From: Ruminococcus albus 7 = DSM 20455
GTDB taxonomy: Bacteria; Bacillota; Clostridia; Oscillospirales; Ruminococcaceae
Length of the DNA stretch: 32,000 nucleotides
Reading direction: 5' to 3'
NCBI RefSeq assembly: GCF_000179635.2
Contig: NC_014833.1
Coordinates: 3,240,001-3,272,000 of the forward strand
Part shown: piece by piece, positions 1 through 32,000 of the stretch
Layout of the letters: every line of letters starts with the position of its first letter
How positions within the stretch are numbered: position 1 is the stretch's first letter
Translations under genes and position numbers: made by a program
Notes under the pieces: generated by a model
What the model saw: only the letters and a program-made list of their open reading frames with translations
The model's database searches: none
What the model was told of the DNA's origin: nothing

Positions 1-91
1 ATCTGATAGTTATGTGAAATCAGAATGTTCATCTAATGTGAACTCATCCAGTTTTTATTTGTAAATATTTTATGAACGTCCAAAAAAGTAT

Positions 92-120
92 TTGCATATC
101 TTGTTGAACTGGAGTATAAT
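92..120 (+). promoter_or_regulatory. Candidate sigma-A promoter for the two-component operon
   Basis: TTGCAT at 92-97, a 17 nt spacer, then TATAAT at 115-120, about 80 nt upstream of the ATG at 203. Confidence 0.5.
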
Positions 121-202
121 TTATTATGGAATGTAATAACTTGTGCGTTTCAAGGAAAATATGTATATAGGGATACTTAATAAGAAAGGACAGTGATAAA
201 AA

Positions 203-877
203 ATGTTCCAGATACTTGTTGTTGAGGACGATGCAAGCCTTCGCCGCCTGATGAGTGCTGCACTGAAGCAGAACGGATACCAGCCATTCACCGCCAGCGA
301 CGGCATTGAAGCCCTTGATATGCTGGAAAAGACCAATATAGATCTGATCATATCGGATATAATGATGCCCAATATGGACGGTTATGAGCTTACACGTCAG
401 CTCAGGAATGCTAATTTTCAGATGCCTATTATAATGGTAACTGCAAAAGAAAGCTTCGAGGATAAAAAGATCGGGTTCGATGCGGGCACTGATGATTATA
501 TGGTCAAGCCCATTGATATCAATGAGATGATACTGCGTGTCGGTGCACTCCTGAAAAGATCGAAGCTCGCAAGCGAGCACACCATGACCGTCGGCAACTG
601 TGTACTTGACTACGATGCACAGACGGTAGCCTTTGACGGTCAGCAGGGTGAAACTATACCACAGATGGAGTTTAAGCTGCTTTTCAAGCTGCTGTCATAC
701 CCAAACAAGATATTCACCCGCAGGCAGCTGCTGGACGAGCTTTGGGGCATGGATAAGGACGTTGACGAAAGAACGGTAGATGTTCACATCAAACGTCTGC
801 GTGAACGCTACGGCAGTGCTGAAGCGTTCTCCATAGTAACAGTCAGAGGACTGGGATATAAGGCGGTAAAACAGTGA
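203..877 (+). CDS. OmpR/PhoB-family response regulator (receiver domain plus winged-helix DNA-binding domain)
   Basis: The N-terminus ILVVEDD...DLIISDIMMPNMDG...VTAK is a classic receiver domain. The C-terminus FKLLFKLLSYPNKIFTRRQLLDELWG...RTVDVHIKRLRERY...VRGLGYK is the OmpR trans_reg_C signature. The stop overlaps the start of the downstream kinase. Confidence 0.92.
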   Translation: MFQILVVEDDASLRRLMSAALKQNGYQPFTASDGIEALDMLEKTNIDLIISDIMMPNMDGYELTRQLRNANFQMPIIMVTAKESFEDKKIGFDAGTDDYMVKPIDINEMILRVGALLKRSKLASEHTMTVGNCVLDYDAQTVAFDGQQGETIPQMEFKLLFKLLSYPNKIFTRRQLLDELWGMDKDVDERTVDVHIKRLRERYGSAEAFSIVTVRGLGYKAVKQ

Positions 878-2244
878 AAAAAGCAACAAAGAATACCCCG
901 CCCCTTTCGTTAAAGCCTGTCAGACATCCGCCCAAGCAGCGCATGACCATGCAGTTCAAGCTGGCTATGATGTTCTTTATAGTAATGTTCATATCCGCCA
1001 GCATCTCCGTGAGTGTACTGCTGCTGATATTCAGCCCTGTGATGAAAGAGAACGCTGTCACTCAGATGTCTGCCTTTGCAGCATCCGCCAAGGAACTGCA
1101 GAATGATAAGAATTATGATTTTGAGCGGATAGTTTTTCTGCTGAACAATTCTTCTTATGATATCACTGTCCTTAAAGACGATGACAAGGAATTGCTGGCT
1201 AACAAGGAAGAGATCGACTCTACGGGATACTATATAAACACTGAGGGCATAATACCCAGTGCAATCATGATAACCAAGATAAAAGACAGATACGTCCGCG
1301 TGAATACTTTCAACAGCGAAAATATTTTCTGGATAGTCAATCTCGTGACTATCGTGGCGTTCATGTCCAGTATAATGCTCGGTACGATAATCACTACTTT
1401 CGTGGGCCGTACCATGCTGCAGCCCATACATGATCTGAGTATGGCGACCTCAGAAGTCGCAAGGGGCAACTTCTCTGTAAGGGTCCGTGAGAACGGTTCG
1501 GATGAGTACGGTACTCTCCAGCGCAACTTCAACAAAATGGCACAGGAACTTTCGGGTATCGAGACCCTTCGCGGTGACTTCATATCCAACGTATCCCACG
1601 AATTCAAAACTCCCCTTGCTTCCATACAGGGCTTTGCAAAGCTTTTGCAGAACCCCACTCTCAGCATGGAGGAAAGAGACGAGTATACACAGATAATCAT
1701 TGATGAAACTTCCAGACTTTCAAAGCTTTCATCGAACATACTCAATCTTACAAAGCTGGAAAACCAGACAACTATCGGCAAGAAGAAGCGTTTCCACATA
1801 GATGAGCAGATACGAAAGATCATACTTATGCTTGAACCCGAATGGTCAAAAAAGGATATTGATATGGATATCGACCTTGAAGATATCATATACGTCGGCA
1901 ACGAAGACCTTATGGGGCAGATATGGCAGAACATTATAAACAACGCAATAAAGTTCACACCGCAGGAAGGACAGATCAAAGTAACACTGTTCCGCGGAGA
2001 GATGGGTGTAGTTACCAAAATATGGGATAACGGTCCACAGATACCCGCAGATAAAAAAGACAAGATCTTTGAGAAATTCTATCAGGGTGACCGTTCAAGC
2101 GCCACCGAGGGCAACGGACTTGGTCTTGCGCTGGTAAAGAGGATCGTCGATCTTGCTGACGGAAAGATATCCGTTGACAACCCCTTTGAAGGCGGTGTGG
2201 TATTCACTGTGGAACTTCCCTATCAGATAGAGGATATGATGTAA
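874..2244 (+). CDS. Sensor histidine kinase (2 TM segments, HAMP, HisKA, HATPase_c)
   Basis: The GTG start overlaps the regulator stop (GTGA). There are two hydrophobic segments. HAMP-like region MLQPIHDLSMATSEVARGNF, H-box FISNVSHEFKTPL, N-box NNAIKFT, G-boxes DNGPQIP and GNGLGLALV. Confidence 0.92.
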   Translation: MKKATKNTPPLSLKPVRHPPKQRMTMQFKLAMMFFIVMFISASISVSVLLLIFSPVMKENAVTQMSAFAASAKELQNDKNYDFERIVFLLNNSSYDITVLKDDDKELLANKEEIDSTGYYINTEGIIPSAIMITKIKDRYVRVNTFNSENIFWIVNLVTIVAFMSSIMLGTIITTFVGRTMLQPIHDLSMATSEVARGNFSVRVRENGSDEYGTLQRNFNKMAQELSGIETLRGDFISNVSHEFKTPLASIQGFAKLLQNPTLSMEERDEYTQIIIDETSRLSKLSSNILNLTKLENQTTIGKKKRFHIDEQIRKIILMLEPEWSKKDIDMDIDLEDIIYVGNEDLMGQIWQNIINNAIKFTPQEGQIKVTLFRGEMGVVTKIWDNGPQIPADKKDKIFEKFYQGDRSSATEGNGLGLALVKRIVDLADGKISVDNPFEGGVVFTVELPYQIEDMM

Positions 2245-2889
2245 ATGGAGCGAAGGATCAAGCCTGGTAAAATTATATTTCTCACTCTGCTGACTATTGT
2301 CGTCGGTGTGCTTGCCTACAGATTCATAGAGGGCAGAGGAGTCCGAAGAGGTATAAAAGGTCTCAGCGAACCTGTTCAGACAGAAGCCGAGGGTTCAGCC
2401 AAGAAGTTCGTCAACGGCTACGAAGCTGATATCACCTTCAAGGCAGAGTATGAGATCGAAGCGCTGGTAGTGCATACGAAACGCTACGATTCCAATGTCA
2501 GCGGAGCTCTGGCACCTGTTGACCTTGCACTCGCATGGGGCAAAACAGCTGAGTATAACGACAGGATAAACTTCCACTGGTCACAGTCGGGCAGGTGGTA
2601 CTCATGGCACGTGAATGATCTCGATGAGCTTATACCCGTGGGCGATGTGGAAAATGTTGAGAAAAGTTCATCCAACAACCATATCATTCCGGCCGATAAC
2701 AATGTAAAAAATACTGTTCTTAAAATACGCCGCGGCGACAGGGTAAAGCTGAAAGGCTACCTTGTGGATGTCGATGCATCCGACAGCAGCGGAAATACCT
2801 TCACCTGGAACAGCAGCACCACCCGTACAGATACCGGCGACGGTTCTTGCGAGCTGATATATGTTACCGAGGCACAAATAGTTAAATGA
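2245..2889 (+). CDS. Hypothetical N-terminally membrane-anchored protein, translationally coupled to the kinase
   Basis: The ATG directly abuts the kinase TAA (2242-2244). There is one N-terminal TM segment (IIFLTLLTIVVGVLAY) followed by a soluble domain of about 180 aa. I recognise no family. Confidence 0.6.
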   Translation: MERRIKPGKIIFLTLLTIVVGVLAYRFIEGRGVRRGIKGLSEPVQTEAEGSAKKFVNGYEADITFKAEYEIEALVVHTKRYDSNVSGALAPVDLALAWGKTAEYNDRINFHWSQSGRWYSWHVNDLDELIPVGDVENVEKSSSNNHIIPADNNVKNTVLKIRRGDRVKLKGYLVDVDASDSSGNTFTWNSSTTRTDTGDGSCELIYVTEAQIVK

Positions 2890-3003
2890 CCTTAAAGCTG
2901 ATGCTATAAGCAAAGGACATAAATATTCTCACGCAGATATTCGTCCTTTACTGTAAATGCATCAGCTTTTTTCCGAAATATCAGGTTAGTAATGACTAAC
3001 GTC

Positions 3004-3032
3004 TTGAAAAATATGCAGAATCATGTTATAAT
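3004..3032 (+). promoter_or_regulatory. Candidate sigma-A promoter (extended -10) for the XRE regulator
   Basis: TTGAAA at 3004-3009, a 17 nt spacer, then TGtTATAAT with TATAAT at 3027-3032. Confidence 0.55.
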
Positions 3033-3070
3033 ACCTCTAATAGTATTTCTATCTGAAAGGAAGTTTGGAA

Positions 3071-3478
3071 ATGAATATCGGAGATAAACTGTTATTCCTC
3101 AGGAACCGCGTGGGCTGCTCGCAGGAGACCCTCGCAGATGCCCTTGATGTCAGCAGGCAGACAGTATCAAAATGGGAGCTTGGACAATCACTGCCCGATG
3201 CTGAAAAGATAGTTGCAATAAGCAACTACTTCAACGTCACTACGGATTTTCTGCTTCGCGATACTTCTCCCGTCAAGATCGAAAAAAATCTTGACCGCAT
3301 AGTGATCGAGTTTGCAAACTCAGCTGCCGACCTCGACCAGATATCACGTGCGCTGGTAGATATCGCACGCGACGGTATCATCGACGAGGAAGAACGTCTG
3401 AGGCTTTTTGAAATGGTAAAGACTGTTGATAACATAATCCCCGCCATCAGCGAGATCAAAACTCTGCTGAATATGTAA
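3071..3478 (+). CDS. XRE-family helix-turn-helix transcriptional regulator
   Basis: HTH_3 signature: LRNRVGCSQETLADALDVSRQTVSKWELGQSLPDAEKIVAISNYFNVTTDFLL. The ATG at 3071 lies 7 nt after GAAAGGAAG. The track start at 3065 is a TTG sitting next to the RBS, so I prefer 3071. Confidence 0.82.
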   Translation: MNIGDKLLFLRNRVGCSQETLADALDVSRQTVSKWELGQSLPDAEKIVAISNYFNVTTDFLLRDTSPVKIEKNLDRIVIEFANSAADLDQISRALVDIARDGIIDEEERLRLFEMVKTVDNIIPAISEIKTLLNM

Positions 3479-3499
3479 TGATATTATAACGTTCTATCG

Positions 3500-3534
3500 G
3501 ACACTTCTGCTGTTTTGCAGAGGTGTCTTTTTTT
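3500..3534 (+). terminator. Rho-independent terminator after the XRE gene
   Basis: Stem GACACTTCTGC / GCAGAGGTGTC (one G-U pair), a 6 nt loop, then TTTTTTT at 3528-3534. Confidence 0.7.
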
Positions 3535-3717
3535 GCTTTACAGCCTTTTAATGGGATAAAAAAATCAGCGGCGGTATTCTTCTCCCTCCGCACGCATAAA
3601 TAAATGTACCGCTTCATGCAGTCGCATCAAGTGGTATGCTAACGGGATAGCCATGTTATAAAATGATGTAAGATATCCATATCATCTGAATGTACAAAAT
3701 GCCGAATCGTAAATTGC

Positions 3718-3759
3718 AGAACAAATGTTCTTGACATATACGAACATTTGTGCTATAAT
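3718..3759 (+). promoter_or_regulatory. Sigma-A promoter overlapped by two LexA (Cheo-type) boxes
   Basis: TTGACA at 3731-3736, a 17 nt spacer, then TGcTATAAT with TATAAT at 3754-3759. Box 1, AGAACAAATGTTCT (3718-3731), is a perfect GAAC-N4-GTTC. Box 2, CGAACATTTGTGCT (3741-3754), is GAAC-N4-GTGC, one arm mismatch. Confidence 0.6.
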
Positions 3760-3872
3760 GTATTCACAGCCCTGACAAGAATAAAATATATGCATCCGTC
3801 GATATGCCCGCGCCGAATCGCCCCGTCGGTTAAATGCATATCATACAGATGCGTGATCGCAGGAGGGAGAAA

Positions 3873-4379
3873 ATGAACAGAAATACCAACAAAAAGGATG
3901 TCCTTGATTCACTGGACATATACACCTATATTGCCGAGCTTATAAACATACCCCTTGGTGATGCTACCAGGATGAACGGTCATACCCATAATGACAGTAT
4001 AGCAAGCACACGCTCCAAAGAGTTCTCGCTTTACCGTTCACTGTGCAGGAATGAAGCCTGTGTAAGGCAGCATCTTATGGATCTGCTGGTGCGCACCGCC
4101 AGGGCAGAAAAGAAAAACGCTCCGTATCTGCCCCTTTTGCGTGCCGAGATACGCGATGATACCGTAAGGCTCGCTGACCTCACCATGCGCCGCAAAAGGC
4201 TGGAGGACAGACGTGACAGCCTAAAAGGCATAGCGAAGCTGGCTGTACAGTACCGCTATTTTGAAGACCTTGACCGCCGCATACCCAAATGGAGCGAAAC
4301 TGCCGCAGTGCTTGGTATAGCCCTGAGCGGTGAAGAGCTCCGCAAATACGTATGCAGTCAGTTCCGCGATATGAAATGA
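3873..4379 (+). CDS. Hypothetical Arg-rich protein (169 aa) with a possible C-terminal HTH; putative SOS-regulated
   Basis: The ATG at 3873 is preceded by AGGAGGGAG (3861-3869). The track start at 3834 has no RBS. The C-terminal segment YRYFEDLDRRIPKWSETAAVLGIALSGEELRKYV resembles region-4-like HTHs of small phage-type activators (ArpU/DUF1492-like). That resemblance is not verified. Confidence 0.6.
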   Translation: MNRNTNKKDVLDSLDIYTYIAELINIPLGDATRMNGHTHNDSIASTRSKEFSLYRSLCRNEACVRQHLMDLLVRTARAEKKNAPYLPLLRAEIRDDTVRLADLTMRRKRLEDRRDSLKGIAKLAVQYRYFEDLDRRIPKWSETAAVLGIALSGEELRKYVCSQFRDMK

Positions 4380-4395
4380 TGTATACGCAAAAACA

Positions 4396-4425
4396 GGCGG
4401 CACGCAATACTCTGTGCGTGCCGCC
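4396..4425. terminator. Hairpin between convergent genes (possible bidirectional terminator)
   Basis: An 11 bp perfect stem GGCGGCACGCA / TGCGTGCCGCC with an 8 nt loop. The flanking A/T runs are weak. Confidence 0.45.
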
Positions 4426-4450
4426 CTTATATCTGTCATATTCCGTTATA

Positions 4451-5551
4451 TTACTGCATATCTGTATTGCGGTTTTTAAGCAGCTTCTGCCTTTTGCGCT
4501 CATGCATATCCATGTATACCTTCTCGGCAAAGTCAACTATCTTCTTCATTATGGGTCTGAATGTATAGAAGTACTCACCCGCATAGGTAACAACTTCACC
4601 GTTAAAGCCCTTCTTGAACTTGTATACACCGTAGTTGGGGTTGGTTTCGTCCTTGTAGAAAGGTATGCCCATGAAGTCGTAGATATCGCAGTTGCCCTCA
4701 AGCGCCCAGTTTATCATAGTCCACTGCATCAGATAGTTGGGGTAGAGGTTTCTGTGGTGGTTTGCGGATGCACCGTATACATAACAGGTCTTGCCGGCAT
4801 ACTGTGTAGTAACCGCACCCGAAAGAGGTATCTTCTTACCGTCCTCATCTACATAGCACATAAACAGGTGGCAGTGGTCTTTTCCAAGACCCTCTATGAA
4901 CTTTACAAAGTAATCCTTGCCTCTTATGGAGAAGCCGTCGCGGATACCCGTAGCTTCCATCATAGGGTAGAAATCATCCAGCGCCTCAGTGCCGCATATC
5001 TCGCAGTAAACACCCTTTTTAGGACCTTTTCTGATACGGTTTCTCCAGTCGGGCTTGAACGACTGCATTACCTCATCGGCGGTCTTGCCCTTTATATCGC
5101 GGAGCATATAGTTGTTTCTCGCCTGTATGGTAGTCAGCTCGGGAGCATCGTCGATATGAGAGAATCCCATATCCGTTATCAGCTTTGAACGATCCCTCTC
5201 CTTTTCCTCAAAGGGCGGATCCCACATGAACTGATATGCGCGGTACTTCTTCGCCAGTACCTTTATGCCCTCAAACAGATCGGTCATTACTTCCTTATCG
5301 CTCCAGTCGCAGACAGGACCGTGTGGCGCATACAGGAATGTTGTGGGGAAGATCGGTATATTCTTTATTATAACAAGACAAGTACCTCTTATCTTACCGT
5401 CAGCGCCTCGTGATATTACTGCATCCCAGCCCCAGTTATCCTTGACCTTGGGCCATCTCAGCGACTGCATGAAGTTTCCGTACTCGCTGTTCTTCGCAAA
5501 ATTTTCGTACTCTTTAAGCAGTTCTTTGTTTTTCTTATCTATTATTTCCAT
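4451..5551 (-). CDS. FemAB-family peptidoglycan interpeptide-bridge aminoacyltransferase (lipid II:aminoacyl-tRNA transferase)
   Basis: The length of 366 aa and the N-terminal FMQSLRWPKVKDNWGWD...LYAPHGPV are typical of FemX/MurM/FemAB (PF02388-like). Confidence 0.8.
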   Translation of the reverse strand: MEIIDKKNKELLKEYENFAKNSEYGNFMQSLRWPKVKDNWGWDAVISRGADGKIRGTCLVIIKNIPIFPTTFLYAPHGPVCDWSDKEVMTDLFEGIKVLAKKYRAYQFMWDPPFEEKERDRSKLITDMGFSHIDDAPELTTIQARNNYMLRDIKGKTADEVMQSFKPDWRNRIRKGPKKGVYCEICGTEALDDFYPMMEATGIRDGFSIRGKDYFVKFIEGLGKDHCHLFMCYVDEDGKKIPLSGAVTTQYAGKTCYVYGASANHHRNLYPNYLMQWTMINWALEGNCDIYDFMGIPFYKDETNPNYGVYKFKKGFNGEVVTYAGEYFYTFRPIMKKIVDFAEKVYMDMHERKRQKLLKNRNTDMQ

Positions 5552-5605
5552 CTTTTACCTCTCCAAAGCAAAAAATCCTATAATGTGACATATCCTAACC
5601 TATCT

Positions 5606-5634
5606 ATTATACAATAACGTGTCACAAAATTCAA
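5606..5634 (-). promoter_or_regulatory. Candidate sigma-A promoter for the FemAB-family gene
   Basis: Minus strand: TTGAAT (5634-5629), a 17 nt spacer, TATAAT (5611-5606). Confidence 0.45.
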
Positions 5635-5677
5635 TAGTATTTATAGACAAAACCTAACATCGGGTAAAGTATCATTA

Positions 5678-5917
5678 CTATCTATTATGGGCATTTTCGC
5701 CATTTTTATCCACAGGCGGCACAAGACCGTAGCTCTCATAGAAGCTGTCGATATCTTCACTTGTACGAACCAGTTCTTTGTATCTGAGCTCACCTGTTTT
5801 TCTGTCAAAAAAGCCAATGGTCTTTTCACCGGTACAGGTGGAGGTCTGCACCTTTATCTCCAGACCCTCACAGTCCTCGGGGACTTTCTTAGTGACCTTC
5901 TTTTTAAAGATACCCAT
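5678..5917 (-). CDS. Small conserved hypothetical protein (79 aa)
   Basis: The AGGAGGAAGG RBS overlaps the TAG stop of the upstream gene. Coding-like composition. Contains a TSTCTGEKTIGFFD motif of a kind I recall in small clostridial proteins of unknown function. Confidence 0.6.
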   Translation of the reverse strand: MGIFKKKVTKKVPEDCEGLEIKVQTSTCTGEKTIGFFDRKTGELRYKELVRTSEDIDSFYESYGLVPPVDKNGENAHNR

Positions 5918-5926
5918 ACCTTCCTC

Positions 5927-7057
5927 CTAAAAGCACAGTCCGCACAGCATATCACGTACATCGTCATACTGCTGTATATCCTCAAATATCATATCCGTAT
6001 TGTCCGCATCGTACTCAACTTCCTTTGAGAAGTCCTTGACCAGTTCTATGCGGCTTTCTTTATCGGGCAAAGCACCGTTTTCAGCGTACTCCCTGAGGAA
6101 TATCCCCCTTACCGCCAGTGTCATGTACACAGCTGAATACAGCCTTTCCTCCGCAGAAAAATCCCTTGTGCACTTGATGAAGTATCTGTACAAAAAATAT
6201 ACCAGTATATTTTCAAGCTCATACTGAAGATCGGCATACTCCTTGTTAAAGCCCTTTTCGGCACCGAGCATTTTCTCGGCATCAGCGCGGGTCAGCGCAA
6301 ACCTATCCCCGAAGCTGTTCATATACTCCATACGCTCAAATACCGAGAACAGCCGCATCAGCAGTGCAGGCTTATCCTCTGCTTGCGTGAGTGCTTCGTT
6401 TTCCGCCTGTATGGCTATCTCCATTCGGAAACCGTCTATTGCCAGCATACCCGATATCTTTTTGAGCCGCTCGGCATCCTCATCAAGCAGAGCCTCATTT
6501 ATATCCTCAGTGCACCAGCATATCAATGCCAGCCTTTGCAGTATGGTGAAACCTCTGTCCTGTGCGATATCTATCAGCCTGTCTCTTATATTCCTCACTG
6601 CCGTGAATATATCCATATCGAACTCAAGGTCATCGGGTGCTTCATCGGTCTGCTTCTCTGTGAACAGCACAGGACGTTCATGTGTCATGACTATCCTGCT
6701 GACCTCCTCACAGCAAAGCCCCAGCCCTGCCTCCTTGTAGTCACCGAACCATTCGTAGAACCTCGGATGCTCACGGCATATCTCCGATATATGTTCAGCG
6801 CCCATCTCCTGCTGTACACTGCACAGCCCCTCAGCCGAAAGGAACGGACATCCGCCCTCCTGCGACATATAATGTGCGCCGTCTTCCTCATAGATATTCT
6901 CACAAAGCCTTTCGCAGAGTTCTCCGCCGTGTTCGCGGTAGTATCCGAGTGTATCATCATCTATCTCGATGTCCCAGCCCATCTTGCAGCAATTGTCCCT
7001 GCAGCCGCTTCCTGTGCATACAAAATCACAGAAATAGTCAGGATACCTGAGTGTCAT
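5927..7057 (-). CDS. YkgJ/FliB-like Cys-rich (CxxCxxCC-type) protein; flagellin lysine-N-methylase-like
   Basis: The N-terminal Cys cluster is FCDFVCTGSGCRDNCCKMGW...GGCPFL...GLCSVQ...ICREHPR. This resembles the putative Zn/Fe-chelating domain (PF03692-like) of FliB-family proteins. Confidence 0.65.
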   Translation of the reverse strand: MTLRYPDYFCDFVCTGSGCRDNCCKMGWDIEIDDDTLGYYREHGGELCERLCENIYEEDGAHYMSQEGGCPFLSAEGLCSVQQEMGAEHISEICREHPRFYEWFGDYKEAGLGLCCEEVSRIVMTHERPVLFTEKQTDEAPDDLEFDMDIFTAVRNIRDRLIDIAQDRGFTILQRLALICWCTEDINEALLDEDAERLKKISGMLAIDGFRMEIAIQAENEALTQAEDKPALLMRLFSVFERMEYMNSFGDRFALTRADAEKMLGAEKGFNKEYADLQYELENILVYFLYRYFIKCTRDFSAEERLYSAVYMTLAVRGIFLREYAENGALPDKESRIELVKDFSKEVEYDADNTDMIFEDIQQYDDVRDMLCGLCF

Positions 7058-7187
7058 ATCATCACGTCCTTTGTATTCTTCTTCACACCCGAAAAATCAG
7101 GTGCTCCGCTGATTGTGTTATATTTCGTTTTCAGCTAATTATAACAGATTTTCCCGAAAAAGTAAAGCCGCCGCTAAAACATGAACA

Positions 7188-7218
7188 GCGGGCAGCCACA
7201 TTCACTGTGACCGCCCGC
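7188..7218 (-). terminator. Probable terminator downstream of the C11 peptidase gene
   Basis: Imperfect 13 bp stem (11 paired): GCGGGCAGCCACA / TGTGACCGCCCGC with a 5 nt loop. On the minus strand it is followed by a T-containing tract, TGTTCATGTTTT. Confidence 0.45.
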
Positions 7219-7260
7219 GCCTGTCATCATTCTTAAAGTTATGCCCTGTCGGCTATGCTG

Positions 7261-9582
7261 TTATTTCAGTGTGATATACGGTGTCCAGTAAGCCTGATCG
7301 TATATATCCGTGAACTTGTATGTCAGCCTTACGCTGCCGTCGCCAACATCGGTATCGCTGAGTTTCAGCGCACCATTTACGGTTATCTGCTCGCCCAGCA
7401 TATAGCTGTCCTGATAGTCACCGTCATAGCTGTAGTAATCGCAGAGGAAATCTATTGTATCGCCGTCTTTGATATCTATCTCGCCCTTTGCGACTGTATC
7501 AGTCTCGCCGTCAACATAAGCGTCTGTCGCACCGATGACCTCACCCTCGGGCTTCTCGTCGGTGAATTTCAGTATCAGATCAACTCTGTCACCGTTGAGC
7601 AGCGCAGGAACATATCCTGTTATGGTGTAGTCATCACCGTTCTCAACAGTATCGGTATGATAATAAGCCACAGGCTGACCGTTTATGGATAGCCATGTCT
7701 TATCGGTATCGGCAGCGAGCTTGCCGTCCTCAAAGCTGTACATATTGTCAAGACCAAGATCAATATAGCCGTTTCCGTCATCGTAGAAAAGGTTCAGGTC
7801 AATGCTCTGCACCAGCTTCCACTGATTTTCGGGGAGCTCCATAAGATGCTTGCCGTCCTTTTCATCCCATACCAGATTATTTACATCGAAATAATTCAGT
7901 GAAAGGTACTCTGCAGTATCGCTGTCAGATATGGAATCCTCGTTCATGAAGTCGGTGTTGTTCCTGTCAAGTCCGTCAATGCTCTTTCCCGAGCCTCCGA
8001 GGAACGCGCCCAGCAGTCCGCTGATTATATCAGCACTTCCGCTTGAACCGCTGCTGCCGCTGCCGAACAGTGAACCTATAGGTGAACCGGTACCGCCCGC
8101 AGCTATCTGACCGCTTGTTTCAAGCTTTGCAAACTGACGTATGCATTTGCTGTATTCATCACCCATGCCGATAGCGCTGTAGGTACTGCAGGCTGAGTCA
8201 ACAAATGAAGTCCTCTGATAAGGGAAGTATATGGACACGCCGTAAGCATTCGTCATGCTTGCAGAGGTGCGGTTGTACTTAACAGCACCTTTCAGTGCAT
8301 CACACAGCGCCTTGCCCTCGGAAGTACCCACCTTGTCTGCCAGGTCTACCAGGTCAACCTGATCTATCTTTGAACTCTTTGCAAATTCACGGGTGTTGTT
8401 TCTTGCAGTTGATACGGACTTATAGTCCTTTGCGGTTATCTTTCCGCTTACGGAAGTCGCAAAAGCAGAAAGCTTTGAAGGTACGGTATTTGCAAACTCA
8501 GCAAGGTCGATAACAGAAAGTGTGGTCTGTGAACTGGGGCATTTCTTGCCGCAGGCAGCCACAAAGTCATCAACTATGTTCTTGCCGATCTCAATAGTGG
8601 GCATAGAAGTATTCTCACCCAGCTTTGTCAGCCAGTTGGTATAGTACCAGCCGATACCGGGCTCAGTCTCCTCTGATGCTATCATATAGTCTGCGTGCTG
8701 ACCCAGCATCAGGGCTGTTTCCGCAGTAGCCATAAGGCAGGCATCAAAGCCTATGAAATCGAACTTCACGCCGCCGTCTTTCAGTGCCTTGTTTATGCCC
8801 GCAAGGTCCATTGAGCCTGCAGACTTGTTCTTCTCATCGTAGCCGTAACCGCTTACCGATCCGCCGCCGTGATCCCACAGGATGAGCTCGTTTCTGTTTG
8901 CAGGGAAATTCTTGCTGCAATACTTTATAAAGGATGAAAGGTTGGAAGGATCTGTCATCGGCTTTTTGCCGTCATCCTTTACCAGCGGTTTCAGACCGCC
9001 GTCCTTCACCTGATATATCTGGTTTACGTTCTCACTGACGCCCTTGGTCTTCCATGCCTTGCAGCCGCCGGTATACACAACTATGTTCACGTTGTCACCG
9101 TACTTGGATGCAGCCATTTCCGCCAGGTCAGAGGATGCCATGCCGTATTTTGATTCAAGGTCAGTGCCGCAGATGTATACCATCAGCGTTACTGTGTCCT
9201 TTCCGTCACCCTTTATGGAAGTATACTTTTCACGGGAACCTGCTGCCACCGTAGTATCAAGCTCAGTGCCGTTGTATGCTGTGAAACCCGAAGTATCCAC
9301 AGCTTCAAAGCCCGAAGGCGATGAACCGTTTCCGCCGACACCGCCCGAAGTGCTTCCGCCCTTGCCGCCTGTCAGCAGATTGAATACTACTATAGCAATA
9401 ACTATCAGCAGAGAACCTCCGCCGCCCAGTGCAGCACGGTTAACTCCGCCGCCCGAGGAACTTCCTCCGCCGCTGCCCGAACCGACAGGACCTCCGCCGA
9501 TACCGCTGCCGCGCTTATGAACGCCACTGCCGCCCGACTGATAGTTCTTTTGTCTTGCACGGGGACGATTGTTGTTATCCAT
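7261..9582 (-). CDS. Membrane-anchored clostripain-like cysteine peptidase (family C11)
   Basis: Catalytic dyad context ILWDHGGG (His) and FIGFDACLMAT (Cys), typical of C11. The N-terminus is about 55 aa of Gly/Ser-rich sequence, then one TM segment (LLIVIAIVVFNLL). The GGGAGG RBS lies 8 nt upstream. Confidence 0.85.
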   Translation of the reverse strand: MDNNNRPRARQKNYQSGGSGVHKRGSGIGGGPVGSGSGGGSSSGGGVNRAALGGGGSLLIVIAIVVFNLLTGGKGGSTSGGVGGNGSSPSGFEAVDTSGFTAYNGTELDTTVAAGSREKYTSIKGDGKDTVTLMVYICGTDLESKYGMASSDLAEMAASKYGDNVNIVVYTGGCKAWKTKGVSENVNQIYQVKDGGLKPLVKDDGKKPMTDPSNLSSFIKYCSKNFPANRNELILWDHGGGSVSGYGYDEKNKSAGSMDLAGINKALKDGGVKFDFIGFDACLMATAETALMLGQHADYMIASEETEPGIGWYYTNWLTKLGENTSMPTIEIGKNIVDDFVAACGKKCPSSQTTLSVIDLAEFANTVPSKLSAFATSVSGKITAKDYKSVSTARNNTREFAKSSKIDQVDLVDLADKVGTSEGKALCDALKGAVKYNRTSASMTNAYGVSIYFPYQRTSFVDSACSTYSAIGMGDEYSKCIRQFAKLETSGQIAAGGTGSPIGSLFGSGSSGSSGSADIISGLLGAFLGGSGKSIDGLDRNNTDFMNEDSISDSDTAEYLSLNYFDVNNLVWDEKDGKHLMELPENQWKLVQSIDLNLFYDDGNGYIDLGLDNMYSFEDGKLAADTDKTWLSINGQPVAYYHTDTVENGDDYTITGYVPALLNGDRVDLILKFTDEKPEGEVIGATDAYVDGETDTVAKGEIDIKDGDTIDFLCDYYSYDGDYQDSYMLGEQITVNGALKLSDTDVGDGSVRLTYKFTDIYDQAYWTPYITLK

Positions 9583-9621
9583 TCAAATTACCTCCCGCTG
9601 AAAATATCAATATAATATACT

Positions 9622-9650
9622 ATTTTACACGATTTTTGCAGGATTGTCAA
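9622..9650 (-). promoter_or_regulatory. Candidate sigma-A promoter for the C11 peptidase gene
   Basis: Minus strand: TTGACA (9650-9645), a 17 nt spacer, TAAAAT (9627-9622). Confidence 0.5.
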
Positions 9651-9710
9651 GAATCACGTATATCTCCGCTTTTCATCACTGATATGATCGTACATGATAT
9701 CACCTCAAAG

Positions 9711-10430
9711 CTATATTATGCTGTCGAGAGGTTCGTCCGCAAGTATCTTTTTGCCGTTTTCCTCAGCGTATTCCGCAAAATCATCAAACTTCCTGTTGCC
9801 GGTTATGATATCGTATCCGATATTCACCGTAACATCACCTCTGCCGATGCGGTGATAATCCGAACCCAGCACATGAACATACCCATGCTCGATAAGCTTC
9901 ATGCAGCGCCTCTTTGACATGAATGATGTGAGAGATTTTGCATTTATCTGTCCCAGAAGATCCAGACGCATCAGTTCCTCCAAACGTTTCATTGAAGTAA
10001 AGTTAAGATACCTTTCGATATGCGCCACATACACCTTTACATCTCCTCTTTCGGTTATGGATGCCACACCGTCGATGATCCTGTCGTCCAGATCTGTGTA
10101 GGGCATCTCCAAAAGAAGCCAGTTAGTACCGTCGATGCAAAGTTCGGGGAGCTTTTCATAATTCACAAGAGAATGATCGTAAAGCACCTCAGCACCGAAA
10201 CGGATAGCAGGGTGCTCGGGTCTTAACTGCGGTGCCAGCTGTTCATAGGCTTTTGCACGCTTCTCCAGAAAAGAATCCACCGATTGTTCTGTGCAGTAAA
10301 AATGGGGCGTTGCTACTATGGTATCAATACCGCCCTTTGTCATTACATCAAGTATCTTCAATGATTCTTCCACATTTCGTGAACCGTCATCTATCCCCGG
10401 CAGAAAGTGTGAGTGAAAATCTATCAGCAT
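9711..10430 (-). CDS. PHP-family protein-tyrosine phosphatase (CpsB/YwqE type)
   Basis: MLIDFHSHFLPGIDDGS...ATPHF...GSDYH are the metal-binding His/Asp motifs of CpsB/YwqE manganese-dependent phosphatases. Confidence 0.85.
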   Translation of the reverse strand: MLIDFHSHFLPGIDDGSRNVEESLKILDVMTKGGIDTIVATPHFYCTEQSVDSFLEKRAKAYEQLAPQLRPEHPAIRFGAEVLYDHSLVNYEKLPELCIDGTNWLLLEMPYTDLDDRIIDGVASITERGDVKVYVAHIERYLNFTSMKRLEELMRLDLLGQINAKSLTSFMSKRRCMKLIEHGYVHVLGSDYHRIGRGDVTVNIGYDIITGNRKFDDFAEYAEENGKKILADEPLDSII

Positions 10431-10479
10431 AGTTCTTCTCCTGACTATCGGTTTAAGTTGTTTGTTTTACTATATTAAT

Positions 10480-10508
10480 ATTATATCACAGCCAAATAGA
10501 ATTGTAAA
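10480..10508 (-). promoter_or_regulatory. Candidate sigma-A promoter (extended -10) for the phosphatase gene
   Basis: Minus strand: TTTACA (10508-10503), a 17 nt spacer, TGaTATAAT with TATAAT at 10485-10480. Confidence 0.5.
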
Positions 10509-10540
10509 GGGATAAAACGGGGAGTTCCGAATTAGGAAAG

Positions 10541-10574
10541 AAAAAAATAAAAAGGCATTCACACAATGCCTTTT
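10541..10574 (-). terminator. Rho-independent terminator after the DegV gene
   Basis: Stem AAAGGCATT / AATGCCTTT with a 6 nt loop. On the minus strand it is followed by TTATTTTTTT. Confidence 0.7.
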
Positions 10575-10603
10575 TATCCCCTTAGTAAATCGTTTTCAGC
10601 CAT

Positions 10604-11470
10604 TCAGCGGTGATCTCCCCAGAAGAACAGCGCCAGTGTACCGGGTCCTGAGTGGGCACCGATAACGGGTCCGATGTATGACATAACGACCTCGATATTC
10701 TCACCGAATATCTCCTTCATCATATTTTCAGCATACTTTGCATCTTCGATACAGTCGCCGTGGCTGATAGCAACTATATCGTTCAGACGTTCGCCCTTGC
10801 GCTCGCGTATCATCTGTCCCAGTTTGTTTATGGACTGCTTTCTGCCGCGCACCTTGTCCTGAGGTATCAGATGACCGTCATTGTCCACATTCAGCAAAGG
10901 CTTTATGCCCAGCACCGTACCTGCTATCGCAGAAGCACGCGATACCCTTCCGCCGCGGAACAGGTATTTAAGATCATCGACTGTAAATACATGGCAGATG
11001 TTGAAACGGTTGACCTCCAGCCAGCCTGCAAGACTTTCGATATCCATGCCCTCACGTTTTTTCATCTCGGCATATATCAGCAGAAGTCCTTCACCTGCGG
11101 ATGCACTGAGGGAGTCTATAACTATTATCTTCGCCTCGGGATACTTCTCCGTCAGATCGTCCTTAGCTATCAGCGCACTGTTGTAGGTGCCGCTGAGTCC
11201 CGAAGAAAAAGCAAGATACAGTATATCTCTCCCCTGCTTCAGTTCCTCCTCAAAAGCATCACGAAAAACCCCCACAGATATCTGAGAGGTCTTTGTGTCA
11301 GCGTCCTCACGCATACGCCTGTAAAACTCCTGCATGGATATCTCCTCTGTCGTATAGGACTTTCCGTCTATCTCAAACGTCAGGGGGATTATCCTGCAAT
11401 CCATTTTCAGCAGTCTTTCTTCAGGCAGATCACAGGTCGAATCACAGAAAAGTGTATATGGTCTTGTCAT
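10604..11470 (-). CDS. DegV-family fatty-acid-binding protein
   Basis: The length of 288 aa, the N-terminal LFCDSTCDLP, the SSGLSGTYNSA motif and the C-terminal GPVIGAHSGPGTLALFF are all typical of DegV. Confidence 0.9.
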   Translation of the reverse strand: MTRPYTLFCDSTCDLPEERLLKMDCRIIPLTFEIDGKSYTTEEISMQEFYRRMREDADTKTSQISVGVFRDAFEEELKQGRDILYLAFSSGLSGTYNSALIAKDDLTEKYPEAKIIVIDSLSASAGEGLLLIYAEMKKREGMDIESLAGWLEVNRFNICHVFTVDDLKYLFRGGRVSRASAIAGTVLGIKPLLNVDNDGHLIPQDKVRGRKQSINKLGQMIRERKGERLNDIVAISHGDCIEDAKYAENMMKEIFGENIEVVMSYIGPVIGAHSGPGTLALFFWGDHR

Positions 11471-11700
11471 AGCTGATCACTCCATTTTAAATAGTTATCT
11501 CAAAACTTCACGGATGTCTGCTTGATTTTATGTAAGTATATCATACTTTCATGTGTATTTCAATAGGTTTTATGAAAATTTTTTGACAGTTGTCTGAAAG
11601 TTCTACACGTGTTTATGTGAAAATTGTATATCGGGTACGATATTTGTTGTGTTGATTTTATTGATGCATACAAAGCGGAGGTAAACAGAGGTAAATGATA

Positions 11701-11729
11701 TTGACATTTTGAAATAAATGTGATATTAT
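11701..11729 (+). promoter_or_regulatory. Candidate sigma-A promoter (extended -10) for the SPFH operon, implying a leader of about 170 nt
   Basis: TTGACA at 11701-11706, a 17 nt spacer, TGaTATTAT with TATTAT at 11724-11729. Confidence 0.5.
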
Positions 11730-11907
11730 TTTGATATCAGAAAGAGATATAAAAGAAACAAACCGCAGGTCAGGCACTTTCTGATGACCGCAGACAACAA
11801 GGAAGGATAACTATGATAAAGAGAAATAAGCTTATTTTCCGACGATGCATATTCAGTCATTCAACAAAGCGGAACGATCAAAACATATAATAAAGGAGAC
11901 GATCATT

Positions 11908-12936
11908 ATGACAGAGAAAATTTTATCAACAAAGAAAAACGGAATGGGAATGATGATGCTTTTCACCATACTCTATATAGCAGCTTTCTTCGGTATCCCT
12001 GCGGGAATAAGCATCGGAGGTTCGGCAGGCATAATTGTTAAGGTGATCTCGGGTCTATGGGCAACAATAGGCTGGATACCCTTCATCGGACTCAAAGTTC
12101 TCCGTCCGCAGGAAGCACTGGTACTGACACTCTTCGGCAAATACAAGGGCACACTCAAGGGTGACGGATTCTACTGGGTAAACCCCTTCTGCACAGCCGT
12201 TAACCCCGCAGCTAACACAAAGCTCCGCCAGAGCGGTGATGTAAAGAACGATACCGCAAAGACTTCCACAACAGCAGGCGGACAGGGTGCTGTAAACCCT
12301 GCAACAGGCTATGCGAAGATCGACAAGAGGATCTCCCTGAAAATGATGACCCTCGATAACAACAAGCAGAAGATCAACGACTGCCTCGGCAACCCCATCG
12401 AGATAGGCATAGCAGTTATCTGGAGAGTTGTTGACACCGCAAAGGCAGTATTCGAGGTAGATAACTATAAGGAGTATCTCTCACTTCAGTGTGATACCGC
12501 ACTGAGAAATATCGTAAGGCTCTATCCTTATGATGTAGCACCCAACGTTGACACCACAGGCGACGGCGTAGCCGATGAAGGCAGCCTGAGAGGATCTTCC
12601 GAGATAGTTGCACAGCGTATCCGTGATGAGATACAGGAAAAAGTAAAGAATGCAGGCATTGAGATCATCGAGGCGCGTATAACTTACCTTGCCTATGCTC
12701 CCGAGATCGCTGCCGCTATGCTCCAGAGACAGCAGGCAAGCGCAGTAGTTGACGCAAGAAAGCTGATAGTAGACGGTGCGGTAGGCATGGTTGAAATGGC
12801 ACTTGAACAGCTCAGCGAAAAGAACGTTGTTGAACTGGATGACGAGCGCAAGGCAGCTATGGTATCCAATCTGCTGGTAGTTCTCTGCGGCAACCACGAT
12901 GCACAGCCCGTAGTAAATTCGGGCAGCCTGTACTAA
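11908..12936 (+). CDS. SPFH/band-7 (stomatin/flotillin-like) domain membrane protein
   Basis: The ATG at 11908 follows AAGGAG (11893-11898); the track start at 11845 has no RBS. There are two N-terminal TM segments. The SPFH-like core is [16 protein letters not shown]...ALRNIVR...[27 protein letters not shown]. Confidence 0.8.
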
Positions 12937-12939
12937 GCT

Positions 12940-13146
12940 ATGGCAGCAAAGAAGCAGATACCGCTGAGACTTTCAGAGAAGTTGTACAACGATATAGCTT
13001 CATGGGCAGAAGATGACTTCCGCTCCGTTAACGGGCAGATAGAGTATCTTCTGACAGAATGTGTAAAACAGCGGCGTAAAAACGGCGGCTATGCAGGCAA
13101 GGACATAGATGCTCCGCCCGACCTTGATGTAAAGGACTTTGAATAA
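12940..13146 (+). CDS. Small ribbon-helix-helix (Arc/MetJ/CopG-like) protein
   Basis: Starts 3 nt after the SPFH stop. IPLRLSEKLYNDIASWAEDDFRSVNGQIEYLL fits the RHH pattern: a beta strand, helix A, then the RS-x-N-x-x-I motif in helix B. Confidence 0.65.
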   Translation: MAAKKQIPLRLSEKLYNDIASWAEDDFRSVNGQIEYLLTECVKQRRKNGGYAGKDIDAPPDLDVKDFE

Positions 13147-13153
13147 AAAAAAT

Positions 13154-13182
13154 GCGGCACTTCCGTCCGTCGGGAGTGCCGC
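13154..13182 (+). terminator. Terminator after the SPFH-RHH operon
   Basis: Stem GCGGCACTTCC / GGGAGTGCCGC (one G-U pair), followed by TTATATTTT. Confidence 0.6.
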
Positions 13183-13193
13183 TTATATTTTAC

Positions 13194-13227
13194 AAAAAAA
13201 CACTTCCGCATCACCTCAGCGGAAGTG
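13194..13227 (-). terminator. Terminator after the SH3b gene (minus strand)
   Basis: Stem CACTTCCGC / GCGGAAGTG with a 9 nt loop. The A7 run at 13194-13200 provides the T tract on the minus strand. Confidence 0.6.
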
Positions 13228-13241
13228 TTTTGTACTCATGC

Positions 13242-13874
13242 TTAGTTTACACCTACGGGTGCTGTAAAGTAGTTGCCCCATGCGTAGCCCTTCTGTCCGT
13301 TATAATCAACGTAGAACCAGTTGTTCTCGTTGCGTATGAAGGTCACCTCAACTCCGCCGGGGATAACATCTATCTGAGCGGAACTCGATGAGGGCTCGGG
13401 ATGCAGTATTACCGCACCTGTACAGGTTATCTTCTGTGTATTCTCATCTTCATCCTCTTCTTCCTCTTCCTTTTTGGAAGTCTTTTTCTTGGAGGACTTT
13501 TTAGAATTTACATTCTCCGTAGCAGTCTTGGTCTCGGGTGCTATATATTCAGTCGATGTTATCGTGCCTGTAGCTACATCACCCTTTGCATTATCCGGAA
13601 AAAGATTCTTCCAGAAAAGCATTATAACTATGATAACTATAAGGAAAGTTATCATTATAGCGATTATGCCTTTTACTGCCGAAGCCATCTGAGCTTCTTT
13701 TTCCAGCTGTCTTCTTGATTTTCTCACGCCCTGCTTGTTAGGAGCGGGGCGTCTCTGCGCCTGCCTGTCAGGTCTGCCTTGCATATTCGGCTGACCCTGT
13801 CTGTACTGACCACCGTGCTGATCATGCATCGGCTGACGTGAGTGATTATTTCTATACTGATTATTCTCGGGCAT
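13242..13874 (-). CDS. Single-pass membrane protein with a C-terminal bacterial SH3 (SH3b) domain
   Basis: Q/R/P-rich N-terminus, TM segment IIAIMITFLIVIIVIMLFW, a K/E-rich linker, and a C-terminal SH3_3-like sequence AVILHPEPSSSSAQIDVIPGGVEVTFIRNENNWFYVDYNGQKGYAWGNYF. Confidence 0.7.
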   Translation of the reverse strand: MPENNQYRNNHSRQPMHDQHGGQYRQGQPNMQGRPDRQAQRRPAPNKQGVRKSRRQLEKEAQMASAVKGIIAIMITFLIVIIVIMLFWKNLFPDNAKGDVATGTITSTEYIAPETKTATENVNSKKSSKKKTSKKEEEEEDEDENTQKITCTGAVILHPEPSSSSAQIDVIPGGVEVTFIRNENNWFYVDYNGQKGYAWGNYFTAPVGVN

Positions 13875-14078
13875 CTGCCTGTCTTCCTTTCAAAAAATTG
13901 TGCACTTCGCTCTCACAAAATATTTTACCTTATTATTATACATTTTTACATACAAAATGTCAATTAAAATTCGGTTACATTAAGCCTTAGTATTTTCTTA
14001 ATATTGTAAACGCTTCGGTCTCAGGTATATATTGCCCGAAAATTGCGGAGTTTATACACCATATCCGCATTATCGGAT

Positions 14079-14107
14079 TTGACTTGACGTTCAGCCGGTG
14101 ATATAAT
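14079..14107 (+). promoter_or_regulatory. Candidate sigma-A promoter (extended -10)
   Basis: TTGACT at 14079-14084, a 17 nt spacer, TGaTATAAT with TATAAT at 14102-14107, 35 nt upstream of the ATG at 14143. Confidence 0.55.
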
Positions 14108-14142
14108 CATAAAAGCAGATACCTTTTGAAAGGATTGATTTT

Positions 14143-14832
14143 ATGAAAAAGCTGTACGCTCTGTTAACAGCAGCATTGATGACATTTACACTTGCCATCC
14201 CTGCCGCTGCCGTAAAGCATTATGACCCTGCTGTCGGTCACATAACAACAGACGGCGCCCCTGAGGGAACTGTATATACGGATATCCTTGTGAAGCTGCC
14301 GACTGACGATGATAACTACACCGATTTCACACAGCCCCCGGAAGTATGCGCAGAAGGCGCCGAAAGCGGTCATCCCATTGATATCAGCGCAGAAAGTGAA
14401 ATAGCCAGATACAGTGAAAACGGCTATGTCAGCCTTTCGCTGCACCACAAAAAAGCAGGCACCCTCTGCATTTACCCAGATGAAGAGGTACTGAAGATGT
14501 CATCCTCGTCCTCGGCATCCTGCGATCTTATAGATCTGAGCATAGCCTACGGCGCTTTCAAGGCAGCCTATGTTGACGGCAGCGGTAACATCCTGGGTGT
14601 TACATCACCGTCGGATACCGAATATTCCCGTGACACCCCATACGGCTTCCATACAGACGGCAGCAGTCTAACATTTCAGCGGCATGGCGCACATCCCCGT
14701 ACTATCTCGCTGATAGTTGCAGGCACAACTTTAGTGCTGATATCCCTGCCGCTAATAACAGGCTACGTTTTATCCAAGCGCAAAAAGCGCATCAAACCCG
14801 CTGCCAACGCATCCGAAGGCACCAAGAAATAA
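14143..14832 (+). CDS. Hypothetical exported protein with a C-terminal membrane anchor
   Basis: Signal peptide MKKLYALLTAALMTFTLAIPAAA. C-terminal TM segment ISLIVAGTTLVLISLPLITGYVL followed by the basic tail SKRKKRIK. There is no LPXTG motif. Confidence 0.6.
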   Translation: MKKLYALLTAALMTFTLAIPAAAVKHYDPAVGHITTDGAPEGTVYTDILVKLPTDDDNYTDFTQPPEVCAEGAESGHPIDISAESEIARYSENGYVSLSLHHKKAGTLCIYPDEEVLKMSSSSSASCDLIDLSIAYGAFKAAYVDGSGNILGVTSPSDTEYSRDTPYGFHTDGSSLTFQRHGAHPRTISLIVAGTTLVLISLPLITGYVLSKRKKRIKPAANASEGTKK

Positions 14833-14848
14833 ACCGTACCACAAAACA

Positions 14849-14876
14849 GAGCGTATGCATTCGTTTGCATACGCTC
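14849..14876. terminator. Hairpin terminator between convergent genes
   Basis: An 11 bp perfect stem GAGCGTATGCA / TGCATACGCTC with a 6 nt loop, followed on the plus strand by GTAATTTTTT. Confidence 0.65.
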
Positions 14877-14909
14877 GTAATTTTTTATTGCCAGTGATAC
14901 GTGCCGTCA

Positions 14910-15866
14910 TCAATAGAATGTCGCAACTTCCTGTGCAGGTGCCTCGGCAGGTGTAAGTTCCTCTACCACCAGTACAGGGCCCTTGCCCTTGTACAGCTTA
15001 TGCTTCTGCATCTTGACGGTGAAAGTCGCATTGAACCACTTGGGCCTGGTAAGGTCTATCTCCTTATCGTAAAGGGTCGCAAGCCAGCAGAATGTTATAT
15101 CCTCCACACAGCAGGTCATTATCTTCCTGCCCAGTGCGATAGTACCCTTTGGGAACTTCGGATTCATCGCCGCCATAGCTTTCAGCTTTATACGCTTGCC
15201 GTCATACTTTTCGGGCTCCTCGTTGATATCCCTGTACCACAGTGCGTAGTCCCTGTCCTCAACAACTATGGTATCAGCGTTTATATCAAAGGGCAGAGGA
15301 TCTTCGATATCATCGTACTCCGATGTACCGTCGGTACACTCATAAGCGATATCGCAGCGCCTGCTTACACCTCTTACTATCTTGTGGAACTCCATTTTGT
15401 CCATAGCCGCCTTGTCAAAGCGGTTGAACACGGTAAGCTCGCAGTTGGAAAGCTTATCCACCACCAGTGATCTCATGTTCTGATTGTAGTTCATGAACGT
15501 AGTAGCATCCACGAAATTCATTATCTGGTAGATCGCCCAGTTATCGGGCAGGGCATTCAGCAGATCGTTCATCGTCCACATACCGTTGTACTCTATCATT
15601 ACTCTCTGACCGTGTACCTCGGTATACAGCTTCTGCAGATTGATAGGGTTCAGTTCGTCCTTATCCTCTATAACACGGGGATAGATATGGCTCTTATCGA
15701 AGTCCTTGGTGTCGTACTCCTCCATGCCCTCCTCGCATATAAGCAGAAGTGTCCTGTCGCCGTTGTTGAAACGCCTGTCCTCAAGGGTCTGCTTTATAAA
15801 GGAGGTCTTGCCGCCCTCCAGGAATCCCGTGAACAGGTACACGGGGATAAAATTATCTTCATTCAT
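14910..15866 (-). CDS. Divergent COG0523/G3E-family P-loop GTPase paralog lacking the CxCC metal motif
   Basis: N-terminal P-loop YLFTGFLEGGKTSF. CEEGMEEYD stands in place of the ENEFG motif. There is a Walker-B-like MIEYNG and an NRFD (NKxD-like) motif. No CxCC is present after the P-loop. This is the last gene of the three-gene minus-strand operon. Confidence 0.7.
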   Translation of the reverse strand: MNEDNFIPVYLFTGFLEGGKTSFIKQTLEDRRFNNGDRTLLLICEEGMEEYDTKDFDKSHIYPRVIEDKDELNPINLQKLYTEVHGQRVMIEYNGMWTMNDLLNALPDNWAIYQIMNFVDATTFMNYNQNMRSLVVDKLSNCELTVFNRFDKAAMDKMEFHKIVRGVSRRCDIAYECTDGTSEYDDIEDPLPFDINADTIVVEDRDYALWYRDINEEPEKYDGKRIKLKAMAAMNPKFPKGTIALGRKIMTCCVEDITFCWLATLYDKEIDLTRPKWFNATFTVKMQKHKLYKGKGPVLVVEELTPAEAPAQEVATFY

Positions 15867-15934
15867 TTTCAGTTTACTCTCCCGAATATAATCTAGTACG
15901 GGCTATATCCGCCCGAAGTATCTGTTGCATACCG

Positions 15935-17203
15935 TCAGAACGGCACCATTCCGTCAGGGTCATAGGATTCAAACTGGTCCTTTTCCGCAACAGGCACGAA
16001 CTTGCCCATGCCGCCGTCAGGCACAAATGTCATGCAGCAGTAATACTCATGCTCGCACTCATAGTCAGGCAGCACCAGCTTTTCAGACGAACCGCGTGCG
16101 ATATCGTACTGGTCAAGCAGCACCGAGCCGCTCTCCTTTTGGAGTATGCACTGCAGACCGCCGATCTCCAGACCGCCCTTCACCCTGCAAAGGGTACCGC
16201 TTGCATCAAAGTAGTCGAACTCCACCGTTTCACCGCGGCTGAGTGCGCCTATCTCCTCAGGTGTGAATATGTGTCCGCACCATACGCCGGAAAATCTCAC
16301 AGGGCATCTCAGCGCCTGCATCATGTATTTATCCAGGTCGCGTTCAAGCACTTCGCTGCTGAAGGTATCATAGAGAAAATCCATATCGAACAGCTGCTCA
16401 GCCACCTTTTTAAGATCCATATCCTTAGGCATGGAGAAGCTGCTCAGTGTCACCGTAAGATCTCCCGAAGCAAGACTTCTCTCGTACAGGAACCTGTACT
16501 CCCCAAGGCTGTTTTTCAGCGGTATATAGCTGCCGTCATTGTAGTGTATAACACAGCCGCCGTATTTTGACGAAGCCTTTTTAAGCTCATAACCGTAGTA
16601 AGCCGCAGGCTGTCCGCTCTCGGAGAACTCCTTGCCTACCACCTCGATTATGCCCCCGCCCAGCAGACGGTTCAGCGCTGCCGCATCGGGGAGCTCCCTG
16701 CAGAGGAAGCTCATCTCAACGAGCTCGCCCTCGTTGTATATATACAGGGTCTTCTTGTCGAACTCGGTTATCTTCGGCACGTACTTCCCCGGAAATACAT
16801 CGGGCACGAATTCGTATTCGGCAGTATTGTACAGCTTGTAGCTTGAATTGAAAGACACGTTGAAGGGGTCTATCTCCTTCTGTATCTTTTTAAGGCTTCC
16901 CGTCACGGTATATATCTTGTCGCCCTCGACCGAATCGAAGGTGATGCTTCCGCCGTCACACAGCACGGATATCTCATCTTCGGTGAATATATGTCCGTGC
17001 CACACTCCGCTGAACTGTGCGTCCTCGCCGTCCATGCTGAACTTTACCGTGACCCTTTCAAAGATCCTGCCGTTCAGCTCGCTGCTGTACTCGAATCTCT
17101 CTCCGCCGTTATCAAAAGGCGCATACTTCGTGCTGCCGTCCTCTCCCTGAAAGCTTCTGGGATAAAACTGATCCTTCCTGATCTCGTGATTTGACTTTTC
17201 CAT
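15935..17203 (-). CDS. Hypothetical protein (422 aa) with an internally duplicated module
   Basis: AAGGAGG RBS. Two copies of a module: VKFSMDGEDAQFSGVWHGHIFTEDEISVLCDGGSITFD (about aa 53-90) and VRFSGVWCGHIFTPEEIGALSRGETVEFD (about aa 302-330). No signal peptide or TM segment. Confidence 0.7.
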   Translation of the reverse strand: MEKSNHEIRKDQFYPRSFQGEDGSTKYAPFDNGGERFEYSSELNGRIFERVTVKFSMDGEDAQFSGVWHGHIFTEDEISVLCDGGSITFDSVEGDKIYTVTGSLKKIQKEIDPFNVSFNSSYKLYNTAEYEFVPDVFPGKYVPKITEFDKKTLYIYNEGELVEMSFLCRELPDAAALNRLLGGGIIEVVGKEFSESGQPAAYYGYELKKASSKYGGCVIHYNDGSYIPLKNSLGEYRFLYERSLASGDLTVTLSSFSMPKDMDLKKVAEQLFDMDFLYDTFSSEVLERDLDKYMMQALRCPVRFSGVWCGHIFTPEEIGALSRGETVEFDYFDASGTLCRVKGGLEIGGLQCILQKESGSVLLDQYDIARGSSEKLVLPDYECEHEYYCCMTFVPDGGMGKFVPVAEKDQFESYDPDGMVPF

Positions 17204-17258
17204 GCTGTAACCTCCTTTTCGGTATATGATTTTTTCAGCCGTATTTTATAATATTGTC

Positions 17259-18455
17259 TTACTGCACACCGAACAGCTCTGCAACAGCTTCTTCCTTGAG
17301 CTCTGCACCAATAACACAAAGTCTGCCTATGGTGCTTGCCGAGCCTGTTCTTACATCGGGCACACCGGGAACATAGTCATAGTGTATCCATGTGCCGTCA
17401 GTACCCTCTACGATGCCCTTTGCACGCAGAACATAGCCGTACTTCTTCTCATCCTCAAGTGCCTCCAGCGCTGCACGTATCTCATCGGCTGTGAACTTCT
17501 TTGCAGTTTCTCTGCCCCAGCTGGTGAATACTTCATCTGCATGGTGGTGGTGATGATCGTGGTCGTGGCAGCCGCAGGTGCAGTGCTCGTCATGTTCGTG
17601 GTGATGATGCTCGTGCTCATCGTGATCGTGGTGATGATGCTCATGCTCGTCGTGATCGTGGTGGTGATGCTCATGGTCATGGTCGTGATCATGGCAGCCG
17701 CAGGTGCAGTCCTCGCCGTGTTCGTGATGGTGGTGCTCATGCTCATCTTCGTCATGGTCATGGTGGTGATGATGATGCTCATGCTCATCTTCGTCGTGGT
17801 CATGGTGATGATGATGCTCATGCTCCTCTTCAAGCAGAGCCTTCAGCTCGTCATCAAGAGTATTCTTCTGTGTCATGGCATCAGTGAGCTGCTTGCCTGT
17901 CAGCTTGTCCCACTCGGTAGTAACTATGGGAGCCTTGTCGTTCAGGGCGCGGAGCCTTGCTACCACATCGTCCAGTCTTTCCTGAGGAACACCTGTGGTA
18001 TGGCTGAGGATAAGGCAGCTTGCATAGGTTATCTGGTTGTTGAAGAACTCACCGAAATTCTTCTGATACATCTTGCACTTAGCAGCATCAACAACAGTTG
18101 TGAAACCGTCCAGTACAACATCGTGTGCGTGGATATCCTGCACTGCCTTGATAACATCGCTGAGCTTGCCCACGCCCGATGGCTCTATGAGTATACGGTC
18201 GGGCTTGTAGGTATCAAGCACCTGGACAAGTGCCTTGCCGAAATCGCCCACCAGTGAGCAGCATATACAACCTGAATTCATCTCAGTTATCTCAACGCCT
18301 GCATCCTGCAGGAATCCGCCGTCAATACCTATCTGACCGAATTCATTCTCTATAAGTACGAGTTTTTTGCCGTTGTAGCCCTCAGCGATGAGTTTCTTTA
18401 TCAGCGTGGTCTTGCCTGCGCCCAGGAAGCCGCTGAAAATGGTGATCTTGGTCAT
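17259..18455 (-). CDS. COG0523 (CobW/ZigA/YjiA-like) metallochaperone GTPase with a 98-aa His-rich insertion
   Basis: P-loop FSGFLGAGKTTL, then IENEFG, the CxCC motif GCICCS and Walker B ILIEPSG. Residues 209-306 are almost entirely H/D/E and include two CTCGCHDHDH motifs. A CobW_C-like tail follows (VLRAKGIV...RLCVIG). Confidence 0.9.
   Translation of the reverse strand: MTKITIFSGFLGAGKTTLIKKLIAEGYNGKKLVLIENEFGQIGIDGGFLQDAGVEITEMNSGCICCSLVGDFGKALVQVLDTYKPDRILIEPSGVGKLSDVIKAVQDIHAHDVVLDGFTTVVDAAKCKMYQKNFGEFFNNQITYASCLILSHTTGVPQERLDDVVARLRALNDKAPIVTTEWDKLTGKQLTDAMTQKNTLDDELKALLEEEHEHHHHHDHDEDEHEHHHHHHDHDEDEHEHHHHEHGEDCTCGCHDHDHDHEHHHHDHDEHEHHHHDHDEHEHHHHEHDEHCTCGCHDHDHHHHHADEVFTSWGRETAKKFTADEIRAALEALEDEKKYGYVLRAKGIVEGTDGTWIHYDYVPGVPDVRTGSASTIGRLCVIGAELKEEAVAELFGVQ
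17538..17831 (-). repeat. Low-complexity coding repeat (His/Asp/Glu tract) with internal duplications
   Basis: GGCAGCCGCAGGTGCAGT occurs at 17566-17583 and again at 17693-17710, a period of 127 bp. Near-identical CTCATGCTCATCTTCGTC(A/G)TGGTCATGGTG units are tandem around 17736-17815. Confidence 0.85.
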
Positions 18456-18508
18456 TATAATAACACTTCTTTCTATTGATTATGAGATCATACACTTTCT
18501 CATTTTTT

Positions 18509-18537
18509 ATTATAGCACATTTCCCCGAAAAAATCAA
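18509..18537 (-). promoter_or_regulatory. Candidate sigma-A promoter (extended -10) for the COG0523 operon
   Basis: Minus strand: TTGATT (18537-18532), a 17 nt spacer, TGcTATAAT with TATAAT at 18514-18509. Confidence 0.5.
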
Positions 18538-18761
18538 CCACCTGCACCCCCCGAAACTCTTTGATACAGCTGTCATCCCTTGTGCAAAATGCTGTAAGCC
18601 GAGCCCCTATTTTTGTGTAAAAAAAGCCGGGAAAAGCCTTTACTTTTCCTGCGGGATATGATAAAATTAATTTAATTGCTTTTGTACTTTACAGCTTTTA
18701 TACTTTCACAGGGCAAAGTGAAGTACTCTGTGACAAAACGATTCGGAAAGGATAGTAAATA

Positions 18762-20393
18762 ATGCCAATAACAGAATTTTTGGAAAACAATGCAGCAAAA
18801 TTCCCCGATAAGACCGCTCTTGTGGAGCTCAATCCCGAGATACGCGAAAAGCGCGTAACATGGAAGGAATACGAACTTATCGAGCCAACTGCCGATGTTC
18901 CTTACAGACGTGAGATAACATGGTCGGTATTCAACGAGAAGGCAAACCGTTTCGCAAACCTGCTCATATCCCGCGGCGTGAAGAAGGGCGACAAGGTCGG
19001 AATACTGCTGATGAACTGCCTTGAATGGCTGCCGATATACTTCGGTATACTCAAAACAGGCGCACTTGCTGTGCCGCTGAATTTCAGGTATACCGCCGAT
19101 GAGATAAAGTACTGTGTCGAGCTTGCCGAGGTGGATATACTTGTATTCGGTCCCGAGTTTATCGGCAGAGTTGAGGAGATAGTTGACGATATCAGCAAGA
19201 ACCGTCTGCTGTTCTACGTTGGTGAGGGATGTCCCACCTTCGCTGAGCACTATGACAGACTTACTGCAAACTGCTCCAGCGCATCACCCGATATAAAACT
19301 TACAGACGATGACTATGCGGCTATATACTTCTCATCGGGTACTACAGGTTTCCCCAAGGCTATACTCCACAAGCACATGAGCCTTGTACATTCCGCGAGA
19401 GTTGAACAGGCACACCACGGTCAGACCGAAAACGATGTGTTCCTCTGCATACCGCCCCTTTATCATACAGGCGCCAAGATGCACTGGTTCGGCAGCCTGA
19501 TATCAGGCAGCAAGGCTGTTATACTCAAAGGTGTAAAGCCCAAGTTCGTCCTTGAAGCTGTTTCCAGCGAGCTCTGCACTATCGTATGGCTGCTGGTGCC
19601 GTGGGCACAGGATATCCTCGATGCAGTTGACAGAGGAGATATCGACATAAGCAAATATCAGCTCTCCCAGTGGAGACTTATGCATATCGGTGCACAGCCC
19701 GTTCCGCCCTCACTTATATCCAGGTGGAAGAAGCTGTTCCCGAATCATCAGTACGATACCAACTACGGTCTCAGCGAGAGCATAGGCCCCGGCTGCGTAC
19801 ACCTTGGTGTTGAGAATATCCACAAGGTTGGCGCTATCGGTAAGGCAGGCTTCGGCTGGGAGGTCAAGATAGTAGATGAACGCGGAGAGACTGTTCCCCG
19901 CGGCGAAGTGGGTGAGCTTTGCGTAAAGGGTCCCGGTGTAATGACCTGCTATTACCGCGATCCCAAGGCTACCGAGGAGACCCTGAAGGACGGCTGGCTG
20001 TTCACAGGTGATATGGCACAGGAGGACGAGGACGGATTCATATTCCTCGTTGACAGAAAGAAGGACGTTATCATCAGCGGCGGTGAGAACCTCTACCCCG
20101 TACAGATAGAAGACTTCCTGCGTGCGCACCCTGCTGTCAAGGACGTTGCGGTCATCGGTCTGCCCGATAAGCGTCTGGGTGAGATCGCAGCTGCCATAAT
20201 CTCGATCAAGGATGGCATGACCTGCACCGAGGAAGATATCAACGACTTCTGCCACAAACTGCCCCGCTACAAGAGACCCCACAAGGTCATATTTGCGGAT
20301 GTTCCCAGAAACCCCACAGGCAAGATCGAAAAGCCCGTTCTCCGCAAGATATACTGCGGCGAATCCGTTGTGGCAAAACAGAACAACTCTTAA
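18762..20393 (+). CDS. AMP-forming acyl-CoA ligase (class I adenylate-forming enzyme)
   Basis: AMP-binding motif IYFSSGTTGFPKAILHKH, followed by YGLSES, GDMA...DGFIFLVDRKKD and PRNPTGKI, all typical of fatty-acid/aromatic-acid CoA ligases. Confidence 0.9.
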   Translation: MPITEFLENNAAKFPDKTALVELNPEIREKRVTWKEYELIEPTADVPYRREITWSVFNEKANRFANLLISRGVKKGDKVGILLMNCLEWLPIYFGILKTGALAVPLNFRYTADEIKYCVELAEVDILVFGPEFIGRVEEIVDDISKNRLLFYVGEGCPTFAEHYDRLTANCSSASPDIKLTDDDYAAIYFSSGTTGFPKAILHKHMSLVHSARVEQAHHGQTENDVFLCIPPLYHTGAKMHWFGSLISGSKAVILKGVKPKFVLEAVSSELCTIVWLLVPWAQDILDAVDRGDIDISKYQLSQWRLMHIGAQPVPPSLISRWKKLFPNHQYDTNYGLSESIGPGCVHLGVENIHKVGAIGKAGFGWEVKIVDERGETVPRGEVGELCVKGPGVMTCYYRDPKATEETLKDGWLFTGDMAQEDEDGFIFLVDRKKDVIISGGENLYPVQIEDFLRAHPAVKDVAVIGLPDKRLGEIAAAIISIKDGMTCTEEDINDFCHKLPRYKRPHKVIFADVPRNPTGKIEKPVLRKIYCGESVVAKQNNS

Positions 20394-20403
20394 TAAATTC
20401 ATC

Positions 20404-20440
20404 ACGCCGCGGAAGCACCTGCCTCCGCGGCGTTTTTGTT
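20404..20440 (+). terminator. Rho-independent terminator after the acyl-CoA ligase gene
   Basis: A 10 bp stem ACGCCGCGGA / TCCGCGGCGT with a 10 nt loop, then TTTTGTTTT. Confidence 0.7.
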
Positions 20441-20456
20441 TTGCTGTATAAAAGCA

Positions 20457-20481
20457 AAAAGCTCTCAGGACGAGAGCTTTT
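20457..20481 (-). terminator. Terminator after the GH3 gene (minus strand)
   Basis: Stem AAAAGCTCTC / GAGAGCTTTT with a 5 nt loop. On the minus strand it is followed by TTGCTTTT. Confidence 0.6.
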
Positions 20482-20512
20482 CGCTTGTATAATGGGTAAT
20501 TAGGGAGATATG

Positions 20513-22588
20513 TCATTTATTGATCTCGACGCTTGCACACTTGATGCCTGTCAGCTTTTCGCTGAGTGCGTCGGGCTGAGATGTTCCTGCAAACAGTGTG
20601 AACCTGCTGCCGAACACCTTTCTTACACCGTTGTCATCAACGGCTGTGAATGCCTTTTCAGGTACTTCTATCTCGAATACAGCACTTTCGCCCTCATTCA
20701 GCTTGATGCGCTTGAATCCGCACAGGCTGACATTGGGTACTGCGTGTTCGCTGTAATCCTTGATGTACAGCTGTATAACGTCCTCTGTAGCCTTGCCGCT
20801 GTTTTCTGCGGTAACTACTGCCTTGCCGTCCTTGTATTCTACCTTTGTCACCTTTACGCTGCCGTAGGTAAGACCGTAGCCGAAGGGATACAGTACGTTC
20901 TCGGTGGTGTAGCGGTAAGTTCTGCCCTTCATGGAATAGTCAGTGAACTCAGGCAGCTTATCAGTATCCTCATAGAATGTTACAGGCAGCTTGCCCGAAG
21001 GTGAAACATCACCGAAGAGAACCTCAGCCAGTGCCTTGCCGCCCTCTGCACCGGGGTAGAAAGCGTGTATCAGCGCATCGGGCTTGCTTTCGGTATTTAT
21101 AGCGGAACCTGCGCATACAACTGTTACAACAGGCTTGCCGACTGCCATTATCTTCTTTACCAGTTCTCTCTGAGGAGGAGGCAGTGTCAGACCGTTCTTG
21201 TCGCCCGATGAGAACTCGTTGCCTGTATCGCCCTCTTCGCCCTCGATAGTAGCATCAAGACCAAGACAGAGTATTGTCATATCAGCGAACTTAGCAGCAG
21301 CAACAGCCTCTGCATAGCGGTCGCCTGCCTGTGCCAGATTAGAAACTCTGTCCTTGTACAGGTGGCAGCCCTCAGCGAAGATGACTCTGCCATCGAATCT
21401 GTCCTGGATACCGTTCAGGAATGTGGTATATCTGTCTGAAAGACCGTTGTAGTTGCCCTCAAGTGCTGTTCTGCTGTCAGCATTGGGACCTATAACTGCA
21501 ATAGTCTTGTACTTGCTTGTATCAACAGGGAGTATGCCGTTGTTTTCCAGCATTACCAGTGACTTTTCAGCGCACTCCAGGGATATAGCCTTGTGTTCCT
21601 TGCAAGCCACCTTGTCATAGGGGATATCATCATACTCTGTCTTCTTGTCGAACATACCCAGACGTATCCTTGTACGCATCAGGTGTACGCAAGCTGTGCG
21701 GATATCCTCCTTGGTTACAGCGCCCTTTTCCAGCGCTACCAGAAGGTTCTGATAGGTACAGCCGCAGTTTACATCGCAGCCCGCCTTCAGTGCCATAGCT
21801 GTGGATTCGATAGCATTTGCAGTTACCATGTGGTTCTCATGGAAGTCGCGTATAGCCCAGCAGTCAGAAACGAAATAGCCGTCAAACTCCCATTCCTTCA
21901 GCTTGTCCATCAGGAAATTGCTTGCGCAGGCAGGTTCACCGTTCACGCGGTTATATGCGCCCATAACGCTCTCTACCTTGGCTTCCTTTACCAGTGCCTC
22001 AAATGCAGGAAGATATGTTTCTTCCATATCCTTTGCGTTTGCCTTTGCATCAAAGGAATGACGTATAGCCTCGGGGCCGCTGTGTACAGCAAAATGCTTT
22101 GCACAAGCTGCAGCCTTTATAACCTTGCCGTCGCCCTGAAGACCTCTTACAACAGCCATGCCGTTCTTTGTGGTCAGGTAAGGATCCTCACCAAAGGTCT
22201 CATGACCTCTGCCCCAGCGGGGGTCACGGAAGATATTTATATTAGGTGCCCACAGAGTAAGACCCTTGTAGATATCGCGGTCCTCCTCACCGGAGTAAGC
22301 ATTGTACTTTGCTCTTGCTTCCTCAGAGGTGACCTCTGCAGTCTTCTTGGTAAGTTCATCATCGAACATAGCCGCCAGACCGATAGCCTGAGGGAACATA
22401 GTTGCCACACCGGAACGTGCCAGTCCGTGTATACCCTCGTTCCACCAGTTGTATGCGGGTATGCCCAGTCTTTCAACAGCAGGTGCATCATATCTCAGCT
22501 GACTTGCCTGCTCCTCGGTTGTCATCTCATCGGTAAGTGCTTCGGCTCTTTCCTGTGCCGAAAGTGTTTCGTCAAGGTATTTTTTCAT
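20513..22588 (-). CDS. Glycoside hydrolase family 3 beta-glucosidase/beta-xylosidase
   Basis: GH3 N-terminal motifs: NWWNEGIHG, RDPRWGRGHETFGEDP, KHFAVHSGPE, and the nucleophile context GYFVSDCWAI. A C-terminal alpha/beta sandwich and an Fn3-like tail are present. No signal peptide, so probably cytoplasmic. Confidence 0.9.
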   Translation of the reverse strand: MKKYLDETLSAQERAEALTDEMTTEEQASQLRYDAPAVERLGIPAYNWWNEGIHGLARSGVATMFPQAIGLAAMFDDELTKKTAEVTSEEARAKYNAYSGEEDRDIYKGLTLWAPNINIFRDPRWGRGHETFGEDPYLTTKNGMAVVRGLQGDGKVIKAAACAKHFAVHSGPEAIRHSFDAKANAKDMEETYLPAFEALVKEAKVESVMGAYNRVNGEPACASNFLMDKLKEWEFDGYFVSDCWAIRDFHENHMVTANAIESTAMALKAGCDVNCGCTYQNLLVALEKGAVTKEDIRTACVHLMRTRIRLGMFDKKTEYDDIPYDKVACKEHKAISLECAEKSLVMLENNGILPVDTSKYKTIAVIGPNADSRTALEGNYNGLSDRYTTFLNGIQDRFDGRVIFAEGCHLYKDRVSNLAQAGDRYAEAVAAAKFADMTILCLGLDATIEGEEGDTGNEFSSGDKNGLTLPPPQRELVKKIMAVGKPVVTVVCAGSAINTESKPDALIHAFYPGAEGGKALAEVLFGDVSPSGKLPVTFYEDTDKLPEFTDYSMKGRTYRYTTENVLYPFGYGLTYGSVKVTKVEYKDGKAVVTAENSGKATEDVIQLYIKDYSEHAVPNVSLCGFKRIKLNEGESAVFEIEVPEKAFTAVDDNGVRKVFGSRFTLFAGTSQPDALSEKLTGIKCASVEINK

Positions 22589-22640
22589 GATCTTCCTCCT
22601 AACCTTTCATAATCTATATCATGATCTTTCCGACCGTATA

Positions 22641-23540
22641 TTATTTACCTACAGCCGCTCTTATCTTATCGAGCTCGGGCTCAACATCGCCCTTGTTGTC
22701 CAGCAGATGCCAGGTCTCGGTGACCTCTGCGGTCTCGCCGGGCTGATACTTTCTCTTTTCACCAAGTATCTCGCATTCGAGGAACTTGCTGTTTGTATAC
22801 ATCTCAAAATTGCAGGAGTAATCGGGATACTCAACAAACTGATACTCTCCGAAACACTTGACGAATATCTGCTCGTTAACAGCGTAAGCCGCAAAGCCGT
22901 CTTCAACATTGAAGCCTGCCTTAAAAGCTCCCTGTATGAACTTATCCTGTCTTATGCGGACGTATTCGTTCGTAAGCTTGAATCTGGGGTCGTTGATATC
23001 CGAATAATCCCACAGGCTCATAACTCTGTTTGGCAGATAGCCGGACTTTCTGGTACACATTGGTATAACAGCGGTACCGCCTGCTGTAAGTCCGGTTATG
23101 GACCACAGTGCGAAATCTGCTTCCTTGTCGCCAACGTTCTTTATACGCTGTGTGACTTTGACTATCGGCTTATCAGCATCAAGAGTAATAACTGTTTCAA
23201 GCTGCTTGCCAAATGGAGTAGCAGGAGGCGTGAAGGTCACAGTATCCCCCTCAGCCTTATATGCAACAGGATCATTATCGGGATTATAGGTCTCCGGTAT
23301 GAGCTCGGGAGCTACCCACAGCCTGTGACCGCCGCGGTTGCGCCATGTGCCGTAGCCCTCCACATCAACAGTGAAAGAACCTTCCTCGTCCTCAAGCATG
23401 ACATTTTCTTTTCCGTTCAGCGCGAAGTATATTACTCTGGGTCCGAACTCCACCGTAACAGCCAGTCCGCACACATCATTCTCTATAAACACACATTTGC
23501 CGTAGCTTTTATATTCTTTTTCTGAGATCTTAACGCTCAT
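22641..23540 (-). CDS. Hypothetical beta-sandwich protein, possibly aldose-epimerase-like/DUF4380-like, co-transcribed with GH3
   Basis: GGAGG RBS. A 52 nt gap separates it from the GH3 gene. The sequence is beta-strand-rich, with GGHRLWVAPE resembling mutarotase-fold proteins. The family assignment is from memory and tentative. Confidence 0.55.
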   Translation of the reverse strand: MSVKISEKEYKSYGKCVFIENDVCGLAVTVEFGPRVIYFALNGKENVMLEDEEGSFTVDVEGYGTWRNRGGHRLWVAPELIPETYNPDNDPVAYKAEGDTVTFTPPATPFGKQLETVITLDADKPIVKVTQRIKNVGDKEADFALWSITGLTAGGTAVIPMCTRKSGYLPNRVMSLWDYSDINDPRFKLTNEYVRIRQDKFIQGAFKAGFNVEDGFAAYAVNEQIFVKCFGEYQFVEYPDYSCNFEMYTNSKFLECEILGEKRKYQPGETAEVTETWHLLDNKGDVEPELDKIRAAVGK

Positions 23541-23571
23541 AACAGCACCTCCGGTTGCATTTTATTATCTG

Positions 23572-23600
23572 ATTATACACTATATTGACATTTTTTTCAA
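23572..23600 (-). promoter_or_regulatory. Candidate promoter for the GH3 operon
   Basis: Minus strand: TTGAAA (23600-23595), a 17 nt spacer, TATAAT (23577-23572). Confidence 0.5.
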
Positions 23601-23685
23601 CTCATTTCTTGCGTTATCGGTCACAAATATTGCTTATTTCTTATAAAAAAATTGTTATAAATTATAGAAAACTCTGTTTAATATA

Positions 23686-23714
23686 TTGAAAAATCAAAAG
23701 GATTGTGCTATAAT
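23686..23714 (+). promoter_or_regulatory. Candidate promoter (extended -10) for the AraC regulator
   Basis: TTGAAA at 23686-23691, a 17 nt spacer, TGcTATAAT with TATAAT at 23709-23714. Confidence 0.5.
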
Positions 23715-23855
23715 ATCAAATAGGGTGTAGCAATTTTTTGTCTGTCTGCACTTTTGCTGACAGATATGCTTTTTGTAAAGTTAAGCAATCAACGCGCGGC
23801 AGGGATGTGTACTGCGGTATGCTGTATATGCCGTGTATCAAATGGGGGAAATTAT

Positions 23856-24710
23856 ATGATAGTTCATCTTGACGGTGATTTCGAGACTGTCGATTATATC
23901 GAGAACCGAAGCGTTCTTATCTACGATAACGTTGACAATGAGGAATATCCTCTCCACTGGCACAATGCCATCGAGATCGTCATGCCGCTCACTAACGGCT
24001 ATACCGTTATATGTGACGGCAAGACCTACGAATTGCACGAAAGGGATATACTCATAGTGCCTGCCGGTACTCTCCATTCAATGAAGGCACAGTCCGGCAG
24101 AAGGCTAATAATGCTTTTCGATAACAGAAGCATCAGCTCAAATCCCGCACTGTACGATCTCTACTCGGTGCTCAAATCTCCTGTGATGTTCGGCAGGGAG
24201 TATGACGAGGAGCTCCGTACCTCTCTCGGCAATCTCATAAAGGAGATATATACGCTGTACAGCAATTTCGATGTGCTTTCCGAAGTTTACATCTACATAA
24301 AACTGCTTACTCTCCTCGCAAGGATCAAGGAGAATCAGATAAGCGCCGTAAAGTACGATGACGAGAAGTATATGGAAAAATTCGGCAGTATAATAAAGTA
24401 TATCGAGCAGAACTATATGTACAATATCACCCTCGATGACCTGGCTAAAATGGCAGGCTACAGCAAGTACCATTTCTCTCGTATATTCAAGAAATACAGC
24501 CGCACCACTTTCATCAGCTTCCTCAATCACAGACGTATCAAAGCAGCCGAAATGCTGCTGCTGGATGAGAATATATCCGTAACCGAGGCTGCCATGCAGG
24601 TAGGTTTTTCCAGCCTTACTACTTTCAACAGAGTTTTCAGGGAGATCAAAGGCTGTACTCCCACCGAGTTCCGTAAGCTGTATAAACTCACCAACGTAAC
24701 AGGCGACTGA
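23856..24710 (+). CDS. AraC-family transcriptional regulator (cupin sensor domain plus 2x HTH)
   Basis: The ATG at 23856 follows GGGGGA. The cupin-like N-terminus contains HWHNAIEI. The C-terminal HTH_18 region reads ITLDDLAKMAGYSKYHFSRIFKKY...ISVTEAAMQVGFSSLTTFNRVFREIKGCTPTEFR. It lies divergent from the GH3 operon. Confidence 0.88.
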   Translation: MIVHLDGDFETVDYIENRSVLIYDNVDNEEYPLHWHNAIEIVMPLTNGYTVICDGKTYELHERDILIVPAGTLHSMKAQSGRRLIMLFDNRSISSNPALYDLYSVLKSPVMFGREYDEELRTSLGNLIKEIYTLYSNFDVLSEVYIYIKLLTLLARIKENQISAVKYDDEKYMEKFGSIIKYIEQNYMYNITLDDLAKMAGYSKYHFSRIFKKYSRTTFISFLNHRRIKAAEMLLLDENISVTEAAMQVGFSSLTTFNRVFREIKGCTPTEFRKLYKLTNVTGD

Positions 24711-24824
24711 TAAACACCAGGAACGGTATCCGTACAGAAGTTTATGCTATCTATTTTGGAAATCCCAAGCGTCAGCTTCGCTGATGCTGACCCCCATTTT
24801 ACGAAAACTTATATTTCTTTTTGG

Positions 24825-24868
24825 CAGGGGGTAGCTATGTTTTAAAACGTAGCTACCCCCTGTCTTTT
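24825..24868 (+). terminator. Strong rho-independent terminator after the AraC gene
   Basis: A 16 bp stem CAGGGGGTAGCTATGT / ACGTAGCTACCCCCTG (one G-U pair) with a 6 nt loop, then TCTTTTT. Confidence 0.75.
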
Positions 24869-25024
24869 TCTGTCTTAAAAAAAATCTTGCCCAAAAGAGT
24901 TAAAAGTCTGTTTGGATCTGCAAAAGCAAAGCCTTTGCAGACGGATTCGGGGGATAACTTTTCTTCAGAAAAGTTTCCCCCGATAAATAATATTAACTTT
25001 TGTACGGACACCGTCCTTATGTCA

Positions 25025-27634
25025 TCAGCTGATGCCGGGAATGGGTGGGATATCTGTTACTGACAGCTGTTTCTTTCCTTTTGAATGTGCTGCTATCTTT
25101 GAAGTATCGGTAACATTCAGCTTTCCGTCACGGTTCACATCCGAAAGCATACGCTGCTCATCGTTTTTTGGCACGCGTTTACCTTTAGTGAATGCGGCTG
25201 ACATGGATGTATCCGTAACATTTACCAGACCGTCCTTGTTGATATCTCCGTACCTGAATATATCAGCCTTTACCGACACATAATCATCGCCTGCACTTAT
25301 CTCTGTCCTGACCGACATATATGATGATCTTGTTATCCAAACGGTGTACTCACCCTCGGGTAGGTTCGTATAGAGGGTGCCGTCAGCATTGGCGTACATT
25401 CTGGTAACTCCGCCGTCCTTATCGACGAATATCACCTCTGTATCGTTGCTGCCGCCTTTTATCAATATACCTGTATTGCAGTCTACATCAATAACATCAT
25501 CGCGCTGTTCGGGACCCTTGTAGTCCTCGGGGGATACTATGTTGAAATCCATCGCTGCTGTACCGCTGTGATTTTTCATACCCGTGACAGTGATAGTCGC
25601 CTTGCCGATACCCACATTGTTTGCATAGGCTACTGTGTAATCCTCGCCTTCAACAAGCGCCTCACCCGATACGGGACTTCTCAGCTCCAGCCTTATCATT
25701 ATCGGTCTGCCTGTGTACCTTACGTCCTCTATCCTGTCAACGCTCCAGGGATAGCCTATATCCGCGGGCTCTATCTTAAAACTATAGCTCCTGGTGCCGA
25801 GATAATCGCCCTCGCCCTTTATGGTCAGCTTACCTGTGCCCGCATTGATATTATCTTCAAGCTGAAGGGTATAGTCCTTGTCGTTCACAAGGGTGTAAGC
25901 GCCCTCCTTTATTGTGACCTTTGGCACTATGGCTCTGCCCGTATATATGAGCCCGTCGCTCTTAACAGTTATGTTCAGCTTGCTCAGCTGAACAGGCTCG
26001 CGCCTTTCTATGGCAAAATCAACTGTCTTGGTGCCGCTGAAATAGCCCTTGCCCTTTATTGTCAGCTTGGCAGTACCTACGTACACATTATCCTTGTAGC
26101 TAACAGTATAATCAGTGCCCTCAGTAAGACGTTTGCCGCCCGAATGCACCTTGATCTTAGGCTCTATCGCCTCTCCGCTGTACACGTACCTATCCTCTGC
26201 GAGCTCTATATCAGCCGCAGCAACGGAGGTCGCAGGCATAACTTCCCTGTCCACCTGCCTGCCGCATTCACTGCACACCCTGAATCTTGAACCTGCTTCC
26301 ATTTCCGTGGGAGCCTTCTCAACTATCCAGCTGCCCCTTGTATGCTTGTGGGTCACAGTCACCTTGGTGTATATATCATCAAAGGAATCATCGGCGGTAC
26401 CCTCATAGAGGTATACAACACCCTCCTTTTTGGCTGTGAAGTATATATTGCCGCCCGATTGTATCATATCAAAATAATCACGTATCCTGCCGCCTGTTTC
26501 GCAGTAGTTCCATATACGGTATCCGCCTGAGCTCAGTGGATGATCGTAACCTTTCAGCAGCATGGAAGTTCCAAGTTCTACTTCGTATTTGTCCTCGGGG
26601 AATCCGAGGGTATAATCGTCCGCATCCAGCAGATCGAAATAATTGACCTTGTAGCTTACAGGCTTTTCATTTCCGTCCTTGTCGTATATGCCGGTGACCC
26701 TGACATCAATAACATCGTTCCTCGGAAGTATGCCGGGGTTGAATATTATACAGTTGTTGTTGGATGTTATGTTGGCATCGCTCACGTTGAAATAACCCAC
26801 CAGCTTAGAAACATCGGAGGGTGAGTTCTTATCAAACGTAAATGTCTTGCCGAGAAGCTTAGATGTGAGTGTTACCTTTACCTTGTCCCTTTCGGGCTTG
26901 GAATATGTCTTGGTGTTCAGCGTAACCGAGTAGGCATAGCCGTTCTTGTTTTCACCAAGAAGCTCATAGGGCATATTCGCAGGCGGCCAGCAGATATAAT
27001 CACCCGTGAATTTTTCCTTGCGTGATTTATCCCTTACGTACATGGCAGTGCTGTCATAGACCGCACCAAGACCCGTCTTCTGCATATCTGGATTGAGCAG
27101 CCACCGTCTGTGTCCCAGTTTTGAGATATTGCTCTCATCGGTATCAGCCATATAACCCTCTGTTACCGAAGCCTGTATGTTCATATATCCCTTACCGATA
27201 TTCGATTCACCCGAGCCCTTGTAAGCCAGTTCGTATACAGCATCGCTCATGACCGCAGGTTTGGAAGGGGTATGACTAAGCACCTTGTTGATGTATATTA
27301 TCAGGCTTGCATTCTGCGCCAGTTCATTGTAGGTGCTGTCAAGCTCAACATCATAGGGCAGACCTGCCAGATATCGACAGAAGTTCACCGAATCCAGTCC
27401 GTCATCCAGGGTGTCCTGCTCCAGTTTTCCCGCGTAAGTCGGGTACTCAGCGGAGTAACCTTCACTGTACTGCGATACATCATGAAGATCGAAATACATC
27501 TTATTATACATATCCTTGATCTCTGCCTGCGTATGCCTTTCAAGGTCATAAGCATGCGCACCGATCATAGTGCCGCACAGTGCCGCTGATGCCACCGCAG
27601 CTGCAAGCAGATCCTTCATCAGCCTTTTAGTCAT
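25025..27634 (-). CDS. Secreted multidomain protein: CAP/YkwD-like domain, three Ig-like repeats, C-terminal type I dockerin
   Basis: The ATG at 27634 lies about 10 nt after AAGGAGGG; the track GTG at 27643 abuts the RBS. Signal peptide ...GTMIGAHA. CAP motif LGHRRWLLNPDMQKTGLG. Three repeats of about 65 aa (YSGEAIEPKIKV.., YTGRAIVPKVTI.., YTGRPIMIRLEL..) map to about 25535-26212. The dockerin duplicated Ca-binding loops DINKDGLVNVTD and DVNRDGKLNVTD map to about 25070-25255. Confidence 0.85.
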   Translation of the reverse strand: MTKRLMKDLLAAAVASAALCGTMIGAHAYDLERHTQAEIKDMYNKMYFDLHDVSQYSEGYSAEYPTYAGKLEQDTLDDGLDSVNFCRYLAGLPYDVELDSTYNELAQNASLIIYINKVLSHTPSKPAVMSDAVYELAYKGSGESNIGKGYMNIQASVTEGYMADTDESNISKLGHRRWLLNPDMQKTGLGAVYDSTAMYVRDKSRKEKFTGDYICWPPANMPYELLGENKNGYAYSVTLNTKTYSKPERDKVKVTLTSKLLGKTFTFDKNSPSDVSKLVGYFNVSDANITSNNNCIIFNPGILPRNDVIDVRVTGIYDKDGNEKPVSYKVNYFDLLDADDYTLGFPEDKYEVELGTSMLLKGYDHPLSSGGYRIWNYCETGGRIRDYFDMIQSGGNIYFTAKKEGVVYLYEGTADDSFDDIYTKVTVTHKHTRGSWIVEKAPTEMEAGSRFRVCSECGRQVDREVMPATSVAAADIELAEDRYVYSGEAIEPKIKVHSGGKRLTEGTDYTVSYKDNVYVGTAKLTIKGKGYFSGTKTVDFAIERREPVQLSKLNITVKSDGLIYTGRAIVPKVTIKEGAYTLVNDKDYTLQLEDNINAGTGKLTIKGEGDYLGTRSYSFKIEPADIGYPWSVDRIEDVRYTGRPIMIRLELRSPVSGEALVEGEDYTVAYANNVGIGKATITVTGMKNHSGTAAMDFNIVSPEDYKGPEQRDDVIDVDCNTGILIKGGSNDTEVIFVDKDGGVTRMYANADGTLYTNLPEGEYTVWITRSSYMSVRTEISAGDDYVSVKADIFRYGDINKDGLVNVTDTSMSAAFTKGKRVPKNDEQRMLSDVNRDGKLNVTDTSKIAAHSKGKKQLSVTDIPPIPGIS

Positions 27635-27724
27635 TCCGGTCACCCTCCTTACTTTCGATCCCTTTGTTGTAAAAGGTCATGTTTGTGTTTATCAATATAG
27701 TGAATTTCCACTGGTATTATACTA

Positions 27725-27753
27725 ATTATAACACGTTTTAACTTCAAGTTCAA
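27725..27753 (-). promoter_or_regulatory. Candidate promoter (extended -10) for the dockerin protein gene
   Basis: Minus strand: TTGAAC (27753-27748), a 17 nt spacer, TGtTATAAT with TATAAT at 27730-27725. Confidence 0.5.
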
Positions 27754-27861
27754 CAAATTTATTCAGGAATATAAGCTGAATTTCCAAAGCCTTGTTTGTG
27801 TATATTCCACAAAGTTCCAAAAAATATCCGCCTTACAATAAATATCGCAGGCGGAAAAACC

Positions 27862-27913
27862 ATATAAAACAAAATCAAGCTCAGAGGTCCTTGGCCAAAA
27901 CCTTTGAGCTTGA
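27862..27913 (-). terminator. Terminator after the GTPase-NYN gene (hairpin usable in both directions)
   Basis: A 13 bp stem TCAAGCTCAGAGG / CCTTTGAGCTTGA (one G-U pair). It is followed by TTTTGTTTT on the minus strand and by TCTTGTTGTTTTTT on the plus strand. Confidence 0.6.
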
Positions 27914-28101
27914 TCTTGTTGTTTTTTATAAAGTCGGGTTAAAAGTGGTAATTCTCAATGTTAAGCGGATACGGAGTTTTTTGTGTTCTCTGTATCTTAT
28001 GTATGTATTATATACCATTTTGCCCGAACGCACATCACCCAAAGTGACTAGATAATTGTAAACGTTTTGTTAACGAGTATTTTTCGTTATTCCGCCACTG
28101 A

Positions 28102-30678
28102 CTATTTCAGCCTTTTGGAATTCAGCTTCTCGATATACTCACGGACAGCCCTCTCGGAGGATTCCACCTCATGTTTAAGATCGCTCGCAGACATTCTCCG
28201 TGCGCCCGAACCCATGATTATAACCTGTTCCAGTCCGTCGGATGTCGCTACTGTTACGCGGTGATCCTTTGCCAGCTGATGCGCAGTCCTTTCGATATAG
28301 GTGTCAGCAGTTTCAGCCTCCTTGGTATACACCACGCTTACGCTGCCTGCCTTGTCGATATGTTCGGGTTCTTTAACGCGGTACGCATCGAAGACTATTA
28401 TCATCTCGCATCCCCTGCACCCCTGAAAACTGCTCAGGCGGTTTATCAGCGTGCTTCGCGCAAGGTCAAGACTTTCCGCCGCCTGCTTTTTAAGGTCGTC
28501 CCATGCGAATATTATATTGTATCCGTCCACAAGGAGATACTCGGGACCCGTTGGCACAGGGCGCGGCTTAGCTTTGGTCTTTGTGACCTCTTTCGGGGTA
28601 CGCATAGCATCACGTTTTTTGCGGTTTATGGAACCGTAGGTGCGCTCGAATATCGCCATGAGTTCCTCATCCTCAACTGCACGCCGTACAAAATCCACAG
28701 CGCGGGTGCGGACTTCCTCCGCCTGCTGATACTGCCGCCTGCCTGTTTCGGGGCTTACGTGCATATGTTCATCAGCTTCGCCCCACGGAACAACGTGTCC
28801 CGCACCGTGGGAACAGAATACGGAATCCGCAAAATTGTGGGTATCGGAATCTGGATCATAGCCTATCTCAGCGATGACCTCGTCAGCATCTATGCAGGTA
28901 TCATAGCCTGCCGCACGACAGCTAAGCCTTCCAAGCCCCTTGGTGTAGCCTGCCACCTCGGTATGATAGAACCTCAGCTTCGATACAGGGGCAGTACCCG
29001 TGAGAACAGCGTTTTCGCCGTCAGTCTCCGGGGGATCGCAGTGCGCCCCCATGCGGTCAAGGTCGGTGAGCGCCCTGCCCACATTAGCCGCAGGTATCTC
29101 CAGCCTGTAGGCATACCAAGGCTCCAGCAGGATACTTTTCGCCTTGCGCAGACCCTGCCTTACAGCGCGGTAAGTCGCCTGACGGAAATCTCCGCCCTCG
29201 GTATGTTTAAGGTGCGCACGTCCCGCAGTAAGAGTTATGCGCATATCCGTAATAGGCGAACAGGTCAGCACGCCGCGGTGAGTCTTCTCTTTCAGGTGGG
29301 TAAGTATCAGCCTCTGCCAGTTGCGGCTGAGGATATCCTCACTGCAGTCGCTGTAGAACTCCAGACCGCTTCCGCGGGGCAGGGGTTCAAGGCGCAGATG
29401 AACCTCGGCATAATGGCGCAAAGGCTCGAAATGACCTGCACCGTCCACGGGCTCAGCTATAGTTTCGCGGTAGGCTATGCGCCCCTCGCCAAGCTCGATA
29501 TCCATGCCAAAACGCTCGCTGACAATCCGCTTCAGCACCTCAGCCTGGACCTCGCCCATGAGCGCCGCTGTGACTTCGTGGAGCTGTTCATTGTAATTGA
29601 CGGTCATGGTGGGATCCTCATCTTCAAGGATCCTGAGCCTGCCAAGGAGTGTATGCTCGTCCACACCCTCGGGCGCTTTCACGCGGTAGGTAAGAACCGG
29701 TTCAAGTATCTGCTCGGTATCGGTAGGTTCAGCCCCAAGACCCTGTCCTGCAAACGTGGAAGTTAATCCCGGCACTGCACAGACCTCACCCTGAGAAACT
29801 TCCTCGGCATTTCTCGCTTTTTCGCCGCTGTACACCCTTATCCTGCCGACTTTCTCGGTGATCTCCTCACCCTCGCGGTCGGTATAGGTAAGCACATCTC
29901 TCACTGCCAGACTTCCGCCGGTTATCTTCATGTGGGTAAGTCTTGCGCCGCCGTCCTCGGTTATCTTGTATACCTTCGCGCCGAACCCGGACTTCTCCTC
30001 GGGAAGTGGGATATACCTTGAAACGCAGTCCAGCAGACCCTCAATGCCCTCCAGCCTGAGAGCAGAACCGAAGCAAACGGGTATCAGTCTTCTGCATTCA
30101 ATAGCCGATATCATTTTTTCATCGGTGATCTCACCGTTTTCAAGGTATTCCTCCATCATCTCCTCGGTACAGAGGGACAGGGCTTCATATAGTTCATCAC
30201 GGGGCTGAGCGAAGGAAACACATCTGTCGCCCATGGCAGCGGTCAGGGAGTTCATAACAAAATCCTTACGTGCACCGTCCATATCCATTTTATTAACGAA
30301 TACAAAAGTCGGTATATCATAGCGTTCCAGCAAACGTGCAAGGGTCTTGGTATGGGGCTGTACACCGTCGGTACCGCTGATGACCAGTATCGCCGCATCT
30401 ATCACCCTGAGAGTACGCTCGGTCTCGCCTGAAAAGTCAACGTGGCCGGGAGTATCCAGCAAAGTGAATCCCACTCCGCCGTACTCAAAGACTGCTTGTT
30501 TGGAGAATATTGTTATACCGCGATCACGCTCAATGGCATTATTATCAAGGAAAGCGTCCTTGTGATCCACCCTTCCGAGCTTGCGGATAGCCCCGCTTTT
30601 ATACAGCATAGCCTCCGATAGCGTTGTCTTGCCCGAGTCAACGTGGGCGAGTATGCCTATTACTGCTTTTTTGTTCAT
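28102..30678 (-). CDS. Translation-factor GTPase (TetM/EF-G-like, about 640 aa) fused to a C-terminal Rae1/YacP-type NYN ribonuclease domain
   Basis: G1 AHVDSGKT, G2 RGITI, G3 DTPGH and G4 NKMD, followed by an EF-G/TetM-like domain II-V body. Residues 641-711 form a basic linker. Residues 712-835 carry LLVDGYN, IVFDA, ETADTYIE and VATSD, which match the conserved blocks of B. subtilis YacP/Rae1. The 858 codons form one uninterrupted ORF. Confidence 0.9.
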   Translation of the reverse strand: MNKKAVIGILAHVDSGKTTLSEAMLYKSGAIRKLGRVDHKDAFLDNNAIERDRGITIFSKQAVFEYGGVGFTLLDTPGHVDFSGETERTLRVIDAAILVISGTDGVQPHTKTLARLLERYDIPTFVFVNKMDMDGARKDFVMNSLTAAMGDRCVSFAQPRDELYEALSLCTEEMMEEYLENGEITDEKMISAIECRRLIPVCFGSALRLEGIEGLLDCVSRYIPLPEEKSGFGAKVYKITEDGGARLTHMKITGGSLAVRDVLTYTDREGEEITEKVGRIRVYSGEKARNAEEVSQGEVCAVPGLTSTFAGQGLGAEPTDTEQILEPVLTYRVKAPEGVDEHTLLGRLRILEDEDPTMTVNYNEQLHEVTAALMGEVQAEVLKRIVSERFGMDIELGEGRIAYRETIAEPVDGAGHFEPLRHYAEVHLRLEPLPRGSGLEFYSDCSEDILSRNWQRLILTHLKEKTHRGVLTCSPITDMRITLTAGRAHLKHTEGGDFRQATYRAVRQGLRKAKSILLEPWYAYRLEIPAANVGRALTDLDRMGAHCDPPETDGENAVLTGTAPVSKLRFYHTEVAGYTKGLGRLSCRAAGYDTCIDADEVIAEIGYDPDSDTHNFADSVFCSHGAGHVVPWGEADEHMHVSPETGRRQYQQAEEVRTRAVDFVRRAVEDEELMAIFERTYGSINRKKRDAMRTPKEVTKTKAKPRPVPTGPEYLLVDGYNIIFAWDDLKKQAAESLDLARSTLINRLSSFQGCRGCEMIIVFDAYRVKEPEHIDKAGSVSVVYTKEAETADTYIERTAHQLAKDHRVTVATSDGLEQVIIMGSGARRMSASDLKHEVESSERAVREYIEKLNSKRLK

Positions 30679-30744
30679 ATATTTATACCAGCCTTATCAT
30701 ATCCAAATTCATGCACACAGACCCACATGGTCAGCATTTAATTT

Positions 30745-30773
30745 ATTGTAACATATTTGTTTGAAATTGTAAA
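30745..30773 (-). promoter_or_regulatory. Candidate promoter (extended -10) for the GTPase-NYN gene
   Basis: Minus strand: TTTACA (30773-30768), a 17 nt spacer, TGtTACAAT with TACAAT at 30750-30745. Confidence 0.45.
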
Positions 30774-30797
30774 GGTCTTAAAATGACCCCGAATACA

Positions 30798-30830
30798 TAA
30801 AAAAGGACCGAGCCTTTCGACTCGGTCCTT
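30798..30830 (-). terminator. Rho-independent terminator after tuf
   Basis: A 10 bp stem AAGGACCGAG / CTCGGTCCTT with an 8 nt loop. On the minus strand it is followed by TTTTT. Confidence 0.75.
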
Positions 30831-30855
30831 GATGTTACAGCATTAATGCTATTGA

Positions 30856-32000
30856 TTATTCGTTGATAGCAGTAACAACGCCGGAACCTACAGTTCTACC
30901 ACCCTCACGGATAGCGAAACGCAGACCCTCTTCAATAGCGATAGGAGTGATCAGCTCAACGTCCATAGTTACGTTATCACCAGGCATGCACATCTCCTTG
31001 TCAGCAGGCAGAGAGATGATACCGGTAACGTCAGTTGTTCTGAAATAGAACTGAGGTCTGTAGTTGTTGAAGAAAGGAGTATGACGGCCGCCCTCTTCCT
31101 TCTTCAGAACGTAAACCTGACCGCTGAACTTAGTGTGGGGGTGAATGGAGCCGGGCTTACAAAGAACCTGACCTCTTTCAACCTGATCTCTTGTGATACC
31201 ACGGAGCAGAGCGCCGATGTTATCACCAGCCATAGCGGAATCCAGAGTCTTTCTGAACATCTCGATACCGGTTACAACTGTGGACTGCTTCTCATCAGAC
31301 AGACCAACGATCTCAACGGTCTCACCAGTGTTCAGAACACCTCTCTCAACTCTACCTGTAACAACGGTACCACGGCCGGAGATGGTCATAGTATCCTCAA
31401 CAGGCATCAGGAAAGGCTTAGCGTCGTCTCTCTCAGGAGTAGGAATGTACTCGTCAACAGCGTCCATCAGCTTGATGATAGGCTCGTAAGCAGGATCGCT
31501 CAGGTCATCGGGAGCTTCAAGAGCAGCCAGAGCAGAACCAACGATGATAGGAGTATCATCGCCAGGGAAATCATAAGAGCTCAGCAGATCTCTGATATCC
31601 ATCTCAACCAGCTCGAGCAGCTCAGGATCGTCAACCTGGTCAGCCTTGTTCATGAATACAACGATTGCAGGAACGCCAACCTGACGAGCCAGCAGGATGT
31701 GCTCTCTTGTCTGAGCCATAGGGCCGTCAGAAGCAGCACAAACCAGGATAGCGCCGTCCATCTGAGCAGCACCTGTGATCATGTTCTTAACGTAGTCAGC
31801 GTGGCCGGGGCAGTCAACGTGAGCATAGTGTCTCTTATCAGTCTCATACTCAACGTGAGCGGTATTGATTGTGATACCTCTCTCTCTCTCCTCGGGAGCC
31901 TTATCGATCATGTCATAAGCCTCAAACTTAGCCTGACCCTTCATAGCCAGTGTCTTGGTGATAGCAGCTGTCAGGGTAGTCTTACCGTGGTCAACGTGAC
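30856..32000 (-). CDS. tuf: Elongation factor Tu (5-prime end runs off the window)
   Basis: [18 protein letters not shown] is encoded at 31945-32000, upstream of the track's internal Met. [16 protein letters not shown], and the C-terminal domains II and III are unmistakably EF-Tu. Codon usage is strongly biased, with third positions favouring C/T and frequent GGT and CGT. Confidence 0.97.

Follow-up and report, generated by a model that had tools for sequence, protein, structure and literature searches.

Layout and regulation of the operon

The window, that is, the whole stretch of 32,000 nucleotides of Ruminococcus albus 7 DNA that was analysed, contains three co-directional genes on the minus strand, numbered here from the promoter-proximal end (Table 1). 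Gaps of 55 nt (gene 1/gene 2) and 68 nt (gene 2/gene 3) separate them, and no promoter-like or terminator-like site is predicted in either gap. The sigma-70-like promoter upstream of gene 1 has counterparts in orthologous loci, where TTGCAA-17-TGnTATAAT is found at the equivalent place 5' of the gene 1 homologs. Downstream of gene 3, a hairpin is terminator-like when read on either strand, with a weak T tail on the strand of the operon (TGTTTTGTGG). The neighbouring genes in the window are unrelated to the operon. An earlier, sequence-only reading of this DNA described the gene order and spacing, a promoter-like site and a hairpin, and all of these were recovered at the positions that it gave.

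Table 1. Coordinates of the genes, domains and expression signals of the operon (positions in the window)
Feature	Position	Strand	Remarks
Sigma-70-like promoter, gene 1 upstream region	18509..18537	minus	TTGATT-17-TGcTATAAT, extended -10, 10/12 positions
Gene 1, COG0523-family G3E GTPase, 398 aa, with CobW_C	17259..18455	minus	Pfam matches and motifs
Gene 1 His/Asp/Glu-rich linker, residues 209-307	17535..17831	minus	50 His, two CTCGC
Gene 2, soluble acidic protein, 422 aa, clade-specific	15935..17203	minus	Own strong RBS (AAGGAGG)
Gene 2 module 1, Toprim_Crpt/DUF3945-like repeat, residues ~52-108	16880..17050	minus	
Gene 2 module 2, Toprim_Crpt/DUF3945-like repeat, residues ~296-352	16148..16318	minus	
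Gene 3, 318 aa	14910..15866	minus	
Gene 3 G3E-type NTPase domain (N-terminal), CxCC loop absent	15297..15866	minus	Invariant GFLExGKT, CEEGxEEY, EYNGMW, FNR
Gene 3 C-terminal DUF1980_C domain	14931..15284	minus	PF21537; invariant C252, C253, D256, C260; Y[RK]GKGP
Hairpin, bidirectional terminator	14849..14876		11-bp stem; also serves convergent gene 14143-14832

No sequence with three or fewer mismatches to the Zur-box consensus TCGTAATNATTACGA, which is of the B. subtilis type and may not be that of Oscillospirales, occurs anywhere in the window. No palindrome is common to eight orthologous upstream regions, and no riboswitch was found for the operon. The sigma-70-like promoter is strong, neither a Zur box nor a riboswitch was found, and expression of the operon looks constitutive.

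Gene 1, a COG0523 protein with an extreme linker

The gene 1 protein matches the Pfam profile cobW from position 2 to 179 of 180 (4.8e-41) and CobW_C at 22.9 bits (cut-off 22), and its nearest solved structure is that of Escherichia coli YjiA (1.2e-23). It resembles the COG0523 proteins YjiA and YeiR of E. coli, ZigA and MigC of Acinetobacter baumannii, ZagA/YciC of Bacillus subtilis, eukaryotic ZNG1, CobW and Nha3 in its G1 P-loop (GFLGAGKT; pattern GxxGxGK[ST]) and Walker B/G3 motif ((L)IEPSG; pattern hhhE-x-x-G), both of which mark membership of that family, and in the switch segment ENEFG. The motif N(G/S)C-phi-CC, located between G2 and G3, is treated as defining the COG0523 metal site (PMC11672702); in gene 1 it takes the form NSGCICCS at residues 60-67, invariant across 10 homologs. 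The C-terminal domain contains RAKG at residues 344-347, an instance of the RxKG motif that is invariant in that domain of COG0523 proteins (PMC13001444).

Several properties set gene 1 apart from its characterized relatives. Its scores lie below every NCBIfam equivalog cut-off, among them those for YjiA-type proteins (98/361 bits), CobW (92/332) and ZigA (73/600). At G4, SHTT is aligned to TKTD of YjiA instead of forming NKxD, and the homologs have S[HR]T without a conserved Asp. Histidine-rich stretches are known from approximately 40% of the COG0523 family (PMC2770081, PMC11672702, PMC13001444), but the linker of gene 1 is extreme, with 50 His in 99 residues where at most 29 have been reported; it also has 6 Cys, including those of the CTCGC motifs. 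The DNA of the linker consists of imperfect tandem repeats with periods of 30, 36 and 42. Among the homologs the number of His ranges from 17 to 65, and C[TDS]CGC is present in 43 of 78. Lastly, gene 1 is invariably accompanied by a second NTPase gene, and no client gene was found near the operon. The earlier description of gene 1 as a canonical COG0523 protein with a His-rich insertion thus holds for its domains, its motifs and the insertion, but not for G4.

Gene 3, an NTPase domain joined to DUF1980_C

The N-terminal half of the gene 3 protein has a P-loop (GFLEGGKT) and the motifs IEYNGM and FNRFD, and it matches Pfam cobW (27.6 bits, cut-off 20.7). By hhalign, the G domains of gene 3 and of the gene 1 family are homologous over 147 columns (E 2.2e-8, 95.3% probability), with a 7-residue deletion in gene 3 precisely at the CxCC loop. 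None of 32 aligned homologs of gene 3 has a CxCC motif, and the observation that this protein has retained the P-loop and not CxCC was therefore correct. Its G4 motif, FNR[FVM][DES], is degenerate, as is the SHTT of gene 1, which makes the nucleotide specificity of both proteins uncertain. The best fold matches of the model of the N-terminal domain are HypB, UreG, MeaB and SRP GTPases.

The C-terminal half does not match CobW_C; residues 195-312 form a clear DUF1980_C domain (PF21537, 60.5 bits, cut-off 25.9, 1.8e-16), modeled as a single helix leading into a beta-barrel of five strands, for which the OB-fold matches are weak. The C-terminal CC pair seen in the first reading is located within this domain, and the term 'COG0523 paralog' thus applies to the G domain of gene 3 only. 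DUF1980_C is normally part of the YcgQ-type small subunit (TIGR03943) of a putative two-component permease, whose usual other partner belongs to the ArsP_1 (DUF318) permease family. The match of gene 3 to TIGR03943 (60.6 bits, 1.4e-16) is below the cut-off of 88.8 and covers only positions 93-219 of 221 in the profile; the NTPase domain of gene 3 takes the place of the N-terminal part, the half by which the family is anchored in the membrane. Its maximum 19-residue hydropathy is 1.05, and no transmembrane segment is found in it or in the products of genes 1 and 2. The RefSeq name 'TIGR03943 family putative permease subunit', given to some homologs, is over-extended for this soluble protein. 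None of the eight papers found to mention DUF1980 is a functional study.

Genes 1 and 3 as a conserved pair

In every one of the 74 genome loci with upstream DNA, the gene immediately 5' of the gene 3 homolog is a gene 1 homolog, at a distance of roughly -50 to +20 nt, and the same adjacency is found in loci L012-L016, L097 and L105-L108. The relatives of gene 3 amount to at least 8000 clusters at 90% identity, from hundreds of species genomes, and the pair is spread over hundreds of gut and rumen Clostridia. Among approximately 90 loci no third family recurs beside the pair, and no other gene family is present in more than seven. Comparative genomics thus strongly supports the earlier proposal of a joint function of the two GTPases. 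Genome annotations include the pair, and no study of it was found in the open literature searched.

Gene 2 and its remote relatives

Gene 2 has no match in Pfam or NCBIfam, with Pfam searched up to E 1 for the whole protein and up to E 10 for the isolated modules, which bears out the initial impression that it belongs to no recognized family. The duplication of its modules was equally well seen: the two segments of about 55 residues align to one another. A profile search with gene 2 retrieved 126 proteins, including topoisomerases down to E 1e-17, with similarity confined to the two modules. Among the 120 of these that were scanned, 66 contain Toprim_Crpt, 65 contain DUF3945 and 40 have a topoisomerase catalytic domain; in those 40 the similarity sits in the C-terminal region, and small repeat-only proteins are also found among the topoisomerase-type relatives. 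Through these intermediate sequences, the modules can be recognized as remotely related to repeats that type IA topoisomerases carry in their C-terminal regions (Toprim_Crpt, PF13342; DUF3945, PF13101). The modules and these repeats share the pattern W-x-G-H-x-F-T-x-x-E-x-x-x-L-x-x-G. In contrast to those enzymes, gene 2 has no catalytic domain and is chromosomal, inside a metallochaperone operon, and in contrast to the repeat families it has additional regions rich in beta structure and a conserved acidic tail at its C-terminus, none of them with detectable relatives. Its AF2 model (pLDDT 72.5) gave no significant fold match.

The gene 2 family comprises nine clusters, all from a narrow R. 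albus-like clade, and the order gene 1-gene 2-gene 3 is found in every cluster with sufficient flanking DNA. Outside the window, 18 loci with gene 2 were recovered, and in each of them it lies between genes 1 and 3. It is absent from the pair in 73 other genome loci with upstream DNA and in additional pair-only loci, some of which belong to close relatives (gene 3 identity to the window 76% and 69%). Within the clade of gene 2, synteny of the trio is strict, so that the outcome named beforehand as refuting, a lack of synteny, did not arise there; nearly all pairs lack the middle gene. Gene 2 is under purifying selection yet evolves much faster than its neighbors: its dN/dS is approximately 0.08 (gene 1, 0.02; gene 3, 0.06), and in loci with identities to the window of 91-95% for the gene 1 protein and 77-84% for the gene 3 protein, that of gene 2 is 33-62%. 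Over a dN/dS range of 0.08-0.23 and divergence down to 33% identity, its position remains unchanged.

A proposed two-NTPase metallochaperone and its alternatives

The reading that we favor, with slightly better than even confidence, is that the products of genes 1 and 3 are two NTPases working as a metallochaperone pair, with zinc as the probable metal, and that gene 2 is a clade-specific accessory rather than a general client. The conserved core is the two-gene operon of genes 1 and 3, whose two soluble G3E-type NTPases most likely act as a joint nucleotide-driven metallochaperone. Gene 1 would be the metal-loading partner, with a high-affinity CxCC site and a CobW_C domain carrying the RxKG 'arginine finger', and its His/Cys-rich linker could serve as a metal reservoir. 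Gene 3, in which a competent-looking P-loop and Walker B are kept, the CxCC loop is lost and the DUF1980_C barrel replaces CobW_C, may pair with gene 1 by analogy with the HypB and UreG dimers and with SRP and its receptor SR. It would then receive or present the metal on the cysteines of DUF1980_C (invariant CC-x2-D-x3-C) and hand it to a target encoded elsewhere in the genome.

The co-encoding of two related NTPases suggests, by the same analogy, a composite nucleotide-gated dimer. There are differences from each precedent. HypB, UreG and MeaB are homodimers with metal ligands in each subunit, whereas here CxCC is in gene 1 alone and the dimer is a predicted one; SRP-SR is a heterodimer that does not handle metal. 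COG0523 proteins are themselves thought to be mostly monomeric, and the C-terminal domain of YjiA appears to block HypB-like dimerization (PMC11672702). By family precedent zinc is the most likely metal, with nickel, cobalt and iron as possible others, and this assignment is weakened by the lack of a B. subtilis-type Zur box. A stronger version of the model seems doubtful to us: genes 1 and 3 would form an obligate heterodimeric G3E NTPase machine, representing an undescribed metallochaperone class, in which metal passes from the linker and CxCC of gene 1 under nucleotide control to the CC-x2-D-x3-C motif of DUF1980_C, and gene 2 would tether the machine to nucleic acid or a nucleic-acid enzyme in the R. 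albus clade.

According to the original proposal, the three proteins form one system, with gene 2 as the metal-receiving client or as an adaptor joining the two GTPases. The invariable position of gene 2 within its clade, the gaps free of predicted terminators and promoters, the purifying selection, and an invariant, disordered C-terminal peptide, F-x-SYDPD, which looks like a docking motif, are all in line with that proposal. The strict synteny makes it possible that gene 2 is functionally linked to the pair, perhaps even as its client within that clade. As the pair occurs without gene 2, however, it works without it, and divergence far faster than that of the partners is unusual for an obligate core subunit. 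Furthermore, the only invariant Cys and His residues of gene 2 are H71, C82 and H311, a conserved four-ligand Cys/His metal set is absent, and W-x-x-H is shared by the repeat family at large. The only relatives detected for gene 2 are topoisomerase repeats. A general role as client or adaptor is not supported for gene 2, and we consider the three-protein proposal unlikely.

It is more improbable still that gene 3 is a soluble NTPase-driven transporter accessory that docks on a permease, with gene 1 giving or taking the metal and NTP hydrolysis coupled to uptake or export. The DUF1980_C domain, the partial TIGR03943 match and the database name point in that direction, and at one locus (L107) an HMA P-type ATPase gene is found immediately 5' of the pair. 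The ArsP_1 permease operon BAS1632 of B. anthracis has a site of Zur binding upstream of it, and Zur also binds at the adjoining COG0523 gene yciC (BAS1633) (PMC6336718). This connection of DUF1980-type systems with COG0523 proteins and zinc is equally in favor of the two-NTPase reading. On the other hand, no permease gene, ArsP_1/DUF318 included, recurs beside the pair among the approximately 90 loci, gene 3 has neither a transmembrane segment nor a TIGR03943 score above cut-off, and canonical DUF1980 itself comes without a functional study that could be found.

Type IA topoisomerases with such C-terminal repeats are mainly carried by conjugative elements. That gene 2 is a passenger of mobile-element origin or a conflict gene exploiting a strong constitutive operon, with no link to metal, might explain its relatives, its narrow and patchy distribution, its rapid evolution, its own RBS and flanking gaps longer than the ancestral gene 1/gene 3 junction, but it is very improbable given that no other mobile-element genes lie near its loci, that it has no match in plasmid and phage collections, PADLOC or PHROGs, and that it has held its position under selection. 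Under the favored two-NTPase model, gene 2 would be a real, co-transcribed protein inserted later into the operon of the R. albus-like clade, and we infer that it is probably an accessory or adaptor with nucleic acid or protein as its binding partner.

Implications for COG0523 and DUF1980 proteins

Few partners or clients of bacterial COG0523 metallochaperones have been identified; a review from 2024 gives CobW and Nha3 as the sole cases in which the client is known (PMC11672702). Gene 3 is a concrete candidate partner, an NTPase that is invariably co-encoded with gene 1 in abundant gut and rumen Clostridia. Its annotation as a 'putative permease subunit' is misleading and is corrected here. 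Gene 2, for its part, places a topoisomerase-tail repeat outside the context of a DNA enzyme and may inform on the binding targets of these repeats. The pair offers a first approach to the function of the DUF1980 domain, and if the heterodimer reading is true, the function of DUF1980 in the uncharacterized YcgQ-type permease systems would be metal hand-off.

Genes 1 and 3 as a Conserved Pair

The conserved unit of this locus is the pair formed by gene 1, a COG0523-family G3E GTPase, and gene 3. At least 8000 clusters of gene 3 relatives were scored, and species-representative genomes yielded at least 597 confirmed stretches with such relatives, the best 80 of which made up the genome-locus survey (labels include Ruminococcus, Oscillospiraceae, Acutalibacteraceae, and Lachnospiraceae MAGs). 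Among these 80, a gene 1 homolog lies directly upstream of the gene 3 homolog in all 74 loci with upstream DNA, typically with gaps of -50 to +20 nt, and these gene 1 homologs are 59-94% identical in the G domain and carry 17-65 His. The pair was also found in other metagenome loci and on a Vescimonas fastidiosa replicon, where its members are annotated as ‘CobW family GTP-binding protein’ and ‘GTP-binding protein.’ When all flanking ORFs of the pair loci were clustered, no other family occurred in more than seven loci, and the window’s own neighboring genes are unrelated to metals. In one pair-only locus (L107, positions 1-2344), an HMA-domain P-type ATPase (heavy-metal pump) is encoded directly upstream of the pair and co-stranded with it, a single instance. 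Four loci labeled as Alistipes, Barnesiella or Flexilinea MAGs (L024, L031, L089, L090) harbor a pair of the Clostridia type, its G domains sharing 65-86% identity with gene 1; these contigs are probably mis-binned.

A three-gene unit including the middle gene had been proposed by the sequence-only reading. Conservation across Clostridia was established for the pair, but among the best 80 genome loci only that of R. albus 8 (L017) contains gene 2, to which are added the loci retrieved with gene 2 itself (L001-L011, L098-L103). Where it is present, the order gene 1-gene 2-gene 3 is kept in every case, as far as the contig reaches. Pairs whose gene 3 products are 76% and 69% identical to that of the window are devoid of gene 2.

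Gene 1: A COG0523 Protein With a His-Rich Linker

The product of gene 1 matches the Pfam families cobW (4.8e-41) and, at threshold, CobW_C; its nearest solved structure is E. coli YjiA, and it scores below every NCBIfam equivalog cut-off checked (YjiA-type, CobW, ZigA). It harbors the motifs GFLGAGKT, ENEFG, NSGCICCS and IEPSG, as well as RAKG in its C-terminal domain. RxKG has been described as the sole invariant motif of COG0523 C-terminal domains, serving as an arginine finger for ‘self-gapping’ (2026 preprint, PMC13001444).

The linker contains 50 His, 37 Asp/Glu and 6 Cys, the latter in two CTCGC motifs. His stretches are found in approximately 40% of COG0523 proteins, the maximum being 29 His (Haas et al., PMC2770081), and this linker is thus an extreme case of a known feature. 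Its coding sequence is made up of imperfect tandem repeats with a period of 30 to 42, and slippage therefore probably alters its length. Among gene 1 homologs, linkers range from 13 to 180 residues, and C[TDS]CGC is found in 43 of 78 homologs (L012-L097), in one to five copies each.

One departure from canonical COG0523 proteins is on the gene 1 side, namely a degenerate G4 motif: SHTT stands where YjiA has TKTD, and the homologs have S[HR]T, the conserved Asp being absent. Gene 3 has FNR[FVM][DES], and both proteins may lack strict specificity for GTP.

Gene 3: A G Domain Joined to DUF1980_C

The N-terminal 170 residues of the gene 3 product pass the Pfam cobW cut-off weakly (27.6 bits), and profile-profile alignment with the gene 1 family (hhalign) gave 95% probability, with an E value of 2e-8 over 147 columns. 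In that alignment, gene 3 has a seven-residue gap exactly at GCICCSL of gene 1. The motifs GFLExGKT, C44-EEG-x-EEY, EYNGMW and FNR are invariant across 32 gene 3 homologs. An ungapped guess that Cys44 corresponds to the YjiA ligand Glu37 was discarded, as hhalign pairs Cys44 with the neighboring Asn.

The C-terminal 120 residues form a DUF1980_C domain (PF21537, 1.8e-16), in which C252, C253, D256 and C260 are invariant among homologs. Y[RK]GKGP is nearly invariant as well, with Arg in 18 and Lys in 14 of the 32 homologs; the corresponding DUF1980_C turn, LYKGKG, resembles the RxKG arginine finger of COG0523 C-terminal domains. In the AF2 model (pLDDT 86), the N-terminal domain is of the G3E/SIMIBI type, with HypB, UreG, MeaB and SRP GTPases as top matches, and it is followed by one helix and a five-stranded barrel, for which OB-fold matches were only weak.

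The description of gene 3 as a CxCC-less COG0523 paralog is thus accurate for its G domain only, its C-terminal half being DUF1980_C. Furthermore, the CxCC motif is the distinguishing feature of COG0523 by the field’s definition (PMC11672702), which places gene 3 outside that family. Some sources name it a TIGR03943 permease subunit; it matches positions 93-219 of that 221-position profile, under the family cut-off, and this assignment was rejected. A role as a membrane permease subunit was likewise rejected because gene 3 has no transmembrane segment.

Gene 2: A Clade-Specific Protein With Topoisomerase-Related Modules

Gene 2 had been said to belong to no recognized family, and this holds at the level of curated families, with zero matches in Pfam, NCBIfam, PADLOC and PHROGs. 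Its sequence profile retrieved nothing below an E value of 0.89 from the PDB, its AF2 model (pLDDT 72.5) gave nothing significant by Foldseek in the PDB (best E 0.44) or BFVD (best E 0.12), and tblastn against plasmids and phages returned no match. With a pI of 4.6, the protein is acidic; it is predicted to be soluble and has no conserved four-ligand Cys/His set. It forms nine clusters at 90% identity among 5.8 billion.

An internal repeat, missed by self-BLAST, was revealed when the module at residues ~52-108 was aligned with that at residues ~296-352, the match being centered on F-x-G-x-W-x-x-H-I-F-T-x-[DE]-E-[IV]-x-x-L-x-x-G. Among 1.84 billion representative proteins, a profile search retrieved only three near-full-length or fragment relatives, and 123 further proteins that match the modules alone, many of them type IA topoisomerases of 800-980 aa matching at residues 600-880. 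Scanning 120 of the profile matches identified Toprim_Crpt in 66, DUF3945 in 65 and Topoisom_bac in 40, which indicates that the modules are divergent members of the topoisomerase C-terminal repeat superfamily. For one remote relative (P0131), the surroundings are limited to a 2.2-kb contig and were uninformative. Gene 2 ends in a C-terminal tail, F-x-SYDPDG-x-VPF, that has an invariant core and is predicted to be disordered. Acidic, then hydrophobic-Pro-Phe, it is reminiscent of the tip by which bacterial SSB docks on enzymes of DNA metabolism at its C terminus (DDDIPF).

Members of the trio clade share 91-95% identity with the window in the gene 1 G domain, 77-84% in gene 3 and 33-62% in gene 2, and dN/dS values relative to the closest relatives are 0.02, 0.06 and 0.08, respectively. 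These values mark gene 2 as a genuine gene kept by purifying selection, with a rate of evolution several times that of its neighbors. The best reading of gene 2 is that of an accessory, specific to the clade, that was inserted into the operon. The client role envisaged for the middle protein is less likely and would be confined to the trio clade, where gene order is kept around it; a passenger role in the operon is less likely too.

In four related loci, the trio is closely followed by an Arg-rich ORF of 172 aa, which has no Pfam family on record. Its homolog in the window (55% identity) is 10 kb from the trio, which points to a local rearrangement. This ORF was rejected as a component of the system on account of that distance, the local downstream gene being unrelated.

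Operon Organization and Regulation

Re-analysis recovered the ORFs, gaps, promoter-like site, hairpin and motifs as originally described. The genes of the trio are separated by 55 nt (genes 1 and 2) and 68 nt (genes 2 and 3), and no promoter-like or terminator-like site was detected in either gap. The downstream hairpin is common to the operon and the convergent gene 14143-14832, and has a weak T tail when read on the operon strand.

Features of the three-gene locus and of related loci (positions in the window unless a locus is named)
Feature	Position	Strand	Description
Gene 1	17259-18455	minus	ORF, 398 aa
Gene 2	15935-17203	minus	ORF, 422 aa; strong RBS (AAGGAGG)
Gene 3	14910-15866	minus	ORF, 318 aa; RBS GGGAG
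Sigma-70-like site upstream of gene 1	18537-18509	minus	TTGATT-17-TATAAT, extended -10 TG
Hairpin downstream of gene 3	14849-14876	both strands	11-bp stem, terminator-like either way
Gene 1 linker	17535-17831		residues 209-307
Gene 1 G4 motif	17991-18002		residues 152-155
Gene 3 LYKGKG turn	14979-14996		residues 291-296
Gene 2 C-terminal tail	15938-15973		residues 411-422
Inverted repeat	18482-18503		6 bp, ATGAGA-N10-TCTCAT
Purine-rich element	18463-18475	minus	AGAAAGAAGTGT; 15-19 nt 5' of gene 1 ATG
Terminator-like hairpin and T run	18630-18649	minus	GGAAAAGTAAAGGCTTTTCC + CGGCTTTTTT
Homolog of 172-aa ORF	3834-4379	plus	
172-aa ORF, L001	10728-11246		
172-aa ORF, L003	6232-6750		
172-aa ORF, L008	2607-3125		
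172-aa ORF, L009	6492-7010		

The sequence-only reading had recognized no Zur box or cobalamin riboswitch upstream. A search with the B. subtilis-type Zur-box pattern, which may not be that of the host clade, gave zero matches, and Rfam detected neither a riboswitch nor any other family at gathering score, its leftovers being chance-level miRNA-like matches within the His-codon repeats of gene 1. The promoter looks constitutive from its sequence, and scanning the region for inverted repeats revealed nothing convincing. A 6-bp inverted repeat between the -10 hexamer and the gene 1 RBS could be a candidate operator; it is not kept in seven other upstream regions inspected. The purine-rich element upstream of gene 1 is kept in its exact form, GAAAGAAGTG, in 38 of 85 loci, across species, and at the same position in L001-L020 and others. 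It resembles an extended anti-SD complement, AGAAAGGAGGTG, with a weakened core, and may tune translation. The divergent intergenic region also contains, upstream of the operon promoter, a hairpin that resembles a terminator and has a T run; no minus-strand gene terminates at it.

Proposed Mechanism and Implications

The pair most likely constitutes a two-NTPase metallochaperone, for which we infer the pairing of the proteins, the transfer and the identity of the metal. The gene 1 protein would ensure metal loading and storage by way of its CxCC site, its His/Cys linker and its RxKG-bearing C-terminal domain, and would be partnered by the gene 3 protein, whose barrel-shaped domain would present a CC-x2-D-x3-C site. 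Zinc is favored as the metal by family precedent. DUF1980 proteins usually go together with permeases of the ArsP_1 family. One such permease operon of B. anthracis, the ArsP_1 operon BAS1632, has Zur bound upstream of it and neighbors the COG0523 gene yciC, itself Zur-bound (PMC6336718), an association that also argues for zinc, independently of family precedent.

Both GTPases are already annotated in databases, one of them misleadingly, and a search of the open literature found no functional work on the pair, on DUF1980/TIGR03943/YcgQ, or on the repeats of the PF13342 (Toprim_Crpt) and PF13101 (DUF3945) type. Judged from sequence, the pair is rated as a COG0523 system whose obligate second NTPase has a new architecture, with a lineage-specific insertion in addition. 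The mechanism is a proposal drawn from sequence and models, in which gene 3 provides a testable partner for COG0523, a family whose partners are mostly unknown.

Follow-up and report, generated by a model that had tools for sequence, protein, structure and literature searches.

A translational GTPase of the EF-G/EF2-like branch fused to a Rae1/YacP-type endoribonuclease domain in Ruminococcus albus 7 and related Clostridia

The stretch of DNA from Ruminococcus albus 7 that was analysed here (the window, 32,000 nucleotides) carries beside tuf a long gene that joins a translational GTPase to a nuclease domain, which raises the question of what the two would do on one chain and whether the GTPase is the tetracycline-resistance protein that its database name implies. 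As the sequence-only reading of this DNA had stated, the gene is a single uninterrupted open reading frame (ORF; Table 1). It starts with ATG, and its product is identical over 858/858 residues to RefSeq YP_004106010.1 of R. albus 7. The product consists of an EF-G/Tet-like GTPase (residues 1–595), a C-terminal module with a tether (596–713) and a Rae1/YacP NYN domain (714–857). The HMM scan proposed in that reading found every expected Pfam domain on one polypeptide chain, namely GTP_EFTU (residues 6–224, E = 2.7e-50), EF-G_D2 (238–311, a weak match), EFG_III (326–397), EFG_IV (399–514), EFG_C (517–595) and NYN_YacP (PF05991; 715–855, E = 6.6e-47, 160 bits vs a gathering cut-off of 24.6). Several boundaries have moved. 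The domain architecture of the GTPase body, first placed at residues 1–640, was right, but the canonical body stops at about residue 595 and a family-specific module follows; in the linker first described as Lys/Arg-rich over 641–711, only about 684–713 is disordered and basic, while 645–681 is predicted to be helical and holds invariant residues; and the NYN part, first placed at 712–835, does contain the Rae1 blocks but extends to about 857. No stop codon or frameshift splits the gene in two, and the best 120 database homologues are all full length. A frameshift or mis-assembly behind the fusion is ruled out by the RefSeq-identical protein and by a fusion kept in 76/80 species loci. Judged from its motifs, the gene product is a translational GTPase with intact motifs, a partly structured, length-constrained module of ~120 residues and a Rae1/YacP NYN endoribonuclease with intact motifs.

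Table 1. Features of the fusion gene and its surroundings (window positions; all on the minus strand).
Feature	Position	Strand	Basis or remark
Whole fusion gene	28102..30678	(-)	858-codon ORF + stop codon; Pfam, homologue lengths, RefSeq identity
G domain, residues 1–224	30007..30678	(-)	Pfam and family-invariant motifs
Domain II, about residues 233–315, beta-barrel	29734..29982	(-)	Pfam, AF2 model
Domain III, residues 326–397	29488..29703	(-)	Pfam
Domain IV, residues 399–514, including loop I	29137..29484	(-)	Pfam, alignments
Domain IV tip loop III, residues 486–500, G-R-A-H-L-K-H-T-E-G-G-D-F-R-Q	29179..29223	(-)	Alignments
Domain V, residues 517–595	28894..29130	(-)	Pfam
Family-specific C-terminal module, residues 596–640	28759..28893	(-)	Alignments, AF2
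Predicted helical pair, residues 645–681	28636..28746	(-)	Alignments, prediction
Disordered Lys/Arg/Pro-rich tether, about residues 684–713	28540..28629	(-)	Prediction, family comparison
NYN_YacP (Rae1-type) endonuclease domain, residues 714–857	28108..28539	(-)	Pfam, alignment to B. subtilis Rae1
tuf (EF-Tu), 5' end cut by window edge	30856..32000	(-)	Neighbour, outside the unit
Intrinsic terminator of tuf: 12-bp stem, 7 G-C pairs, then T-run	30803..30830	(-)	Separates tuf from fusion gene
Promoter-like site TTTACA-17 nt-TACAAT + TG extension, 10/12 matches, ~65 nt upstream of ATG	30745..30773	(-)	Consensus match only
Terminator-like hairpin + U-run, about 190 nt past stop, -30.6 kcal/mol, z = -8.2	27866..27920	(-)	Folding

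The GTPase half belongs to the translational GTPase superfamily, in the EF-G/EF2-like branch, as seen from the G1–G5 motifs with the His of DTPGH, domains II–V and a Foldseek probability of 1.0 to EF-G. The motifs are G1 AHVDSGKTT (residues 11–19), G2 GIT (54–56), G3 DTPGH (75–79, within which the catalytic His79 sits), G4 NKxD (129–132) and G5 GSAL (204–207). Matches to the structures of ribosome-bound EF-G, TetM and TetO, by Foldseek and sequence, span all five GTPase domains. In an alignment of 25 members with 57–100% identity, G1–G5 (His79 included) and all acidic residues of the NYN domain are invariant, and the active-site motifs of both halves are present in 72–73 of 73 species-level proteins. 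The AF2 model of the fusion protein has a pTM of 0.47 and an unreliable inter-domain geometry, with low confidence across the module 596–640, and Foldseek with the full model returned EF-G structures only and nothing informative for residues 596–713.

The NCBI product name implies that the protein protects the ribosome from tetracycline or another antibiotic and adds an RNase activity, an idea raised in the literature (Atkinson, 2015; PMC4342817). The Tet(M), Tet(O), Tet(W) and TetB(P) proteins do share with the fusion the five-domain EF-G-like body of ~640 residues and a reduced G' insertion, which is nearly absent in the fusion GTPase and shorter than in the Tet proteins. Furthermore, the best NCBIfam match is NF012153 tet_protect, and some homologue records are named 'TetM/TetW/TetO/TetS family'. 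However, this match reaches 414 bits where the cut-off is 775, the scores with the NCBIfam models specific for Tet(M)/(O)/(W)/(Q) all lie far below their own cut-offs, and identity is 28–31% to Tet(M), Tet(O), Tet(W) and TetB(P) vs about 27% to EF-G. In the cryo-EM literature on TetM and TetO, the Tet loop III YSPVSTP contacts the tetracycline site. This Y-S-P-V-S-T-P aligns with AHLKHTEGG in the fusion protein, KHTEGG taking its place, and the SP[VA]STP motif that is present in Tet(M), Tet(O), Tet(W) and TetB(P) occurs in 0/73 family members. The Tet C-terminal helix (…RRPNSRIDKVRYMF…) after domain V is also absent, and an unrelated conserved module of 45 residues stands there instead, followed by the tether and the NYN domain. 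While the Tet proteins are associated with mobile elements, the fusion gene stands alone in the chromosome, and the loci examined show neither a mobile-element or resistance-cassette context nor a recurrent transposase, integrase or efflux partner; the family is ancient and has spread vertically through Clostridia and Lactobacillaceae. By these motifs and scores the fusion protein is most likely not a tetracycline-resistance determinant, and antibiotic protection has very little probability as its role. The label 'TetM/TetW/TetO/TetS tetracycline resistance ribosomal protection protein' is very probably wrong, and the earlier term 'TetM-type' fails as a functional description, since the Tet-defining features are absent. 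The label spans hundreds of genomes of gut and rumen Clostridia and of Lactobacillaceae, which matters for resistome surveys.

The EF-G models also stay below their cut-offs (297 bits vs 659 for TIGR00484 and 338 vs 583 for NF009381). The fusion protein shares with EF-G the fold, the G motifs and domains II–V, and a His in its tip loop aligns with the conserved domain IV tip histidine of EF-G. In contrast to EF-G, it has a gap of ~45 residues at G', an extra C-terminal module and a nuclease, and its loop I (GAGHFEPLRHYAEVHL, residues 413–428) is 4 residues shorter and reads HFEPLRHY, where EF-G carries GGRGQ in loop I. Domain IV is the A-site-probing domain in EF-G and the Tet proteins; in this family almost all positions of its tip loop III (486–500) are invariant, and the loop stands where Tet proteins carry YYSPVSTPADFR and EF-G carries SYHDVDSNEMAFK. 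Sequence comparison places the GTPase in a distinct subfamily, roughly equidistant from EF-G and the Tet ribosomal protection proteins.

The fusion architecture has been known since 2015, and this exact protein was published then, contrary to the novelty that the sequence-only reading had implied. YP_004106010.1 heads Additional file 8 ('Tet proteins containing the NYN_YacP domain') of the BMC Genomics study (Atkinson, 2015), and the TetM-NYN_YacP fusion was discussed again in NAR (Matelska et al., 2017). Both studies recorded the architecture only (in ten species in 2015), left its role open and classed the GTPase as Tet/TetM-like. The fusion described here is the same, but the Tet-defining tests failed, the family is far larger and unfused orthologues were identified; these points, together with the solitary gene and its lineage-specific adjacency to tuf, are added here. 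The literature searched contained no functional study and no characterised protein with this architecture, in agreement with the earlier reading. Recent Rae1 papers leave the fusion unmentioned, so that the connection between Rae1 and the fusion seems under-appreciated although the architecture is in print. Another study mentions YacP and has nothing on the fusion (Engelen, 2012; PMC3814617).

The survey of fused against split genes that had been suggested earlier revealed a widespread fusion. Among the best 150 clusters at 50% identity, nearly all proteins are 830–1000 aa long and match to the end of the NYN domain; the best 80 loci of a genome scan are fusion-type, and both modules lie in one ORF at 76 of the 80 best species-level loci, with adjacent or overlapping ORFs at two more. 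In the plasmid collection, the fused copy alone was seen in the Agathobacter and Monoglobus replicons. The tether, which in R. albus has 10 K/R and 5 P in 30 residues (~684–713), is net-basic in 73/73 family members examined and varies little in length across the family (median 92 residues, mostly 87–100). Selection keeps the GTPase and nuclease modules together, judging by these protein lengths, the predominance of a single ORF and the narrow, always basic tether. Unusually long members have only G-domain insertions or longer tethers, and no extra domains.

The C-terminal module is marked by conserved C595, Y607, D612, N615, SVFCxHGxG (619–627), W632 and H640, and the helical pair carries DEELMxIFERTYG, with D670, E672, L673, I676, F677, E678, T680, Y681 and G682 invariant. 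A zinc site in the module was considered and is unsupported; C595, C622 and H640 are conserved, but H624, present without exception in the 25-member alignment, is replaced by G, Q or N in members from Lachnospiraceae, C. thermocellum and Desulfitobacterium.

In many Clostridia the same GTPase subfamily carries the nuclease as a fusion, and throughout Lactobacillaceae it occurs without it. The 'translation factor GTPase family' proteins of Lactobacillaceae (640–665 residues, e.g., WP_164920261 of L. salivarius pMP118) are orthologous GTPases with 45% identity. They share with the fusion protein the tip loop core HT.GGDFR and the module of residues 596–640, which is absent from Tet proteins and EF-G, but they stop directly after this module and have neither tether nor NYN domain. 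The unfused orthologues indicate that the GTPase does something in its own right in which a nuclease is not necessarily involved, a point against the ribosome-boundary mechanism proposed below. Their neighbours are variable and never include yacP.

In R. albus, the fusion gene is flanked by tuf, which lies 177 bp upstream and closes the rpsL-rpsG-fusA-tuf operon, and by the gene of a dockerin protein. An operon with tuf is ruled out by the strong terminator and the promoter-like site between the two genes and by the lineage-specific adjacency. The fusion gene is predicted to be monocistronic, with its own promoter and terminator, since a terminator-like hairpin follows the stop codon. The adjacency to tuf had been taken as a parallel to yacP in Bacillus, an argument that falls away: it is restricted to the R. 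albus lineage and absent in all other genomes inspected, there is no enrichment among 125 flanking ORFs, and the terminator intervenes. No conserved gene partner was found, the commonest Pfam family being TrmO and nothing exceeding 6/125 flanking ORFs. Rfam yielded no RNA leader or riboswitch in the whole window, which has no tRNAs either, and PADLOC-DB gave 0 families at E<=0.01. The promoter-like site and terminator of its own, together with the lack of a conserved neighbour, a PADLOC match and a mobile context, suggest a housekeeping character.

Another explanation is that the protein is a self-contained toxin or anti-phage abortive-infection effector, which shuts off translation on a trigger. 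Toxin–antitoxin genes adjoin at three loci (PemK; BrnT/CopG; and YafQ/RelB, by an unfused orthologue), a type I-C CRISPR-Cas cluster adjoins the fusion gene at one locus, and a Rae1 preprint speculates on a role against phage mRNA. Besides the empty PADLOC search, however, no defence or toxin–antitoxin family recurs among the 125 flanking ORFs and there is no cognate antitoxin; the gene is present as a single chromosomal copy per locus examined in hundreds of species, as is typical of housekeeping genes, and in R. albus it lies at the end of the str operon. This is the least likely of all the readings considered here.

The nuclease half aligns with the sequence of the B. subtilis YacP/Rae1 crystal structures (5mq8/5mq9) over 144 residues (E = 2e-27, about 44% identity) and contains the Rae1 blocks LLVDGYN, VFDA, ETAD..IE and ATSD; in the family, VDGYN is found in 73/73, VFDA in 72/73 and ETAD in 73/73 members. 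The invariant acidic residues D718, D764, E789/D792 and D814 correspond to D7, D53, E78/D81 and D104 of B. subtilis Rae1, and the earlier expectation that the catalytic residues are kept is borne out by this alignment and the Pfam NYN_YacP profile match. With the fold family and the acidic active site in common, the NYN domain of the fusion probably shares the chemistry of Rae1 and its substrate class, ribosome-associated mRNA. Rae1 of B. subtilis is a free protein of ~170 residues that associates transiently with the ribosome, whereas the NYN domain here is the C-terminus of an 858-residue GTPase, and therefore the mode of recruitment is built in by the fusion and presumably GTP-controlled. 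The fusion domain is not a ~170-residue single-domain protein in a gltX-cysS-mrnC-rlmB-yacP-sigH neighbourhood, and no neighbourhood of this kind was seen at any locus examined.

The substrate could also be rRNA, if the GTPase docked on ribosomes that are immature, idle or damaged, with the NYN domain cutting there in rRNA/tRNA maturation, in a ribosome-assembly checkpoint or in regulated ribosome destruction. YacP was first predicted to act in rRNA/tRNA processing because mrnC and rlmB share its operon; many GTPases that bind ribosomes, EF-G-like ones among them, have functions in assembly or hibernation; and the unfused orthologue of L. salivarius lies beside an alternative S14 gene. Nevertheless, every Rae1 substrate defined by experiment is a translated mRNA and is cut in a translation-dependent manner, the fusion gene has no conserved link to rRNA processing, and the rpsN neighbourhood occurs in one species only. 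We consider a role on rRNA unlikely.

Cleavage by Rae1 at the A site, which the sequence-only reading had treated as established knowledge, goes back to a model of 2017 with Rae1 docked into the A site, and this model was withdrawn by its own authors in 2025. Free Rae1 cuts the mRNA just behind the leading ribosome of a disome, and it feeds trans-translation after collisions (PMC13622287). How it recognises its ribosome is stated as an open question, and there is no ribosome-bound structure because the binding is transient (PMC13622287). The fusion could still carry its NYN domain into the GTPase-bound ribosome's A site, with a RelE-like cut at the A-site codon, as the covalent linkage of the halves, the docking of this GTPase family at the A-site/GTPase centre and the original Rae1 model would suggest. 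Apart from the withdrawal, however, domain IV with its invariant tip would fill the 30S A site, by homology with EF-G and TetM, and would therefore leave no room there for a 145-residue NYN domain, which makes such delivery very unlikely.

A GTP-gated device that brings an mRNA nuclease to selected ribosomes, as first proposed, remains the best hypothesis, with its geometry revised. The GTPase would dock on a ribosome that has stalled or collided, and the nuclease on its tether would cut the mRNA at the ribosome boundary, a reading that we hold to be quite possible, if still short of probable. In its GTP form, the GTPase half would bind the factor-binding site of a ribosome with an accessible A site, either one that has stalled or, in a collision, the trailing ribosome, which is rotated and unable to translocate, and domain IV with its invariant KHTEGGDFR tip would probe the decoding site. 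The basic tether would then let the NYN domain reach mRNA that lies outside the decoding centre, likely on the side where mRNA enters the bound ribosome; in a disome, this would be the segment immediately behind the leading ribosome, at which cleavage by free Rae1 is now established. Cleavage would leave a truncated mRNA for rescue by trans-translation, and GTP hydrolysis would release the factor. Against this reading, Rae1 of B. subtilis works without such a GTPase, so that Rae1-type cleavage has no intrinsic need of one. The large conserved family of Rae1-GTPase fusions provides strong comparative evidence on the place, relative to the ribosome, at which a Rae1-type nuclease can work, and the fusion offers a version that could be locked by non-hydrolysable GTP for cryo-EM.

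The GTPase subfamily might even be the missing recognition module of the Rae1 (CART) collision pathway, although this extension is rather unlikely. It would dock at the factor site of the trailing or stalled ribosome, GTP binding and hydrolysis would license one Rae1 cut in the mRNA between the ribosomes, and the module would be fused in Clostridia and act in trans with free Rae1 in Lactobacillaceae. If the extension is true, the fusion would be a natural Rosetta stone, and a GDPNP- or H79A-locked fusion would for the first time give a tractable means of seeing a Rae1-type nuclease bound to the ribosome.

SmrB of E. coli, Cue2 of yeast and MutS2 of B. subtilis, which recognise stalled or collided ribosomes, are functional analogues in the proposed mechanism; SmrB and Cue2 cut the mRNA at the ribosome boundary and feed rescue pathways. 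Unlike the fusion protein, these factors have unrelated nuclease folds (SMR), work without a GTPase module and bind by way of the 30S-30S interface instead of the GTPase-factor site.

The fusion gene of Ruminococcus albus 7 is a single unbroken ORF, and a Pfam scan of its 858-aa product placed six domains on one chain, five of them elongation-factor domains and the last a NYN_YacP nuclease. Among ribosome-bound factors, the first 648 residues hit EF-G at 256 bits, TetO at 241 bits and TetM at 232 bits, while the last 145 match the sequence of the B. subtilis YacP/Rae1 crystal structures (5mq8/5mq9) with E=2e-27. An AF2 model of the protein (pLDDT 76.7, pTM 0.47) retrieved EF-G structures in Foldseek with a probability of 1.0. 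The feature is real, and the sequence-only reading, which had described a translational GTPase joined in frame to a Rae1-type nuclease, was accurate on this point. The exact protein is already in print, so the fusion is not new. A new resistance mechanism has been speculated on for Tet-NYN_YacP fusions (Atkinson, 2015), and the first entry of Additional file 8 of that paper, R. albus 7 YP_004106010.1, is identical to the ORF at 858/858 residues. The TetM-NYN_YacP fusions of some Clostridia were noted again later, with their role left open (Matelska et al., 2017; PMC5499597). A full-text literature search found no functional work on the fusion.

Coordinates of the fusion gene, its parts, its neighbours in the window and related loci in other genomes
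Feature	Position (strand)	Residues	Remarks
Fusion gene	28102-30678 (-)		858 codons
GTP_EFTU		6-224	Pfam, E=2.7e-50
EF-G_D2		238-311	Pfam, weak
EFG_III		326-397	Pfam
EFG_IV		399-514	Pfam
EFG_C		517-595	Pfam
C-terminal module	28759-28893 (-)	596-640	no Pfam match
Predicted helices		645-681	conserved DEELMxIFERTYG
Disordered Lys/Arg/Pro-rich stretch		~684-713	
NYN_YacP		715-855	Pfam, E=6.6e-47, 160 bits against a cut-off of 24.6
Dockerin gene	25025-27643 (-)		872 aa
Promoter-like site of dockerin gene	27725-27753		
Two CobW-domain GTPase genes	14910-18455 (-)		318 aa (DUF1980 C-terminal domain) and 398 aa
OmpR-type response regulator and histidine kinase pair	203-2244 (+)		
FemAB-family peptidyl-transferase gene	4451-5551 (-)		
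Split MAG locus L018	21-2426		568+226 aa
Split MAG locus L038	523-3017		651+217 aa
Agathobacter rectalis locus L006	3983-6784		fused, 933 aa
L. salivarius pMP118 locus L005	~3796-3982		unfused

Both halves appear catalytically intact. In an alignment of 25 family members with 57-100% identity, the GTPase motifs G1 (AHVDSGKTT), G2 (GIT), G3 (DTPGH, with the catalytic His79), G4 (NKxD) and G5 are invariant. The acidic residues of the nuclease, D718, D764, E789/D792 and D814, which align with Rae1 D7, D53, E78/D81 and D104, are likewise invariant in all 25 members. The GTPase and NYN motifs were also found in 72-73 of 73 species-level proteins. Between the two halves, the earlier reading had seen a Lys/Arg-rich linker. 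Its basic character holds for the disordered stretch directly ahead of the NYN domain, and the remainder appears more structured, consisting of predicted helices preceded by the conserved C-terminal module. This module, modelled with low confidence (pLDDT 48-65), has conserved C595, Y607, D612, N615, SVFCxHGxG, W632 and H640. C595, C622 and H640 are invariant; H624 is invariant in the Ruminococcaceae-centred alignment and is replaced by G, Q or N in members from Lachnospiraceae, C. thermocellum and Desulfitobacterium. The module may bind a metal or contact the ribosome. From module to NYN domain the spacing has a median of 92 residues (mostly 87-100), and the 35 residues preceding the NYN domain carry a net positive charge in every one of the 73 species-level proteins, which together suggests a connector of defined geometry rather than a random leash. 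A basic connector of constrained length covalently links the two halves: a GTPase with intact motifs, from a family that docks at the ribosomal factor site, and a Rae1-type nuclease whose active site is intact.

The architecture is both widespread and constant. All of the 120 best homologues in a collection of 5.8 billion proteins have about 850 residues and the same domain set, down to 57% identity. When 1.84 billion representatives at 50% identity were searched exhaustively with HMMER, nearly all of the best 150 matches were 830-1000 residues long and matched through the NYN end at 40-58% identity, so the fused form comprises well over a hundred clusters at that level. A scan with one genome per species gave at least 597 loci that encode an NYN domain. 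Of the best 80, which were kept, all but one belong to Clostridia (Ruminococcus, Oscillospiraceae, Acutalibacteraceae, Ruminiclostridium, Monoglobus, and the Lachnospiraceae, among them Coprococcus, Blautia and Anaerobutyricum). As for fused against split genes, a comparison raised by the sequence-only reading, GTPase motifs and NYN domain share an ORF in 76 of these 80 loci; two others are cut by contig ends, and two have the modules in separate, adjacent or overlapping ORFs. Selection has kept the GTPase and the nuclease joined across a very large clade. The two split loci, L018 and L038, could be natural gene fissions or assembly frameshifts of the MAGs. The sole non-Firmicute record, L054, is a 6.7-kb MAG contig labelled Alloprevotella sp. 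(CAVEPP010000094.1). Its gene is fused, with 57% identity to R. albus in the NYN domain, and the contig is most likely a binning contaminant, not an occurrence in Bacteroidota. On a plasmid-labelled replicon of Agathobacter rectalis (L006), the fused protein has a tether that is much longer and, separating G2 from G3, a low-complexity Thr/Ala/Asp-rich insertion of ~25 residues; its gene adjoins a BrnT/CopG toxin-antitoxin pair. Further long members, the largest of 1156 aa, have G-domain insertions and no new domains.

By its sequence features, the GTPase is neither an EF-G nor a Tet protein. Its top NCBIfam match, tet_protect, scored 414 bits, far under the cut-off of 775, and the EF-G models likewise scored under their cut-offs; identity is 28-31% to Tet(M), Tet(O), Tet(W) and TetB(P) and ~27% to EF-G. 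Loop III of domain IV reads GLYYSPVSTPADFR in Tet(M)/(O)/(W), GEFFSPASTPADFR in TetB(P) and GSYHDVDSNEMAFK in EF-G, whereas the fusion family has a nearly invariant GRAHLKHTEGGDFR. Loop I is two residues shorter than in Tet proteins and four shorter than in EF-G, the G' insertion is smaller still than that of Tet proteins, the C-terminal module stands in place of the Tet C-terminal helix, and the SP[VA]STP motif occurs in 0/73 members. Tetracycline protection, the role implied by the database names, is thus highly improbable, as none of the four Tet-defining features tested was found. Family members are recorded as 'TetM/TetW/TetO/TetS family tetracycline resistance ribosomal protection protein', 'Tetracycline resistance protein TetM from transposon Tn916', 'elongation factor G' or 'translation factor GTPase family protein'. 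Judged on these features, the widespread annotation as a 'tetracycline resistance ribosomal protection protein' is very probably wrong; the sequence does not bear out the resistance names, which could lead to overcounting in resistome surveys of gut and rumen metagenomes.

Some members of this GTPase subfamily have no nuclease but share the C-terminal module, and their domain IV tip loop is related to that of the fusion, with the core HT.GGDFR. An unfused 644-residue protein, 45% identical, is encoded on the L. salivarius megaplasmid, and chromosomal ones of 640-665 residues occur in Companilactobacillus, Levilactobacillus, Paucilactobacillus, Pediococcus, Lactiplantibacillus and Limosilactobacillus. 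In the loci inspected, no yacP lies beside these genes, which are solitary too. On L. salivarius pMP118 (L005), the unfused gene is divergent from the S14 paralogue rpsN and the gene of a 'putative metal homeostasis protein', and the shared intergenic region contains the perfect palindrome AGTAATCATTACT. This palindrome resembles a Firmicute Zur box, and as a putative site it probably regulates rpsN. Any link to the GTPase would be tentative, as three further Lactobacillaceae loci showed none.

The biology of Rae1 has changed since the fusion was first noted. The A-site model of Rae1 cleavage was withdrawn (Deves et al.), and Rae1 has been shown to make tmRNA substrates on collided ribosomes, by authors who describe its recognition of these as unknown and a ribosome-bound structure as lacking (Tetreault et al., 2026, preprint; PMC13622287). 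Neither paper mentions the GTPase fusion. We tentatively propose that the GTP form of the fusion would dock on a ribosome whose A site is accessible, either a stalled one or the trailing, rotated partner in a collision, and that domain IV with its invariant KHTEGGDFR tip would occupy the 30S A site. The NYN domain would thus be excluded from the A site, and the tether would put it on the mRNA at the ribosome boundary; on a trailing ribosome, this would be the mRNA immediately behind the leading one, which is where free Rae1 cuts. GTP hydrolysis would then free the factor. Cleavage within the A site, as the sequence-only reading had proposed, is improbable given this steric argument and the withdrawal of the A-site model for Rae1 itself. 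A role in rRNA processing or ribosome turnover is somewhat less remote, yet still unlikely, since known Rae1 substrates are all translated mRNAs. With the 2025-2026 revision of the Rae1 mechanism, the fusion is more informative than when first noted, and may give a clue to the placement of Rae1-type nucleases on ribosomes that have stalled or collided.

In the window, 177 bp separate the end of the upstream tuf from the fusion gene; tuf is followed by a terminator with a 12-bp stem and a promoter-like TTTACA-17-TG-TACAAT; a strong hairpin with a U-run (-30.6 kcal/mol, z = -8.2) lies 3' of the fusion gene. With its own promoter-like site and flanking terminators, the gene looks monocistronic from the sequence. 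A second R. albus genome has the order rpoC, sigma factor, rpsL, rpsG, fusA, tuf, fusion gene, and the genes downstream already differ from those of the window. The suggested parallel between this tuf adjacency and the position of yacP in Bacillus is not supported: seven other fused loci have unrelated neighbours, including a PemK toxin, adh_short with DegV, PfkB, CRISPR cas3 with BipA, BrnT/CopG and CotJ, and no neighbour family exceeded 6 occurrences among 125 flanking ORFs of the species scan. A toxin or anti-phage defence function has the slightest probability of all, as PADLOC gave zero matches and no defence or toxin-antitoxin partner recurs. The window has no Rfam families or tRNAs.

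Directly downstream of the fusion, and with its own promoter-like site, lies the gene for a secreted protein in which a C-terminal type I dockerin is the sole Pfam domain, a cellulosome-type component typical for R. albus. Farther away, two CobW-domain GTPase genes flank a 422-aa ORF without a Pfam match, and the three look like a putative metal-chaperone cluster. The response regulator and histidine kinase pair and the FemAB-family gene lie at the far end of the window and are unrelated to the fusion.
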